A stretch of DNA of 64,000 bases from a virus: IMG/VR virus record IMGVR_UViG_3300042549_005813; one strand, 5' to 3'. Positions 1-64,000 of the stretch are shown one piece after another (position 1 is the first letter of the stretch; the number at the start of each line of letters is the position of its first letter). Made by a program: the position numbers and the translations under genes. The notes beneath the pieces were generated by a model. The model had not been told where the DNA came from, ran no database searches, and worked only from the letters and a program-made list of their open reading frames with translations.

Positions 1-176
1 ATGCTATTGCAAACCTATTGGAAGATTGGGGCTTGGTAAAGTTAGTCAATAAAAAACAAACCGAGGTGCCACCACCTATTTTCTTGTCACAGATTAAAAT
101 ATTGTCACACAAGGAAAAGAACGATTGGCAACTTACACCAAAGTATAATATTGGTAAAAAACCGAACGGTTCTTGA
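1..176 (+). CDS. regA: RegA translational repressor, C-terminal part (5' truncated by window)
   Basis: Frame 3 reads AIANLLEDWGLVKLV...SQIKILSHKEKNDWQLTPKYNIGKK*, matching the T4 RegA C-terminus; regA-hsp20-gp43 order is typical of T4-like phages. Confidence 0.9.
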   Translation, partial: AIANLLEDWGLVKLVNKKQTEVPPPIFLSQIKILSHKEKNDWQLTPKYNIGKKPNGS

Positions 177-201
177 CAACTAGTATAAATACTGATATAA
201 T
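173..201 (+). promoter_or_regulatory. Sigma70-type promoter with a nested T4 late promoter
   Basis: TTGACA(173-178)-17 bp-TATAAT(196-201); TATAAATA at 184-191 lies inside the spacer. Confidence 0.8.
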
Positions 202-329
202 GGTCCCATTCGGGATGGGAAAAAGGTGCTCCACCTACCTTAGGAGCGTATTAAAACGGACAGACGCACTGTCACTGGATAACGTAACCAGTACCTAACC
301 GATACGCCTTCGGGGTATCAATTTTTTAA

Positions 330-345
330 TCTCGCTTTTAGGAGA
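330..345 (+). promoter_or_regulatory. ROSE-like RNA thermometer hairpin occluding the hsp20 Shine-Dalgarno
   Basis: UCUC[G]CU-UUU-AGGAGA: the U(U/C)GCU motif pairs with the SD and has a bulged G, directly before a small heat-shock gene. Confidence 0.55.
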
Positions 346-350
346 AAACT

Positions 351-803
351 ATGACAAATCTTATGAAAGATTTTTTCGGTTCTGACTTTGGTAAAATCCA
401 ACCTTTCACTGTAGGTTTCAATGACACAATGGACCTCATGCGTGAAGCTGCAGCGGCTGCATCTAAAGCCGTATCTTATCCTCCATACAACATCAAACAG
501 GTAAAAGAAAACAAGTACGTCATTGAAATGGCTGTTGCTGGTTTTGCTAAGTCTGACATTGAGATGACTTTGGAAGGAAATAAACTAGTAATCAAAGCTG
601 CAACAAAAGACGCAGATGAAGAAGAATATTTGTACAAAGGCATTGCCAACCGTGCATTTGAACGTACCTTCACTCTCGCAGACAAAGTAGAAATTAAAGA
701 TGCAGAATTGATGAATGGTATGTTGAAAATTTGGCTAGAAAACATGGTCAAAGCACAAGACGCCATTAAGAAAATTTCTATAAAGGAAACGGTAGAAAAA
801 TGA
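351..803 (+). CDS. hsp20: Small heat shock protein Hsp20 (IbpA-like)
   Basis: YPPYNI, IEMAVAGF, YLYKGIANRAFERTFTLAD and NGMLKI motifs. Confidence 0.95.
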   Translation: MTNLMKDFFGSDFGKIQPFTVGFNDTMDLMREAAAAASKAVSYPPYNIKQVKENKYVIEMAVAGFAKSDIEMTLEGNKLVIKAATKDADEEEYLYKGIANRAFERTFTLADKVEIKDAELMNGMLKIWLENMVKAQDAIKKISIKETVEK

Positions 804-955
804 TTCAAATAATTACCTCTTTACTTAAACGTATAAGTGGTGATTATGGAAACAATTTAGAATCATATATCACCAGTAGAAATCCTCAAAATGAGGGCGA
901 CATTGAGCGCTTCACCCGTGATTATCATTTTCATATAACTCAAAATAGGTACTAA
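800..955 (+). CDS. Small hypothetical protein (51 aa)
   Basis: ATGA overlap with the hsp20 stop; MIQIITSLLKRISG...LESYITSRNPQNEGDIERFTRDY. Confidence 0.6.
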   Translation: MIQIITSLLKRISGDYGNNLESYITSRNPQNEGDIERFTRDYHFHITQNRY

Positions 956-1047
956 AATGAAAAAATTATTTACAAGTATACTTGAGGCCATAGAGGCTAT
1001 CAAACAACACAGGTCGGGACCCGGCCTTAAAGGTAGATAATTACCAC

Positions 1048-1084
1048 AAGGGGTCTTGACAGACCCCTTTTTTTATTGTATAAT
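1048..1084 (+). terminator. Intrinsic terminator whose loop is the -35 of the next promoter
   Basis: AAGGGGTC-TTGACA-GACCCCTT plus T-run; TATAAT at 1079-1084, 17 bp after TTGACA. Confidence 0.8.
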
Positions 1085-1093
1085 TGAGACATT

Positions 1094-1276
1094 ATGAAAA
1101 CTGAAAAACAATACATCAAAAAAGTACGTGTAAAAACCACGTTGGAGAATTACTACGTTTGTTCACCAGAGACTAAAGAGATTGATGGGGTACAATTCGT
1201 TTACGTAATCAAAAACATTGGTATTAGGGAAACGCCTAAATTAATGCGGAAAGAATCATTAGAATATATCAAATAA
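1094..1276 (+). CDS. Hypothetical protein
   Basis: ORF immediately downstream of the promoter. Confidence 0.6.
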   Translation: MKTEKQYIKKVRVKTTLENYYVCSPETKEIDGVQFVYVIKNIGIRETPKLMRKESLEYIK

Positions 1277-1351
1277 GGGCCGATAGCTTAATGGTAAAGC
1301 AGTGAACTCATAATTCATTGAGTCTAGGTTCAATTCCTAGTCGGCCCACCA
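1277..1351 (+). tRNA. tRNA with CAT anticodon, probably Ile2 (lysidine type)
   Basis: Cloverleaf with encoded CCA; loop CTCATAA; C4-G69 and C5-G68 acceptor pairs as in TilS substrates. Confidence 0.85.
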
Positions 1352-1369
1352 TTTTTATTAAGGAGTATC

Positions 1370-1819
1370 ATGTCTATTACAATTAAAAACCTTGAGGCTG
1401 CATTGGCTGGAGAAAGCCAAGCGCACATCAAGTATCGTTACTTTGCAAAGATTGCTATGGAAGAAGGTCATGAGGAAATTGCCAAACATTTTTGGCACAC
1501 CGCTGACCAAGAATTACTCCATGCATGGGGTCACCTTGAGTTGTTGATTGGTAAACCAACTACCAAAGAATGCCTTGAAATGGCCATCGAAGGTGAAACA
1601 TATGAGTTTACTACAATGTATCCTAATATGAAAAAGGATGCAGAGATAGAAGGTAACAAAGAAGCAGAACGTGAAGCTGCACACCAAATTGCAGAAAGTC
1701 ACACACATGCGGAAGAATTCCGTGCAGTTCTTGCTAAGGCAGAGAAGAAATTTGCAGCATTGGCTAAGATTGAGAAACGTCATGCAGCTGCATATCAACA
1801 AGTATTGGAGAAACTATAA
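1370..1819 (+). CDS. Rubrerythrin (ferritin-like di-iron protein)
   Basis: NLEAALAGESQAHIKYRYFA, QELLHA, EGETYE and EKRHA di-iron ExxH motifs. Confidence 0.9.
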   Translation: MSITIKNLEAALAGESQAHIKYRYFAKIAMEEGHEEIAKHFWHTADQELLHAWGHLELLIGKPTTKECLEMAIEGETYEFTTMYPNMKKDAEIEGNKEAEREAAHQIAESHTHAEEFRAVLAKAEKKFAALAKIEKRHAAAYQQVLEKL

Positions 1820-1947
1820 TGGATCATGTATGTGTGGTTTGTGGCCATGTCCACGATGATGAAAAAGAAGGCGCATGGGATACATTACCAGATGATTTCA
1901 CTTGTCCAGAATGTGATTGTGGTAAAGAAGACTACGAGGTCCTGTGA
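1819..1947 (+). CDS. Rubredoxin (42 aa, not in the ORF track)
   Basis: MDHVCVVCGHVHDDEKEGAWDTLPDDFTCPECDCGKEDYEVL: two CxxC knuckles and a W-x-x-LP-x-x-F-x-CP pattern. Confidence 0.9.
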   Translation: MDHVCVVCGHVHDDEKEGAWDTLPDDFTCPECDCGKEDYEVL

Positions 1948-2417
1948 AAGATAAATTTCGTAATGCATATATGAAAGTGGCCGAGACATTTGCAGCATTG
2001 TCCTCGGCTCGTAGACTTCATGTTGGTGCTATTGTAGTAAAGGACGACCGCATCATAAGTATTGGTTATAATGGTATGCCTTCTGGTTGGGATAACAACT
2101 GTGAAGATAAAATCTATTGTGATGATGGTGATTGTTTAGAACAACAGTTACCAAAAGAATCAGATACATGGAAAAAATATAAACTTAAAACCAAACCAGA
2201 GGTGCTTCATGCGGAAACAAATGCAATCGCTAAGTTGGCAAAGTCTACCGAATCTGGTATGGGTGCTACTATGTTTATCACCCACGCTCCATGTTTGGAC
2301 TGTGCCAAACTTATCTACCAAAGTGGTATTAGCAGTGTTCTATATCGGAACTCTTATCGGAGTGATGATGGTATCCAATTCCTACAAAAAGCAGCCGTTT
2401 GGGTGGAAAAAATCTAA
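1944..2417 (+). CDS. cd: dCMP deaminase
   Basis: HAETNAI and PCLDCAK zinc motifs; IGYNG. Confidence 0.92.
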   Translation: MKDKFRNAYMKVAETFAALSSARRLHVGAIVVKDDRIISIGYNGMPSGWDNNCEDKIYCDDGDCLEQQLPKESDTWKKYKLKTKPEVLHAETNAIAKLAKSTESGMGATMFITHAPCLDCAKLIYQSGISSVLYRNSYRSDDGIQFLQKAAVWVEKI

Positions 2418-2461
2418 TACTCCTAAATAACTGAGGGTAATTGTGCCCTTAGGAGACCAGG

Positions 2462-2971
2462 ATGATTATTCGTGTGGTTAACTGTCCAGACAAAGATTTT
2501 AAGCCCTTTGTTGAAAGAGCAGCCCAATTCTTCGCTAAAGAATTGATACCAAATACACGAATAAGAAATAATTGTATAACAGAAATTAAATTTTGTACCA
2601 AAATAACTGAATATGGTTTTGCTAGTATTGAAGATTATAATACAAAAAAACTACCTAGACAATTCCTAATAGAAATTAATCCAAATATTGGATCCAGAAG
2701 AATACTGGAAACTTTGGCACATGAAATGGTTCATGTGAAACAATACATTGATGGTGAAACGAATGATGAGTTGACCCGATGGAGAGGTAAACGGGTTGAT
2801 CCAGACAAAATAGATTATTGGGTTCAGCCATGGGAGATAGATGCTTACGGCCGTGAACCAGGACTACTTACGAAGTTTGCTATATCTGAACACTTGTGGG
2901 AAACGTTCTCCGACTTTGTTGATCCATCCGGTCCAATAAATTATAATCCGATTGCATGGAAAAAAGAATAA
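2462..2971 (+). CDS. Putative zinc metallopeptidase (HExxH)
   Basis: LAHEMVHVKQ and QPWEIDAY motifs; preceded by a late-type TAAATA. Confidence 0.65.
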   Translation: MIIRVVNCPDKDFKPFVERAAQFFAKELIPNTRIRNNCITEIKFCTKITEYGFASIEDYNTKKLPRQFLIEINPNIGSRRILETLAHEMVHVKQYIDGETNDELTRWRGKRVDPDKIDYWVQPWEIDAYGREPGLLTKFAISEHLWETFSDFVDPSGPINYNPIAWKKE

Positions 2972-2975
2972 AAAT

Positions 2976-3509
2976 ATGTCGCATCCAACTCAACAAGAAT
3001 TTGTTAAAAAATTATCAAACGAATTTCCACAAAATTTTAACAACATAAAGATGCTGGAGGTTGGAAGTTTAAACATCAACGGTACAATGAGAACTCATTT
3101 TACAAATTGTGAATATGTTGGTGTTGATGTGGATGCGGGTAAAGATGTTGATTTGGTTTGCGAAGGCCAGCTTGTCGACCATGCAGATGGCACATATGAC
3201 ACCACAGGTTCTTGTAATTGTTTTGAACACAATCCACATTGGATAGAAACATTTCAAAACATGTATCGTATGACCAAAAAAGATGGATTAGTTTTTATCG
3301 TAGTACCAACAACAGGTTATCCTGAACATGGTACATCCAATAAAGCACCAAATGATAGTCCTTTAACCATTGCAAAAGGTTGGGAATATTACAGTAATCT
3401 TACAGAAGAAGATTTTCGTAAAAACTTTGATATGGATAGTATGTTTCATACCTACAAGTTTGAAACAAATAAGACTCCCGAATTATTTTTTTACGGATTT
3501 AAAAAATAA
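2976..3509 (+). CDS. Class I SAM-dependent methyltransferase
   Basis: MLEVGS, YVGVD, GKDVD and CFEH motifs; start adjusted to ATG 2976. Confidence 0.8.
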   Translation: MSHPTQQEFVKKLSNEFPQNFNNIKMLEVGSLNINGTMRTHFTNCEYVGVDVDAGKDVDLVCEGQLVDHADGTYDTTGSCNCFEHNPHWIETFQNMYRMTKKDGLVFIVVPTTGYPEHGTSNKAPNDSPLTIAKGWEYYSNLTEEDFRKNFDMDSMFHTYKFETNKTPELFFYGFKK

Positions 3510-3522
3510 TTTTAAAAACCGC

Positions 3523-3551
3523 TTGCCAAGACATAAAAGTTCCTATATAAT
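3523..3551 (+). promoter_or_regulatory. Sigma70-type promoter of the leader/tRNA operon
   Basis: TTGCCA(3523-3528)-17 bp-TATAAT(3546-3551); predicted +1 at or near the A of ATG 3558. Confidence 0.8.
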
Positions 3552-3557
3552 AACACT

Positions 3558-3668
3558 ATGACAAATTTTAAACACATATCCTTTACGTTACAGCCAGAGT
3601 ATCGCACAATTAATTGTGGTGATAGCTCATGGGCGCCGACTGGGTTTTGTGTAAAGAGAGAGAACTAA
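3558..3668 (+). CDS. Putative attenuator leader peptide (36 aa, contains all 20 amino acids)
   Basis: MTNFKHISFTLQPEYRTINCGDSSWAPTGFCVKREN*; leaderless start; 3642-3652 is complementary to 3696-3706, which overlaps the terminator 5' arm. Confidence 0.75.
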   Translation: MTNFKHISFTLQPEYRTINCGDSSWAPTGFCVKREN

Positions 3669-3699
3669 TACATAAGTTCTAAAAAAAGACTCCAAACAC

Positions 3700-3739
3700 A
3701 AGACCCTAGACCTAAAAAATCTAGGGTTTTTTGTTTGTT
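3700..3739 (+). terminator. Intrinsic terminator (attenuator) ahead of the tRNA array
   Basis: AAGACCCTAGA-loop-TCTAGGGTTTT followed by TTGTTTGTT. Confidence 0.85.
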
Positions 3740-3810
3740 GTTTCAATACAACACAGTGGTTGCCAGGTCATCGAATCTGATATACAATACACACTGTTCT
3801 TTAAAAATTT
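3736..3810 (+). promoter_or_regulatory. Operator-promoter-boxA cassette of tRNA sub-operon 1
   Basis: TGTTG-N8-CAACA (3736-3753); TTGCCA(3760)-17-TACAAT(3783); boxA-like TGTTCTTTAAAAATTT (3795-3810). Confidence 0.7.
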
Positions 3811-3822
3811 GTCGTAGTTTAT

Positions 3823-3896
3823 TGGGGTATAGCATAGTGGCAGTGCTGCGGACTTTGAATCCGTAGGTCCTTGTTCGATTCAAGGTACCCCAGCCA
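3823..3896 (+). tRNA. tRNA-Gln(TTG)
   Basis: Cloverleaf, loop CTTTGAA, CCA. Confidence 0.92.
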
Positions 3897-3969
3897 TATA
3901 AAAGCACATTGAGAGACATAGCCGGCGTAAGACCCGGAAGTATGGTGGTTATCCAGTGTGTTTCTATAT
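3897..3969 (+). ncRNA. Putative structured RNA or processing stalk between tRNAs
   Basis: AAGCACATTG pairs with CAGTGTGTTT, enclosing a CCGG-loop-CCGG hairpin. Confidence 0.4.
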
Positions 3970-4061
3970 GGAAGATGATGCAGCGGGGTTGGTCCTGCGA
4001 CTGGCCTTGAAAACCAGGTTCTCAGAAATGGGATGGGGTTCGACTCCTCCGTCTTCCGCCA
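3970..4061 (+). tRNA. tRNA-Ser(TGA) with an 8/4 acceptor/T-stem fold
   Basis: GGAAGATG/CGTCTTCC 8-bp acceptor, GGGG/CCTC 4-bp T stem, long V arm, G73. Confidence 0.85.
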
Positions 4062-4066
4062 AACAT

Positions 4067-4154
4067 AGAAGGTTGCCCGAGTGGTTAAGGGAGCAGTTTG
4101 CTAAACTGTCGTTGCGAAAGCGGCGCATCGGTTCGAATCCGATACCTTCTGCCA
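4067..4154 (+). tRNA. tRNA-Ser(GCT)
   Basis: Type II cloverleaf, loop TTGCTAA, GCCA end. Confidence 0.92.
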
Positions 4155-4160
4155 AAACAT

Positions 4161-4252
4161 GCCAGCGAGACTTGACAGTCAGAGAGTCCTTATAAGACTT
4201 TTAGCGCCAGATTAGCGTTCTTGAGAGGGTTTGATTCCCTCCGCTGGTACCA
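4161..4252 (+). tRNA. Atypical tRNA with TAT anticodon (Ile) and a long variable arm
   Basis: GCCAGCG/CGCTGGT-ACCA; GAGTC-CTTATAA-GACTT; 24-nt V region; T loop TTTGATT. Confidence 0.7.
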
Positions 4253-4260
4253 AATGAAAG

Positions 4261-4476
4261 ATGATTATGTGGAAAATTAAAATTGAAAATGGAATAATAT
4301 TAAATGCAAGTCCAACATTGGAAGATGCAATGAATTTTGCAAAAGGTTACGGCAAGTTTGTAACCATCACCAATGACGAAATGGAATTTGTAGGTAAATT
4401 CGGTGTTGATACTATCAAGGACGGAAAGTGTCCTGATGGAGTTGATTACACTTGGATGAAACGAAGAAATATGTAG
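4261..4476 (+). CDS. Hypothetical protein inside the tRNA array
   Basis: ORF between tRNAs; its stop codon overlaps the 5' end of tRNA-Cys. Confidence 0.7.
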   Translation: MIMWKIKIENGIILNASPTLEDAMNFAKGYGKFVTITNDEMEFVGKFGVDTIKDGKCPDGVDYTWMKRRNM

Positions 4477-4548
4477 GTGTGACCCGAAAGGCTAGGGAGC
4501 AGATTGCAAATCTGTTACATGCAGGTTCGATTCCTGTCACCTACTCCA
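4473..4548 (+). tRNA. tRNA-Cys(GCA)
   Basis: GTAGGTG/CACCTAC, loop TTGCAAA, U73-CCA. Confidence 0.9.
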
Positions 4549-4552
4549 AACA

Positions 4553-4650
4553 TGTTGTAGAAATACAACAGTACTGGTTGACAATGATTCATGGTTGTGT
4601 TATACTTCATCTATGAATTGAGAAATCAATCAAACGTTCTTTAAAAATTT
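4553..4650 (+). promoter_or_regulatory. Operator-promoter-boxA cassette of tRNA sub-operon 2
   Basis: TGTTG-N8-CAACA (4553-4570); TTGACA(4578)-17-TATACT(4601); CGTTCTTTAAAAATTT (4635-4650). Confidence 0.75.
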
Positions 4651-4662
4651 GTTGTAGTTAAT

Positions 4663-4737
4663 GCTCCGTTCGTCTATCGGTTAGGACGCTGCCCTTTCAA
4701 GGCGGAAAGACCAGTTCGATTCTGGTACGGAGTACCA
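4663..4737 (+). tRNA. tRNA-Glu(TTC)
   Basis: Cloverleaf, loop CTTTCAA, CCA. Confidence 0.92.
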
Positions 4738-4859
4738 TTTGTTTTGTTGACGTAAGCGCTTGAGTAAACGTCAACTCTAACTAACTATGTATATAAACGG
4801 TAATGCTGCAGCTAAATCCGTTGAGCATAGCAAATAGTGCGTCAGCAAAACAAATGGTA
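4733..4859 (+). ncRNA. Putative ncRNA closed by a 22-bp stem
   Basis: 4733-4754 pairs with 4838-4859 (2 G-U pairs); internal hairpins. Confidence 0.5.
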
Positions 4860-4864
4860 GTTAT

Positions 4865-4938
4865 GGGGGTATAACTTAGTGGTAAAGTAGTAGGCTTTTA
4901 ACCTATTAACCAGAGTTCGATTCTCTGTACCCCTACCA
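4865..4938 (+). tRNA. tRNA-Lys(TTT)
   Basis: Cloverleaf, loop CTTTTAA, CCA. Confidence 0.92.
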
Positions 4939-4947
4939 AAAAAATTT

Positions 4948-5032
4948 GGAGACACGGCAAAGTGGGAGAGTTGCGGCAGACTGTAAATCTGTTCCTTCGG
5001 GTGAGTAGGTTCGAATCTTACTGTCTCCACCA
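4948..5032 (+). tRNA. tRNA-Tyr(GTA)
   Basis: Type II cloverleaf, loop CTGTAAA, CCA. Confidence 0.92.
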
Positions 5033-5222
5033 AATCCCGTTACTACTTTTCGTTAAAGTAGCGTTTGATTAGCGATAGAGATCCGGTGGCAGAAAACCGT
5101 TAGCGAGAGAAATCTCAGGCTCTGATAGGCAGTTCCCTCTGCACACAGACATTAGAATAAAAGGGATGGACAGAGTAACTTCTCAATTAAGGGCTTGTGT
5201 GGAAACAAGTAGCTTATCCTAA
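5033..5222 (+). ncRNA. Putative structured ncRNA (~190 nt)
   Basis: Spacer with no ORF of 60 aa or more and several hairpins (CTACTTT/AAAGTAG, CGGT/ACCG, GAGA-GAAA-TCTC, CTTGT/ACAAG). Confidence 0.45.
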
Positions 5223-5225
5223 TTT

Positions 5226-5300
5226 GGTCTTAAAGTGTTCATGGACGCACATCAGCCTGTCACGCTGAAAGAAGGGGATCGTTACCCCTTGGGACCGCCA
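5226..5300 (+). tRNA. tRNA-Asp(GTC)
   Basis: Loop CTGTCAC, G73-CCA, atypical T loop ATCGTTA. Confidence 0.88.
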
Positions 5301-5308
5301 AGTTTTAT

Positions 5309-5383
5309 TCCAGAGTAGCACAGCGGTAGTGCAGTTGACTGTTAATCAATTGGTCGTAGGTTCGATCCCTGCCTCTGGAGCCA
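5309..5383 (+). tRNA. tRNA-Asn(GTT)
   Basis: Cloverleaf, loop CTGTTAA, GCCA. Confidence 0.92.
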
Positions 5384-5384
5384 A

Positions 5385-5598
5385 TACGTTCCGCTTGGTT
5401 AGCGGATACTGTGACCCGCAGGATAAGAAGTGAGGTGACTCTCAAGGGTGGTACCACTCTTACCGAAGTGGCGCTGGCAATGCGAGAACGGTCCTGGTCG
5501 GGAAGCGGGTGGAGGTCGTGCGTGATGAAAGATTAATTGGAGTAAAATCTGACCAAATTTCTGATGCGATATAATTACCGCCGCAGGACGCAGAGCAT
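5385..5598 (+). ncRNA. Putative structured ncRNA (~215 nt)
   Basis: GC-rich spacer with nested stems TCCGCT/AGCGGA, AAGGGTGG/CCACTCTT, GTCCTG/CAGGAC and CGTTC/GAACG. Confidence 0.5.
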
Positions 5599-5606
5599 TT
5601 TATTTC

Positions 5607-5680
5607 GCCCTATTAGTATAATGGCATTACACCTGTTTTGTAATCAGGTTACGGCAGTTCGATTCTGTCATGGGGCACCA
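5607..5680 (+). tRNA. tRNA-Thr(TGT)
   Basis: Cloverleaf, loop TTTGTAA, CCA. Confidence 0.9.
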
Positions 5681-5686
5681 GTTTTT

Positions 5687-5762
5687 CTCTCTGAAGCGTT
5701 ATCAGGTTGCGTACACGGTTTGGGGCCGTGTGGTCAAGGTTCGAATCCTTGCAGGGAGACCA
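5687..5762 (+). tRNA. tRNA-Pro(TGG)
   Basis: Cloverleaf, loop TTTGGGG, CCA. Confidence 0.9.
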
Positions 5763-5770
5763 GTTTTTTT

Positions 5771-5845
5771 GGGGGCAGCAGTGGGCTGCGGCGTTCCCTT
5801 GCAAGGATCGTGACTAGAAGGATTCGATTTCCTCGGCCTCCACCA
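5771..5845 (+). tRNA. tRNA-Ala(TGC), atypical D and T arms
   Basis: GGGGGC/GCCTCC with G3:U70, loop CTTGCAA, ACCA. Confidence 0.75.
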
Positions 5846-5849
5846 ATTA

Positions 5850-5924
5850 GGTTCAGTAGCATAGTGGCAGTGCAGCATCTTCATACGGTGCGTTGTGTGA
5901 GTTCGATTCTCACCTGAACCACCA
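5850..5924 (+). tRNA. tRNA-Met(CAT), probably elongator
   Basis: Paired 1:72, loop TTCATAC, ACCA. Confidence 0.85.
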
Positions 5925-5930
5925 AATTAT

Positions 5931-6005
5931 GGGCGATTAGTAAAATGAATATTACACAAGGCTACGAACCTTGAAGTGGGAGTTTGATTCTCTCATCGCC
6001 CTCCA
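5931..6005 (+). tRNA. tRNA-Arg(ACG)
   Basis: Loop CTACGAA, CCA. Confidence 0.88.
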
Positions 6006-6009
6006 ATAT

Positions 6010-6084
6010 CCTCTTGTAGCTCAATGGTAGAGCATTCGGCTGATAACCGAAAGACCTAAGGTTCGATTCCTTTCGAGAGGACCA
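6010..6084 (+). tRNA. tRNA-Ile(GAT)
   Basis: Loop CTGATAA, ACCA. Confidence 0.92.
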
Positions 6085-6088
6085 ATAT

Positions 6089-6162
6089 ATCTCGCTGGTG
6101 TAATGGCAGCACGATGGTCTCCAAAACCATTAGTCGGGGTTCGAGTCCCTGGCGGGATGCCA
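6089..6162 (+). tRNA. tRNA-Trp(CCA)
   Basis: Loop CTCCAAA, GCCA. Confidence 0.92.
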
Positions 6163-6183
6163 ATTTTAAAAAAGGTGATTAAT

Positions 6184-6669
6184 ATGAAAAATTTCAATAT
6201 AGAAGAAGTCAGACAATACCTTGCAAATCAAGGTCCTGATACCAAGGTTTATCTTGGTGCCGACTCTGAAAGAATCAGGGTAAATGGTGTTTGGTATGCT
6301 GACTATGCTCTAGCAGTTGTAGTTCATATTGATGGCCGACATGGTTGTAAGATTTTCGGATATGTTCACCGTGAATTGGATTACGACCATAAGAAAAGTA
6401 AACCTGCTATGAGGTTGATGACTGAAGTTTATAAAGTTTCAGAATTGTTCCAATCATTAGCAGAAGTGTTGGAAGATTATCATGTTGAAGTTCATCTTGA
6501 TTTGAATAAAGATGATATTCATGGTAGTTCATGTGTTGTTCAGCAAGCGATTGGTTATATTAAAGGTACATGTAACATGACACCAATGGTTAAACCAGAT
6601 GCACCTGCTGCAAGTTTCTGTGCTGACAGATTGAAAAGAATTCTGGCAGAACAGGAAGAAATTCAGTAA
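6184..6669 (+). CDS. RNase H-like YkuK (DUF458) family protein
   Basis: VYLGADS, RLMTEV, EVHLD and VKPDAPAASFCAD motifs; start adjusted to ATG 6184. Confidence 0.8.
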   Translation: MKNFNIEEVRQYLANQGPDTKVYLGADSERIRVNGVWYADYALAVVVHIDGRHGCKIFGYVHRELDYDHKKSKPAMRLMTEVYKVSELFQSLAEVLEDYHVEVHLDLNKDDIHGSSCVVQQAIGYIKGTCNMTPMVKPDAPAASFCADRLKRILAEQEEIQ

Positions 6670-6672
6670 TAT

Positions 6673-6747
6673 GGAGAAATTAGTTTAGTGGTAAAACCAC
6701 GGGTTGTGATTCCGTTATCACCAGTTCGATCCTGGTATTTCTCCCCA
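6673..6747 (+). tRNA. tRNA-His(GTG)
   Basis: G-1:C73, loop TTGTGAT, CCA. Confidence 0.92.
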
Positions 6748-6752
6748 AATAT

Positions 6753-6827
6753 GCCCCGTTAGCTCAGTGGTAGAGCAGTGCTTTTACACGGCGAAGGTCG
6801 GCAGTTCGAAACTGTCACGGGGTACCA
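6753..6827 (+). tRNA. tRNA-Val(TAC)
   Basis: Loop TTTACAC, ACCA. Confidence 0.9.
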
Positions 6828-6831
6828 ACAT

Positions 6832-6907
6832 GCCAATATAGCTCAGGTGGTAGAGCAGTAGACTGAAAATCTATGTGTCAGCGGTTCGACTCCGTTTATT
6901 GGCACCA
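6832..6907 (+). tRNA. tRNA-Phe(GAA)
   Basis: Loop CTGAAAA, ACCA. Confidence 0.92.
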
Positions 6908-6912
6908 ATAAT

Positions 6913-6989
6913 ACCCAAGTGACGGAATAGGTATACGTACTTGTCTCAAAAGCAAGGTGATGTGGGCTCGAATCCCACCTTGGGTACCA
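6913..6989 (+). tRNA. tRNA-Leu(CAA), short variable arm
   Basis: Loop CTCAAAA, Leu-type D arm, 77 nt. Confidence 0.88.
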
Positions 6990-6990
6990 T

Positions 6991-7064
6991 GCTCTTATAG
7001 GTAAATGGCATACCACATCCATGGTAAGGATGTATCCTAAGTTCGATTCTTAGTAGGAGCACCA
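6991..7064 (+). tRNA. tRNA-Thr(GGT)
   Basis: CATCC-ATGGTAA-GGATG, ACCA. Confidence 0.88.
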
Positions 7065-7261
7065 ACTTGTTTTAATGTTGTTAAGATAAATTCTTTTTCT
7101 TGTGTGATATATAATTCATCATCTTCAAAAGTTTTTATCTTAGTATCATATGATGGAACAAATTCAGAATCAATACAGTAGTAACCATTAGGCTCATATG
7201 TTTGATGTGCATATAATCCGTAAAACATTTCTACTGTAGGTCTTTTTGAAGTTGGTATCAT
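7037..7261 (-). CDS. Possible small protein antisense within the tRNA array
   Basis: The AT-rich 210-nt spacer between tRNA-Thr and tRNA-Leu is open on the minus strand (MIPTSKRPTVEMFYGLY...). Confidence 0.4.
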   Translation of the reverse strand: MIPTSKRPTVEMFYGLYAHQTYEPNGYYCIDSEFVPSYDTKIKTFEDDELYITQEKEFILTTLKQVGAPTKNRT

Positions 7262-7274
7262 GTTAGTATTTATT

Positions 7275-7351
7275 GCCCCGGTGACGGAATTGGTATACGT
7301 GTTGGTCTTAGAAGCCAAATTTTAGGAGTTCGACTCTCCTCTGGGGCACCA
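7275..7351 (+). tRNA. tRNA-Leu(TAG), short variable arm
   Basis: Loop CTTAGAA, ACCA, 77 nt. Confidence 0.88.
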
Positions 7352-7357
7352 AACATT

Positions 7358-7432
7358 CCGGCGTTAGTATAATGGATAATACAGCGGTCTTCTACACCGT
7401 GAATGTGGGTTCGATTCCTGCACGCCGGACCA
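7358..7432 (+). tRNA. tRNA-Arg(TCT)
   Basis: Loop CTTCTAC, ACCA. Confidence 0.9.
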
Positions 7433-7450
7433 TTTAATAAGGAGTTTATT

Positions 7451-8032
7451 ATGCCAAGCGTATTCTTAGTAAGTGACACACACTTTGGCCACGCTGGTGT
7501 GTGTAGATTTCTACGTGATGATGGTGTGACGAAGCTTAGGCCATGGGATAATCCTGATGAAATGGATGAAGAAATGGTGAAGCGATGGAACGAAACAGTC
7601 AGACCAAATGATAAAGTATATCATCTTGGTGATGTTGTTATCAACCGTAAAGCAATGAGTACTCTGTATAGACTTAACGGTGACAAGGTTCTAATTCGTG
7701 GTAACCACGATATTTTTCGTGATGAAGAATACAGACAACACTTCCGTGAACTACGTGCTTATCATGTAATGAACGGAATGATTCTGTCTCATATTCCCAT
7801 TCATGAGGAAAGTCTTGGTCGTTTCGGTGTAAACATTCATGGACACCTTCATGCAAATCGGGTAAAGATTGCTAAACATGCAAAAGCTAAGCCTGAAATT
7901 GATACTAGATATCATTGTGTTTGTGTTGAACAAACAGATTTTAGACCGATTCTTTTTGAAGATGTTATCAAAAGAATTAAAGAAGAAGGTGGTGAGGTCG
8001 GTTTCCGTAATGGAAACGGACCTACCATGTGA
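7451..8032 (+). CDS. Calcineurin-like metallophosphoesterase
   Basis: SDTHFGH, HLGD, RGNHD, SH and HGHLH motifs. Confidence 0.9.
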   Translation: MPSVFLVSDTHFGHAGVCRFLRDDGVTKLRPWDNPDEMDEEMVKRWNETVRPNDKVYHLGDVVINRKAMSTLYRLNGDKVLIRGNHDIFRDEEYRQHFRELRAYHVMNGMILSHIPIHEESLGRFGVNIHGHLHANRVKIAKHAKAKPEIDTRYHCVCVEQTDFRPILFEDVIKRIKEEGGEVGFRNGNGPTM

Positions 8033-8033
8033 T

Positions 8034-8117
8034 GCGAGTATGGGGGAATTGGTAGACCCAGCAGACTTAAAATCTGCCGCCTTGTGCGTACCGGTTCGAC
8101 TCCGGTTACTCGTACCA
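8034..8117 (+). tRNA. tRNA-Leu(TAA)
   Basis: Type II cloverleaf, loop CTTAAAA, ACCA. Confidence 0.92.
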
Positions 8118-8131
8118 AATTTGGAGGATTT

Positions 8132-10081
8132 ATGAGAATTTTAGCTATACATAGTGAACATGCAACACACGATTCTTCTTGTTGCATTTATGACGGTAAG
8201 AATATTACTTATTTTTTAGAAGAACGTTATAGTGGTGAAAAACATGATGACCGATTGCAAAACTGTTTTCATAACGTATTGAAAACCAATTTGACTTTTG
8301 ATAAAATTATTGTTGGTGGTTTTCATGCAATCTGCATCCATAACAACCACAATTATGATGAATCTTTGTTCAAGAAAATTACAAAAGTTATGCCAACAAT
8401 GGCAAAAAAAGCATTAGGTACACCAATGTTTTTTACTGGTGTGAATCCAGAAAATTTAGAAAACGAACTAGACGTTCCTATTAAACATAACTTACCAGAA
8501 GAATTAATTCAATTAGAAAATTATAAAAAAATTGAAGAAGGATGGGAAAAAACATCCGAAGATGTTAGATATTTTCTATTAAATTATTATAAAAAATACA
8601 AACAATTTCCTATAATTGAATATGATAGTAATCATCACCTCAATCATGCGGCTTTATCTTTTTATAATAGTGGTTTCGATGAAGCAATAGTATTTGTTGC
8701 CGATGGTGCAGGTGAAATTTCATTTGCAACCGCAGAAACTGGAAAATATTTGACTTATAAAGAATCGGAATCTTTATATGTTGCAAATTATAAAGACCCA
8801 ATTAAACCAATTTACAAAAATTACGGTTCATATTCAGGACATGACTATTCAAAAGAAATAGAACGTTTAAATAAACAATTACCTGATTGTGAAGTGCATT
8901 TCGGTAATTACATGGGTATAGGTTTATTGTATAGTGCAGGTGCGTTACAAATTGGTGAAACAGCTGATGAAGCGGGCAAGGCTATGGGTCTTTCTTCTTA
9001 CGGAACACCAACAGGAAATATCTATACCAAAAATGATTATTTTGTTGACTGTGATAAATTCGTGTGTGAATGCCATGATTTTATACCTTTGTTTGAGCCA
9101 CCAAATGGTTATCCATCCAATTTTAAATACAAAGCTGTTGAAGAAAAAAAAGGTCTTCAACGTGGTGGACCAGAATCATTAATACTGTTGCCTGATTTAC
9201 CAGTACAGAGATTGATATCTAAAACCAATTATAAGCCTTATGCGAATTTAGCTAAAGACTTACAATTACAAACACAAGATGTGGCTGTTAATTTAATTAA
9301 AAAAGCAATAGACAAAACTGGATTAAAGAAAGTTTGTATTTGCGGTGGTTATGGAATGAACATTTTAGCTAATTCATATTACACGGAAAAGTTTCCGGAT
9401 GTTGAATTCTACTTTGAACCATTATCTATTGATAGTGGCCTTTCCATTGGCATAGCAATGCGTCATTATCGTAAAGAAACTGGTGACACAAAGATTCGTC
9501 CACAGAAAAGTATTTCATTTCATGGATTTAAACATGATGTTACATCCTATAAAGGTGTTGATGCATCAGTGAATGATATTGCAAAATTACTTTACGATAA
9601 TAAATCTGTTGCAGTATATACTGGTCTGGCTGAAGCTGGCCAACGTGCATTAGGCAACCGTTCAATTTTGTTTAATGCTCTAAATGCTGATGCGAAGGAC
9701 ATTGTTAATAAAATTAAACGTAGAGAATGGTACAGACCATTTGCTGTTGTTGTACTAGAAGAAGATGCTGAGTTATATTTCGATATGGGTAGAACCAAAA
9801 AGAATTTGTTTATGACACAATCATTTGATGTTAAAACCGATTTAATTCCTGGTGTCACTCATGTAGATAACACATGTAGAGTACAGACCGTATCCGAAGG
9901 ATACTTGTATGACCTTTTGGTTGAATTTAAAAAACTTTCGGGTCATGGGATTCTTTTAAATACCAGTTTTAACCTTGCCGGCAAACCTTTGGTAGAAACA
10001 CCAAAGCAAGCCATAGAGACTTTAAATACCTCAGTATTAGATTATCTTTGGTTTGAGGAAACAGGACAATTAATTACCTAA
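8132..10081 (+). CDS. Carbamoyltransferase (NodU/CmcH/TobZ family)
   Basis: HDSS, EERYS, HHLNHA, ADGAGE, GKAMGLSSYG, RALGNRS, KRREWYRPFA, HVDNTCRVQT and LNTSFN motifs; SD GGAGG before ATG 8132. Confidence 0.92.
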   Translation: MRILAIHSEHATHDSSCCIYDGKNITYFLEERYSGEKHDDRLQNCFHNVLKTNLTFDKIIVGGFHAICIHNNHNYDESLFKKITKVMPTMAKKALGTPMFFTGVNPENLENELDVPIKHNLPEELIQLENYKKIEEGWEKTSEDVRYFLLNYYKKYKQFPIIEYDSNHHLNHAALSFYNSGFDEAIVFVADGAGEISFATAETGKYLTYKESESLYVANYKDPIKPIYKNYGSYSGHDYSKEIERLNKQLPDCEVHFGNYMGIGLLYSAGALQIGETADEAGKAMGLSSYGTPTGNIYTKNDYFVDCDKFVCECHDFIPLFEPPNGYPSNFKYKAVEEKKGLQRGGPESLILLPDLPVQRLISKTNYKPYANLAKDLQLQTQDVAVNLIKKAIDKTGLKKVCICGGYGMNILANSYYTEKFPDVEFYFEPLSIDSGLSIGIAMRHYRKETGDTKIRPQKSISFHGFKHDVTSYKGVDASVNDIAKLLYDNKSVAVYTGLAEAGQRALGNRSILFNALNADAKDIVNKIKRREWYRPFAVVVLEEDAELYFDMGRTKKNLFMTQSFDVKTDLIPGVTHVDNTCRVQTVSEGYLYDLLVEFKKLSGHGILLNTSFNLAGKPLVETPKQAIETLNTSVLDYLWFEETGQLIT

Positions 10082-10090
10082 AAAATATGC

Positions 10091-10119
10091 TTGACAAGAC
10101 AATGTAAAGCCTATATAAT
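10091..10119 (+). promoter_or_regulatory. Sigma70-type promoter for the Gly tRNAs and groES
   Basis: TTGACA-17 bp-TATAAT. Confidence 0.8.
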
Positions 10120-10130
10120 ACACACATGAT

Positions 10131-10205
10131 GCGGGTATGGTGCTAGTGGTAACACAAGACCTTGCCAAGGTTTAGTTGAGGGTTCGATTCCCTCTACCCG
10201 CTCCA
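10131..10205 (+). tRNA. tRNA-Gly(GCC)
   Basis: Loop TTGCCAA, U73-CCA. Confidence 0.92.
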
Positions 10206-10215
10206 GTATAGAATT

Positions 10216-10289
10216 GCAGGGTTAGTTTAATGGTAAAACTCCATCCTTCCAAGTTGGTGTCGTGGGTTCGATTCCCACACTCTGCTCCA
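10216..10289 (+). tRNA. tRNA-Gly(TCC)
   Basis: Loop CTTCCAA, U73-CCA. Confidence 0.9.
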
Positions 10290-10295
10290 TTTAAT

Positions 10296-10362
10296 GCGGT
10301 TTGTAATAGTACGATATAAGGTACCCCCTTATGTTAACTGAGCAAAGCAGTAGACCGCTCCA
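10296..10362 (+). ncRNA. Degenerate tRNA-Gly-like RNA lacking a D arm (67 nt)
   Basis: GCGGTTT/AGACCGC-T-CCA acceptor; ATAAG-GTACCCC-CTTAT arm (ACC at the anticodon position); ACTG/CAGT T-like stem without TTC. Confidence 0.6.
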
Positions 10363-10375
10363 TTTTGAGGACACT

Positions 10376-10621
10376 ATGAATATTAAACCCTTGCATGATA
10401 AAGTATTGATTGAACGTATTGAGAATGTCAAAGAGACCGCTTCAGGCATCATCCTAAAACATTCCGAAGATCCAGATAAAGCAAGAGTACTTGCAGTTGG
10501 TCCGGATGTTACAGAAGTCCAGGTCGGTGATGTGGTTCAACCAGACTGGGGCAAGGCCGCAGCAGTGCAAGATTATTTCGTGGTGAAGATTGAAGACATA
10601 GCTTACATCTACGGAGAGTAA
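10376..10621 (+). CDS. groES: Co-chaperonin GroES-like protein
   Basis: MNIKPLHDKVLIER, TASGIIL, VLAVGP and VQVGDVV motifs. Confidence 0.88.
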   Translation: MNIKPLHDKVLIERIENVKETASGIILKHSEDPDKARVLAVGPDVTEVQVGDVVQPDWGKAAAVQDYFVVKIEDIAYIYGE

Positions 10622-10623
10622 AC

Positions 10624-10860
10624 ATGTCTGCTGGTGGTAAAGGTTCTAGTCCAAGGCCGTTTAGTGTTTCACAGGAAACATTTGGTAATAACTACGACAA
10701 TATTTTTAGAAAAAAATCACCAAAAGAATTAGAAGAAGATAAAATCGAACAAGAAGAATTTGATAGAATCTTAGAGGAAAATCTAGAACGTCAAAGACGG
10801 GAAAAGTCTTTAGATGCCATGGTGGCAGAAAATCAAAGATTAGGTTTATACGACAACTAA
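10624..10860 (+). CDS. Hypothetical protein
   Basis: SD plus ORF starting MSAGGKGSSPRP. Confidence 0.65.
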   Translation: MSAGGKGSSPRPFSVSQETFGNNYDNIFRKKSPKELEEDKIEQEEFDRILEENLERQRREKSLDAMVAENQRLGLYDN

Positions 10861-10863
10861 TAT

Positions 10864-10936
10864 AGCGGGTTGGTGAAATGGTATCACAGTGGGCTCATAA
10901 TCCTCAGTTCCGGTTCGACTCCGTGACCCGCAACCA
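10864..10936 (+). tRNA. Initiator tRNA-fMet(CAT)
   Basis: A1:A72 mismatch, GGG in the anticodon stem, loop CTCATAA. Confidence 0.85.
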
Positions 10937-11710
10937 TTAATCCTTATACACTTCATATATAAATTCCGCTTCAGGAATTCTTGTCTTTGTATTCTTACTA
11001 CCCAATACAACAACCACTCTATCACCTTCACTTGTGTCTAATAGAATCGTGATACATCCACCAGATTCATTTATAAAACCAGTCTTACTGACTATTATAT
11101 TTTGATAGTGTCCTATCATTGGGTTTGTGTTACGAAAAACAAACCATTTCTTCTTTACTTTTATTTTTATTTCTAACTTGCGGCTAGCATAAACTATATT
11201 GCTGTATTCTGCCGCAGCTTTTGTCAACGTCACCAATTCTCTTGCGGTGCTAACATTTCTTTCGTCTAATCCTGTTGGTTCATAAACAATGGATTTTTCC
11301 ATTTGTAATTTTTTCAACTTATCATTCATAGCCTTGACACAGGCCGGCATACCACCAGGATAATGTTCACATAGTGTATATGCGGCTCTATTACTACTGT
11401 GTATCATGGTCATAGAAACCAAATTTGCTCGACTGACAACTTGGTTTTTTACTGGCAACCTGTCTCGTATTTTTGTAGTCATTGTCAACATCTGGCTCAT
11501 GTTAGGATTCGTATCCATCACAACCATGACAGTTAACAATTTTGTTATACTGGCAATAGGCCTAATCTTATCATAATCTTTACCACCTAATATAGTGCCA
11601 TTTAAATCCGACACAATCCAGGATTTGGCTGTGAAGAATTCTGCTTTGACTGGTGATTGACCAAGAAGTATGGTGAAAAATAACAGAGTAATAAAAATTC
11701 TATATAACAA
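10937..11710 (-). CDS. D-alanyl-D-alanine endo/carboxypeptidase (peptidase S11, PBP7/PbpG-like)
   Basis: Signal peptide; SxxK (SITK), SxN (SSN) and KTG motifs. Confidence 0.9.
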   Translation of the reverse strand: MLYRIFITLLFFTILLGQSPVKAEFFTAKSWIVSDLNGTILGGKDYDKIRPIASITKLLTVMVVMDTNPNMSQMLTMTTKIRDRLPVKNQVVSRANLVSMTMIHSSNRAAYTLCEHYPGGMPACVKAMNDKLKKLQMEKSIVYEPTGLDERNVSTARELVTLTKAAAEYSNIVYASRKLEIKIKVKKKWFVFRNTNPMIGHYQNIIVSKTGFINESGGCITILLDTSEGDRVVVVLGSKNTKTRIPEAEFIYEVYKD

Positions 11711-11735
11711 TCGAAGGCTCCATATGGATTAAATA

Positions 11736-12017
11736 TCATGGTGCAGGTACTCTAGACTTACAAGCCCTAGCATTGTTTATAGAAGTTGTATGCACAAGTT
11801 TACTTCCTCTTTTTTGATTATTACATTTATATTCACAAACTTGTATTCCTTTTGGATCCGTAAAACTTCTTTCCAAATTACAATAAGCACCAGTATCTTC
11901 TGAAATGCTTTTTGTATATATGACAGCATCCGGCATCAAGTTTATATTGATGGTTGGATGTGTAATCATAAGTGTTGCACTAGTGGTTAATAAAGTGAAT
12001 AAGAGTTTATTTTTCAT
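11736..12017 (-). CDS. Hypothetical exported, Cys-containing protein
   Basis: Hydrophobic N-terminus, 4 Cys; overlaps the upstream stop. Confidence 0.6.
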   Translation of the reverse strand: MKNKLLFTLLTTSATLMITHPTININLMPDAVIYTKSISEDTGAYCNLERSFTDPKGIQVCEYKCNNQKRGSKLVHTTSINNARACKSRVPAP

Positions 12018-12790
12018 CTTCCTACGTATACCTTTGGTAGTGCTTCTAATTTACGTTGATATTCAGATTTGGGAATTAATCCGTCACCATATTGTGGATA
12101 CTTCTGTTGTCTATCATATGCTACCCACATAAACAAACCAGCCACAACAAAAATTATAATCATAACAGCAACGCCTGTAGCAAATTCATCTCTAATTTTT
12201 CTCATTCGTGCTGCACGGCGTTTTTCTAGTATTGCTTGTTCTTTCATTTGTTTGATGAGAAGAACCTTTTGTTCTTTACCCATCTCTTTCATCATTTCTT
12301 CCACTTCGGTATATAAAGCACCAAGTTCTGGAGGACTTTGATAAATCATCAACTCACGCAAATCAACTGACATTTGTTCTAACTGTTTACGCATAAGCAC
12401 ACGTTGTAAGGCACGTTTACCTAATGATGCATCTCCGGTATAGACTTGTGTCTTAGCATTTTTTTCTTCTTCTTCAAAAACAGCCATACACTTATAGAAG
12501 TTATCATAGTATGTGCCTAGATGTTCACCAATCTCTTGATAGATATTGGTAGTTTCTCCACCCTTTTTGTTTAGTTCAATTACACGATTTTTTTCCGAAA
12601 CGTAGGCATTTCTTTGTGCTACACTTGCAGGTTTTTCAGGTGGATGAAGCTTTTTGAACTGGTCGTCAAGATCCTTGAGGACGTCTTTGACTTCCCCAGC
12701 TGCACCTTTAATATCTTTGTATAGTTTACATCCGGCTTTGACTGCCGAAACCGCACCATTTGCGAGGGCAAAGAGTGTGAATGGATCCAT
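12014..12790 (-). CDS. Hypothetical coiled-coil membrane protein
   Basis: MDPFTLFALA start, C-terminal TM helix; late-type TAAATA upstream on the minus strand (12868-12873). Confidence 0.75.
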   Translation of the reverse strand: MDPFTLFALANGAVSAVKAGCKLYKDIKGAAGEVKDVLKDLDDQFKKLHPPEKPASVAQRNAYVSEKNRVIELNKKGGETTNIYQEIGEHLGTYYDNFYKCMAVFEEEEKNAKTQVYTGDASLGKRALQRVLMRKQLEQMSVDLRELMIYQSPPELGALYTEVEEMMKEMGKEQKVLLIKQMKEQAILEKRRAARMRKIRDEFATGVAVMIIIFVVAGLFMWVAYDRQQKYPQYGDGLIPKSEYQRKLEALPKVYVGR

Positions 12791-12813
12791 TTCTTTTTAT
12801 ACCATTTTTTTAC

Positions 12814-12842
12814 TTGACATTATAACAAAAAAATGATATAAT
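12814..12842 (+). promoter_or_regulatory. Sigma70-type promoter of the replication operon
   Basis: TTGACA-17 bp-TATAAT. Confidence 0.75.
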
Positions 12843-12886
12843 CTACGTTCAGGTCACACTATATAATTATTTAGGATAGGATTAAC

Positions 12887-13198
12887 ATGAAAATATATGC
12901 AATGAAATTAGTAACTGGTGAAGAACTTATTGGTGAAGTTGAAACGGAGAATGAAAATGAAATGGTGATTAAGAATCCATTAGGAATTGCCATTGTACGT
13001 GGTAAAGATGGTCAACCTAACGTAGGTTTTGCGCCATTTCCAATCCATGCAGAACAAAAATCAGACTCTACTATTGCCTTAAAGCGTGAACATATTGTAT
13101 ACTACTACGTTCCAGCAGAAGATTTTGTCAAAAACTATGACCAAATTTTCGGCACAGGCATTATTCTTCCAGGTCAACAACAAATCATTACAGGTTAA
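12887..13198 (+). CDS. Conserved T4-like hypothetical protein (possible Sm-like fold)
   Basis: KLVTGEELIGEV pattern; directly before gp43. Confidence 0.65.
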   Translation: MKIYAMKLVTGEELIGEVETENENEMVIKNPLGIAIVRGKDGQPNVGFAPFPIHAEQKSDSTIALKREHIVYYYVPAEDFVKNYDQIFGTGIILPGQQQIITG

Positions 13199-15753
13199 TG
13201 ACAACTTTTTATACAAACGTACAGGCACTTGGCGGCAAGATTCTTTATCGTGGCGTCAAAGATGGTAAAAGAATCAAACTGAAGATTGATTATGAACCAC
13301 AATTGTATCTTCCAGCCCGTAACGGTAAAGGTACCCATAAATCACTTGATGGCCTAGACCTTGTGCCAAAACGATTTGATGGCATTCGTGAAGCCAGAGA
13401 ATATGTGAAACAATATGATGGTCTTCCAGGTGCTCCAAAAATCTATGGTAACACAGGATATCAATACGCTTTCATTGCAGAACAACATTCTGAAATGGTT
13501 GATTGGGAACAAGATAAAGTAAGTGTTGCAATTATCGACATTGAGGTCGGTTCGGAAAATGGTTTTCCTGATCCATACCTTGCAAACGAACCTATCACCG
13601 CAATTGCAACGACCTTTCTGAATGGTCACACTTATGTGTTTGGTTGTGGTGATTTTCGTAATGATGATCCCGACAATATAACCTATCTGAAGTGTAAAGA
13701 TGAATACACTCTTTGCAGTAAATTCATTGAGTTTTGGTCCAGAATGTATCCAGATGTTATCACTGGCTGGAACACCAAGTTCTTTGATATACCATATCTT
13801 GTCAATCGTTTTCGTAAGATTCTTGGTGAAGATAAGGCCAAGATGTTATCTCCATGGAATTATATCAGTGAACGTAAAACCAATATCAATGGTCGTTTGT
13901 TGATTGCATACAGTTTTGTTGGTATCGAATCACTTGATTATATTGAGTTATACAAATGGTATGCGCCAGGTGGTAAGTCACAAGAATCCTATCGACTGGA
14001 TAATATTGCACAAGTAGAACTTGGTGAAGGCAAGATTTCATATGATGAATATGAGAACTTACATCAGCTGTATAGACTGAACTATCAAAAGTTTATTGAA
14101 TACAACATTAAAGACGTTGCGTTGATTATTAAACTAGAGGACAAGTTGAAGTTGATTGAGTTGGCCTTAACTCTTGCATATGATACCAAGTGTAACTATG
14201 AAGATGTATTTGCACAGACACGTATGTGGGATTCATTGACGTATTCTTATTTGTTAGGTAAAGGCATCATTGTTCCACCAAAAGAAACACAGGAGAAAGA
14301 TTCTGCGTTTGAAGGTGCATATGTTAAAGAACCACAAATTGGATTACACAATTGGGTTGCATCGTTTGACTTGAACAGTTTGTATCCACACTTGATGATG
14401 CAGTACAACATTTCACCTGAAACGTTAATTGAACCAGAAAACTATACTGATGAAATGCGTGGTGTTCTTTCACAAGGTGTTACTGTTGATAAAATGTTAA
14501 TGAAACAAATTGACACTTCGGAACTGGTTGATGTTACAATCACACCAAACGGTCAATTCTTCCGTACCGACATTCAAGGTTTCTTACCTAAGATGATGGT
14601 CGAAATGTATGATGACCGCAAGAAATTTAAAAAGATGATGTTGCAAGCGCAACAGGAGTATGAGAATGAAAAAGATGAACGAAAAAAATATGAAATCGAC
14701 AAACGAGTTGCCAGATACAACAACCTCCAGCTCGCAAAGAAAGTATCCCTTAACTCTGCCTACGGTGCTTTGGGAAGTCAGTATTTTAGGTTTTATGACC
14801 TACGCATGGCTTTGGGAGTCACTACGGCAGGCCAGCTTTCCATCAAATGGATTGAAGCGAAAATAAACCAATACATGAATAAACTTCTTGGTACAGATAA
14901 CGATTATGTAATCGCTTCTGATACCGATTCTATTTACCTGCGCCTCGGTGATTTAGTAAATAAAGTTTATGGTGTTGATGGTGTGGTTAAAATGCCTGCA
15001 CAAAAGATTATTGAATTTATGGATCGTGTTTGTGAAGATAAACTACAACCACATATTGATAAGTCTTACCAAGAGTTGGCTGATTATGTTCATGCATATG
15101 CACAAAAGATGCAGATGAAGCGTGAGGGTCTTTCTGACAAAGGTGTATGGACTGCCAAGAAACGTTATATTCTAAATGTATATAACAATGAAGGTGTGCA
15201 GTATGCTGAACCACATATGAAAGTGATGGGCTTGGAAATGATTAAATCATCCACACCATCTGCTATTCGTGAGAAGATGAAAGCTGCCATTAAGTTGATG
15301 ATGACTGGCACTGAACAACAAGTACAAGACTTTATTGCCGAGTTTAAGAAAGAGTTTAAAACATTACCAGCGGAAGAAATATCTTTTCCTCGGGGTTTGA
15401 ATGGGCTAAATACTTATTCCGATCCAGTAATGTTGTTCAAAAAAGGCACACCCATTCATGTTCGTGGTGCAATCGTATATAACCACCATCTAAAACAATT
15501 GGGATTGACTAAGAAGTACCCACTCATACAAGAAGGTGAAAAACTCAAATTTACCTATTTGAGAATGCCAAATCATTTTAAGAATGATGTGATTTCTTTT
15601 CCAGGTAGAATACCTAAAGAGTTTGAGCTTGACAACTACATTGATTATGATGTACAATTCGACAAAGCATTTCTGGAACCAATCAGTGTCATTTTAAGAT
15701 GCATGAAGTGGTCTGCGGAAAAAACTAATTCTTTAGAGGACTTTTTCGGATGA
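13198..15753 (+). CDS. gp43: DNA polymerase, family B (T4 gp43)
   Basis: DIEV exonuclease motif; SFDLNSLYP, KVSLNSAYG and ASDTDS polymerase motifs. Confidence 0.98.
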   Translation: MTTFYTNVQALGGKILYRGVKDGKRIKLKIDYEPQLYLPARNGKGTHKSLDGLDLVPKRFDGIREAREYVKQYDGLPGAPKIYGNTGYQYAFIAEQHSEMVDWEQDKVSVAIIDIEVGSENGFPDPYLANEPITAIATTFLNGHTYVFGCGDFRNDDPDNITYLKCKDEYTLCSKFIEFWSRMYPDVITGWNTKFFDIPYLVNRFRKILGEDKAKMLSPWNYISERKTNINGRLLIAYSFVGIESLDYIELYKWYAPGGKSQESYRLDNIAQVELGEGKISYDEYENLHQLYRLNYQKFIEYNIKDVALIIKLEDKLKLIELALTLAYDTKCNYEDVFAQTRMWDSLTYSYLLGKGIIVPPKETQEKDSAFEGAYVKEPQIGLHNWVASFDLNSLYPHLMMQYNISPETLIEPENYTDEMRGVLSQGVTVDKMLMKQIDTSELVDVTITPNGQFFRTDIQGFLPKMMVEMYDDRKKFKKMMLQAQQEYENEKDERKKYEIDKRVARYNNLQLAKKVSLNSAYGALGSQYFRFYDLRMALGVTTAGQLSIKWIEAKINQYMNKLLGTDNDYVIASDTDSIYLRLGDLVNKVYGVDGVVKMPAQKIIEFMDRVCEDKLQPHIDKSYQELADYVHAYAQKMQMKREGLSDKGVWTAKKRYILNVYNNEGVQYAEPHMKVMGLEMIKSSTPSAIREKMKAAIKLMMTGTEQQVQDFIAEFKKEFKTLPAEEISFPRGLNGLNTYSDPVMLFKKGTPIHVRGAIVYNHHLKQLGLTKKYPLIQEGEKLKFTYLRMPNHFKNDVISFPGRIPKEFELDNYIDYDVQFDKAFLEPISVILRCMKWSAEKTNSLEDFFG

Positions 15754-16919
15754 TATTTTTAACCTTATTGACAGCATTAGGTTTATCTGGTGTTTCTGCA
15801 TACTATTCAGTTGTTGGTTTAGCACAAATTTTTCCTGGTTCGTTTTGGCCAATTGTTTTTATGGGTTCGGTTCTTGAAGCTTCGAAACTTGTAACAGTAT
15901 CATGGTTGTATAATAACTGGAAACAATGTCCTTTTCTTATTAAATCGTATTTGTCGATAGCAGTTATCATTTTAATGTTGATTACTTCAATGGGTATCTT
16001 TGGTTTTTTATCAAAGGCACACCTGGAACATTCAGCAGATAATGCACCACTTGTAGATAAGATTGCCTTGCTGGATGAGAAGATTAAAACGGAGAAGGAA
16101 AATGTCGAGGCAAACCGCAAGGCAATTAAACAGTATGATGAGGTTGTGGACCAAACTATGGGTCGCTCAACAGATGAAAAGGGTGCCGCTACGGCGCAAG
16201 CAATACGCCGTTCCCAACAGAAAGATAGGACTAGAATACTACAAGAAATTCAACAGTCGCAAAGCGTCATTGCCAAATACTCCGAGGAACGTGCGCCTCT
16301 ATCTACAGAGCTTAAAAAGGTTGAAGCGGATATCGGTCCAATCAAATACATTGCGGCCTTGGCGTATGGTTCAGAGACTACTGGTGATGTTATCGACAAA
16401 GCGGTAAGAATGGTAATCATGTTGATTATTGTTGTATTCGATCCATTAGCAATTCTATTGTTAATCGCATATAACATGTCGATGAAACAAAAAGAAGATG
16501 TTGAAGACTTTTTTGAACGTGCAAAAGAAAATGCAAAAAAATTGGATGAATATGCCAAACAAGTTGATGATGTAACACCTGAAGTTGTACACGTTGAAGA
16601 ACCGGTTGATCCTTATGCATACCTGAAACAACCATTCAAACACTTTGAGAATTTGAAACCGATGGTTGCACCAAGAGAAGAAACTGTAGAAATTAAAAAA
16701 GATAATATGATTGTGATTGATGATATAACTGGTGAAACTATACCACCAATTACACATGAAAAGGTAACAATTGAAACCCACAACACACGAAATTCTGTTA
16801 TGTATGAAGAACATCATGTACCAGTAGAAGAACCTGTGAAAAAATTGGAACCTAAGTATGATTATGATGAACCGTATTCTTTTAAGGAAAAAGAAGTTCG
16901 TGATGCTGGTAAATTTTAA
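15750..16919 (+). CDS. Hypothetical multi-pass membrane/coiled-coil protein
   Basis: 3 N-terminal TMs, coiled coil, VFDPLA TM, acidic tail. Confidence 0.75.
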   Translation: MIFLTLLTALGLSGVSAYYSVVGLAQIFPGSFWPIVFMGSVLEASKLVTVSWLYNNWKQCPFLIKSYLSIAVIILMLITSMGIFGFLSKAHLEHSADNAPLVDKIALLDEKIKTEKENVEANRKAIKQYDEVVDQTMGRSTDEKGAATAQAIRRSQQKDRTRILQEIQQSQSVIAKYSEERAPLSTELKKVEADIGPIKYIAALAYGSETTGDVIDKAVRMVIMLIIVVFDPLAILLLIAYNMSMKQKEDVEDFFERAKENAKKLDEYAKQVDDVTPEVVHVEEPVDPYAYLKQPFKHFENLKPMVAPREETVEIKKDNMIVIDDITGETIPPITHEKVTIETHNTRNSVMYEEHHVPVEEPVKKLEPKYDYDEPYSFKEKEVRDAGKF

Positions 16920-16930
16920 AGGATGAAACA

Positions 16931-17998
16931 ATGAGTATATTAGACAAAATTAAAAAAAATAGCAGTATTAAAGATTCTGCTATCTTAGCTAAATCAAAAT
17001 TCTTTAATGCTAAAGATATGATTCCAACAGCAGTGCCAATTATTAACGTGGCACTTTCTGGTAAGTTAGATGGTGGTCTAACACCAGGTCTTACAATGTG
17101 GGCGGGTCCATCGAAACACTTTAAGACAGCGTTCAGTTTGTTGATGGCCAAGTCTTACTTGGACAAATATCCTGATGCAGCGTTACTATTCTACGATTCA
17201 GAGTTTGGTACTCCGCAGTCTTATTTTGATAGCTTTGGCATTGACACTGAACGAGTGCTTCACACTCCTCTTACAGATATCGAACAACTCAAGTTCGACA
17301 TAATGGCACAGTTGACACAATTAGAACGTGGTGATAAATTGATTATCGTCATTGATTCAATTGGTAACTTAGCATCTAAGAAAGAAGTTGAAGATGCTTT
17401 GGCGGAGAAATCAGTTGCTGATATGTCCCGAGCCAAACAAGTCAAGTCTTTGTTCCGTATGGTGACACCTCACCTATCATTGAAAGACATTCCAATGGTT
17501 GTTGTAAATCACACCTACATGGAAATTGGTATGTTCCCTAAAGCTATCGTTGGTGGTGGTACGGGTTCATATTACTCGGCTGACAATATTTTTATTATTG
17601 GCCGTCAACAAGAAAAAGATGGTACAGAAGTTACCGGTTACAATTTTATTATTAATGTGGAAAAATCTAGATATGTCAAAGAAAAATCTAAAATACCTGT
17701 CAGCGTATCTTTTGACGGTGGCATTAGCACTTGGTCTGGTTTACTTGACCTTGCTATTGAGTCCAAACATGTGGTTAAACCAAAGAATGGTTGGTATCAA
17801 CGTGTTGACTCAGATGGTGTGATTGAAGAAAAAAATTACCGTGAGAAGGACACCGACTCCAAAGACTTTTGGATGCCTATTCTGAAACAGAAATCTTTCC
17901 GTGATTTCATTGAGAACAAGTACCGTGTGGCATCCGGAGAAATTATGACAAGCAACATTGATGAAACATTTGATGTTGCAACCATGAATGGTGTATAA
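16931..17998 (+). CDS. uvsX: RecA-like recombinase UvsX
   Basis: AGPSKHFKT Walker A; FYDSEFG; IDSIGNLAS. Confidence 0.97.
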   Translation: MSILDKIKKNSSIKDSAILAKSKFFNAKDMIPTAVPIINVALSGKLDGGLTPGLTMWAGPSKHFKTAFSLLMAKSYLDKYPDAALLFYDSEFGTPQSYFDSFGIDTERVLHTPLTDIEQLKFDIMAQLTQLERGDKLIIVIDSIGNLASKKEVEDALAEKSVADMSRAKQVKSLFRMVTPHLSLKDIPMVVVNHTYMEIGMFPKAIVGGGTGSYYSADNIFIIGRQQEKDGTEVTGYNFIINVEKSRYVKEKSKIPVSVSFDGGISTWSGLLDLAIESKHVVKPKNGWYQRVDSDGVIEEKNYREKDTDSKDFWMPILKQKSFRDFIENKYRVASGEIMTSNIDETFDVATMNGV

Positions 17999-18321
17999 TG
18001 ATTGAGGGAATAGATTACTGCTACATCTATCCAAAGGATGACAAAACAGCAGTCAACATTAAATTTTTGGAAGGTCCTTATAAAGATACCATATTTAAAT
18101 ATGGTAAAGTTAAATTTAAGGAAGAAAGTGAACAGGTCTATTTACTTTTTGCTTACGATGTGTTACAATCACCAGTAAAGACACCAGCCAAGCTGGAAAA
18201 AGATGATGACTTTAAAAACTACATTGGTGACTTATTGGTGGAAATAATGTCATCTAACATGGAACAGGAAGTAATTGATGAAACTGGAACAGACGATTCT
18301 AAAGAATCTAATTTACAATGA
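17998..18321 (+). CDS. Probable gp40-like head vertex assembly chaperone
   Basis: Size and position between uvsX and gp41 match T4 gp40; motif evidence is weak. Confidence 0.5.
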   Translation: MIEGIDYCYIYPKDDKTAVNIKFLEGPYKDTIFKYGKVKFKEESEQVYLLFAYDVLQSPVKTPAKLEKDDDFKNYIGDLLVEIMSSNMEQEVIDETGTDDSKESNLQ

Positions 18322-19669
18322 AGAATATTTACGCAAGGTTTTACCATTTCTAAAATCAGAATATTTTACAGACAGAAGCGACAAAACATTATACAATGAA
18401 ATTGCATCATTCACAGAAACTTACAATTCTACACCAACGGTTGAAGCACTTGTACTGGCCGTCAAAGAAAGGCGAAATCTCTCAGATGAGGAAGTGGAGA
18501 AGTGTGAATCTTATTTACAAGAGATTGAGAAAACTAAAGGTGAAGAATCCAAGGTTCAATGGCTTGTTGACAAGACCGAACAGTTTTGCCAAGAGAAGGC
18601 CATTTATAACGCTGTATTGGGGTCTATTTCAATCCTCGATGGCAAGGACAAAACAAATGACAAAGGTTCGATTCCCAAAATATTATCAGACGCCTTGGCG
18701 ATAAGTTTTGACAATTCTGTTGGCCACGATTATCTTGAAAACTCAGATGAACGATATGATTTCTACCATCGTAAAGAAGAACGAATCCCTTTTGACTTAG
18801 AGTTCTTTAACAAAATCACAAAAGGTGGATTACCTAATAAGACGCTTAATATTGCTCTTGCCGGAACTGGCGTAGGAAAAAGTTTGTTCATGTGCCATGT
18901 GGCTGCAGGCTGCATGGTGCAAGGCAAGAATGTTCTTTACATCACGATGGAAATGAGTGAAGAAAAGATTGCAGAACGTATTGATGCTAACTTATTGAAT
19001 GTCACGATTGATGACCTTGTGAGTTTACCGAAAGATTTGTATGATAAAAAGATTAATAAACTCCGTGAAAAGACTGTTGGTAAACTTATTATCAAAGAAT
19101 ATCCTACAGCCTCTGCGAGCAGCATACATTTTCGCACCTTACTCAATGAGCTCAATCTTAAAAAGTCTTTTGTACCCAATATTATTTTTATTGATTATCT
19201 TAATATTTGTTGTTCATCAAGAATCAAGGCCGGAGCAAACATCAACTCCTATACTTATGTTAAATCCATCGCAGAAGAATTGCGAGGTCTTGCCGTTGAG
19301 TTCGGAGTACCTATTGTTTCTGCAACACAAACAACAAGGGGTGGCTTTACTTCTTCCGATCCCGGACTCGAAGACACAAGTGAGTCTTTTGGTTTGCCCG
19401 CTACAGCAGACTTGATGTTTGCTCTTATTTCTTCCGAAGAATTAGAAGAAATGGGACAGATTATGGTAAAACAATTGAAGAATCGTTATAATGATCCAAC
19501 GCATTTCAAACGATTCACTCTAGGTATTGATAGGTCGAAAATGAGATTATATGATATTGAACAGTCTAGTCAAGACGGCATTACAGATTCTGGTCAAGAT
19601 AAACCACTCAACACATTTGGTAACAGAGAGAAAACACAGAAGAAATCATTTGATGGATTTAAAGTATGA
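18278..19669 (+). CDS. gp41: Replicative helicase (T4 gp41)
   Basis: AGTGVGKS, IDYLNIC, SATQTTR and QLKNRY motifs. Confidence 0.97.
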   Translation: MKLEQTILKNLIYNEEYLRKVLPFLKSEYFTDRSDKTLYNEIASFTETYNSTPTVEALVLAVKERRNLSDEEVEKCESYLQEIEKTKGEESKVQWLVDKTEQFCQEKAIYNAVLGSISILDGKDKTNDKGSIPKILSDALAISFDNSVGHDYLENSDERYDFYHRKEERIPFDLEFFNKITKGGLPNKTLNIALAGTGVGKSLFMCHVAAGCMVQGKNVLYITMEMSEEKIAERIDANLLNVTIDDLVSLPKDLYDKKINKLREKTVGKLIIKEYPTASASSIHFRTLLNELNLKKSFVPNIIFIDYLNICCSSRIKAGANINSYTYVKSIAEELRGLAVEFGVPIVSATQTTRGGFTSSDPGLEDTSESFGLPATADLMFALISSEELEEMGQIMVKQLKNRYNDPTHFKRFTLGIDRSKMRLYDIEQSSQDGITDSGQDKPLNTFGNREKTQKKSFDGFKV

Positions 19670-20772
19670 AATTAGAATTTAATGATGCAGTTCATTGCGC
19701 CAAAGTGTTTGAAGATTACTTTGGTAGTTTTGACCGTATTGATGAGTATATGCGTGACCAGAAGTTGAATTCTCTGGCTGAATTACCATCGAATCCTTTG
19801 TTTCCTATTGAAGATGAGTTGTTCCAAGACTTCACAATGAATCCAAAAGATATGAATTTTGAGGTTGTCGAGATTGATAATGAAACTTGGACCAATCTAT
19901 TGAACATCACTTCATCTCATGTAAACATTCCGCCAGTTGGCCGCAATGTTAAACTGGCAGTGCGTGAAACCAATACAGGAAAGTACGTAGGATTCATCCG
20001 TCTTGGTTCACCTGTAATCAACTGTAAGCCACGTAATGATATGCTTGGTCAAGTGTTTACACAAAAACCTGAGTGGGGTAAACGATTCAATAATTCTGCA
20101 ATGATGGGTTTTGTTATTGTACCTGCACAACCATTTGGTTATAATTACCTTGGTGGTAAGTTGTTGGCTGCAATCTGCACTTCACATGAAGTACGTGAGA
20201 TTGTAAATGTAAAGTATGGAATGAACCTGTGTCTCTTTGAAACAACTTCTTTGTATGGTAGTTCAAAGACTGTATCGCAATATGATGGTATGAAACCATA
20301 TATCAGATATAAAGGTCTGACAGATTCCGATTTTCTTCCTATGATGCATGGTAAACCTTATTCTGACCTACGTGATTTCGTACAAGATAAAGTCGGACCT
20401 TTGGTTGAAGATGTTGCTTCTAGTAAGAAACTGAAAATCTCTATGAAGATTATTTCTCTCACTAAGGCTGCACTTAAAGGTACACCTGAAGGGGATACAT
20501 TCATAGCAACGATTGGGAAAGCAAAAGGGTTGACAGAGCAAAAAAGATATTACACCAGTGACTATGGCTTTAAAAACATGGTTGACTATGTAAACTGTAA
20601 GACGGACGTGCTTATTCCTGGTGAAAACTATGAAAAACACAATCTGGTAAACTTGATTGAATGGTGGCGAAATAAGGCTTGCAATCGGTATGAAACTCTG
20701 TATAATGAGAAACGGTTAAAAACCGAACTAGAGATTTGGACTTCCGGAAAGGAGATTCAAATCATAAGATAA
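19666..20772 (+). CDS. DUF4338/DruA-like protein
   Basis: GFVIVPAQPFGYNYLGGKLLA, FETTSLYG and SQYDG motifs, recalled from the DUF4338 family. Confidence 0.55.
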   Translation: MKLEFNDAVHCAKVFEDYFGSFDRIDEYMRDQKLNSLAELPSNPLFPIEDELFQDFTMNPKDMNFEVVEIDNETWTNLLNITSSHVNIPPVGRNVKLAVRETNTGKYVGFIRLGSPVINCKPRNDMLGQVFTQKPEWGKRFNNSAMMGFVIVPAQPFGYNYLGGKLLAAICTSHEVREIVNVKYGMNLCLFETTSLYGSSKTVSQYDGMKPYIRYKGLTDSDFLPMMHGKPYSDLRDFVQDKVGPLVEDVASSKKLKISMKIISLTKAALKGTPEGDTFIATIGKAKGLTEQKRYYTSDYGFKNMVDYVNCKTDVLIPGENYEKHNLVNLIEWWRNKACNRYETLYNEKRLKTELEIWTSGKEIQIIR

Positions 20773-20794
20773 ATACTTTCTTTGAAGGTGTTAA

Positions 20795-21871
20795 ATGGCT
20801 TATACTTTTTTCCCAAAGACTGCAACGGAAATCAAGCAAACTCTAAAGGGTGACAAAGCAAAGATAGAAGATATAATCAATATCTTTGCTTATCTAAAAT
20901 CAAAATTTCCAAAAGTTGAAACTCCAATCAATGTTGATCCTGCATCAATTGCTAAGATTAATGTTACAAGAGATTTACAAACGGATATTGACCTTGCTAA
21001 AATAAAAAGAGAAGCAAAGGTAACTAAAATTACCATGAAATTTGGTTCTGGATCATCTGGCGGCCGAGGTGTACAGAATAAAGGTAATGCATATGAGGGA
21101 GAACTTGCTGATGCATTGAGACAATGGTGGAAAGGTGAAAAGATAACCGACACAAAATTACTTCAAGCAGTTGATGATATAGTTAAACTTCATAAACTGA
21201 ATAAATGTAAAAATCTAGAAGTTAAAGAGGTTGGTGAATTAAACAACAAAAGACCTTTTATATTCTCACCACAAGTTTTAATTTCATCTAAAATTCCTGT
21301 ACGTGATAACAATTTGGGGCCCGTTGTTACCGACATTACATTAATTTGTGATAAGAAAGAAATCTTCCTAAGTTTGAAAACCGGCGGCACTGTTACCTTT
21401 TTCAACTCAGGCATCCGTACAGTTCTTTCACCAGCAGAAATCAAATCTGGTAAAATTACAAATAAAGATGGTTTAAAAATTCTTAATATGTTTAATATCA
21501 ACGATGCATTGTTTTGTGATATCTACAATGGTAAATTAAAAAAAGGTTATGTTGAAGATGTTTGGAAAACAATGTCATCAAAACAGAAGAATGAATTGAA
21601 AAACTTTTTGATTTCTGGTGTTGGCCATGGTTATACTATCGTACATAAACTGACGGGTAAAACCGAAGTGTATGAAATTGATAAAGATTATATGACTTCA
21701 GCCGCTACACCAAACTCATGTAATGTATACTATGGTGGTAAATCTGGTACAGGTAAGCGTATTGACATGGAAATAGAAACGGGTCATTACATTCTTAAAC
21801 TAAACATACGTGATACACAAGGTGGTGATGGTTATCCTACCCGTATGATGTGTGACTACTCTTACAAATAA
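20795..21871 (+). CDS. Hypothetical protein, possible PD-(D/E)xK nuclease fold
   Basis: GNAYE...TDITL...FLSLK pattern; late-type TAAATA upstream. Confidence 0.5.
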   Translation: MAYTFFPKTATEIKQTLKGDKAKIEDIINIFAYLKSKFPKVETPINVDPASIAKINVTRDLQTDIDLAKIKREAKVTKITMKFGSGSSGGRGVQNKGNAYEGELADALRQWWKGEKITDTKLLQAVDDIVKLHKLNKCKNLEVKEVGELNNKRPFIFSPQVLISSKIPVRDNNLGPVVTDITLICDKKEIFLSLKTGGTVTFFNSGIRTVLSPAEIKSGKITNKDGLKILNMFNINDALFCDIYNGKLKKGYVEDVWKTMSSKQKNELKNFLISGVGHGYTIVHKLTGKTEVYEIDKDYMTSAATPNSCNVYYGGKSGTGKRIDMEIETGHYILKLNIRDTQGGDGYPTRMMCDYSYK

Positions 21872-22173
21872 TGGCACTAACAGATTTTGATAAAATACTA
21901 AAACAGTATGAGGACACCGAAAATGATTTCGGGTTCTCTGCTATTTCAGAACAGGAATATAATTCCACAATTAAAGAGAGTGTACAGACCGTTGAGAATT
22001 ACAAAGTTAATTTGACAGAAACGGAAAGACGCTTGGCTGAACTTGAGAAGATGATTATCCCTTTCCTAAAGAAACTACATAGTACAGGAGATAAAGAATA
22101 TATCTACTGGCCTAATCGTAAACCAGCAATTGAAAAACAAATTGAGGCAATTTTAAAATTAACTAGAGGATGA
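21871..22173 (+). CDS. Hypothetical protein
   Basis: Translationally coupled ORF; YIYWPNR motif. Confidence 0.7.
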   Translation: MALTDFDKILKQYEDTENDFGFSAISEQEYNSTIKESVQTVENYKVNLTETERRLAELEKMIIPFLKKLHSTGDKEYIYWPNRKPAIEKQIEAILKLTRG

Positions 22174-22179
22174 TAAATT

Positions 22180-22899
22180 ATGAAACCGTTAGTGACTGTG
22201 ATTACACCTACAACAGGTGCACCGTATCTACGACAAGCGATAGAGTCGGTTAAAAATCAAACTTATGATAACATTCAACACTTAGTTGTTGTAGATGGTC
22301 AACCAAAAGGTCGTGTTATTGCTAGAGAATATCCACATATTGACCTAATAGACCTCCCATACCCAACAGGAACCGACCGGTTCAACGGACACCGAATCTA
22401 TGGTGCATCAGTCTACCTTGCAAAAGGTGACCTGGTTTGTTTCTTGGATGAGGATAATTACTATGATACCACTCATATCGAATCTCTTGTGGATGTAATT
22501 CAAAGGGGTAATGATTGGGCTTTCTCATTACGCAAAATTGTAGACAAAGAAAGTAACTATGTTTGCCTTGATGACTGTGAATCATTGGGTAAATGGGAAT
22601 CTTGCATTGGTGACTACTTTGTTGACGTTGGATGTTTCTTTCTACCAAAGATGATTGCAATTCAAACAAGTCCAATTTGGTATCGCAAGGCAAGAGAACC
22701 TGGAGTACCAGAGGTTGATAGGATGTTGACTCATGTATTGAGAAACAACAATCTGAAATACGATACTAATGGTGATTACACCTTGAACTATCGTACAGGT
22801 AACACACAGTTATCAGTACAATCCGAATTCTTCTTACAAGGAAATAAGAAGATGCTTGAAAAATATAATGGAGATTTACCATGGACAAAAAAGACCTGA
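22180..22899 (+). CDS. Glycosyltransferase family 2
   Basis: VTVITPT, AIESVKNQTY, VVVDG and FLDED motifs. Confidence 0.9.
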   Translation: MKPLVTVITPTTGAPYLRQAIESVKNQTYDNIQHLVVVDGQPKGRVIAREYPHIDLIDLPYPTGTDRFNGHRIYGASVYLAKGDLVCFLDEDNYYDTTHIESLVDVIQRGNDWAFSLRKIVDKESNYVCLDDCESLGKWESCIGDYFVDVGCFFLPKMIAIQTSPIWYRKAREPGVPEVDRMLTHVLRNNNLKYDTNGDYTLNYRTGNTQLSVQSEFFLQGNKKMLEKYNGDLPWTKKT

Positions 22900-23741
22900 T
22901 TATAGGTGCATTTAAAAACTATAACTACGAACAAGTCAAACCTTGGATCGAATCAATTAACGAATGTGGTTTTACCGGGGACAAAGTTCTAATTGCGATT
23001 GATTCATCAGAAGAAACAATCAACAAGATTAGACAAGCCGGATTCACTGCAATATCCGCACAATCCATGACAGGCGCAATGTTTCACATGGAACGATTTA
23101 TTCATATCTATGATTATCTGAAAAAACATAGTGGTCAATATCGTTATGTTGTAAGTACAGATGTACGTGATGTAATCTTCCAAAACGATCCAATGGAATA
23201 TTTGTCTCATATACTGACAGCAAATTCTGGTTATGATTTGATTGGTGTGTCTGAATGTATACTAGTTAAAAATGAACATTGGAATCGTGACAACATTTTA
23301 AAATGTTTTGGTACATATTTCTATGAAGAAGTTAAAGACTATGAAGTTTTAAATGTTGGTACGTTAGCTGGCAAGGCACATGTTGTTTCTGATTTGTGTG
23401 GTATGTTATACCAACTATCTTTGAATAGAGCCGATTGGGTTGCCGACCAAGCTGCATATAATGTTTTAATGGGTTGGTATCCATATGTTGATATAACATA
23501 CATCAGTGGTTTAAATGATGGATTCTGTTGTAACTTACATGTAACAAATAAACCAATTGAGAAAGACCAATTTGCACCATTCATTACAGAAAAACATCCA
23601 ATCTTTGAAGATGGTGTAATGAAAACTGGTGATGGTCAACCATACTACATTGTACACCAATATGACCGAGATCCAGAATTGAAGAAATTTTATCATGATA
23701 AGTATAAGGTTGAAGAATTAATTACTTTTAGGACAACATAA
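22881..23741 (+). CDS. GT-A fold glycosyltransferase-like protein
   Basis: TDVRDVIFQ (DxD-like), LNVG, DQAAYN and IVHQYDR motifs. Confidence 0.75.
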   Translation: MDKKDLIIGAFKNYNYEQVKPWIESINECGFTGDKVLIAIDSSEETINKIRQAGFTAISAQSMTGAMFHMERFIHIYDYLKKHSGQYRYVVSTDVRDVIFQNDPMEYLSHILTANSGYDLIGVSECILVKNEHWNRDNILKCFGTYFYEEVKDYEVLNVGTLAGKAHVVSDLCGMLYQLSLNRADWVADQAAYNVLMGWYPYVDITYISGLNDGFCCNLHVTNKPIEKDQFAPFITEKHPIFEDGVMKTGDGQPYYIVHQYDRDPELKKFYHDKYKVEELITFRTT

Positions 23742-24544
23742 TGATTACTATTGTTACTGCTTTTTATGACATTGGCCGTGGAGAATGGACACCAGACAAA
23801 GGCCTACCACATTATCTACAAAGAACTACTGATACATACATTGAACGTTTTTCACACATGGCTCAAATGGAAAATGAGATGGTTGTATTCTCTACACCAG
23901 ACATTATTGAGAAACTGAAACCTTTGCGTGGCGACAGACCAACAAAATTTGTTTCGTTTGATATTTTTAGTAAGTATGCAGACTTGATTAAAGATGTTAA
24001 TAACATTCAGAAAACTGATGCATTTCAAAATTTAATTATTCCAGAACAGCGAGCAAATCCAGAATATTGGAATGCACATTATGTGGTTGTTAACTTTCTC
24101 AAATCTATATTTGTCAATTTAGCAATCAAAAACAACATGGTTAGTAATGAATTAGTTTCTTGGTTGGATTTTGGTTATTGCCGCACGGCAGAGAAAGTAC
24201 CTACAAGCAAGAAGTGGTCTTATGATTTTGATGTTAATAAGATGCATCTATTCAATTATAAAGAATATGATGACAAACCTATACATGAAATCATTGCAAC
24301 AAACGATGTTTACATTCTTGGTGCAAAGATTGTTGGTGGTGTAACAGCATGGCCTAAATTCGAATCTGCGATGAAAGAATGTTTGATTGAATTGGGTACG
24401 AATGGTTTGATTGATGATGACCAAACACTTATGTTAATGTCATCAATCAAATATCCGGAATTATTTGAACTACATAAGATTCCAGACCACCAACTCGGAC
24501 TTGATCCGTTTGTTATTTTTAGTGACTTTAATAAAGAGGTATGA
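23741..24544 (+). CDS. HtrL/YibB (WlaTC) family glycosyltransferase-like protein
   Basis: TIVTAFYDIGR, NPEYW, WLDFGY and IDDDQ motifs. Confidence 0.85.
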   Translation: MITIVTAFYDIGRGEWTPDKGLPHYLQRTTDTYIERFSHMAQMENEMVVFSTPDIIEKLKPLRGDRPTKFVSFDIFSKYADLIKDVNNIQKTDAFQNLIIPEQRANPEYWNAHYVVVNFLKSIFVNLAIKNNMVSNELVSWLDFGYCRTAEKVPTSKKWSYDFDVNKMHLFNYKEYDDKPIHEIIATNDVYILGAKIVGGVTAWPKFESAMKECLIELGTNGLIDDDQTLMLMSSIKYPELFELHKIPDHQLGLDPFVIFSDFNKEV

Positions 24545-24545
24545 T

Positions 24546-25109
24546 ATGAGTGATATAATTAAATTTAATACTGCAACACAAGCATTTGGTGTTGAGCGTG
24601 GAGTAACCAAGTGTTCGGGTTATGGACTTGGTGAATTGACCAAAGGCATGAAAAAAGGTTTAGAGATTGGTTGTTCTGAGGCACACACCTCAAAGTTTCT
24701 ATTGGACACCAATCCAGAATTGACCTTATATTCAATTGATCCTTATGTTGCATACACGGACTGGAACGGTAATGTATTGAATGACCGAGAAGAATTCTTT
24801 CAACGGGTGACTAAAGAGATGGCGGTATATGGCCAACGATTTGTTTTGTTTAGAGATTTTTCGGACAATGTTGTTGACCGGTTCAACGATGGAGAATTTG
24901 ATTTCATCTTCATTGATGGATTACACACCTACGAACAATTAACAAAAGATTGTCATAACTACTATCCTAAAGTCAAAAAAGGTGGTATATTCTCTGGCCA
25001 TGACTATCAAACTATTCCTGGTGTCAATAAAGCCGTTGGCGAATTCGCACCAACTAAAACCGGCAAAGTTCTTACAACTGAATGTGATGTTTGGTACTGG
25101 TACAAATGA
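24546..25109 (+). CDS. Class I SAM methyltransferase (Methyltransf_24-like)
   Basis: LEIGC, IDPY, DFIFIDGLHTY and GGIFSGHDY motifs. Confidence 0.88.
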   Translation: MSDIIKFNTATQAFGVERGVTKCSGYGLGELTKGMKKGLEIGCSEAHTSKFLLDTNPELTLYSIDPYVAYTDWNGNVLNDREEFFQRVTKEMAVYGQRFVLFRDFSDNVVDRFNDGEFDFIFIDGLHTYEQLTKDCHNYYPKVKKGGIFSGHDYQTIPGVNKAVGEFAPTKTGKVLTTECDVWYWYK

Positions 25110-25780
25110 AATCAATTTTTATCATAACATCTTGTTTGATACCTGCAATTGGTGTCTTTAGTCCAGAAGAACGTCTGAAACAAACACTAGAGACTGTTGA
25201 TTCTATTAGAAATAAATCTCCAGATTCATTCATCGTACTTTCCGATGTATCAATACAATCATTGACAGACCAGTATTCAGAACTTGTTTCTAAGGTTGAC
25301 TTATTCTTAAATTTGAATCAAGTTGATTTTTTACTACACTTTACCAAAAACGGAATGAAAAGCCAAGGTGAATGTGCGATGATGCATGTTGTATTAGACT
25401 ATCTAAAACAGAATTCGGAATTATTAGAAGGTGTTGACCGTATATTTAAAATAACTGGTCGTCTACAACTTGATGATGGTTTTGATATTAATCACTATGA
25501 TGGGTTGAATGGTAAATACGTATTCAAGGAACGCATACCAACATGGATGAGTGAACCCATTCACGGAGCAACTCATGTTTTCGATACTCGCCTTTGGTCT
25601 ATGTGTACGTCTTTGATTGATACTCATAAACAAGCCTTAGAAAAAGTGTTCCCTCTATTAGGTCCAATAGACTTGGAACACGCATATTTTGCCGTTTTAG
25701 ATAAAGAAAAAGTAGTAGAATTTGATAGAGTGTATTGCAGGGGCCAAGTGGCCTCAACGGGTGAGTGGAAATTTGATTGA
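25106..25780 (+). CDS. Hypothetical protein, possible glycosyltransferase-related
   Basis: ERLKQTLET, FKITGR and LEH motifs; lies in the sugar-modification cluster. Confidence 0.55.
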   Translation: MKSIFIITSCLIPAIGVFSPEERLKQTLETVDSIRNKSPDSFIVLSDVSIQSLTDQYSELVSKVDLFLNLNQVDFLLHFTKNGMKSQGECAMMHVVLDYLKQNSELLEGVDRIFKITGRLQLDDGFDINHYDGLNGKYVFKERIPTWMSEPIHGATHVFDTRLWSMCTSLIDTHKQALEKVFPLLGPIDLEHAYFAVLDKEKVVEFDRVYCRGQVASTGEWKFD

Positions 25781-25809
25781 TATAGAGTACTATATATCTA
25801 AGCCAAGAT

Positions 25810-25850
25810 TTGACAGATTTGTGAATCTGTGGTATAATCCATTATAAATA
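25810..25850 (+). promoter_or_regulatory. Tandem sigma70 and T4 late promoters
   Basis: TTGACA(25810)-17-TATAAT(25833) with ACAGATT/AATCTGT inverted repeat; TATAAATA at 25843-25850. Confidence 0.75.
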
Positions 25851-25894
25851 ACCCTACAGACAACCAAAGTGTGTTGTAATTCAATAGGTAGACA

Positions 25895-27097
25895 ATGTTA
25901 TCATTCAAAACTTTTTTAACAGAGCAAGAGGATCCTGAAGAAGGCGCCAGCCGTCAGATTAAACATTTGACGCATGTGGAAGACCGTCCTCTACAAAATG
26001 GTGAAAAAGGTGCGGCACATGCCATCAAATCATTGTCAGCTGCAGCAGAACACATTAAGGCTGGTAATAAATCATCCGAACTAACCACAAAATATGATGG
26101 TTCACCAGCACTTGTTTATGGTCATCATCCAAAGACTGGTAAATTCTTTGTTGCATCAAAGTCCGCTTTCAATAAGACACCAAAGATTAACTACACACCA
26201 AAAGATGTAGATATGAATCATGGTCACGCACCTGGTCTGGCCGCAAAGTTAAAAGATGCACTAACGCATTTACCCAAGATTGCACCTAAAAAAGGTGTAT
26301 ATCAAGGTGATATGATGTTTGGTACAGACAAGGAAGATAAGAAAACTGAAAAGGGTGGTGGTACATCGTTTCATCCTAATCCTTCTGGCCTAACATATAC
26401 TGCACACGGAACACACGAAGGTGGAGTTAAGAAGGCAAAAATTGGTGTTGTAACACACTTATCGTACCAAGGCAAAGATGCTGCAAGTCTAAATGCATCA
26501 CATGAAGTTGACCACGAAAACTTCAATAAACACTCTGATGTATTCTCTGTTGATCCAAGAATGGACACATCAAAGGTGCATTTCAGTCCAGAAGAACAAA
26601 AGAAATTCACTAAACATATTACTGCAGCTCAAGCAGTACATGATACACATGGCGGTGACATGTATGCTGGTACTAGTGAACACCATGGTGTTGGTGGTTC
26701 ATTAGAAACTTATATTAATCACACTGTACGTACAGGTGAAGAATCTAACCATAAAAACTTTAAGTCTTGGCTGGAAACAAACAAAAATAAAGCAATCGAC
26801 AAACTTAAAGTCGAAAAGAACAAGAAGGTCAAACAATCAGCTTTAAAAGATGAATTGGGTAAAGTTGAACGTAATAAAAAACATTACAACAATCTTTTCA
26901 AAATGCATGGTGAGTTACAGAAGGCTAAAGATACACTTATTGGTGTTATGAATCAACACCAAGAATTTCAACACACACACGGCGGAGAATCTGCGAATCC
27001 TGAAGGATATGTTTTTCATCACGGTAAAGAATCTGATAAGTTAGTTAACCGTGCGGAATTCTCTCGTAGAAATTTTGCTGGAATAAGAAACATATGA
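25895..27097 (+). CDS. Ligase-like covalent nucleotidyltransferase (DUF6267-like) with a capsid-targeting-like N-terminus
   Basis: Motif I TKYDGS, III YQGD, IV PEGYV, V KLV; N-terminus MLSFKTFLTE. Confidence 0.65.
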   Translation: MLSFKTFLTEQEDPEEGASRQIKHLTHVEDRPLQNGEKGAAHAIKSLSAAAEHIKAGNKSSELTTKYDGSPALVYGHHPKTGKFFVASKSAFNKTPKINYTPKDVDMNHGHAPGLAAKLKDALTHLPKIAPKKGVYQGDMMFGTDKEDKKTEKGGGTSFHPNPSGLTYTAHGTHEGGVKKAKIGVVTHLSYQGKDAASLNASHEVDHENFNKHSDVFSVDPRMDTSKVHFSPEEQKKFTKHITAAQAVHDTHGGDMYAGTSEHHGVGGSLETYINHTVRTGEESNHKNFKSWLETNKNKAIDKLKVEKNKKVKQSALKDELGKVERNKKHYNNLFKMHGELQKAKDTLIGVMNQHQEFQHTHGGESANPEGYVFHHGKESDKLVNRAEFSRRNFAGIRNI

Positions 27098-28875
27098 AAA
27101 AGTTTTTAGAAAAGTTACAAGAAGATGCACAGACCCACACACCTGTGGTGATGGCGTTTGGTCGAATGAATCCTCCAACTATTGGCCACGCTAAAGTGGT
27201 TGATAGAGTGAAACAACTTGCAAAAGACTACAAAGCACCACACCACATTATTGTGTCACATTCTATGGACACAAAGAAGAATCCATTAGACATTGCAAGT
27301 AAAATCAAACACGCAAAGAGATTCTTCCCTGACACAAACATTACCGGTTCAAGTAAAGAGAAACCAACATTTTTACAACATGCAGCTGCACTACATCAAG
27401 CAGGCCATGACCACTTGATAATGGTTGCAGGTTCAGACCGTATTCCAGAATATGAACAAAAATTAAATCAGTATAACGGAGAAGGTCCAGGTAAACTATT
27501 CAACTTTAAAAAGATAGAAGTTAAATCTGCTGGTCAACGTGACCCCGATGCAGAAGGTGCAGAAGGTATGTCTGCTTCCAAGATGCGTGACCATGCAAAG
27601 AGTGGTGATTTCAATTCGTTCAGACAAGGTGTTCCTGCACATGTTCCAGACAATCATGCTAGAGCATTGTTTCGTGATGTTCGTAAAGGTATGGGATTGA
27701 ATGAAGAATTCAATCGTGGACTATTTAAAGCAATCTTTGTGACTGGTGGACCAGGTTCAGGTAAAGACATTATTATACGTGAAGCAATTGCTGAAAATAA
27801 AGCAGTAGAATTGAATTCAGTGCAAGCATTTGACTTATTGATGGACAAACAAAAACTGTCCGAAAAAACAACCGACTATCGTAGAGAAGCTATTCGTAAC
27901 CGTGGTCCACTAATTATTAATGGACCTGCTGATGACCACACTAGAATAATTACTATTAGAGAAGAACTAGAAGAATTTGGTTATGAAACTGTTATGGTAT
28001 TTGTTGATACAACCAATGAAGCCAGTAAAGAACGTAATGAGAAGTTGACCAAGTCAATTTCAGAATCAATTAGATATGATAAGTGGCAATTAGCACAAAC
28101 TTCAAAAGAAGCATATCGTCAGAATTTTTCCAATTTTATAGATTTCAATAATAGTTCAACCTTCGAAGAAATTCAAGAAGACATTACTGACACTTACGGA
28201 AAAATAAATAGGTTCATCGAGGACAAAAATTACAATGAAATTGCGTTCTCTTGGTTGGAAAGTCGTGGTAAAATTAGTATCACATCATTATTTAAGGAAA
28301 ATGAAAATGTTAAGAAAAATTCTAGATTTTTTGAAAGTTACAAAACCAAGCGCACCAGTGGAAGTCCAACTCTCAACACCGGTACCGGTCCAAGAGCCGA
28401 AGGTCCAGGAAGTGAACTCCCAGATAATCGTGCAGGAGACATTAACGCCGACAACATCAAGTGGGATGGAAACAAAAAGCGAGGAAGTTACACCTTCAAA
28501 ACCTACAGTGAAGAAGGCCCCAGCCTCAAAGTCAGTCCAATCCCCAAAGAAGACAACTTCTCCAAGGACAAAGAAAAAGTAAAACGTAATCGTTTCAGAG
28601 ATTCACCAACTGTTAATCAACGTATGAGAAACATAACAACAGTTGGTCCAGAATTTGATACACGCCAACAGGGAACAGTATACCCTATGTCTGGTCTAGG
28701 CGATGTAACATATAGAGAACATGTAGATTTCAAAAACTTTAGAGAGTCGCATAATGATCCTGCCGATTCTGAAATGGGTGTTTACGGTGTATTGGGCGGT
28801 GCAACAAATAAAGAACCAATGGAAAATCCAAGAGATAAATTTGGTTCAAGTTCAATAAAGAAGAAAAAGAAATGA
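27094..28875 (+). CDS. HIGH-family nucleotidyltransferase fused to a P-loop kinase (zeta/Pnk-like)
   Basis: FGRMNPPTIGH, VAGSDR and MSASKMR motifs, then GGPGSGKD; N-terminus MKKFLEKLQE. Confidence 0.8.
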   Translation: MKKFLEKLQEDAQTHTPVVMAFGRMNPPTIGHAKVVDRVKQLAKDYKAPHHIIVSHSMDTKKNPLDIASKIKHAKRFFPDTNITGSSKEKPTFLQHAAALHQAGHDHLIMVAGSDRIPEYEQKLNQYNGEGPGKLFNFKKIEVKSAGQRDPDAEGAEGMSASKMRDHAKSGDFNSFRQGVPAHVPDNHARALFRDVRKGMGLNEEFNRGLFKAIFVTGGPGSGKDIIIREAIAENKAVELNSVQAFDLLMDKQKLSEKTTDYRREAIRNRGPLIINGPADDHTRIITIREELEEFGYETVMVFVDTTNEASKERNEKLTKSISESIRYDKWQLAQTSKEAYRQNFSNFIDFNNSSTFEEIQEDITDTYGKINRFIEDKNYNEIAFSWLESRGKISITSLFKENENVKKNSRFFESYKTKRTSGSPTLNTGTGPRAEGPGSELPDNRAGDINADNIKWDGNKKRGSYTFKTYSEEGPSLKVSPIPKEDNFSKDKEKVKRNRFRDSPTVNQRMRNITTVGPEFDTRQQGTVYPMSGLGDVTYREHVDFKNFRESHNDPADSEMGVYGVLGGATNKEPMENPRDKFGSSSIKKKKK

Positions 28876-29084
28876 AAAAATTTACAGAGTTTGTAAGAGA
28901 ATCTACACCAGAAACATCACATTATGATGCTCAAGAAATCAAACGCCAAAAGGCTCACTTGATGTACAAAGCAAAAGAGTATGGTGACCAAGCACAAAAA
29001 GAAAAACAGTTCGGCCACGGCGGAGCAGCAGAAGCTAAAGGTGAGACTATGGTTGCAGCTGCAAAAAACATTAAAGGAGATTAA
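28872..29084 (+). CDS. Putative internal head protein
   Basis: MKKFTEFVRE resembles the T4 capsid-targeting sequence. Confidence 0.6.
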   Translation: MKKFTEFVRESTPETSHYDAQEIKRQKAHLMYKAKEYGDQAQKEKQFGHGGAAEAKGETMVAAAKNIKGD

Positions 29085-29085
29085 T

Positions 29086-29571
29086 ATGATAAACTTAAGA
29101 AAAAACGATGCACTTGCTGATGCGGTAAAAGAAATTTTACAACAAGAGGCACTAAAAGGCAATCAACATTTAATTGATAAAAACAAGAACAATAAAGTTG
29201 ATGCACATGATTTCAAAATTCTTCGTGGCGAAAAGAAAACCGTCAAAGAAGAAGAAACCGTTGAAGAAGGTCTTAAAGATATTGCCAAGAAAGCTTTCAA
29301 AGCTTTGACTGGTGGTTCAGATGAAGACCAACTTAAAGCACTACAGAAAAGAGCTGGTGCACCAGTTACTGGTAAAAAACCAGAACCAAAAAAAGAAGAA
29401 GTTGAAGTTTCAACACAGAAAACATTGAAGCAATTCAAAGAAAATGCATTTGACTGGAAAAAGAAACCAGAACCACAACCAAACGGCGGTTCAGGTGTCA
29501 AACAAGGTTCTCGTTACGGTGGTTCTAAACAAAAAGATAAACCAGAACAGGAAACAGACGAAAAAAAGTAA
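29086..29571 (+). CDS. Lys/Glu-rich putative virion protein; -1 frameshift extension possible to 29717
   Basis: SD GGAG before ATG 29086; ends at A AAA AAG TAA. Confidence 0.75.
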   Translation: MINLRKNDALADAVKEILQQEALKGNQHLIDKNKNNKVDAHDFKILRGEKKTVKEEETVEEGLKDIAKKAFKALTGGSDEDQLKALQKRAGAPVTGKKPEPKKEEVEVSTQKTLKQFKENAFDWKKKPEPQPNGGSGVKQGSRYGGSKQKDKPEQETDEKK

Positions 29572-29617
29572 ATGAGGCAAAGGGACCAACCAGTCAAGAA
29601 GACGGACCTTTTGTCTC
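29562..29617 (+). other. Programmed -1 ribosomal frameshift signal
   Basis: Slippery A_AAA_AAG, 5-nt spacer, 11-bp stem GAGGCAAAGGG/CCTTTTGTCTC; -1 frame open for 49 codons. Confidence 0.7.
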
Positions 29618-29726
29618 TAGTATTAATGATACACACGATTTAAAACCACTGAACCATGCAAGGTACTTGGCCAAAAAATCTTTAAATAGAGTTCAAAAAG
29701 AAATGATGAACAAATAAGGCACAATA

Positions 29727-30986
29727 ATGAGCAAAGCACAAACATTAAAATCTATAGTTAAAAGGGGGGGTGCAGAAAAGCCTTCTTTTGGAACTAATCC
29801 TTGGGATCCATGGTCCGCAAAAGCTAATATTGCGGAAGATGCTGCTTTGGATCAATATTTGACTTCTAGAGGTATCAATCCAAAACATGTTTCTAAAGAC
29901 CAAAAGGTTGCACATTCCAAGATGGGACAATTCATCAAATGGAAAAGAGACCACATGTCAGAAGCTGTAGATAGAAAAGATACAATTATCTTTGATATAC
30001 CTTTGTTGATTCGTGTATTAGAGTTTGCTCGTGAAGAATTAAAATCGGATGTACTTCTACATAAAATGGTAGAAAGACTGATTTCAATTCGTGGCAAGGG
30101 AACTTTGACCATGAATCAGTATGGTAAAATTATTAAAGAAGAAGCTGAATCTTTAGGTGAATCTTTTCCTGAATATGGTGAAAGAGCCAATAAACTTTTA
30201 AAAAGAAGTCATGAACTGTATGATAAATCTCGTTCAGAACCAGACGTTTCAAAGAAAAAAGAAATGGCTTCTAAGTCAACAAGAGCTCATGGTATTTTCA
30301 TGAAAGCCAAAGAAAAACACTTGAGTCGTCATCCTGAAGATGCAGAATCTTTACGAAACAAAACAATGTCTGGCGCAAGCAAAGATTATACAAGTGGCAA
30401 AAGATGGACTGGTGATTCTGTTGAACACTCAGATGATACGAATGTCATTTCTGAAATCAGTTCAGAAACATTGCAAAGTTATAAAGATAAAGCGATGAAG
30501 TCTTCTGATGATTTGGCTTCAAAAGGCCAATATAAAAAATCGAACGACCGTCTGTTGAATCACATGAAGGCCACAGGCAAACAAATTGACAAGACAACTG
30601 CTTCGATTAAAAAATCTTTAAATAAAGAAAATACACAAGACCCGATGGCCGCATCATCAATGCCTAATGACGGTGCAAATAGTCCCGATGATGTTGAACA
30701 ACCAAAGAATAAAAAGTTGATTCAAATGTCTAAGTCTGCTCGAATCATTAAATCCATCTATAAAAGGAAGGGAATGAAAGAGGAAATTTATGACCATGAA
30801 AAGGAAGACAAGTCTGTTGCAACTTATGGTAAAAAACCAAAAATGCAAAGTGTAAGTACTGATTTAGAAGAACCACAGGCCGCAGCGGTATTAACAGGCG
30901 GTACCACCTTGACTGGTGAAAAGAGAGATACCATCGAAATCGACCCTATGTTGAAGATGCGTAAACCAGTTTCTGGAAAAAGATAA
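29727..30986 (+). CDS. Putative virion (internal head) polyprotein
   Basis: Charged modules separated by I/L/M-x-E sites (IAED, MSEA, IKEE, LGES, ISEI, MKEE). Confidence 0.6.
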   Translation: MSKAQTLKSIVKRGGAEKPSFGTNPWDPWSAKANIAEDAALDQYLTSRGINPKHVSKDQKVAHSKMGQFIKWKRDHMSEAVDRKDTIIFDIPLLIRVLEFAREELKSDVLLHKMVERLISIRGKGTLTMNQYGKIIKEEAESLGESFPEYGERANKLLKRSHELYDKSRSEPDVSKKKEMASKSTRAHGIFMKAKEKHLSRHPEDAESLRNKTMSGASKDYTSGKRWTGDSVEHSDDTNVISEISSETLQSYKDKAMKSSDDLASKGQYKKSNDRLLNHMKATGKQIDKTTASIKKSLNKENTQDPMAASSMPNDGANSPDDVEQPKNKKLIQMSKSARIIKSIYKRKGMKEEIYDHEKEDKSVATYGKKPKMQSVSTDLEEPQAAAVLTGGTTLTGEKRDTIEIDPMLKMRKPVSGKR

Positions 30987-31022
30987 ATAGTAAATATAAC
31001 CCACGGTTAAAAGGAGAATAAC

Positions 31023-31892
31023 ATGTCATCTTGGGGAAATAACGATAACGCAGCTAATGCACCATATTGGGCTGTTGAGACAGTACAAACAACAAATGCG
31101 CCAGTTGCATCCGCACCAACAGCAGCAAACGTTGCACTGTTATATGGTAATACACAATTCCAGGCATATACACAAGGTATGACTGTTGGATTGTTCATGG
31201 TAGATGCTACAGAGACCACTGCTGGTGGTGATAATGTAGTGGATATCTCATTGTCAAATCAAGGTGCTGGATATGTTGAAGCACCTGGTGTTTCTATTGT
31301 AGCTAGTGCTGGTGCATATAGTGCAACTGCAACCGCTACTATTGCTGCTGGCCTGGTGAGTAATATTACAGTTGCAAACACAGGTGTTGGTTACACATCA
31401 ACTCCAGCAGTTACAATTCAAGTTCCAGTATTAACTGTTCCAACAGCTTCAGTAATTGCTGCTAATAACGTAGTAATGTATACTGCTCACGGTCAAGCAA
31501 ATAGTGCTGCTCTTGTTTTCAATTGGGGTGGTACTGCTAACATTGCTGGTTTAACAAATGCAAACACATATTATGTTGTACCCGTTGATGCAAACCGTTT
31601 CTCATTGGCAACAACTGCTGCAAATGCTGCAAACAACGTTGTTATTGATATCACATCTACCGGTGAAACAGGACAATTCTTTACGATTGTTGATGGTGTA
31701 CGTGCAACAGCAATTGCAAGTCGTGGTTTAAGTCAAAGTGTTAGTGGTGCAGAACACGCAACACACATTGGTTGGAACATAAAAACAGTTGGTTCCGGTG
31801 GCCGTGCAGGTCGTGTTCAATACGAAACGTTAGTTGCCATTTCCGAAGTTATAGGTGATGGTTCAGACGATATTTCTTTACCTGACGCTTAA
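31023..31892 (+). CDS. Virion structural protein
   Basis: Ala/Thr/Gly-rich, N-x-G-x-GY-x-x-x-P-x-V repeats, late TAAATA upstream, terminator downstream. Confidence 0.7.
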   Translation: MSSWGNNDNAANAPYWAVETVQTTNAPVASAPTAANVALLYGNTQFQAYTQGMTVGLFMVDATETTAGGDNVVDISLSNQGAGYVEAPGVSIVASAGAYSATATATIAAGLVSNITVANTGVGYTSTPAVTIQVPVLTVPTASVIAANNVVMYTAHGQANSAALVFNWGGTANIAGLTNANTYYVVPVDANRFSLATTAANAANNVVIDITSTGETGQFFTIVDGVRATAIASRGLSQSVSGAEHATHIGWNIKTVGSGGRAGRVQYETLVAISEVIGDGSDDISLPDA

Positions 31893-31894
31893 TA

Positions 31895-31912
31895 AAAGGG
31901 GCTTCGGCCCCT
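31895..31912 (+). terminator. Hairpin terminator with a UUCG loop
   Basis: AGGGGC-TTCG-GCCCCT. Confidence 0.65.
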
Positions 31913-31919
31913 CTATAAT

Positions 31920-32306
31920 ATGTTCGATGAATTGAATGAAGATAATTTTATGATGTATGCTGCAAAATGCTATACATCACCACATTGCATTATGTCGGAA
32001 TTTGAGGGAGATATTAAAAGAACAAAATACCTGAAAAGGTTATTTCGTAGATATAAGGTCACAAAATCCCTCAAAGAACGATTAATTATAAACCATATCA
32101 TTTTATTGAATAATGTTTTTGGTCCAGAAGCAACGGCAAGAATATTGTTCTATAAGACTGATGAACGTGATTATGATATTCTAAAGACTTTTTTAGATTA
32201 TCTAGATATCATGCCTGATTTTGTTTATGGTATTAATGGAAAAACTATATCATCATCCGATTTACCACTAGATATGAATGTCGCAGAGATATTAAGAAAC
32301 ATATGA
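31920..32306 (+). CDS. Conserved T4-like hypothetical protein
   Basis: KYLKRLFRRY and ERLIINHIILLNNVFG motifs. Confidence 0.75.
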   Translation: MFDELNEDNFMMYAAKCYTSPHCIMSEFEGDIKRTKYLKRLFRRYKVTKSLKERLIINHIILLNNVFGPEATARILFYKTDERDYDILKTFLDYLDIMPDFVYGINGKTISSSDLPLDMNVAEILRNI

Positions 32307-33043
32307 AAAAATTTCAAGAATTTATTAACGAAGTAAAAGAACCAACTCCAGAAGAAGTTGTTAAGGAAGGTCATGGTCCTTGGGGCAAAATGACACAAGA
32401 TAAATTGGATAAGATTGCAAAAGCCAAAAAACGTGAAGAAAAAGAAAAAGGTGTTCTGAGAAAACCTGGATCAACGTTACGAAAAGATACAACTAATTAT
32501 GTTGCTAAAGTAAATAAACTTTCTGAGGAAGAACTAGAAGAAAACCATATTGCTATCGCCATGGGTAAAGAAATGGATGATGAAGGTAGTATGATTATGA
32601 ATCAACTGGATCACATGGAACGTTCCATCAACATGATGCGTGGTGTCGTTAAGGATCCAAATATGCAGATACCTGCTTGGGTTCAATCTAAAGTAACATT
32701 AGCTGCAGACTATATTGAAACAGCTGCTGGTTATATGTCCAGTAAAAATGAAGAAGTTGACTTAGAAGAAACTGCTGCATGGCAACGCAAAGAAGGCAAA
32801 AGAGAATCTGGTGGTTTGAATCAAAAAGGTGTTGATTCTTATCGTAGAGAGAATCCAGGTTCCAAACTAAAAACAGCTGTGACAACAGAACCATCAAAAT
32901 TAAAAGCAGGTTCAACTGCAGCGAATCGCCGCAAATCATTCTGTGCTAGAATGTCTGGTATGAAGAAAAGATTAACTTCAGCGGCAACTGCTAAAGATCC
33001 AGATTCTCGCATCAACAAATCCTTACGTAAATGGAATTGCTAA
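32303..33043 (+). CDS. Putative internal head protein
   Basis: MKKFQEFINE N-terminus; AWQRKEGK...RRKSFCARM...SLRKWNC module. Confidence 0.7.
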   Translation: MKKFQEFINEVKEPTPEEVVKEGHGPWGKMTQDKLDKIAKAKKREEKEKGVLRKPGSTLRKDTTNYVAKVNKLSEEELEENHIAIAMGKEMDDEGSMIMNQLDHMERSINMMRGVVKDPNMQIPAWVQSKVTLAADYIETAAGYMSSKNEEVDLEETAAWQRKEGKRESGGLNQKGVDSYRRENPGSKLKTAVTTEPSKLKAGSTAANRRKSFCARMSGMKKRLTSAATAKDPDSRINKSLRKWNC

Positions 33044-33516
33044 TGAAAACATTTCAAGAATATATTACAGAAAAAGATAGATGCTGGACTGGATACAAAC
33101 CTGTTCGAGGTAAAAAAGCATTCTCTCCAGGAAGTTGTGAGAAGGTGTCTGAAAATATTAACCATACTTATAGTGAAAATGAAAAACAACACCATACACA
33201 TGTTGCAAATCAAGATTTAGATTTTGGTAATGGGCATGTTGTTAAAAAAGGTTCCACATTAAGAAAAGTTGATGGTTCTAGTAAAATGTATGTGCATTTG
33301 AAAAATGGTAAACCAGTAACCAAAACACATCCCATATTAAGTTTACCTAAAACTCATGTCACTGCAATAAATGAAGAAGGTATGGCAGCTGCGCCAACCA
33401 ATACTGTTGGTGGTGGAAACATTGCTGGGTCGGGCGGCGCAGGTGGAGAACCAGGTGTTTCTAAGAAAAGAAATCCAGTAATGTCATTCGTCAAACGCAA
33501 ACAACCAAATATGTAA
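33043..33516 (+). CDS. Putative internal head protein
   Basis: MKTFQEYITE is nearly identical to the T4 internal-protein capsid-targeting sequence. Confidence 0.7.
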   Translation: MKTFQEYITEKDRCWTGYKPVRGKKAFSPGSCEKVSENINHTYSENEKQHHTHVANQDLDFGNGHVVKKGSTLRKVDGSSKMYVHLKNGKPVTKTHPILSLPKTHVTAINEEGMAAAPTNTVGGGNIAGSGGAGGEPGVSKKRNPVMSFVKRKQPNM

Positions 33517-33517
33517 C

Positions 33518-33973
33518 ATGTGGATATTGCAATGGTTACCTAATTGGATATTCTACGCCGTCTTAATAGCCGGCGTTTTTGGTGTGGCCGCATCATATTT
33601 TATTAGATTCTTATCATTCATACCATTCCTTTACGTTTATAAAACACCAATACAATTAGGTTCTATTGCTGCGATTGTGATTGGTACATTCATGGCTGGC
33701 GCAATCCACGATAATGAACAGTGGGAAGCAAGAGTGCGAGAGATGGAAGAAAAAGTTGCTGCAGCTGAAGCACAATCAAAGGAAGAAAATATTAAGATTG
33801 TTGAGAAAGTGGTAAACAAGGTGCAAATTGTTAAGACCCGTGGTCAAGACATTGTTAAATATGTGGATAGAGAAATTGTAAAGTATGACACAAAATTTGC
33901 TCCAGGTGGTGTATGTGAGATACCAAAAGAATTCGTAGAAGCTCACAATAGAGCAGCAGAGGCACCAAAATGA
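33518..33973 (+). CDS. Putative inner-membrane spanin (Rz-like)
   Basis: N-terminal TMs, coiled coil, C-terminal Cys; adjacent to a lipoprotein. Confidence 0.6.
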   Translation: MWILQWLPNWIFYAVLIAGVFGVAASYFIRFLSFIPFLYVYKTPIQLGSIAAIVIGTFMAGAIHDNEQWEARVREMEEKVAAAEAQSKEENIKIVEKVVNKVQIVKTRGQDIVKYVDREIVKYDTKFAPGGVCEIPKEFVEAHNRAAEAPK

Positions 33974-34260
33974 ATGAGAGAACAACAGAATATTTAATAT
34001 GGGCTATCTTTATTGTTGTAATCGTGTTTATGATGGGCTGTTCGACAACTGTTCCAGTTACCGCTAAATTTCCAGAGGTACCTGAGAAATTGAAACAGAA
34101 ATGTCCTCAATTAGAAAAATTAGTAGATGATCCAAAGTTAACAGACATAAGCAAAACAGTTACAATAAACTATACAACATACTATGAGTGTGCGGTGAAA
34201 AATGATGCATGGATTGAATGGTATGAAATACAGAAACGAATATTTGAAGGTGTGAAATGA
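33970..34260 (+). CDS. Putative outer-membrane spanin lipoprotein (Rz1-like)
   Basis: Lipobox FMMGC, Pro-rich, CPQL...YYECA. Confidence 0.65.
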   Translation: MNERTTEYLIWAIFIVVIVFMMGCSTTVPVTAKFPEVPEKLKQKCPQLEKLVDDPKLTDISKTVTINYTTYYECAVKNDAWIEWYEIQKRIFEGVK

Positions 34261-34778
34261 CAGAAGAACAAGAACAAACTAAAGAACGCACTGGTTGGAT
34301 TATTACATTTTTGGCTGCATTTTTGGCTATCACATCATTACTTGATGGTGGCAATTCATCACAGATTTTAGATAACACGATTGAAGCAAACAATGTTTGG
34401 TCTTTCTATCAAGCAAAAAGCATTAAACAGTCATTAGCTGAAATAACATACGATAATGCTGTTCGTAATGGCGACAAAAGAAAAGCCGAAATTATGAAGG
34501 TTAAAATAGAACGTTACGAATCAGAACCTTCATCAGGTGAAGGTAAAAAAGAATTGATGGCCAAGGCTCGTGCAATTGAAGCTGAGAGAGCAGTAGCGAA
34601 ACTAAGAAGTCCTTGGTACACATACTCTAATGCTTTCTATCAAATTGCAATTGTTATATTAGCTGCATCTATGTTGACGTTGAATAAAAAAATGTATTGT
34701 ATTGGTATCGGTCTTGGTGCTTTTGCAATATTATTAATGTCACAAGGTGCTTTTTTATGGTTACCGATAATATTATAA
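34257..34778 (+). CDS. DUF4337-like membrane protein
   Basis: WSFYQAKSIK motif, 3 TMs. Confidence 0.7.
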   Translation: MTEEQEQTKERTGWIITFLAAFLAITSLLDGGNSSQILDNTIEANNVWSFYQAKSIKQSLAEITYDNAVRNGDKRKAEIMKVKIERYESEPSSGEGKKELMAKARAIEAERAVAKLRSPWYTYSNAFYQIAIVILAASMLTLNKKMYCIGIGLGAFAILLMSQGAFLWLPIIL

Positions 34779-34787
34779 GGATTGAAA

Positions 34788-35411
34788 ATGGAATTAACAA
34801 AAGAACAATTAAAACAATTACTTCCAAAAAACCCATATATTGATAACTGGCATCACGCCTTATCAATTCTATTACCAGATTATGAAATCAATACACCTCA
34901 GAGAATGGCTGCTTTCATAGCACAATGCTCACATGAGTCTGGTGGTTTCATGGTTCTTAAAGAAAATCTAAATTATAAAGCAGCATCACTACGTAAACTG
35001 TTTGGTAAGTATTTTCCAAATGATGAGATTGCACAGCATTATGCTGCCAAGCCAAACAAACAAGAAGCAATCGCAAACAAAATCTACGCTAGCCGTATGG
35101 GTAACGGAGATGAGGCGTCTGGTGATGGATACAAGTTCTGTGGCCGTGGTTTAATTCAATTGACCGGCCGTGACAACTATACTTTCTTTGCAGGCAGTCT
35201 CGATATTACAGTAGAAGAAGCATCAGAATATCTACAGACATTTGAAGGCGCAGCACAATCTGCTTGCTGGTTCTGGGAAACAAATAAGTTAAATCAGTGG
35301 GCTGACAAAGGTGATATCGTCACATTGACAAAACGTATCAATGGTGGAACGATTGGCCTTGAAGACCGCATCAAACATTATGAACATGCACTTCACGTTT
35401 TTGGAGTATAG
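34788..35411 (+). CDS. Endolysin, glycoside hydrolase family 19
   Basis: AAFIAQCSHESGG, ENLNY, GRGLIQLTG and TKRINGG motifs. Confidence 0.92.
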   Translation: MELTKEQLKQLLPKNPYIDNWHHALSILLPDYEINTPQRMAAFIAQCSHESGGFMVLKENLNYKAASLRKLFGKYFPNDEIAQHYAAKPNKQEAIANKIYASRMGNGDEASGDGYKFCGRGLIQLTGRDNYTFFAGSLDITVEEASEYLQTFEGAAQSACWFWETNKLNQWADKGDIVTLTKRINGGTIGLEDRIKHYEHALHVFGV

Positions 35412-35412
35412 T

Positions 35413-35847
35413 ATGAAAAAAATATTATTCATACTTGCATTGTTACCTTGTTTGGCATTTGCACAAAAAGCACCACAAGGTGTTACGTATGACGCACAAA
35501 TATTAAGAGTAACGGATGGCGATACAGTTGTTATCGCCGCACCCTTTCTGCCTGCACCCCTTAAGCCCGAACTTGCGGTACGAGTCTATGGAGTCGATAC
35601 TCCGGAAAAAGGATTTAGAGGTCAATGCGATAGTGAAAAACAACGTGGTGAAGCCGCTTCCGTTTTCACTAAAGGTCTCATTAACGCCAGCCAACAACGA
35701 CAAGTCATTCTTTACAGTTGGGATAAATTCGGTGGTCGTGTATTGGGTGATATCATTCTAAACGGTCAAAGTCTCCGGACGCAATTGATTGCCAACGGAT
35801 TTGCTCGTGAATATTACGGTGAAGCTAAAACTTCTTGGTGTAATTAA
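35413..35847 (+). CDS. Exported thermonuclease (SNase-like)
   Basis: Signal peptide; DGDT, RVYGVDTPE and DKFGGRVL motifs. Confidence 0.88.
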   Translation: MKKILFILALLPCLAFAQKAPQGVTYDAQILRVTDGDTVVIAAPFLPAPLKPELAVRVYGVDTPEKGFRGQCDSEKQRGEAASVFTKGLINASQQRQVILYSWDKFGGRVLGDIILNGQSLRTQLIANGFAREYYGEAKTSWCN

Positions 35848-35856
35848 GGAAAAAAC

Positions 35857-36150
35857 ATGAACGACAAAAAACTATTATATGTAGCAATCGCAATGATTAT
35901 TTTACCTTTATCATTGGCATTTTTTGGCGGTGATAGATTCCGTTATCCATGTCAAGACCCTGATAATTGGGACAAAGAATTTTGTAAAATGCCAAGATGT
36001 GATGTGACAAGAACTTGTCCAGAACATATTTTTAAAGGACAGAGGGATCCAAGATTGGGTCCACCAACAACAAGAGTTGAACCTATGGGCCAAACTCCTG
36101 CACCAGCACAATGTACAACACCAACACAAGGAGCGAATTGTGGAAAATAA
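35857..36150 (+). CDS. Hypothetical membrane-anchored Cys-rich protein
   Basis: TM followed by RYPCQDP..W...C..P.C....C. Confidence 0.7.
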   Translation: MNDKKLLYVAIAMIILPLSLAFFGGDRFRYPCQDPDNWDKEFCKMPRCDVTRTCPEHIFKGQRDPRLGPPTTRVEPMGQTPAPAQCTTPTQGANCGK

Positions 36151-36598
36151 TAATAATTTCATGTATACAGAAGAGCAGTTAATGGCTCGTCTAAAATTCT
36201 TTATCGGTATTTGTTTGGCATTAACATTGACAGGTATTGTATTTGTCGTGTTATACTCCATTATCTTTGTAACTCAACCATTAAATGCAATTAGTCCTAT
36301 TGACCAAAAATTCTTTGAGTTGATTATTCCTATTGCAACATTCTTAACTGGTACTCTATCGGGCATTATGTTAGCCGGTAATGATAAAGACCTTAGAGCA
36401 AAGGCACTAGATGCAGCAAATAAACCACCAACCGTTTCAGGACCACCACCAAATGCACCGTCAACTAATGCACCAAGCAACAATGCAACATTTGGCACAC
36501 CAACGCCAAGTGCAGCAACATTTGCACCAGCAGCACAAGTTGTCACAGGATTTGGAGGCAAACCAGCGCCTGCACCAGCCCCACAACCAGAAATCTAA
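36140..36598 (+). CDS. Hypothetical 2-TM protein with Pro-rich tail (holin-like candidate)
   Basis: Two TMs; GTG start with SD. Confidence 0.6.
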   Translation: MENNNNFMYTEEQLMARLKFFIGICLALTLTGIVFVVLYSIIFVTQPLNAISPIDQKFFELIIPIATFLTGTLSGIMLAGNDKDLRAKALDAANKPPTVSGPPPNAPSTNAPSNNATFGTPTPSAATFAPAAQVVTGFGGKPAPAPAPQPEI

Positions 36599-36602
36599 AT
36601 AG

Positions 36603-36824
36603 ATGGACTCATTAAAAAGTATGTTATCAGATGGTGTCAATGGCACCATCTCTAGCAAAAGAGTTGTCACACTGTTAGCATTTGTAATGTGTGCATCAGG
36701 TTTTATTACTATGCTATATGGTCATCCTATAGATTCTAAAATTTACGATTCAATGATGTACATTGTAATTGCAGGTTTAGGTTTCACAGCATCAGAAAAG
36801 TTTACTAAAAAGGACGAAAAATGA
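36603..36824 (+). CDS. Small 2-TM protein (holin candidate)
   Basis: SSKRV plus two TMs and a charged C-terminus. Confidence 0.55.
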   Translation: MDSLKSMLSDGVNGTISSKRVVTLLAFVMCASGFITMLYGHPIDSKIYDSMMYIVIAGLGFTASEKFTKKDEK

Positions 36825-37027
36825 AAAATTATATATTTGTAGCAGGACTATGTTTAGCCATATCTTCAACAGCTTTTGCTGCAGCAGAAACAAAAAAAGT
36901 TTGTGTTGATGTAAAAGATAAACAAGGTCAAGTTGTTAAAGACAAAGCTGGCAAACCAAAACAAAATTGTAAAGAAATGAAAGTTCACAAGAAACTTGAA
37001 GGCACAGAAGTTCCTGTGAAAAAATAA
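36821..37027 (+). CDS. Small exported protein
   Basis: Signal peptide (AFA), 2 Cys, Lys-rich. Confidence 0.65.
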   Translation: MKNYIFVAGLCLAISSTAFAAAETKKVCVDVKDKQGQVVKDKAGKPKQNCKEMKVHKKLEGTEVPVKK

Positions 37028-37410
37028 TGGCGTATTCCGAAAAGGTCATTGACCATTACGAAAATCCACGAAATGTGGGTAAGTTTGATATAGATGAAAA
37101 TGTTGGAACAGGCATGGTCGGTGCGCCTGCGTGTGGTGATGTTATGAAGTTACAGATTAGGGTTGAAGATGATATTATTAGAGATGCTTGTTTCAAGACA
37201 TATGGATGCGGTTCAGCAATCGCAAGTTCATCCTTGGTTACAGAGTGGATCAAAGGTAAAACTTTGGATGAAGCTTCTACTATTAAGAATTCTGATATCG
37301 CAGAAGAATTAGCATTACCACCTGTTAAAATACATTGTAGCATACTTGCAGAAGACGCTGTGAAAGCGGCCATTAACAATTATAAAGGTAAACATGTTAA
37401 CAGTAACTGA
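37027..37410 (+). CDS. iscU: Fe-S cluster scaffold IscU
   Basis: [38 protein letters not shown] and LPPVKIHCS motifs. Confidence 0.97.
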
Positions 37411-37708
37411 AAATGCTATTGAACAAATAAAAGAAATTTTATTGGAAGAAGAAAGTTCGAAATACGTCAGAGCCTTTATCGAAGGCGGTGGATGCTCTGG
37501 TTTTAATTATGGTTTCATGATAGAGGATGCTAAGAATGAGGATGATTTTGAAGTGACTGAAAAATTACTTGTTGATTCTGCCAGTATGCAATATTTCTCT
37601 GGTGCAACAATAGATTATAAAAAAGATAGACTAACAGGATCACAATTTGTGATTACCAACCCAAATGCCAAATCCACATGTGGATGCGGCAGCAGCTTTA
37701 GTGTATAA
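37394..37708 (+). CDS. A-type Fe-S carrier (IscA/ErpA)
   Basis: GGGCSGF and [14 protein letters not shown] motifs. Confidence 0.93.
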
Positions 37709-37719
37709 GAAAGAACTAA

Positions 37720-38025
37720 ATGGCCACTACAGTAGAAAGAATAGGCATCGTTGAAACTAAGGTAGAAAACCTTAATGAAAAAATGGATGACCTAAAAGTT
37801 GATGTTAAAGAGATGCATGATTGCCTTGATAAAACACGGGACGCTTTGAGTGAAAAACTGGAAGAAATGTATAATGCATCCTGTACTCAACATACCGAAC
37901 TAGCAAGGAAGATTGGTGACCTGGAAAAAGTCAGACAAAAGGTAGTATGGATGGCTGCCGGTGCCGTGGCCTTTGCTGGAATACTTTCCGGCCACTTAGA
38001 AAAAATACTTGCATTTTTACATTAA
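37720..38025 (+). CDS. Coiled-coil protein with a C-terminal TM
   Basis: Heptad pattern plus hydrophobic tail. Confidence 0.65.
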   Translation: MATTVERIGIVETKVENLNEKMDDLKVDVKEMHDCLDKTRDALSEKLEEMYNASCTQHTELARKIGDLEKVRQKVVWMAAGAVAFAGILSGHLEKILAFLH

Positions 38026-38069
38026 TTGGTGTATAATCTAGTTTCTTGTAAACTTCACACCATTTTGTT

Positions 38070-39083
38070 ATGTCCGTTTTTATTGATAGAACCTTTCTGC
38101 TAAGGGTATCCCCGAAGCTTCAAAAATTCACACAGAAAAAGGATAACCTGTATAACTTCAGGTGTCCTCTCTGTGGCGACTCAAGCAAGAACAAAACCAA
38201 AGCTCGTGGTTATGTTTACGAAAAAAAGAACAATTACTTTTATATGTGCCACAATTGTGGTGCATCCACTTCCTTTTATAATTTCCTGGAGAAGGTTGAT
38301 CCAAACCTAGTTAAAGAATATGCACTTGAACGGTACAAGAATGGTGAACAGGGACGTGACAATTACGTTAAACCAACTTTCGATGAATTCAAACCTGAAA
38401 CCCCGAAGTTTCGTGTTAAATTCGATATTCCATCGGTCGAATCGTTACCAGAAGAACATTTTGCGAAAGTGTATGTCAAATCCCGCAAAATACCAGAGTC
38501 GTTCCATGCACACCTATATTTTGCACAAGACTTTAAAGGCTTTGTTGAGAGCCTGCAAATAGAGAAAGATGGACTCAAAGAAGATGACCCTAGATTGGTA
38601 ATACCATTCTATGATGAAGATAAAAATCTTGTGGCATTTCAGGGTCGTGCATTAGGTGAATCTAAACTAAGATATATCACAGTAAAGACAGACAAAGATA
38701 ACCACAAGTTATTCGGGACTGACCGGATCAACACGGAAGACATGATATATGTTGTGGAAGGTCCTATTGACTCTATGTTTCTGGAGAATGCCGTTGCAAC
38801 TGCGGATTCAAATCTGATGGCTGCTTCCAAGCACTTTGACAAGTCTAAGATTGTCTTGGTGTATGATAATGAACCAAGAAACAAAGAACTACATAATCAG
38901 ATGGACAAGGCTATCGAGGAACACTACAATGTGGTAATCTGGCCTGAAATGATTGAAGAAAAAGATGTGAATGATATGGTTTTGAATGGCTTCTCACCAG
39001 ACGAAATTCAAGATATCATAAGTAAACATACCTTTGTAAATCTGAGAGCAAAGATGGAATTTATTAACTGGAAAAAGACTTGA
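38070..39083 (+). CDS. gp61: DNA primase (T4 gp61)
   Basis: CPLCGDS...CHNC zinc finger; EGPIDS TOPRIM; DNEPRN; KDVND. Confidence 0.96.
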   Translation: MSVFIDRTFLLRVSPKLQKFTQKKDNLYNFRCPLCGDSSKNKTKARGYVYEKKNNYFYMCHNCGASTSFYNFLEKVDPNLVKEYALERYKNGEQGRDNYVKPTFDEFKPETPKFRVKFDIPSVESLPEEHFAKVYVKSRKIPESFHAHLYFAQDFKGFVESLQIEKDGLKEDDPRLVIPFYDEDKNLVAFQGRALGESKLRYITVKTDKDNHKLFGTDRINTEDMIYVVEGPIDSMFLENAVATADSNLMAASKHFDKSKIVLVYDNEPRNKELHNQMDKAIEEHYNVVIWPEMIEEKDVNDMVLNGFSPDEIQDIISKHTFVNLRAKMEFINWKKT

Positions 39084-39096
39084 ATGGAGATTTGTT

Positions 39097-39762
39097 ATGC
39101 AGGTGAAATTGATATCATACACACAGGGAGCAGATGGTAAGAATTTGTTAGAACAGGTTGCTTTTGCAGCCAGAGTTTCAAATCCTGCCAATCAAAATAA
39201 TACCGAAACATCTGAAAAGTTGGTTCGGTATCTTATCAAAAACCAACATTGGTCACCACTAGAAATGGTGAGTATTTGTTTGGAGATAGACACCACACGG
39301 GATATAGCACGCCAGATTTTAAGGCATCGTTCCTTTTCCTTTCAGGAATTTAGTCAACGATATGCGGAGGCGACTCAATTGGGTTTTGAACTAAAAGAAG
39401 CAAGGATGCAAGACTTGAAGAATCGTCAAAATTCAGTTGTAGTTGATGCAGATGATGAAGATGCAAGATTACTTGCTATAGAATGGGAACGTGCTCAGAA
39501 ACGTGTATTGTATGCGGTTGAAAAGGAGTATAAGTGGGCTATTGAGAACGGTATTGCAAAAGAACAAGCGAGAGCAGTATTACCAGAAGGTATGACTGGT
39601 TCACGTTTATACATGAACGGAACGCTTCGTTCTTGGGTTCACTATATACAACTCCGTAGCGCAAACGGGACACAGAAAGAACATCAAGATGTTGCATTGG
39701 CTTGTGCTGATGTTATTGAGCCAATTTTCCCTATGATTAAGGAGTACACTAATGGACAGTAA
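39097..39762 (+). CDS. thyX: Flavin-dependent thymidylate synthase ThyX
   Basis: HWSPLE and RHRSFSFQEFSQRY motifs. Confidence 0.96.
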   Translation: MQVKLISYTQGADGKNLLEQVAFAARVSNPANQNNTETSEKLVRYLIKNQHWSPLEMVSICLEIDTTRDIARQILRHRSFSFQEFSQRYAEATQLGFELKEARMQDLKNRQNSVVVDADDEDARLLAIEWERAQKRVLYAVEKEYKWAIENGIAKEQARAVLPEGMTGSRLYMNGTLRSWVHYIQLRSANGTQKEHQDVALACADVIEPIFPMIKEYTNGQ

Positions 39763-40111
39763 GAATGATGTAAGAATTTTTATGGATGCATGTGACCAAA
39801 AGTCAACAGACTTTGGACCACAATCAGAACTTTACATGGATTTGATAATCGAAGAATTTAGAGAACTTGTTACTGCTTATGGTAGTAGAAACATTGTGGA
39901 AATTGCCGATGCAACTGCTGATTTAAAATGGGTACTTGAAGGACTTGAACACACACTCAAAATTCCACAACAAGAAGTTTGGGACGAAGTTGCTCGTAGC
40001 AATTTAGCTAAAATTTCTGAAAACGGAAAAGTAATAAAAAGAGAAGATGGCAAGGTATTAAAACCTGAAGGATGGACGCCACCTAACATTCAAGCAATTA
40101 TAAGAAAGTAA
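39752..40111 (+). CDS. MazG-like/PRA-PH family NTP pyrophosphohydrolase
   Basis: IEEFREL, EIADATAD, SNLAK and REDGKVLKP motifs. Confidence 0.85.
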   Translation: MDSKNDVRIFMDACDQKSTDFGPQSELYMDLIIEEFRELVTAYGSRNIVEIADATADLKWVLEGLEHTLKIPQQEVWDEVARSNLAKISENGKVIKREDGKVLKPEGWTPPNIQAIIRK

Positions 40112-40115
40112 AAAT

Positions 40116-41906
40116 ATGGAATATATGGGTATCAAAATAGACTTGGAAAAAGATAAACTATTTGATGAATTAGGAATTAAAAGATTACAAGAGTCTTACA
40201 TGCGTGATGATGAAACATCACCACAACAGAGGTTTGCATATGTATCATCGTCATTCGGAAGTAATCCTGAACACGCTCAGCGCCTTTACAATTACTCCGC
40301 TAATCATTGGCTCAGTTATAGTACTCCAATTCTTAGCTATGGGCGTTCTAAGCGTGGTATGCCTATATCGTGCTTTCTTAACTATATTGAAGATACTGCG
40401 GAGGGTCTAGTTGATAATCTTAGCGAAACTAATTGGCTTTCTATGCTTGGCGGTGGTGTTGGTATTGGCTTCGGTATACGTAGTGCAGACGACAAGAGTA
40501 CTGGTGTTATGCCGCACCTCAAAATTTACGATGCTTCATCTCTTGCTTACCGTCAGGGTCGTACTCGCCGTGGAAGTTATGCTGCTTATCTTGATATCAG
40601 TCATCCCGACATTATATCATTTTTAGAAATGCGTAAACCTACTGGTGATCCTAATGTACGATGCATGAATCTACACCATGGTGTTAACATCACTGATGAT
40701 TTTATGAAACTGATTGAAAACTGTATGTTGGATTCAGAAGCAGATGATTCATGGCCTTTGGTTGATCCAAAATCAGGAATAGTGCGTGAAACAGTTTCCG
40801 CCAAAGCTTTGTGGCAACAAATCTTAGAATTACGTATGCACACCGGTGAACCTTATATTCATTACATTGATACTAGTAATAAAATGTTACCTCAATTCCT
40901 AAAAGATAGAGGATTAAAAGTACATCAATCAAACCTATGTTCTGAAATTATTTTACCAACAAATGAGGAAAGAACTGCTGTATGTTGTTTATCATCTTTA
41001 AATTTGGAGCACTATGATGATTGGAAGAATGATACCTTGTTCCTTAAGGATGTTGCTGAAATGCTCGATAACGTTCTGGAGTTTTTTATTGTTAATGCAC
41101 CTGATACCATTTCCAGGGCTATACACTCTGCTAGTCGTGAGCGTTCTATTGGCATTGGTGCCTTAGGTTTTCATGCTTACTTGCAGAAGAACAATATTGC
41201 ATTTGAAGGTGTAATGTCAAAAGTTACAAATAATCAAATATTTAAACACATAAGGAGTAAATTAGATGAGGCTAATCAAATTCTTGGAAAAGAACGAGGG
41301 GAAGCTCCTGATGCTGTCGGCACTGGCCAGCGCTTCAGTCACCTTATGGCTATTGCTCCAAATGCTTCTTCGTCTATCATTATGGGAAACACTAGCCCTA
41401 GCGTTGAGCCTTACCGTGCTAATGCTTACCGTCAAGACACTTTATCAGGCGCATTTCTAAACAAGAATAAACATCTAGATAAAATTATCCAAAAACACGC
41501 TGAGATTCATCCAAACGGATGGTCAGATGAAGTCTGGAGTAGTATCATGGCGAATGATGGTTCTGTACAACATTTAGAATGGTTGGATGAAAATGAGAGA
41601 GCTGTATTTAAAACATCCATGGAAATTGACCAACGTTGGGTTATCGAATTGGCTGCTGACCGCCAACAATACATTGACCAAGCACAATCATTAAACTTGT
41701 TCTTCCGTCCAGATGCACATATCAAATACATTCACGCCATACACTTTATGGCATGGAAAAAAGGATTGAAAACGCTTTACTACTGCCGTTCAGAAAAGAT
41801 TGGCAAGGCAGATAAGGTATCTAAACGTATTGAACGTCAAGTTATTAAAGAATTGGACATGGTTCAAGTAGCACAAGGAAATGATTGCATTGCTTGTGAG
41901 GGATAA
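40116..41906 (+). CDS. nrdA: Ribonucleotide reductase class I alpha subunit (no ATP cone)
   Basis: ISCF, SNLCSEI, IAPNASSS, LKTLYY and C-terminal CIACEG motifs. Confidence 0.96.
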   Translation: MEYMGIKIDLEKDKLFDELGIKRLQESYMRDDETSPQQRFAYVSSSFGSNPEHAQRLYNYSANHWLSYSTPILSYGRSKRGMPISCFLNYIEDTAEGLVDNLSETNWLSMLGGGVGIGFGIRSADDKSTGVMPHLKIYDASSLAYRQGRTRRGSYAAYLDISHPDIISFLEMRKPTGDPNVRCMNLHHGVNITDDFMKLIENCMLDSEADDSWPLVDPKSGIVRETVSAKALWQQILELRMHTGEPYIHYIDTSNKMLPQFLKDRGLKVHQSNLCSEIILPTNEERTAVCCLSSLNLEHYDDWKNDTLFLKDVAEMLDNVLEFFIVNAPDTISRAIHSASRERSIGIGALGFHAYLQKNNIAFEGVMSKVTNNQIFKHIRSKLDEANQILGKERGEAPDAVGTGQRFSHLMAIAPNASSSIIMGNTSPSVEPYRANAYRQDTLSGAFLNKNKHLDKIIQKHAEIHPNGWSDEVWSSIMANDGSVQHLEWLDENERAVFKTSMEIDQRWVIELAADRQQYIDQAQSLNLFFRPDAHIKYIHAIHFMAWKKGLKTLYYCRSEKIGKADKVSKRIERQVIKELDMVQVAQGNDCIACEG

Positions 41907-42545
41907 ATGAAACCCACTATCGCTATATTCTTACATCAACCAAAATGTTCGGTACAATCTGGTAATGGAATAATTAAAGCACTAGAGACACATTACAACT
42001 TTAAAATATTTACAAAGCATGAACTAGAAAGTGATTTCTTTGATAATGTCGATATTGTTGCTTTTCCTGGTGGTTTGGGTGATAGTGATAGTTTTGATTT
42101 TTTATTTAAAGATAATCGTAGTCGCATTTCTGATTTTATTCATAATGGCGGCCGCTACCTGGGAATTTGCATGGGTGCTTATTGGGCTGGTAATAGTTAT
42201 TTCAATTTTCTTGATAATGTAGAAGTTGAACAATATATAACACGACCAAATACCGACACACGTAGGCCTCATGCAAAGAACTTAAAAATTGAATGGTTGG
42301 GTAAACAGGAGAAGATGTTCTTTTATGATGGTTGTGCCTTTGGACCAGGACAGTATGAAATTATTGCAAAGTATATGAATGATGATCCGATGGCCATTAT
42401 TCAGAACAGGATAGGTTTAATTGGTTGTCATCCTGAAAGTCAACCACATTGGTATAAATCATATAGTTGGATGAGAGGCCTCTATCACAATGGAGAACAT
42501 CATAAACTATTATTAGAATTCACAAATAAATTAATGGAGAGATAA
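41907..42545 (+). CDS. BPL-N/class I glutamine-amidotransferase-like protein
   Basis: FPGG, YLGICMGAY and GCHPE triad motifs. Confidence 0.8.
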   Translation: MKPTIAIFLHQPKCSVQSGNGIIKALETHYNFKIFTKHELESDFFDNVDIVAFPGGLGDSDSFDFLFKDNRSRISDFIHNGGRYLGICMGAYWAGNSYFNFLDNVEVEQYITRPNTDTRRPHAKNLKIEWLGKQEKMFFYDGCAFGPGQYEIIAKYMNDDPMAIIQNRIGLIGCHPESQPHWYKSYSWMRGLYHNGEHHKLLLEFTNKLMER

Positions 42546-42546
42546 G

Positions 42547-42789
42547 ATGAAGATATTAAGATTTACAGCATCATGGTGTGGGCCATGTAAATCATTAGCA
42601 ATGAATTTAGAACAAGCAAATTTACAAATGCCAATTGAAGTTATTGATATTGATGTTCAGTCTGATGTTGCAGTTGAATATGGAATTCGTGGTGTACCGA
42701 CATTAGTGATGTTGGATGAAAACATTGAGGTTAAACGATTGGTTGGTTCTAAAACCATCACAGAACTAAAAGAGTGGGCAACAGCATGA
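42547..42789 (+). CDS. Thioredoxin
   Basis: WCGPC and IRGVPT motifs. Confidence 0.93.
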   Translation: MKILRFTASWCGPCKSLAMNLEQANLQMPIEVIDIDVQSDVAVEYGIRGVPTLVMLDENIEVKRLVGSKTITELKEWATA

Positions 42790-43772
42790 TTAAGAAGATA
42801 GAATCCAGACTTACGGATGAAAGAAACAGTTTTAAACCTTTTAACTATCCATGGGCATATGATGCATGGTTGAAACATGAACAATCACATTGGCTTCACA
42901 CAGAAGTTCCAATGATGGAAGACGTTAAAGATTGGAAAAAGAAACTAAGCAAAGAAGAAAAACAATTTCTTACACATATCTTTAGATTCTTTACACAAGG
43001 CGACATTGACGTTGCTGGTGGTTATGTAAAGAACTATTTACCATATTTCCCTCAACCAGAAGTTCGCATGATGTTGTTAGGTTTTGCTGCAAGAGAAGCA
43101 TTACACGTTGCTGCATATAGTCACCTAATCGAAACACTCGGTTTACCTGAAGCCACTTATAACCAGTTCTTAGATTATCAAGAAATGAAAGATAAACACG
43201 ATTATGTGTTAGACCTTTCTTCTAAGAATGGTGATGCCGCCTCAACTGCAACCCACATCGCCGTGTTCAGTGCTTTCACTGAAGGGATGCAGTTGTTCTC
43301 CTCTTTCATCATGTTATTGAACTTTCCACGCACAGGTAAGATGAAAGGTATGGGACAGATTGTTACTTGGTCAATTGTTGATGAAACACAACATGCTGAG
43401 TCAATGATTAAATTATTCCGTACCTACATAGAAGAAAACAAAGAGATATGGAATGATGAACTTAAAGGCCGTATTTACAGCATTGCAGAAAAGATGGTTG
43501 AATTGGAAGATAAGTTTATTGACCTCGCCTTTTCTATGGGCGCTATGGACGGTCTATCTAGTGAAGATGTCAAAAAGTACATTCGTTATATTGCTGATAG
43601 GCGCCTTATATCTCTTGGTCTTAAAGGCATTTTTAAAGTGAAGAAGAATCCATTACCTTGGGTTGAAGAAATGATTAACGCACCAACACACACAAACTTC
43701 TTTGAGAACCGTGCAACTGATTATGCTAAAGGTGCATTGTCCGGAGATTGGGGCGATGTGTGGGCAAACTAA
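42786..43772 (+). CDS. nrdB: Ribonucleotide reductase beta subunit
   Basis: FFTQGD, EALHVAAY, EGMQLF, DETQH and NFFE motifs. Confidence 0.96.
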   Translation: MIKKIESRLTDERNSFKPFNYPWAYDAWLKHEQSHWLHTEVPMMEDVKDWKKKLSKEEKQFLTHIFRFFTQGDIDVAGGYVKNYLPYFPQPEVRMMLLGFAAREALHVAAYSHLIETLGLPEATYNQFLDYQEMKDKHDYVLDLSSKNGDAASTATHIAVFSAFTEGMQLFSSFIMLLNFPRTGKMKGMGQIVTWSIVDETQHAESMIKLFRTYIEENKEIWNDELKGRIYSIAEKMVELEDKFIDLAFSMGAMDGLSSEDVKKYIRYIADRRLISLGLKGIFKVKKNPLPWVEEMINAPTHTNFFENRATDYAKGALSGDWGDVWAN

Positions 43773-43781
43773 AGGAAACAT

Positions 43782-43970
43782 ATGACAACAAGAACAATAA
43801 CAGCGGAGTGTAGTAACTGCGAATCCAGTTACGATGTAATTTTTATGGAAGAACTAGTATCAGAAGAATTACCTGAGTTTTGCCCGTTTTGTGGCGAAAC
43901 GATTGATTCATTATCCGAAGACGAATATATAGAGGATGATGAACTCAATGATAATGAAAAATGGGACTGA
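43782..43970 (+). CDS. Small zinc-ribbon protein
   Basis: CSNC...CPFCG, acidic tail. Confidence 0.75.
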   Translation: MTTRTITAECSNCESSYDVIFMEELVSEELPEFCPFCGETIDSLSEDEYIEDDELNDNEKWD

Positions 43971-44374
43971 ACTGGACATATAAAGACAAAGAATTTACAG
44001 AAGAATTGATTGGTGACGATTATGGCTTTGTGTATCTTATAACCAACAATGTAACAAATAAAAAATACATTGGTAAGAAGTTTTTCTATTCCTCAAAGAC
44101 TAGGCAAGTGAAAGGTAAGAAGAAACGATTCAAAGTTTCCTCTGACTGGCAAACTTATTACGGTAGTAACGAGGAATTGAAAAAAGATGTTATAATACAC
44201 GGACTAGATTCGTTTAGCCGAGAAATTATACATCTATGTAAAAGCAAAGGTGAGTGTGGTTATCTTGAAGCAAAAGAACAGTTTGTAAATGGTGCTCTGG
44301 AGACAGATGATTATTACAATTCTTGGATTATGGTAAGAGTAAGAAAATCACACATTAAAGGATTACAATGTTAG
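43961..44374 (+). CDS. GIY-YIG endonuclease (EndoII/DenA-like)
   Basis: GFVY...KYIGKK, YYGS, E and YYN motifs. Confidence 0.85.
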   Translation: MGLNWTYKDKEFTEELIGDDYGFVYLITNNVTNKKYIGKKFFYSSKTRQVKGKKKRFKVSSDWQTYYGSNEELKKDVIIHGLDSFSREIIHLCKSKGECGYLEAKEQFVNGALETDDYYNSWIMVRVRKSHIKGLQC

Positions 44375-44712
44375 ATTATTTGAAGGAGGTTGGTGGGGAA
44401 TTTGATGCTTTATTTTTCTTGCCAATGGAAGAAGAAGATAGTATCAACATTATGACTAACAAATATAAAAATCCAGGACAACCAATAAAAGGAAACATAA
44501 TTGGCGATTGGTGGCACATTTTGTTGTTTAAATGCAACGAAGAAAATGGCCAAGTCGAGGACCTTGATATCTTTGATGCCATATTTGCCGATCCTAGGGA
44601 ATACATATCCGGACTGATTCCCCAAGGTTGGTATGGTTTAATTGCAAAGAAAACCACAACCTCCCACAATTTTTTAGATGATGCTATTGACAAATTCAAG
44701 TCAATGATGTAA
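44368..44712 (+). CDS. Hypothetical protein
   Basis: Coupled ORF in the operon. Confidence 0.65.
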   Translation: MLDYLKEVGGEFDALFFLPMEEEDSINIMTNKYKNPGQPIKGNIIGDWWHILLFKCNEENGQVEDLDIFDAIFADPREYISGLIPQGWYGLIAKKTTTSHNFLDDAIDKFKSMM

Positions 44713-44741
44713 AATATGGATATCTAAACTGAAAGTACATT

Positions 44742-45605
44742 ATGATTCTTGTTGACCTTAACCAGGTATTGTTAGCCGGACTTATGGCACAAATTGCCAG
44801 TCAAAAAGGTGTTAAATTAGAAGAAGGCCTTATCAGACACATGGTCCTGAATATACTCAGGACTCACCTAAAGAACTTCCGAGAAGAATATGGTGAAGTT
44901 GTACTGTGTGCTGACAACCGTAAATACTGGCGCAAGGAATTCTTTCCTTTCTACAAAGCCGGCCGTAAAAAAACCAGAGAGAAGTCTGAACTCGACTGGC
45001 ATTTAATCTTTGATATGCTTTCCAAGTTTAAGCAAGAGCTCAGAGATAATTTCCCTTACAAAGTCATTGATGTTGAGGGTGCAGAGGCTGATGATATCAT
45101 CGGTACACTTGTACCACGACATATCATGCATGAAAACATCCTAATCATTTCAAGTGATGGTGATTTCTTGCAATTACAGATGTATAACGGCCGAAGTGAG
45201 TATACCGTTAAACAATATAATCCTGCACAGAAGAAATTTCTCATTTCTAAGAATCCACTTGATGAATTGAAAGAAAAAATCATTCATGGTGATAAAGGTG
45301 ATGGCATTCCAAATATTATTTCACCGAGTGACACATTTGTGCGTGAGATTCGTCAGAAGGTTATGACAGAATCCAAACTTACAAAATTCATGGGTCAAGA
45401 CTATAGTGAATATGATGATGAAAATGCACGTATCGGTTTTTCACGTAACCAGACGTTGATTGACCTAAGAAATATACCAGGTGATATACAGACTAAAATT
45501 ATAAATACTTATGAAGAAACCAAACCAGCACCTAAAGGTAAGATACTGGATTATTTAATTACAAACAAACTGAAAAGTTTAATAGATGTTATTGGGGAAT
45601 TTTAA
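44742..45605 (+). CDS. rnh: T4-type RNase H (5'-3' exonuclease)
   Basis: ILVD, YKAGR, EADDIIG, SSDGDF and GDKGDGIPN motifs. Confidence 0.95.
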   Translation: MILVDLNQVLLAGLMAQIASQKGVKLEEGLIRHMVLNILRTHLKNFREEYGEVVLCADNRKYWRKEFFPFYKAGRKKTREKSELDWHLIFDMLSKFKQELRDNFPYKVIDVEGAEADDIIGTLVPRHIMHENILIISSDGDFLQLQMYNGRSEYTVKQYNPAQKKFLISKNPLDELKEKIIHGDKGDGIPNIISPSDTFVREIRQKVMTESKLTKFMGQDYSEYDDENARIGFSRNQTLIDLRNIPGDIQTKIINTYEETKPAPKGKILDYLITNKLKSLIDVIGEF

Positions 45606-46030
45606 TGAAATCGCTATATGAAGTTTTTGATGAATTTGAACTGGCTAAGAATAAAAAAGAAAGAATGGATGTAATTTCTAAAAATCTTTCACAGTCATTG
45701 GTTGATGTATTGAAATTGGCTTATCATCCAGACATTCAATGGAAAATTAAAGAACTGCCAGAAAATTATCGTATACCAACAGATATGTTACCTGGTATTA
45801 CACATGATAATATTAATGGACAAATACGTAGAATGTATATGTTCAGAGTTGGTGATCCAACCGCAGAAAAATTAAATGAACACCGTAGAAATGAATTACT
45901 AATTCAAATGTTAGAATCAATTGAACCACGGGAAGCAGAAGTTATATTGGGTATCTTCCAAAAAGATTTGGGAGTAAAAGGGTTAGACTATAAATTTGTA
46001 AAAGAGGCATTTCCAGACATGTTGCCATGA
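45605..46030 (+). CDS. Conserved T4-like hypothetical protein
   Basis: RNELLIQMLESI and VKEAFP motifs; follows rnh. Confidence 0.75.
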   Translation: MKSLYEVFDEFELAKNKKERMDVISKNLSQSLVDVLKLAYHPDIQWKIKELPENYRIPTDMLPGITHDNINGQIRRMYMFRVGDPTAEKLNEHRRNELLIQMLESIEPREAEVILGIFQKDLGVKGLDYKFVKEAFPDMLP

Positions 46031-46416
46031 CGAAAAAAGAAAACATCATTGTCTTATCAGGTGAATTCGATTACATAACTTATAATGATTTTAAATTATT
46101 AAAAACATGCAAATCTAAATGTGATTGGCTTGTTGTAGGAGTTCATTCTGACTCCTATATGGAGTTATGTCGAAATAGGACCAAAAGTACATTCGAACAA
46201 AGAAAAGAATTTGTAGAAAGTATTTCTTATGTTGATGAGGTGTTTGCTTTTAATGATTTTGATGGAACCTGCTGTAATTTACTAAAACTTATAAAACTAT
46301 GTTATCCCGCATCCAATATAATCTATGTTTCAGAAACAAACGTAGAGGATATGCCAGAAGCTCGTATTCGTGGCATCACATTCACAACATTTGAAATTAT
46401 TAATCAAGGAGTTTAA
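46027..46416 (+). CDS. Cytidylyltransferase-like protein with a degenerate HxGH motif
   Basis: SGEFD, LVVGVHSD and YVDEV motifs; HxGH replaced by TYND. Confidence 0.65.
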   Translation: MTKKENIIVLSGEFDYITYNDFKLLKTCKSKCDWLVVGVHSDSYMELCRNRTKSTFEQRKEFVESISYVDEVFAFNDFDGTCCNLLKLIKLCYPASNIIYVSETNVEDMPEARIRGITFTTFEIINQGV

Positions 46417-46421
46417 TTAAA

Positions 46422-46601
46422 GTGTCTAAATTTTCTGGAAAGTTTCGCAACCAGCGAGACTATGATGATGAGAAGTATTTCCAAGAGGAAAACAGAAACA
46501 AAAAACGTCAGAAGCAACAACGAAAACAAAAGTACTACGATGAGTATGAGTCTTTTGAATCCAATCAAAGATATAACAAATCCCAAAAAATTAATTACTG
46601 A
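46422..46601 (+). CDS. Small highly charged hypothetical protein
   Basis: GTG start after GGAG; MSKFSGKFRNQRDYDDE... Confidence 0.55.
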   Translation: MSKFSGKFRNQRDYDDEKYFQEENRNKKRQKQQRKQKYYDEYESFESNQRYNKSQKINY

Positions 46602-46654
46602 TGTTGTAAATTAACAACACCACTATTGACACTCTTTGATGGATGGTGTATAAT
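46602..46654 (+). promoter_or_regulatory. Operator-promoter cassette
   Basis: TGTTG-N8-CAACA (46602-46619); TTGACA(46626)-17-TATAAT(46649). Confidence 0.78.
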
Positions 46655-46678
46655 ACAACCATTGTTTAGGAGATTTTT

Positions 46679-47008
46679 ATGATGATATATGTTCGAATCG
46701 CAAAGTCCAAGAAAAAACTAGGACCAAAAGCTGTGCGTGAACAATATGATGCGTGGTTGAAATCACACCAAACATCGAAACCCATCAAATCCACAAGCAA
46801 TCAACTAACATATAAACTGTCGGCACCTGCCGGTCGTGAAACTGTGCATTATCCGTCATTAAATACAGGTAACGGTGTCGCTACTAAAGCAACACCGAAG
46901 GTTTACACTGGCACAAAAGTGATGGGAATAGCAACAATGCACAAATCAAACGCTGTTCCTGTGTTTAACAGTCAGGAAGCTGTAGAAATTTCAAAAATGA
47001 GGCGCTAA
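46679..47008 (+). CDS. Conserved phage hypothetical protein
   Basis: YTG..V.GIATMHKSNAVPV motif. Confidence 0.75.
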   Translation: MMIYVRIAKSKKKLGPKAVREQYDAWLKSHQTSKPIKSTSNQLTYKLSAPAGRETVHYPSLNTGNGVATKATPKVYTGTKVMGIATMHKSNAVPVFNSQEAVEISKMRR

Positions 47009-47302
47009 AATGAGTAAGAAAATGAGTTTTGTTGTAAAATTACAACGTCCTGTGTGTCGTACACCAATCAAGCCTGTACAAGCACATAAGAATGTCGTAA
47101 AATACAGTCGTAAAGATGAGAAAAAGACAATTTTGTCGCAAATTGCTGTTGTAGGAGACTAAAATGTCGCAAAACACTGAGCTAAAACAAGAACCGCAAG
47201 ATCCTATTGACTGGAAATTGCTAGATGAAGTTGTCCGTAAGTGGGCAGTACTATCAGGACATGAAGATGACCAAGATTGGTACAGGAAAATGAAGGAATA
47301 TT

Positions 47303-47479
47303 ATGAGTAAGAGATATATTATTGATTTGCAAGAAGCGAATGACGGCACCGGCGATGCAATCTTACAATTTCCTGATGAATTGCTTGCTGAAACAGGCTG
47401 GAAAGAAGGCACTGTGTTAAATATGAGAGTTGAAGAAACTCCAACAGGCAATGTTATTATTATGACTGAGAAAAAATAA
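47303..47479 (+). CDS. AbrB/MazE-type DNA-binding protein (58 aa)
   Basis: GDAILQFPDELLAETGWKEGTVLNMRVE swapped-hairpin pattern. Confidence 0.65.
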   Translation: MSKRYIIDLQEANDGTGDAILQFPDELLAETGWKEGTVLNMRVEETPTGNVIIMTEKK

Positions 47480-49569
47480 TGGAATTACTTGAATCAAAAT
47501 CACTTTTAGCCAAATTGATGGCAACCGAGAACCTTGTTGTTGAACAACGTCCGGTACCAACAGCATCTTTTGACGTTAAGAATCGGATTTTGACACTTCC
47601 GGTACTGGATAAAAATATCTCTAGTGCTCTTTATGACCTTTTTACAGGACATGAAGTTGGCCATGCTCTCTATACGCCTATGGATGGTATGTTGAAAGCA
47701 AGAGATGAAAAGGTTATCAGAGATGTATCTAATGTGGTTGAAGATTCCCGTATTGAACGCAAAATCAAATACAAATATCCAGGCCTTAAAAATTCATTCG
47801 TCAAAGCTTATGGTGAGCTTATGAGTAGAGATTTCTTTGGTATCAAAGGAACAGATATCAACAAGATGAATTTTCTTGACCGCATTAACCTGCACTGCAA
47901 AGGCGGCGCAGCATTACGTATTGAATTCAATGATGAAGAACGTGGTTTGCTTAATGAAGTTGAAACCACCGAAACCTATGATGATGTTATTGATGTATCG
48001 AAGAAAATTATCAAATACATGAAACGCAGATTAGAAGAAGAAGAACAAAAGCGTGCTAAAGCTAAAGCTGAAAACAATGATGATGGTGAAGATGAAGACG
48101 AATCAGAATATGAAGAAGTTGATTTTGATGACCAAGGCAATTCAAAAGAACAAACTTTTGAAGATGGTGAAGATGTAGAAGAACAAGAGGTTGAATCTAA
48201 CAAACAATCTGATGGTGATGAATTTGATTCTGTAGAAGAAGATAAGAAAGTAAGCCTGGAAGACCAGATTCGTTCTTTTACTGATGCTGCCTATAAAGAA
48301 AACGAAAAGCAACTTTTTGACAATAGTTTGAGTAATATTATATACGCAAATATTCCATATTTTAATCCAAAAGATGTTGTTGACCACAAATATATTTGGA
48401 AAAGATACAAAGAAGAAAACTTCAGTTCTTCAACAGAAACATTCCTTAAAATTCGAAATGAAAGTAACAAAGTAGTTTCCTACCTTGTTAAAGAATTTGA
48501 AATGCGTAAGAATGCTGACCAGTTGAAACGCACAACAACTGCCAAAACTGGTGAGTTGAATATGAATAAGATTTACTCTTATGGTTTCAGTGAAGATATC
48601 TTTAAGAAAATCTCGGTTGTTCCTGGTGGTAAATCACACGGACTTGTTATGTTCCTCGATTGGTCTGGTTCTATGATTGACCACATCGGTAACACAATGA
48701 AACAATTAATCAATTTGGTATTGTTCTGCAAGAAAATGAACATACCCTATGAAGTGTTTGCTTTTGTTGAAGACACCGAAACGGAAAAACTAACCAAACA
48801 AACACCAAAAGAAAATGACATATATTTCAAACCTTATGGTTTGATGAACCTATTATCATCTAGGATGTCTAGTTCCGAGTTCACTTATGCAGGTTCATCA
48901 TTAGTTTGTATGGCTGGTCTAGGCAAAGTCCGTGGTTATTTCCCCCATTGGATGCATATGCAAGGCACACCCCTGAACCAAGCAATCGTTCATGCAATGA
49001 CTATCGTTCCTGAATTTCAAAAGAAAAACAAATTACAGATTGTCAATACAATTTTTCTAACAGACGGTGAAAGTAATAATGCTAACCGTTATTTACAAAA
49101 AGATTCTTATTACGGACTAACAGATGTACACATGAAGTGTGAAAGATTAGTTATTCGTGATCCTGTTACCAAACATGAAGAAAAGATTGATGGTAAAAAT
49201 GGTTACGAAGCACAGACAAATGCTTTCATTCGTTTGTTGAAAGCAAGAACTGGTTCTAATGTTATTGGTTTTTATGTTATCAATGGTAGAGATTTTAACC
49301 GTAAAGTGCATCAGTGGTTTCCGAAACAAATGAACCACGAAGAAATGAAGGACAATTTTAGAAAATCTAAGTTTGCCATTCTGGAGAATACTGGATATGA
49401 TGAGTACTATATCTTGCGGTCAAATGGCCTAGATACCGATGAGGATTCTACTTTCGAAGTTAAAGAAAACTCAACCTTCAGAGGTATTGCCTCTGCATTT
49501 ACAAAGTACAATAATGGCAAACATAACAGTCGTGTTGTACTGAATCGTTTTATCGGACTTATTACATAG
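47479..49569 (+). CDS. CobT-like protein: HExxH peptidase-like domain, acidic linker and VWA domain
   Basis: GHEVGHALYT, NVVEDSRIE, MIDAS LDWSGSM, GTPL and FLTDGE motifs. Confidence 0.85.
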   Translation: MELLESKSLLAKLMATENLVVEQRPVPTASFDVKNRILTLPVLDKNISSALYDLFTGHEVGHALYTPMDGMLKARDEKVIRDVSNVVEDSRIERKIKYKYPGLKNSFVKAYGELMSRDFFGIKGTDINKMNFLDRINLHCKGGAALRIEFNDEERGLLNEVETTETYDDVIDVSKKIIKYMKRRLEEEEQKRAKAKAENNDDGEDEDESEYEEVDFDDQGNSKEQTFEDGEDVEEQEVESNKQSDGDEFDSVEEDKKVSLEDQIRSFTDAAYKENEKQLFDNSLSNIIYANIPYFNPKDVVDHKYIWKRYKEENFSSSTETFLKIRNESNKVVSYLVKEFEMRKNADQLKRTTTAKTGELNMNKIYSYGFSEDIFKKISVVPGGKSHGLVMFLDWSGSMIDHIGNTMKQLINLVLFCKKMNIPYEVFAFVEDTETEKLTKQTPKENDIYFKPYGLMNLLSSRMSSSEFTYAGSSLVCMAGLGKVRGYFPHWMHMQGTPLNQAIVHAMTIVPEFQKKNKLQIVNTIFLTDGESNNANRYLQKDSYYGLTDVHMKCERLVIRDPVTKHEEKIDGKNGYEAQTNAFIRLLKARTGSNVIGFYVINGRDFNRKVHQWFPKQMNHEEMKDNFRKSKFAILENTGYDEYYILRSNGLDTDEDSTFEVKENSTFRGIASAFTKYNNGKHNSRVVLNRFIGLIT

Positions 49570-49577
49570 GAGTTATT

Positions 49578-49811
49578 ATGGAAATTTATTCAGAATATTA
49601 TGGTGCAGGTAGAAAGGCTACCGTGACTAGACTTGCTAGAGGTGTTCTCGACAGACAGTTTGATGTTTGGGAAGTTGCCTTGTACATTGAGAACAAAGTG
49701 GTACAACGAACCACGATTCGTACCGAGAGTGAAGCAGAAGATTTTGCCGAATCTTGGTGTCAAGGTGCCGATGGCAACCAAGTTTTGTTGAATGAGGTTA
49801 TTAATGGATAA
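49578..49811 (+). CDS. Hypothetical protein
   Basis: SD plus ORF. Confidence 0.65.
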   Translation: MEIYSEYYGAGRKATVTRLARGVLDRQFDVWEVALYIENKVVQRTTIRTESEAEDFAESWCQGADGNQVLLNEVING

Positions 49812-50082
49812 AAAGACCAAAGAGATTTTCTGTATCACACAGGAAGAATGTGCTGAAGTGACGCAGGCAATCTCAAAGATTTTCCGTTTCGGTTTTGACT
49901 CCGTGCATCCTGTTACAAACAAAAGTAACATGCAGAGTTTGGAAGAAGAAGTTGGAGACCTTTTGGCTATGATAGATATTATGGTAGAGAAGTGTATTGT
50001 TTCTGACAGTAATATTAACGCAGCCAGACAGGCCAAAAAAGAGAAACTGAAAATCTGGTCTAACATTTATAAAGAGGTATAA
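49804..50082 (+). CDS. MazG-like nucleotide pyrophosphohydrolase
   Basis: QEECAEV..AISK..RFG and EEEVGD motifs. Confidence 0.8.
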   Translation: MDKKTKEIFCITQEECAEVTQAISKIFRFGFDSVHPVTNKSNMQSLEEEVGDLLAMIDIMVEKCIVSDSNINAARQAKKEKLKIWSNIYKEV

Positions 50083-50083
50083 A

Positions 50084-50560
50084 ATGGACGAATACGGTTA
50101 TAATAAATTCGAAGAATATTTAATTAAAATATTAAAAAATAGGACTGAGGTTCTAGAACCAGAAATTGGTGATAACATTTCTCCTATTTCTGAAATCAAA
50201 GTTGCATTTGATGGTTATGGTGATTTAGAAACTGAAGATGCCAATGGTGACTACGAATACGTAGAACACGGTAATACAAACCTAGAATCATATGCAATCT
50301 ATATTCATAAAGATTCTGCAAAACGTGGTTTTGTTTTTCCTGAACACGATACACATTCTTTCACATTTGGTAATATGGTGCAACACCGTCCAGATGAAGA
50401 AGTTTGTTTGTTTGCATGGCATGAGTTTCTTGAAGAAGAAGATGCTTGGCGTTGGTATGTCATTCCTTTGGAAGACAGGCTGGCAGAAGACAATTCATTG
50501 ACAGCAGAACAAGTTATGGAAATCTTAGAAGTAGTTGTTAACAGATATTTTATTGAATAA
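50084..50560 (+). CDS. Acidic hypothetical protein
   Basis: SD plus ORF. Confidence 0.65.
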   Translation: MDEYGYNKFEEYLIKILKNRTEVLEPEIGDNISPISEIKVAFDGYGDLETEDANGDYEYVEHGNTNLESYAIYIHKDSAKRGFVFPEHDTHSFTFGNMVQHRPDEEVCLFAWHEFLEEEDAWRWYVIPLEDRLAEDNSLTAEQVMEILEVVVNRYFIE

Positions 50561-51771
50561 TGTTTTTCATACATAAAACAGTTAGTCTTTGTAATCATTG
50601 TTATAAACATATACCAGGAATTGTATATGAAAATGATAAAGAAATTTTAATGGCCAAAAAATGTCCGCAACATGGTATTATGCATAGTGTTGTAGAAACA
50701 GATGTTGAATTTTATTACGGTATTGAACATTTTCAAGAAATGTATGAGGACCTAAAAGAAAAATTACCAATATCAAATTCATCTGTCAATCAAATTTTAT
50801 TTGAAGCTAGTGATAGGTGTCAATTAGAATGTCCACATTGTTATCATTTACCTGATAATAAAATCACAGATAGAAAAATAGAAGATATCATAAAACAAAT
50901 TGATGGTTTTCCAAAAACTGGTATTCCTATGTTGGCTGGAGCTGAGGCTACATTGAGGCCGGATTTTTTTGATTTGTGTAAACAAATAGACTCTTTGGGT
51001 TTTGAACAATTTGAATTATTATCAAACGGATTGAAATTTAGTAGTGCTGATTGGACGAAAAAGATATTTCAATCTGGACTTAAAAGCGTATGCGTAGGAT
51101 TAAATCACAGTAGTTATCAAGGATTAAAAGTACATAATAAACAACTTCGTGGTTTAAACAACATATTAGAATATGGTGTTGGTTGTGGTTATGTCGGTTA
51201 TACTATAGAGAGTTACGAACATTTACCTGAAATATTAAATGAAATAAGATTATTGGCTAATCCAAAAATAGACCATTTCAGAATTCGTTGTGGTAGTTTT
51301 ATTGGAAGAAGTTCGGATAAGGAACGTTCTTATTTGAGTAAAATGATTAAGTACATCAAAAACATTCTTGGAGATGAAATCTCAATATCTAAATCAGATA
51401 ATAATCCTTATCATATCATGATGAATTGGAAGGGAATTGATTTACGTTTAATACAATGGCCGGATGTTACTAATATAGATATGGAAGAACTTGATGTTGG
51501 ACCTTGGTGTCAGTTCTATCGTGGACCAATTACAAATTTTGTACACCAAGTTATCACAAGAGATGCTTACAAAAATATGGGACTACCTCAATTGGATGTC
51601 GTACCTGAAAAATATACATACAAATATAAACCAATGCAATATTGGAAAGACGAATGGTTTAAGCCAATAAAAATTAAAGAAAGTGATTTGATTAATGATG
51701 TTCAAATGTGGGATTTGAAAAATATTGGTGTTGATTTAAAACCTTCAATAATACCAATAAAGAAAAACTAA
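50560..51771 (+). CDS. Radical SAM protein with an N-terminal Cys/His metal-binding module
   Basis: CQLECPHC (CxxxCxxC), GAEAT and SNG motifs; N-terminal SLCNHC...KKCPQHG. Confidence 0.88.
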   Translation: MFFIHKTVSLCNHCYKHIPGIVYENDKEILMAKKCPQHGIMHSVVETDVEFYYGIEHFQEMYEDLKEKLPISNSSVNQILFEASDRCQLECPHCYHLPDNKITDRKIEDIIKQIDGFPKTGIPMLAGAEATLRPDFFDLCKQIDSLGFEQFELLSNGLKFSSADWTKKIFQSGLKSVCVGLNHSSYQGLKVHNKQLRGLNNILEYGVGCGYVGYTIESYEHLPEILNEIRLLANPKIDHFRIRCGSFIGRSSDKERSYLSKMIKYIKNILGDEISISKSDNNPYHIMMNWKGIDLRLIQWPDVTNIDMEELDVGPWCQFYRGPITNFVHQVITRDAYKNMGLPQLDVVPEKYTYKYKPMQYWKDEWFKPIKIKESDLINDVQMWDLKNIGVDLKPSIIPIKKN

Positions 51772-51901
51772 AGATATATAATGACCGATGAACAGGCCTT
51801 AGCCATTTATGAGAAACTGAAACAGAAACACGGTGATAACTTACCGGATCCTGACCACGAACCTATACAATTTGCCCATTGCATAAAGATGATGAAACAT
51901 T

Positions 51902-52387
51902 ATGAACCAGAAATATTCAGAACAGTATGATGCATATTATGACGAACAGACCAACGAATGGTTGGAAGATACCTGTGATGAACCGGATTGTGAACTCTGT
52001 ATTGGCCGAACACCGACACCTCTAAGAGAAATCTTTGTCTTTGGTTCGAACCTGGCCGGCCGACACGGTGCTGGTGCCGCAAAGTTTGCTGCTGACAACC
52101 ACGGTGCCATCTATGGTGTTGGTGTCGGACTACAAGGCGACTCTTATGGTATTCCAACAAAAGACCAGAATATCGAAACCTTGCCATTAACTTACATTAG
52201 AGTATACGTCAATCAATTCATAGAGTTTGCTAAGTATATGCCTAATCTGGTATTTAATGTTACTGCTATTGGATGTGGCCTTGCTGGTTATACTCCTTCT
52301 CAGATAGCACCGATGTTTTCAAGCGCCTCCGGACTTTCCAACGTCCGCCTTCCGGAAGAATTCCTGAAGGTCCTAGAAAATGACTGA
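51902..52387 (+). CDS. A1S_2505-like phage protein (Macro-like fold)
   Basis: IFVFGSNLAGRHGAGAA, YGIPTK and TAIGCGLAG motifs. Confidence 0.75.
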   Translation: MNQKYSEQYDAYYDEQTNEWLEDTCDEPDCELCIGRTPTPLREIFVFGSNLAGRHGAGAAKFAADNHGAIYGVGVGLQGDSYGIPTKDQNIETLPLTYIRVYVNQFIEFAKYMPNLVFNVTAIGCGLAGYTPSQIAPMFSSASGLSNVRLPEEFLKVLEND

Positions 52388-52486
52388 CTTACTGGTAATT
52401 CTGATTTTATTCTTCCTTTTCTGGGGAGAACCAGACGTATGGGATAAACTTCACGAACGAGCCATGCAACACATAGAGGAACCACA

Positions 52487-52780
52487 ATGCGTAAAACAAT
52501 CATCACCTTAGCACTCCTGTTCAGCACTACAACATTCGCACAAGAAGTCATTACTCTGTCGAAATCAATAAGATGTTCAAATGCCGAATCCGTAATGCGA
52601 TACTTTACAGAAGAATACAAAGAGATGCCAGTTTGGGTCGGCAAAACAACTAATGGTACGCATGTGACACTATTGGTTAACAAAGAGAAACGAAGCTGGA
52701 CACTCATCGAATACGATAGTAAACTGGCTTGCATATTGGGTGCAGGTGATTCTACTAGCAATCCGGAGATATCACTATGA
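52487..52780 (+). CDS. Hypothetical exported protein
   Basis: Signal peptide, 2 Cys, WTLIE..ACILGAG. Confidence 0.7.
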   Translation: MRKTIITLALLFSTTTFAQEVITLSKSIRCSNAESVMRYFTEEYKEMPVWVGKTTNGTHVTLLVNKEKRSWTLIEYDSKLACILGAGDSTSNPEISL

Positions 52781-52977
52781 GTAAACTACACCTACACCAA
52801 GAAGACCTGATAGCTATCAAAACATTCTGTGATAAGTATCCGGATTCTGACTACGTAACCGTGACCGTTGATTCGTCATCTGGTATCGGTTCAATCGTCA
52901 AAGTGTCGTTGCCAACTGTCATCAACGGCGATATGGTAATAATAGAGAAAACAATCGTAGATGAAAGTAGTTGGTGA
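52777..52977 (+). CDS. Hypothetical protein
   Basis: SSGIGS motif, DESSW end. Confidence 0.65.
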   Translation: MSKLHLHQEDLIAIKTFCDKYPDSDYVTVTVDSSSGIGSIVKVSLPTVINGDMVIIEKTIVDESSW

Positions 52978-52980
52978 AAA

Positions 52981-53316
52981 ATGAACGAACGAATTCGAGA
53001 AATAGCACTTCAAGCAGGTGGCAGTCATTACCCCGAAGTAAACTCAATGCAGCTACAAAAGTTCGCCGAGTTGATTATAGCAGAATGTGCTCAAGCCTGT
53101 ATGAACGAAGGGGCATCATACGAAGAAAAAGCAGCCGGAGCGTATCAAAGCAATTTATATGTCACTGCTATCAAACAACATTTCGGACTTGAAGAACAAT
53201 CCACAGAGCCTAATGTATTACATACTTGCCCCTATGCAGAAGAAATTCACGGAGATTATGAGACATTGTGTGATTGTGATGCGGAGCGGCAATATCAATG
53301 TGCAATGGATGTTTAA
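52981..53316 (+). CDS. MNERI-family hypothetical protein
   Basis: MNERIREIA...KFAELIIAEC...IKQHFG; paralogous to 62421 and 62619. Confidence 0.75.
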   Translation: MNERIREIALQAGGSHYPEVNSMQLQKFAELIIAECAQACMNEGASYEEKAAGAYQSNLYVTAIKQHFGLEEQSTEPNVLHTCPYAEEIHGDYETLCDCDAERQYQCAMDV

Positions 53317-53331
53317 TTAAGGAGTGAAATA

Positions 53332-53553
53332 ATGAGTGAATCGACTGGCATAACTGGCTTTATTGAAATCTTTGAGGGTCGATTGACTAAGATGAAACTA
53401 CACCTTAAAGAAGAATTGAACAAAGCTAAACACGAGCGTGACCGTAAAGCCATAAAGCGTATTACTGCCGATGCACGTAAACTAAACAAGACACTGAAAG
53501 AGATGCGTAATGTGTCAACTAAAAATTGTCCTCACTGTGGAGAGAAACTATGA
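53332..53553 (+). CDS. Hypothetical protein with a C-terminal CPHCG
   Basis: SD plus ORF. Confidence 0.65.
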   Translation: MSESTGITGFIEIFEGRLTKMKLHLKEELNKAKHERDRKAIKRITADARKLNKTLKEMRNVSTKNCPHCGEKL

Positions 53554-53739
53554 AAGCAAGTGGTATTAATGCCGCAATGGCACACAAAATTGAACTACAG
53601 AAACTTGTACACCAAGAAACAATCAAACAACAACAGATTAAAGTAATCAAAGACCGTCAGGAAGAATTGCAGATAATGAAAACACAGTACTTCAGTAAAG
53701 GTAATAACGTTGATGAGATGGTGTAGGAGTTAAAGAGTA

Positions 53740-54018
53740 ATGACACAGAGATATTTTGTTGTTGCAGGTAACTATGACCAATATTGCCAATGGATAAAAG
53801 AGAGAGGCCTTTCACGTAAAGAGTGGGTCCATGTATACGATTGCAATACTATCAGAGGTATCAGAAACCCTACAGGCAGACTCGTTGGTACTTGGTATGA
53901 AAGAGAGGATGCTATGGATATTCTGGTGGCTCTGAGAGTGGCATCAGATAAGGTCAATGAGAACCTTGAGAATGCCTTAGTAATGTGGATACAATTGAAA
54001 ACTGAAAATGAAACATAG
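53740..54018 (+). CDS. Hypothetical protein
   Basis: SD plus ORF. Confidence 0.65.
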   Translation: MTQRYFVVAGNYDQYCQWIKERGLSRKEWVHVYDCNTIRGIRNPTGRLVGTWYEREDAMDILVALRVASDKVNENLENALVMWIQLKTENET

Positions 54019-54193
54019 TGACGTACAGAGAATTATAGAGAACCTTGAGAATGCTTTGAGAGTGCATCCAGATAAAGGCTATGAGATTGGTTCATTAGAA
54101 GAATCACAGAAATTTGCAGAGGAGCGAAAGCTGGACCTGGAAAAATTCCCGGTATCAAGAGGATCCTCCGAGAAAAAATTTCGAAACCCTTAA
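54008..54193 (+). CDS. Hypothetical protein
   Basis: Last plus-strand ORF before the convergent junction. Confidence 0.5.
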   Translation: MKHSDVQRIIENLENALRVHPDKGYEIGSLEESQKFAEERKLDLEKFPVSRGSSEKKFRNP

Positions 54194-54318
54194 CGGGGCC
54201 CCAGAAAATAAAAAATGAGAAAAAAGAGTTTGACCAGGTGGCACTTTTTTAGCTAATCACTTACCTACCGCACCCCCATCCCTCACCGCTACTGCTCGGA
54301 CAGCAGCTCCAGCAGAGC

Positions 54319-54353
54319 CAAAAAAAGAGGCAGCACCATTACAGCACTGCCTC
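54319..54353 (-). terminator. Intrinsic terminator on the minus strand
   Basis: Minus strand reads AGAGGCAG-loop-CTGCCTCT followed by a T-run. Confidence 0.75.
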
Positions 54354-54399
54354 TAAACCCCACCATCCAGCCTAGCCTCAAGTGGGGAGAGCGAAAACC

Positions 54400-55047
54400 T
54401 TAAGCAGCCACTGCCAACCGAATAACTTTTGCCATTTTGCGGCCGTGGGCAATATATGCAACCACTGGGACCTCTTTAGAATAGCAAGCACGGCAACCAG
54501 AGCACTTGCCATTTGTAGTTGGTGCCGTGCAAACCTTAACACCAGCAGGCACCGGCATACCTTCTGGCAATATAGTGCTACCATGTACACCAGCAGTATA
54601 TGTGCCATTTATAGCATCACTGCTAGGGCGCACCATCACATTAGGCAGAGCAGCCATTTTGGTGAGCACCTGCTGATACTTAGCGAATTTGTGCATCCGT
54701 GTGGGCAACCAGTGCTTCACGTGGGGGGTCTTAACCATCACAGCATACATTTTGAGCGCTAACTGTATGGAGTACATATCGCCAGAATCAAACCAGCGGA
54801 AGTAGCTTTGCTTTTTGAGAGCAGCAACCATTGTATCCACCCAAGCATCATCCTGCCATGCTTGCTTATTATCGAAGCGCACTTTTTTGGTGCCAGGGAA
54901 ATTATATGTGCCTTGCGTGGCGTAGCAACCAGCACAAGCGGGAACGAGCTCACCATCCGCACCAATAGAACCTTGGCAGGTTTCGAGAGCCTGAAGGGAC
55001 CAGCTGAGGATATTGTCGAGCTTTGAGGTTTTGGATAATTTGTTCAT
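54400..55047 (-). CDS. GP88-like Cys-rich (Fe-S candidate) protein
   Basis: TCQG, CAGCYA, FRWFDSGD, HWLPTR and C-terminal CSGCRAC motifs. Confidence 0.75.
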   Translation of the reverse strand: MNKLSKTSKLDNILSWSLQALETCQGSIGADGELVPACAGCYATQGTYNFPGTKKVRFDNKQAWQDDAWVDTMVAALKKQSYFRWFDSGDMYSIQLALKMYAVMVKTPHVKHWLPTRMHKFAKYQQVLTKMAALPNVMVRPSSDAINGTYTAGVHGSTILPEGMPVPAGVKVCTAPTTNGKCSGCRACYSKEVPVVAYIAHGRKMAKVIRLAVAA

Positions 55048-55077
55048 TTCGCTTTGCTTTCTTGATTTGATGGAAGG

Positions 55078-55143
55078 AGTATAACACGGCCACCGAAAAT
55101 GGCAACCTAATACTTTTTAACTCAAGCCACCAGCTGGAGTATT
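55078..55143 (-). promoter_or_regulatory. Early promoter cassette with AGTACT-type boxes
   Basis: Minus strand AATACT-N15-AGTTAA-N2-AGTATT-AGG-TTGCCA-17-TATACT. Confidence 0.65.
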
Positions 55144-55407
55144 AACTCGGCACCTCTAGTGCAAGCACCAGCACAAGCGCTTGCCACCGACAGCACGGCG
55201 GTGTTATAATATGCGCCGACCAAAGAACCAGTCACAAAAATGAATACATTCATACTAACTCCTAAATTGTTAACTTTTGTTTTCAAATACTGTGCCAGTA
55301 ATTTTCCAACTGGCGGCCTCTGGGATCCGATCCCTTTGCCTTACACTCGAGCGCCGGTGTTGGCACCGGCTTTTGGTGTTGCTGCGTTCCTCGCAGCACC
55401 CGAATGG

Positions 55408-55743
55408 TTACGCTGTTGCTTTGCGAGCCATGATGGCAGCAGCAATAGCATTGTCCTCAGCACCGAACACCACGCCTTTGCTTGGGCGCTTGTTGGCTTT
55501 CACTGCCTTAGCGCCTACAGCACCAACTTGCTTAGCAAGCAGCTTCTCAAGGCGAGCTTGTGCCTTAGCGATAGCGGCTTCACGCTTTTCAGCAGCAGCC
55601 TTCAGTTTAGCGTCAGCAGCAAGACCACGCAAAGCCTTTTTGGTTTCAACCTCGAGCTTAATTGACGCCTTGAGCGCCTTCAGGGTCTCACGCTTTTGAG
55701 TGAGAGTTAAACCTTCAACCGAACCACATGCGAATGTAAACAT
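55408..55743 (-). CDS. Basic Ala/Lys-rich protein
   Basis: Own minus-strand promoter (TTGCCA...TATAAT, ~55777-55805), SD, histone-like composition. Confidence 0.7.
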   Translation of the reverse strand: MFTFACGSVEGLTLTQKRETLKALKASIKLEVETKKALRGLAADAKLKAAAEKREAAIAKAQARLEKLLAKQVGAVGAKAVKANKRPSKGVVFGAEDNAIAAAIMARKATA

Positions 55744-55837
55744 TTTTTTCCTTTGTTTGTTTGTTTGTAAGAGTCAATTATACCAGATTTGGTGAAAATG
55801 GCAACTGTAAACTTTTTTCTTCCAGTTGCCTGTAGTG

Positions 55838-56095
55838 TTATTCTGTGGTCAATTCATCCAACAGGCGGCCGGCCGCTTCACGCTGGTCCTGTATTTCGCA
55901 AAGGATGAATTTAGCACGGTTCATATATTGGCGGGAATCATTGGTTGCACCCATCGCCAGCAATTCCTGAGCGTCCGACAATATGCTCATGCACACCATT
56001 TCCAGACCAACGTGCTTGGCAGTAAAGCTTTTCATATACTGCTCACGGATCGCTGCTGTTGACATACCGTAGCACTGCTTTTCGAATTCGGTCAT
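55838..56095 (-). CDS. Hypothetical protein
   Basis: MTEFEKQCYG start with SD; minus-strand TTGCCA..TATACT promoter at ~56126-56154. Confidence 0.7.
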   Translation of the reverse strand: MTEFEKQCYGMSTAAIREQYMKSFTAKHVGLEMVCMSILSDAQELLAMGATNDSRQYMNRAKFILCEIQDQREAAGRLLDELTTE

Positions 56096-56165
56096 ATTTT
56101 CTCGCTTTCTTGATTTGATGGACAAAGTATAACCGATCCTGCAGGAAATGGCAAGCGTTATCTGG

Positions 56166-56354
56166 AATACTTGACCGGATTGCTTGAGTACTATTGCGCT
56201 ATATTGCCAACCTGTCTGGTTCCTGTATAATAGCACCTATTCGAAAGCAGACTGGGGTGGACGCTGGGGCTGGGCGTTGAAAACGGAAGTACTCTAGCTC
56301 GGCAATGGAGTACTTTTTCAGTATATTGCCAAACTCTCGGTTTTATTGTATAAT
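56166..56354 (+). promoter_or_regulatory. Two tandem early promoter cassettes
   Basis: A(A/G)TACT pairs 21 bp apart (56166/56187; 56288/56309), each followed by TTGCCA-16/17-TATAAT. Confidence 0.7.
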
Positions 56355-56381
56355 ACCCACATATTAACACAGGAGCATTAC

Positions 56382-56573
56382 ATGGGCAAAATGTCAGAAA
56401 TTAGTATTCAATTACAAGAGTTGGAAGAAATGCTGTATACTTTTGGTTTAGGCCATGAAGCATTCATACAGGAGTGTAAACTTTTGTGTGAGTTGGGCTT
56501 TGCTGATGAAGTACAATGTATTATCTATGATTTTGAAACAAAAGTATTCAATGGCGAACTAGAGCGCTTCTGA
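56382..56573 (+). CDS. Hypothetical protein
   Basis: SD AGGAG; MGKMSEISI start. Confidence 0.65.
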   Translation: MGKMSEISIQLQELEEMLYTFGLGHEAFIQECKLLCELGFADEVQCIIYDFETKVFNGELERF

Positions 56574-56806
56574 GAACCTTTGTAGTACCGAGAAACGCTT
56601 TGTAATGCTTTGAGGTGCCATCGCAGACAGAGACTAAGACTTGTTTCTTACAGGTAACTTGCGAAGCCAGGTGCGCTGGTAACACTAAAGCACACAAAAT
56701 TGCACTTTATGACACTTTTGCAGTATTTTATGCGGATTACTAATACTTTCTCAGTACACCTGGATGCAGGTTACAACGGAAGTACTCATTAACTAGTCAG
56801 GTAAAG

Positions 56807-56869
56807 TTATCCACAGCATATCCACAGCATCTGCGACTTATGCACATTTTATACACAGACTTATCCACA
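56807..56869 (+). repeat. Cluster of five tandem DnaA boxes
   Basis: TTATCCACA 56807, ATATCCACA 56818, TTATGCACA 56838, TTATACACA 56849, TTATCCACA 56861. Confidence 0.85.
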
Positions 56870-56950
56870 GCAACTTTAGTACTCCATGGCCATAATGTAA
56901 GACTTTTCTCTTATATTGCCATTTCATAAAAAACCTGTATAATGTAACAC

Positions 56951-57346
56951 ATGACAACAAACAATGATGAAAGAGCGAAAATGAATACTATTGACTTAGG
57001 TATCTTTGGTGATACAATCTACAATGCAACGGAAAGTATTATTGCTGAAACTGAAAATGTAGAAGAAGGTTTTACTGGTGATATGTTAGATGTAATACAT
57101 TTTTCTGACATACGTGATTCTGCTGAGGAATTACAACTTTTGATTGAACGTTACGAGTCAATCGAAAGTATTAAGAACGAAAGTATTAATCTGTACCAGA
57201 ATGTTAAGTATATCTTAGAACATTGTGAAAATGAAATCTTTAGTACTACTGATACTGAGATAATGAATTCTTTTGATAACATTAGAACTTATGTTGACGT
57301 TATACGTGAATCAGTTAATACTTTATTATCACAGCAGTCGGCTTGA
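56951..57346 (+). CDS. Acidic hypothetical protein
   Basis: Follows a TTGCCA..TATAAT promoter. Confidence 0.65.
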   Translation: MTTNNDERAKMNTIDLGIFGDTIYNATESIIAETENVEEGFTGDMLDVIHFSDIRDSAEELQLLIERYESIESIKNESINLYQNVKYILEHCENEIFSTTDTEIMNSFDNIRTYVDVIRESVNTLLSQQSA

Positions 57347-57590
57347 GAACTATAGTACTCAGGTTGCCAGTTGTCGGATTCTATGATAGAATGGTATTTT
57401 TAAACGGTTGAGAGAGAAAATGACAAAAAACGAAACTTTAGCACTCATTATTGAGCATATTGTAATGCAAGGGTATTCAGACCCCGATAAATTTGTGACC
57501 TATGCTACTACAATTCTGCCAATGATGAGTACGGAAGAGTTACTAGCCGAGTTGGCGTGTCTTGAAGAAGCAGGAATGTGAGTAAAAAGT

Positions 57591-57845
57591 ATGACATTTG
57601 AAGATAAAGTTAGAACTTTTCATGTACTGTATGAGTTGTATCGCAGTCCAAGTAATACTTCCTTATTCAAAGGCGTGCCTGTTGAAATGCGGGAACGTGT
57701 ACTGAAGTATTACAAAGCTGTTGGTCAAAAAGTAAAACTAAGGTATCGTGGTCCTCGGGTTCATAGAACCTTTCGTTCACAAAATACTCGCCAAAGCAGT
57801 TGTTTGCAGTCGGATGCTACTACTTTTGCAGTATACCCACGATAG
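57591..57845 (+). CDS. Hypothetical protein
   Basis: LRYRGPR motif. Confidence 0.65.
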   Translation: MTFEDKVRTFHVLYELYRSPSNTSLFKGVPVEMRERVLKYYKAVGQKVKLRYRGPRVHRTFRSQNTRQSSCLQSDATTFAVYPR

Positions 57846-57851
57846 TCAGGT

Positions 57852-57926
57852 AATACTGTAGTACTCCAGCAAACAAATGGAGTACTATGGTATTAGGTTG
57901 CCAAGTCAGGTAAAATCTGGTATAAT
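57852..57926 (+). promoter_or_regulatory. Early promoter cassette
   Basis: AATACT 57852, AGTACT 57860 and 57881, GGTATT 57889; TTGCCA(57898)-17-TATAAT(57921). Confidence 0.75.
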
Positions 57927-57955
57927 TGTGTTTTAAATCAGTGAGGTAAAATAAA

Positions 57956-58219
57956 ATGCGAAACGAAGCGATTATCGAAATGATAGATGAAATGTTGGAT
58001 TGTGACGGTGACGTTATTATCGGTAATTTGACGTTTTCACGTTCCGAGATTGTGAAGCGTCTTGATCCAATTGCATATCGTATGATGGTGAATGAAATCA
58101 TTGATTCACAAATTGAAGATTTGCAATATGACCTCGACCGCATGGATCCAGAATTGGATGCAGATGATATTGCTGAAATTCATGTGCAAATTGTTGAGTT
58201 AGAAGAATCCTATCTTTAA
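57956..58219 (+). CDS. Acidic hypothetical protein
   Basis: SEIVKRLDPIAYR motif. Confidence 0.65.
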   Translation: MRNEAIIEMIDEMLDCDGDVIIGNLTFSRSEIVKRLDPIAYRMMVNEIIDSQIEDLQYDLDRMDPELDADDIAEIHVQIVELEESYL

Positions 58220-58362
58220 TCAGGTAAAATTATGAATGAATATTTTGTTGAACATGAGTCCGGCTGTGACTTAATCGAAGCACCTAATCTGGAAACAGCA
58301 TATGAGGTAGCGAATGAGTTAGGTTTTGTTGTTTATTCAATTAATGAAGCGTGAGGTAAAAA

Positions 58363-58566
58363 ATGGATGAATTGGTTGATAAAGTTATTACACAAATTCA
58401 ATTAGATATTGAATCTGGTGATGTGACAGCATTGGAAGAATTGCTGAAGCGAGTGCCTGCAAAGGTATTAGAATCATATCTGCCTGAAGTGGATATGGAA
58501 TGTGATGAATATGACGGCCAACCTGACGAAGCGCAGGAATGGCACGATTTTGATCCAGATTGTTAA
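58363..58566 (+). CDS. Hypothetical protein ending DGQPDEAQEWHDFDPDC
   Basis: SD plus ORF. Confidence 0.65.
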   Translation: MDELVDKVITQIQLDIESGDVTALEELLKRVPAKVLESYLPEVDMECDEYDGQPDEAQEWHDFDPDC

Positions 58567-58578
58567 TAGGAGATTGTA

Positions 58579-58800
58579 ATGAAGGTAAAATTGCCGTTTG
58601 ATTGTATGGTGCTCGATAAGGAATCTGTCGAGGTAAAGAATCCGTTTTCTGGTGAAGGTGTAATGCTGACGCCTGAAGCGGTTGCAGTATATGACACCAT
58701 AATGGGTTGTGAGATGACAGGCGACTACAAAATGGTTCGCAAAGGACTGGATTGGTTTCGCAAACATTATCCAGCAGAATATATGGTTCTTTTAGATTAA
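58579..58800 (+). CDS. Hypothetical protein
   Basis: NPFSG...AVYDTIMG...EYMVLLD. Confidence 0.7.
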   Translation: MKVKLPFDCMVLDKESVEVKNPFSGEGVMLTPEAVAVYDTIMGCEMTGDYKMVRKGLDWFRKHYPAEYMVLLD

Positions 58801-58810
58801 GGTAAAAGTA

Positions 58811-59017
58811 ATGACTAACTCAGAATTGGTTGCAAAACTAGAACAGGCGCAGGCATTGCTTGCGGATGTATATCATTGGGCGGAAACACCAATGTCCAAT
58901 GGGCTGCAGGTGTCGCCATTAAAGACAAACGCCGAAGTTGCATCACAAATGAGTGTTGCTGATTCATGTATTATTGACGCTTTAGAAGCATTAGAATGGG
59001 ATAGGGATATCGAATGA
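58811..59017 (+). CDS. Hypothetical protein
   Basis: SD plus ORF. Confidence 0.6.
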   Translation: MTNSELVAKLEQAQALLADVYHWAETPMSNGLQVSPLKTNAEVASQMSVADSCIIDALEALEWDRDIE

Positions 59018-59191
59018 AAGATTTACATTGGATTTATATGTTGGATGTGTTGTCAGGCGCTAAATTTAGTAATTTTGGTTTGCAGTGTTTGGCAGAATTG
59101 AATATTGGCGAGATTAAATCACGGAAAGAATATCCGTTATTGACCCAGCGCCTGTATACACCAACAAAAATGGAAAAATTCGCAATGCAAT

Positions 59192-59258
59192 AATACTTGA
59201 CCTAGGAGATGGAGTACTTTAGTATTAAGGTTGCCATTACCTAGGATTCATGTATAAT
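59192..59258 (+). promoter_or_regulatory. Early promoter cassette
   Basis: AATACT 59192, AGTACT 59213, AGTATT 59221, TTGCCA 59231, TATAAT 59253. Confidence 0.75.
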
Positions 59259-59280
59259 GACACATTCAATAGGAGATATT

Positions 59281-59808
59281 ATGGAATTTCAAACTGGTAA
59301 ACCCCCACAAACTGCCATGTATTTGGTCGACCGTGGGATGCAAGGTAAGTATTATCGCTGGTATGATGCAGAAACCGATTCTTGGTCAATGTGTGGGTCT
59401 GATATGACTGAAGCATTGTCATTTGTTGGTCGTCCATCGCCTGTTGGTTTCTTCCCATGGGTAGGTCCTATGACCGGCCCACGATTCAACCCTAGTACAG
59501 GTGTTGCTGATCCTGAAGTTAAGACACCAAAAGTCGCCAAAGCAAAACCTGCATCACGTAAGATGGCACGCCAACGTACAGTGACACCAACCAAACTGGT
59601 TATTTCAAAAGTTGGCAATACCACTGTTGGTTCTATTGTAAAAGGCACCAAAACAACGTATCCTGATGGTACTGTATTCTTCCGTGCGGATCGTCAAAAG
59701 TGGGTTGCTATGATGAATGGCAAACAAGAAGCAGCACGACCAACACCTGAAGCGTGTTTGTCATTTTTGAAGAAAAAGTATAATGTGGAAGGCATTGTGT
59801 TAAAATGA
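59281..59808 (+). CDS. Hypothetical protein
   Basis: SD GGAG before ATG 59281. Confidence 0.7.
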   Translation: MEFQTGKPPQTAMYLVDRGMQGKYYRWYDAETDSWSMCGSDMTEALSFVGRPSPVGFFPWVGPMTGPRFNPSTGVADPEVKTPKVAKAKPASRKMARQRTVTPTKLVISKVGNTTVGSIVKGTKTTYPDGTVFFRADRQKWVAMMNGKQEAARPTPEACLSFLKKKYNVEGIVLK

Positions 59809-60266
59809 TTAAGACTAAAAAAATTGCAGGTTGGGAAGATTATTCGGTCAGCACCGATGGTCGTGTGTTTTCAAAAAAACGTGGTGAATTGGTTGAATTG
59901 ACTCAAACCAAAGGCACAACTGGTTATTATAATGTTGGATTTTCTAATGGAAAGGAAAAGAAAACATTTCAAGTCCACCGATTGATTGCAATATCATTTA
60001 TAACCAATCGTAAAAATTTAGAAATTGTTAATCATTTAGATGGCAACAAATTGAATAATGATGTATCAAATTTAGAATGGACAACCCGTGGTGGCAATGG
60101 TGACCACGCCGGCAAGGTTTTAGGACCAAAGCAACGTGCTGAACGTAAAGCCAAAAAAGATAATGAAATGAAATCAAAACTTTCTATTATAGATTTTTCA
60201 CACTCTGCTTGCACTGCCAATCCTGAGTTGTTTCATTCAATTTATAAAACTGTTATGGGAGTTTAA
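59805..60266 (+). CDS. NUMOD4-HNH endonuclease
   Basis: YSVSTDGRV, VHRLIA and VNHLDGNKLNNDVSNLEW motifs. Confidence 0.9.
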   Translation: MIKTKKIAGWEDYSVSTDGRVFSKKRGELVELTQTKGTTGYYNVGFSNGKEKKTFQVHRLIAISFITNRKNLEIVNHLDGNKLNNDVSNLEWTTRGGNGDHAGKVLGPKQRAERKAKKDNEMKSKLSIIDFSHSACTANPELFHSIYKTVMGV

Positions 60267-60267
60267 A

Positions 60268-60660
60268 ATGGGTTTAGATATGTACGCATTCCGTGTAAAA
60301 GCGGAAGATGTGATTGATGATTTTAATGTGCGTGGTCAGGACGCTGGTCGTGAAGATGATTTAGAAGAATTGGCATATTGGCGTAAGCACCACGACCTCC
60401 ATGGTTGGATGGAACGCCTATATCGTTCAAAAGGCGGCGATAAAGAATCGTTTAATTGTGTGCCTGTACGATTGACAATGGAAGACCTGCAATCATTGGC
60501 AATGGATGTGACAAAAGGCCGATTGCCTGAAACAGTTGGTTTCTTCTTTGGTAATAATCCACCTGATCCTGATTCTGTTGCACAGGATATGGAATTCATT
60601 GGCAAGGCAATGGCAGCTATTGCTGTAGGCGATGCCGTTTACTATGATTCATGGTGGTAA
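60268..60660 (+). CDS. Conserved phage protein (MGLDMY...YWRK...YYDSWW family)
   Basis: Characteristic motifs as named. Confidence 0.75.
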   Translation: MGLDMYAFRVKAEDVIDDFNVRGQDAGREDDLEELAYWRKHHDLHGWMERLYRSKGGDKESFNCVPVRLTMEDLQSLAMDVTKGRLPETVGFFFGNNPPDPDSVAQDMEFIGKAMAAIAVGDAVYYDSWW

Positions 60661-60850
60661 TGTGAATATAATAATTGGCATTATAATTGGCATCATGATT
60701 ACCATTTCATGGATTGTATTGTCACCCACTGGGTATTTTGCTAATGGCAAAATTATGGACACAGAATTAATGGAATGTGAAAAAGATTTGCCAAGAAATC
60801 AACGTTGTTATATAATTGCGGTGCCCCCCAGTAAGGATTAAGGATTAATT

Positions 60851-61072
60851 ATGAAAAAAGTAACTGTTGAATTGGATTGGGATACCGTTGATGGTATCAT
60901 ACAAACGGAATTGCAAAGTACATATGAATCACTAAAACAGGATTTGGTGAATCGTGCTGAAGGTCGTGGTTTTGCAATATTTGATATTGATGAAGCCAAG
61001 GACATTGGTGAAATCACAGACCATTTATATTGTTTGGAACGTGTTATGAAATATTGGGGTGTGACAGTATGA
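60851..61072 (+). CDS. Hypothetical protein
   Basis: SD plus ORF. Confidence 0.6.
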   Translation: MKKVTVELDWDTVDGIIQTELQSTYESLKQDLVNRAEGRGFAIFDIDEAKDIGEITDHLYCLERVMKYWGVTV

Positions 61073-61434
61073 ATTATGAATTAGAAATTTCATATGCACA
61101 AGATTTTGCATTAGATTCAGCTCTCCGTTTTCTTGACCGCCGTCCATGGGTCATGACCAAGACTATAGAACGCCTTGCAAGTAATGACAAACTGGATCCA
61201 GACCTCTTGGAATTGGCGGTGGCAGTCTTATTCCCAGCTGCCGTAGTACACTTAGCGACAGGAAAGTCCGTATAATATATGGATCCAGAAACGTTTACCT
61301 ATCGTTGGAATGATGCCGTTGTCACATATGATGAGTACAAAAAACTGGTTGCAGACCACCAGGAGTGGGTGGACGCAACGGAAAAGCGGGCAGCAATGGT
61401 TGCTGAAGCAGAGAAACCGAAGCGTTCCAAGAAG

Positions 61435-61501
61435 AATACTTGACCAGACTGCTTGAGTACTAAAGTATTAGGCTTGCCTTTTCTACCAGAACCTGTAGAA
61501 T
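61435..61501 (+). promoter_or_regulatory. Early promoter cassette
   Basis: AATACT 61435, AGTACT 61456, AGTATT 61464, TTGCCT 61474, TAGAAT 61496. Confidence 0.7.
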
Positions 61502-61529
61502 ACGTAGTATTGATTGATTAGGAGTAACG

Positions 61530-62408
61530 ATGATTGATGTGAAATTTGTTGGTGGTAAGTATGTTGCTGTTATCAACGGCAAGACTGTAAAGCGTTCAAA
61601 CAAGGCGCATATGGATTATGTCATCCGTAAGGCACAATCAGAATCCAATTCTGTTGCACCTGTGCTTGAGTCCCGTTTTAGTATTAACCAACGCTTCGGT
61701 TTTGTGTCTGATATGGTTACTATGCTTGCTAACGGCGCACAAGCATCCGTTGTTGTGACTGGTCCTGGTGGTCTTGGTAAGTCTTTTACCGTGTCACAAA
61801 CGTTGACAGCACTTGGTTTCAAAGATGTATCCGTGCTTGATGATATCGCTGTTGGTACCGTCCTTAAGACTGCCAAGACATTCCGTGTCATCAAAGGTTA
61901 TTCAACACCTAAAGGCCTGTACCGCACACTTTATGAAAATAAAGATGGTGTTATTGTGTTTGATGATTGTGATTCCGTACTCAAGGATCCTACATCATTG
62001 AACCTGCTCAAAGGTGCGCTTGATTCATATTCACGCCGTATCATTTCATGGAGAGCGGATATCAAAGATGAAGATTTGCCTACATCCTTCGAATTCAAAG
62101 GTCGTGTTGTGTTTATCTCCAACTTGTCCGCATCCAATATTGACCAGGCTATCCTGACCCGTTCATTGGCTGTTGACTTGTCAATGACCACAAAGCAAAA
62201 GGTCGAACGTATGCGCCACCTGTTGTCTACAGGTGAGTTTATGCCTGAGTTTGATAAGGTCGTTAAGACTGATGCTATGAATTTGATTGAGAAACACCAA
62301 GATTCAGTTAAAGAGTTATCGCTCCGTACACTGATTCAGGTAACAAAGATTCGCCAAGGCGCAGGTAAAAACTGGTCTGATTTGGCTGAGTATGCAATTT
62401 GTGGTTAA
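61530..62408 (+). CDS. P-loop (AAA-like) ATPase
   Basis: GPGGLGKS Walker A; VIVFDDCD Walker B; FISN. Confidence 0.85.
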   Translation: MIDVKFVGGKYVAVINGKTVKRSNKAHMDYVIRKAQSESNSVAPVLESRFSINQRFGFVSDMVTMLANGAQASVVVTGPGGLGKSFTVSQTLTALGFKDVSVLDDIAVGTVLKTAKTFRVIKGYSTPKGLYRTLYENKDGVIVFDDCDSVLKDPTSLNLLKGALDSYSRRIISWRADIKDEDLPTSFEFKGRVVFISNLSASNIDQAILTRSLAVDLSMTTKQKVERMRHLLSTGEFMPEFDKVVKTDAMNLIEKHQDSVKELSLRTLIQVTKIRQGAGKNWSDLAEYAICG

Positions 62409-62420
62409 TCAGGTAAAATT

Positions 62421-62615
62421 ATGAATGAAAGAATCAAACAACTTTCCATCGAGGCAGGTTTCCCCGAGTGGTCTAACCATGCGATTGAATTTGAATTGGA
62501 ACAATTCGCCGAGTTGATTGTATGGGAATGTATGAAAATCTGTGAAGATGTTATGAAAAAAGATAACTCTGCGCTTGCCTGTTGGAGTGGAATCAAAGGA
62601 ACATTTCGGAGTTGA
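62421..62615 (+). CDS. MNERI-family hypothetical protein
   Basis: MNERIKQL...FAELIVWEC. Confidence 0.7.
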   Translation: MNERIKQLSIEAGFPEWSNHAIEFELEQFAELIVWECMKICEDVMKKDNSALACWSGIKGTFRS

Positions 62616-62618
62616 AGA

Positions 62619-62831
62619 ATGAACGAAAGAATTAAAGAACTTTGGTCACAGGCCGGCGGTCACTATAATAGCGGCAATCAGCATACTTGGCCCGAGTATA
62701 CCATTGATGATCCTGAAAAGTTCGCCGAGTTGATTGTTATGGAATGCCTAACCATATGTGAGGAACTAGGTGACAAAGGAATGGATGGCCATTATTGTGC
62801 GGATAAGATTAATAAAACATTTCGGAGTTGA
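62619..62831 (+). CDS. MNERI-family hypothetical protein
   Basis: MNERIKEL...KFAELIVMEC. Confidence 0.7.
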   Translation: MNERIKELWSQAGGHYNSGNQHTWPEYTIDDPEKFAELIVMECLTICEELGDKGMDGHYCADKINKTFRS

Positions 62832-62834
62832 AGA

Positions 62835-63116
62835 ATGAAAGTTGTTATAAATGCGTGTCATGGTGGTTTTGGTTTATCTGAGGCTGCATTAGATGAATAT
62901 AAAAACCGTGCTGGTATTACTGATGAAAGATTTTGGTATTATGATATTCCCCGTGATTGTCCAGACCTTGTGGCAATGATTGAAGAATATGGTACCGATG
63001 CTGGTGGTGATTTCTCAGATTTAAAAATCGTAGAAGTTCCTGATGATGTAGACTGGTACATTGAGGAATATGATGGTAGAGAATGGGTGGCTGAACGTCA
63101 CAGGACTTGGAGTTAA
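62835..63116 (+). CDS. Conserved phage protein
   Basis: KVVINACHGGFGLS...LKIVEVP...EYDGREWVAERHRTW. Confidence 0.75.
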   Translation: MKVVINACHGGFGLSEAALDEYKNRAGITDERFWYYDIPRDCPDLVAMIEEYGTDAGGDFSDLKIVEVPDDVDWYIEEYDGREWVAERHRTWS

Positions 63117-63118
63117 TT

Positions 63119-63352
63119 ATGTGGCGCAAAAGAGAAGTTCAAAATAAAATACAACACGCTTTGCAAAAGGCTGATTGTGATAATATGCTGATGGCATTGC
63201 TTGGTCGCCAAGAATTGGTAGATAGATGGTGGGATAGTCCAAATATGCATTTTAATTTTAAACATCCAATTGATGTATTCAATTTGAATGATGATGGTCG
63301 CCAAGCAGTTGTCAGTTATGTTACGGAACATTGTTATGGTGGATATCATTGA
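63119..63352 (+). CDS. Possible Xre/MbcA/ParS antitoxin C-terminal-like protein
   Basis: LLG...VDRWWDSPN..F....P pattern. Confidence 0.5.
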   Translation: MWRKREVQNKIQHALQKADCDNMLMALLGRQELVDRWWDSPNMHFNFKHPIDVFNLNDDGRQAVVSYVTEHCYGGYH

Positions 63353-63354
63353 TT

Positions 63355-63423
63355 AGTACTAAAGTACTACTGTTGTAGGTTAACAACAACATGGTTGCCA
63401 GTTGGTATTATTTCTGATATAAT
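63355..63423 (+). promoter_or_regulatory. Composite promoter carrying both AGTACT boxes and the TGTTG-N8-CAACA operator
   Basis: AGTACT 63355 and 63363; TGTTG-N8-CAACA 63371-63388; TTGCCA(63395)-17-TATAAT(63418). Confidence 0.75.
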
Positions 63424-63455
63424 ACTTGTATTGATTGATTGAAAAAGGTTTTGTA

Positions 63456-64000
63456 ATGATTCTCAATAGCGCACCTCAAGCAGAGGCCATTCTTTCCAAT
63501 GTTGGTGAAATCGGTGAGTTCCGTATCCGTAATTCAGCAAAAGCATTTAACATTCTTTCCAGCGGTTTGTACGCCAATAAGATTAAGGCGATAATTCGTG
63601 AGCTGTCATGTAATGCCATTGATAGTCACACCGCAGCAGGCACCACACAACCTTTCGAGGTGCACCTGCCAACCACACTAGAACCGTGGTTTTCTATTCG
63701 TGATTTTGGCACTGGTTTGTCACATGACCAAGTAACCAAAATTTACACCACATATTTTGAATCAACCAAAACCGAATCTAATGAGTTTATCGGTGCTCTT
63801 GGTCTTGGTTCAAAATCTCCGTTCTCTTATACTGATAACTTCACTGTCACTGCCATTCAAAATGGCCGCAAAGGCATTTACTCTGCCTTTATCAATGACG
63901 TTGGTGTGCCATCTATTGCTCTGATGGGTGAAGAAGCGGTATCAGAATCTAATGGTGTTGAGGTAAAATTCTCCGTCAATGACAGGTATGACTTTAGTAA
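63456..64000 (+). CDS. rIIA: rIIA protein (GHKL ATPase N-terminus), 3' truncated by window
   Basis: AFNILSSGLY, IIRELSCNAIDSH, IRDFGTGL, STK and GALGLGSKSPF motifs. Confidence 0.88.
   Translation, partial: MILNSAPQAEAILSNVGEIGEFRIRNSAKAFNILSSGLYANKIKAIIRELSCNAIDSHTAAGTTQPFEVHLPTTLEPWFSIRDFGTGLSHDQVTKIYTTYFESTKTESNEFIGALGLGSKSPFSYTDNFTVTAIQNGRKGIYSAFINDVGVPSIALMGEEAVSESNGVEVKFSVNDRYDFS

Follow-up and report, generated by a model that had tools for sequence, protein, structure and literature searches.

Introduction

In the enterobacterial attenuators trpL, hisL, leuL, and pheL, a short translated leader ORF lies in an RNA that can form alternative 1:2, 2:3, and 3:4 helices. The 3:4 helix is an intrinsic terminator, and a ribosome that stalls early in the ORF frees segment 2. 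Classical attenuators rely on regulatory codons that occur in runs; the signal from a single codon is weak. One leader can sense more than one aminoacyl-tRNA, as is the case for ilvGMEDA and ilvBN (Leu/Val/Ile) and for the thr leader (Thr/Ile), in which two or three related amino acids are represented by clustered and repeated codons. Transcription antitermination that responds to tRNA state is also seen in T-box riboswitches; these operate without an ORF, through direct binding of a single uncharged tRNA, and contain a specifier loop and the T-box motif. In mycobacteria, leaderless short ORFs with runs of Cys codons act as polycysteine attenuators that are responsive to cysteine and control cysteine-related operons (bioRxiv 10.1101/834739).

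Here, we describe a putative switch that heads the tRNA array of an uncultured, freshwater T4-like phage. We analyzed it within a stretch of viral DNA of 64,000 nt, hereafter referred to as the window. The predicted switch resembles trpL, hisL, leuL, and pheL in its leader ORF, its alternative helices with an intrinsic terminator, and the predicted effect of an early stall, but it precedes tRNA genes instead of genes for biosynthetic enzymes, and its leader has no run of a single codon and contains nearly every amino acid once or a few times. Moreover, the ORF in the window's clade probably lies at the 5' end of the RNA, and no Rfam leader matches it. Whereas the ilvGMEDA, ilvBN, and thr leaders sense two or three related amino acids, the phage leader would sample approximately 16-19, mostly once each. 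With the mycobacterial polycysteine attenuators it shares a leaderless 5' short ORF whose translation would control downstream genes, a likeness at the level of layout. Unlike a T-box riboswitch, the phage switch contains an ORF, and cmscan detected no T-box in the window. A literature search found no publication on leader-peptide attenuation controlling tRNA genes. We know of no settled account of what large tRNA arrays do for phages or of how such arrays are controlled.

Results

A leader ORF and two promoters precede the tRNA array

The window encodes a family B DNA polymerase, a DnaB-like helicase, a ribonucleotide reductase, and a dCMP deaminase, and clamp-loader and RegA genes are present in a relative. 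We assigned the phage to the T4-like group because of these replication and nucleotide genes. The region of interest lies downstream of a methyltransferase-like gene that ends at position 3509; its features are collected in Table 1. Beyond it, a tRNA array extends from 3823 to 10936 and comprises 27 tRNAs called by ARAGORN and one tRNA-Ser(UGA)-like gene (28 in total), which bears out the more than 20 tRNA genes noted in an initial annotation of the same sequence. tRNA-Ala is absent from this set in both the ARAGORN and the Rfam predictions, yet the leader contains an Ala codon.

The upstream promoter, P1, is near-consensus, as had been annotated, and the predicted transcription start is A3558 of the leader ATG, the seventh base past the -10 hexamer. 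The second promoter, P2, is conserved in alignment A1 and is missing from several diverged clades. P2 is independent of the putative attenuator, and therefore the switch would only add to the expression of the array in the window's clade. This agrees with the caveat already attached to the region, namely that a promoter located after the terminator bypasses the attenuator.

Table 1. Features of the putative switch region and the start of the tRNA array (positions in the window)
Feature	Position	Strand	Description	Evidence or conservation
Promoter P1	3523-3551	+	TTGCCA-17-TATAAT	Consensus scan, 11/12; kept in alignment A1 relatives and in further clades
Leader ORF	3558-3668	+	36 codons and a TAA; complete set of 20 amino acids; biased toward rare codons	Frame kept in 87 distinct modules
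R1	3572-3582	+	Predicted 5' strand of the anti-antiterminator, codons 5-9; pairs with R2 without a ribosome	MFE fold
Central hairpin	3597-3628	+	Within the ORF, codons 14-24; possible pause or organizing hairpin	MFE fold, z = -4.75
R2	3642-3652	+	Codons 29-32; partner of R1 or of R3 (predicted antiterminator strand)
Spacer hairpin	3661-3680	+	Small hairpin across the stop codon, between R2 and R3	MFE fold; 3' strand conserved in long-form clades
R3	3696-3706	+	A-rich flank and first bases of the terminator 5' arm; partner of R2 or R4
Predicted intrinsic terminator	3700-3743	+	Stem 3703-3710/3720-3727 (extendable to 3700-3730), loop 3711-3719, U-rich tract
Promoter P2	3760-3788	+	TTGCCA-17-TACAAT; 3' of the terminator	10/12
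Conserved segment	3796-3815	+	Putative boxA-like leader, downstream of P2 and ahead of the tRNAs	Nearly invariant in A1
tRNA-Gln(UUG)	3823-3896	+	First gene of the array	ARAGORN and Rfam

To assess the composition of the leader in the single window, we compared it with other ORFs, with null expectations, and with shuffled sequence. The 20 amino acids are indeed all present in its 36 codons, 19 of them within the first 26, as initially described, and the ORF closes with a TAA at 3666-3668. Of the 283 ORFs in the window that encode 30-45 aa, no other has 20/20 coverage. For 36 residues, the probability of complete coverage is 0.0016 with the protein composition of this phage, and 0.013 if all amino acids are used equally. 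When the window was shuffled with a second-order Markov model, the shuffles contained a mean of 3.1 such ORFs, with at least one in 94% of them. Once the search space is counted, the single-window observation is therefore within chance, since shuffles yield approximately three 20/20 ORFs each. It is raised above chance because it is conserved in relatives; single-window statistics allow a chance ORF, and conservation across relatives (see below) rules it out.

The codon usage of the leader was likewise put in context. The initial annotation had counted 30 distinct codons among the 36 and taken this diversity as a signal. The count is correct, but the diversity is no more than the peptide sequence predicts (P = 0.16), and we rejected it as a signal. 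The GC3 of the leader is 0.42 versus 0.30 in genes, with 14% of gene windows equally high; its codon adaptation, which falls in the lowest 2% of gene windows, is the one aspect of its codon usage to stand out. There are no clustered regulatory codons: the 20 amino acids are scattered over the 36 codons, and the downstream genes are tRNAs. No Shine-Dalgarno sequence precedes the ORF in the window; approximately half of the phage's genes have one. Searches with the leader peptide returned no match in Pfam, only matches at E values of 0.05-0.17 in PHROG, and no usable match in the ESM Atlas, and on these grounds a known small-protein family was ruled out.

The leader frame is conserved among relatives

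Relatives of the leader module were collected by four routes. The neighboring methyltransferase gave 19 loci. An exhaustive hmmsearch returned seven unnamed metagenome homologs (31-79 aa) and one unrelated repetitive protein, and the contigs encoding those small homologs were then used as a further source. Lastly, DNA patterns derived from three conserved segments were scanned over viral and metagenome contigs, a route that is blind to reading frame. The total came to 87 distinct DNA modules, which encode 67 distinct peptides (25-48 residues); all come from freshwater or other environmental metagenomes. Comparison of the relatives shows that the module is placed at tRNA genes: wherever a locus was folded or scanned for tRNAs, the module heads or sits inside a tRNA array. 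Neither blastn nor tblastn against 50,697 phage records found a cultured relative, and the region is absent from the nearest virus record (G001). Three loci whose neighboring methyltransferase is 62% identical (L016-L018) have no leader homolog adjoining that gene.

The same comparison shows that the frame of the leader is conserved. Variable gaps occur in lengths of 15/18/21/24/27 and 10/13/16/19, all 87 modules are in frame with indels that are always multiples of three, and the frame is preserved over at least 7 different indel lengths. Among these are in-frame inserts of 21 nt at the N terminus and of 9 nt internally. A start codon is present, internal stops are missing, and the stop codon is kept in each of the 84 untruncated distinct modules. 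Within single alignment columns there is synonymous variation (for example, Leu as TTA/TTG/CTG and Ser as AGC/TCG). The pN/pS ratio is 0.63 in the leader frame versus 1.14 and 1.44 in the other two frames, and changes in the leader frame are distributed 40/41/51 over the three codon positions. Taken together, we infer from this pattern that the leader ORF is translated.

The context of the start codon differs among clades. In the window's clade and four others, the ATG lies 6-8 nt past the -10 hexamer, so that the mRNA would be leaderless. In further clades, the start is a GTG or an ATG approximately 33 nt downstream (a 33-nt 5' UTR), with a purine-rich stretch ahead of it, and in a deep clade the promoter lies approximately 90 nt upstream, with a 5' UTR of roughly 85 nt. 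Because of these differences, a leaderless start is not a defining property of the family; the leaderless ORF initially annotated in the window is a trait of only some clades.

The 3' side of the module was also compared. The spacing between stop codon and terminator end is kept within 57-67 nt among relatives. In the clades L058/L064, L039/L133/L124, and L023/L079, a tRNA begins 2-15 nt past the terminator with no promoter between them. The gene that follows the terminator in L023/L079 is a tRNA-Ser(UGA)-like gene that was missed by ARAGORN and read by eye. L133 has a further promoter after its first tRNA. L058 has six contiguous tRNAs with P1 as the sole promoter found ahead of them, and hence terminator read-through would be required for these six genes to be transcribed.

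Three alternative helices are predicted and conserved

Judged by its sequence, the region is built to the four-segment design of trp/his attenuators. R2 and R3 can form 11 bp, including one G-U pair (RNAduplex: -18.1 kcal/mol over 13 bp). As the initial annotation proposed, this helix excludes the terminator, with which it overlaps at 3700-3706, and the pairing is supported by covariation in relatives. The predicted terminator has an energy of -12.8 kcal/mol for the core and -20.5 kcal/mol with the A-tract/U-tract extension, and its stem covaries in relatives, with four pairs changed on both sides.

To evaluate the R2:R3 helix across the family, we scored pairing in 28 diverse modules: 95.7% of cells are paired, versus 26-62% in slid controls. 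Two pairs covary, one from U-A to G-C in eight sequences and the other from G-C to A-U in one. Modules pair better with their own partners (mean -16.4 kcal/mol) than with permuted ones (-14.5 kcal/mol), an average gain of 1.9 kcal/mol (P < 5e-5). Individual duplexes range from -13 to -24 kcal/mol, except for L265 at -4.6 kcal/mol, the R3 of which is mis-located. In L020, L021, L160, and L170, the bases just 5' of R2 track the sequence of the terminator stem. An unguided RNAalifold consensus also has R2:R3 as its main long-range pairing.

The R1:R2 helix, scored in the same 28 modules, is paired in 90.8% of cells versus 7-62% in slid controls. This duplex is weak in the window (-9.4 kcal/mol) and stronger in relatives, and it closes the 5' domain in most unconstrained folds. 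Such an anti-antiterminator was absent from the description given in the initial annotation.

Several parts of the leader are conserved as nucleotides. The most conserved "residues" are kept at synonymous sites as well, in TAT-CGC-ACA, in TCA-TGG, and in TGT-GTA at the end of the ORF; in conserved segments, Arg is always CGC and Thr is always ACA. The codons of R2 are invariant, while the same amino acids take synonymous codons elsewhere in the ORF. The base of the central hairpin stem is nearly invariant, third codon positions included, and the in-frame 9-nt insert of L020 and L021 lengthens this hairpin. We attribute conservation at the nucleotide level to the three alternative helices, R1:R2, R2:R3, and R3:R4, which comparison of the relatives shows to be a common property of the family. 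Known RNA families were searched for with Rfam cmscan, with an E-value cutoff of 1 for 3400-4300 and of 0.001 for 1000-11500; only tRNAs and chance-level matches were found. Hence, no covariance model of a known RNA leader family (Trp, His, Leu, or Thr) or of the T-box (RF00230) matched.

Ribosome position sets the predicted choice between helices

We folded the RNA that would be free at the decision point, with the ribosome represented by a 28-nt mask; this procedure reports equilibrium and not kinetics. With the A site at codon 2 to approximately codons 18-24 of the window's leader, the antiterminator dominates, and from codon 26 to the stop codon the terminator dominates. Read-through in these equilibrium folds is thus predicted for early stalls only, consistent with the earlier proposal that an early stall frees the antiterminator. 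When no ribosome is present, the terminator probability in the window is 0.29 or 0.87, depending on the amount of free RNA; the no-ribosome state is ambiguous there because R1:R2 is weak. Among 18 diverse relatives, 10 form the terminator without a ribosome, the antiterminator with an early ribosome, and the terminator with a late one, and in five (L022, L024, L115, L126, and L039) the terminator prevails almost wherever the ribosome is placed.

Amino acid coverage exceeds two null models

The initial annotation had suggested looking at homologous leaders of tRNA arrays for both the ORF and its complete composition. As described above, the ORF is always kept. Complete coverage is frequent without being universal: 48 of the 67 distinct peptides contain all 20 amino acids, many of them with only 31 residues, and 19 are incomplete (nine lack one amino acid, seven lack two, and three lack three). 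Complete peptides of 31 residues recur across several deep clades. Approximately 11 of the 20 amino acids come from RNA-constrained segments, namely the start codon, TAT-CGC-ACA, GAT, TCA-TGG, and the codons of R2.

We compared coverage with two null models that both preserve column composition. When columns were permuted among representatives sharing at most 60-70% identity, 1.2-1.9 complete peptides were expected, versus 4.6-7.6 observed (P ~1e-3). In a tree simulation, the root was forced to 20/20, states were column specific, rates were derived by parsimony, and the tree was built from short sequences. Here, 14 +/- 9 complete tips of 63 were expected versus 48 observed (P below 0.0025 with the DNA tree and 0.003 with the peptide tree). 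Halving the simulated rates or cutting them to a third, which is below the parsimony minimum, raised P to 0.02-0.07. The excess is weak within the deep "SDNGSW" clade alone. Across the family, comparison of the relatives thus shows coverage beyond that of both nulls.

On at least three occasions, the single Gln codon has disappeared and reappeared at a different position: Q12H occurs with P13Q or with H6Q, and in the deep clade there are exchanges among positions 10, 12, and 13. By-products of base-pair covariation were considered as a source of the Q/E and H/Q swaps and rejected, as the swapped nucleotides are not predicted to pair together.

Not every amino acid lies where a stall would be sensed. 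Val is confined to R2 and the codons beyond it, as are Cys or Gly in certain relatives; in the window, Val is codon 32. Stalls in or after R2 would favor termination, and for this reason the predicted sensor span is approximately 16-19 amino acids, not 20. The idea that the leader monitors tRNA pools broadly, put forward initially, is consequently upheld in part: coverage exceeds the nulls, but Val falls outside the sensing zone. One relative, L058, allows leader and array to be compared: its leader lacks D, I, and K, and the known portion of its array has D but none of K, I, Y, H, V, and A, a partial match.

Discussion

We consider it likely that positions 3523-3743 constitute a trp/his-type ribosome-mediated attenuator that heads the tRNA array. 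From the features of the sequence, we infer the transcription start, the efficiency of termination, and the response to tRNA supply as follows. Transcription would start at P1, and the first codons of the RNA would open the 36-codon leader ORF. If the RNA carries no ribosome, or once one has reached the end of the ORF, R2 would be held by R1 or covered, R3 would complete the terminator, and transcription would stop at approximately 3735-3743. A ribosome delayed at roughly codons 2-18 (up to approximately 24) would block R1 and leave R2 free to pair with R3, upon which RNA polymerase would continue into the tRNA genes. Slow decoding would in this way raise tRNA transcription, and plentiful tRNAs would lower it.

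On balance, we favor an attenuator whose broad composition is functional and which would read decoding speed across most tRNAs. More tentatively, and with some doubt, we suggest that it may act as a translational speedometer: selection would keep approximately one codon, usually a rare one, for nearly every amino acid in an ORF of 31-48 codons, and the output would be homeostatic feedback on tRNA. Because each amino acid is represented by one or a few mostly rare codons, the transit time of the ribosome would sum the decoding times of most tRNA species.

Three other readings need to be weighed, and they part from the one we favor at different points. The nearest to it accepts a ribosome-dependent attenuator but treats the all-amino-acid composition as functionless, so that the switch would report general translation status or transcription-translation coupling; the varied composition would then arise because RNA structure constrains a short ORF. 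The large share of amino acids (approximately 11 of 20) that is contributed by nucleotide-conserved segments fits this reading, as do the 19 of 67 incomplete peptides, a coverage excess that is weak in one clade and sensitive to the assumed rates, and the poor performance expected of single codons as sensors. We nevertheless think it unlikely: coverage exceeds both nulls even though these already keep column composition, the single Gln has relocated repeatedly with no RNA pairing between the sites involved, and 31-residue peptides with 20/20 coverage are found in several deep clades.

A further departure would be to see the locus as a stand-alone early gene for a small peptide (31-48 aa, with two conserved Cys), the pairings affecting only mRNA stability or translation. 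It does have its own strong promoter and strong terminator, a conserved frame with pN/pS below 1, and conserved motifs that include the two Cys in most members, and in the window's clade P2 serves the tRNAs. Against a functional peptide, however, the best-conserved residues are kept as nucleotides, synonymous sites included, while the rest of the peptide has many replacements (as seen in its pN/pS and codon-position counts), the first Cys is lost in several clades, and no protein family matches. Nor would such a gene account for the constant linkage of the family to tRNA arrays, for the clades in which tRNAs directly follow the terminator with no promoter, or for the maintained 20/20 coverage, and we regard it as quite improbable. 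Furthest from our reading is the view that the ORF is accidental and that the RNA is non-coding but structured, acting as a small RNA or as a leader to which a protein binds. The strong fold (z = -4.75), the core segments conserved as nucleotides, the missing Shine-Dalgarno sequence in the window, and the 20/20 ORFs expected by chance in shuffled windows would all suit such an RNA. Yet an accidental ORF would hardly be expected to stay in frame in 87 of 87 distinct modules over many indels, with changes in N-terminal length also in frame, always with a start and a stop, and with pN/pS above 1 in the two other frames; together with the lack of an Rfam family match, this makes a non-coding RNA very hard to credit.

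If the attenuator with a functional broad composition is real, it would be, as far as we could find, the first case of classical attenuation regulating tRNA supply itself, and its leader peptide would be the first whose make-up serves to sample most amino acids and not just one to three. Phage tRNA output would then respond to decoding stress, including that caused by tRNA-targeting defense systems. If the leader is a speedometer, it would react when codon usage is mismatched, when host tRNAs are lost, or when defenses cleave tRNAs; a link to the anticodon nucleases PrrC and PARIS is speculation on our part. The whole switch would make a compact part of about 190 nt. Lastly, we noted that the conserved segment at 3796-3815, which lies outside the switch, has a second copy within the tRNA arrays of relatives.

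Promoter module and gene order in relatives

P2, the second predicted promoter, which lies between the attenuator terminator and the first tRNA gene, and the boxA-like 20-mer that accompanies it are near-invariant among relatives whose leader ORFs diverge by 20%. Second copies of this module were found deeper in the tRNA arrays of relatives, for example at 5684-5710 in the related locus L001. At another related locus, L133 (11366-11479, minus strand), the attenuator terminator is followed by tRNA-Pro only, and then by a sigma-70-like promoter (TTGACA-17-TAGAAT). In the L133 clade, strict control by the predicted attenuator would be limited to this one tRNA. In L016-L018, which are more distantly related (methyltransferase 62% identical), the tRNA array encloses the methyltransferase gene, tRNAs flanking it on either side, and no leader-ORF homologue was found adjoining it.

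tRNA calls and protein genes in and near the array

The tRNA-Ser(UGA)-like gene received no ARAGORN call; its interval matches tRNA-Sec in Rfam at 35 bits, under the gathering score, and the homologous place in relatives is called tRNA-Ser(tga) by ARAGORN (e.g., L005 4831-4920). For the tRNA-Ile interval, Rfam gave no tRNA match at E<=0.001, and ARAGORN made a tRNA-Ile call of identical length in L005, L013, L009, L027, and L017 as well. Between tRNA-Pro and tRNA-Met, L005 and L013 carry a tRNA-Ala(UGC); no tRNA-Ala was found across the whole 64-kb window.

Features of the tRNA array and its surroundings
Feature	Window position	Description
P2 module	3744-3815	P2 promoter and boxA-like 20-mer
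tRNA-Ser(UGA)-like gene	3970-4057	Long variable arm
tRNA-Ile	4161-4252	Anticodon UAU, 92 nt; ARAGORN
Gap	5763-5849	87 nt without tRNA call, tRNA-Pro/tRNA-Met interval
Carbamoyltransferase gene	8132-10078	649 aa; Pfam Carbam_trans_N and Carbam_trans_C
HExxH protein gene	2462-2971	169 aa; weak Pfam Peptidase_M91 match (E 0.009)

The carbamoyltransferase gene sits within the tRNA array, flanked by tRNA-Leu(UAA) and tRNA-Gly. The gene for the protein with an HExxH motif is flanked by dCMP deaminase and methyltransferase-like genes.
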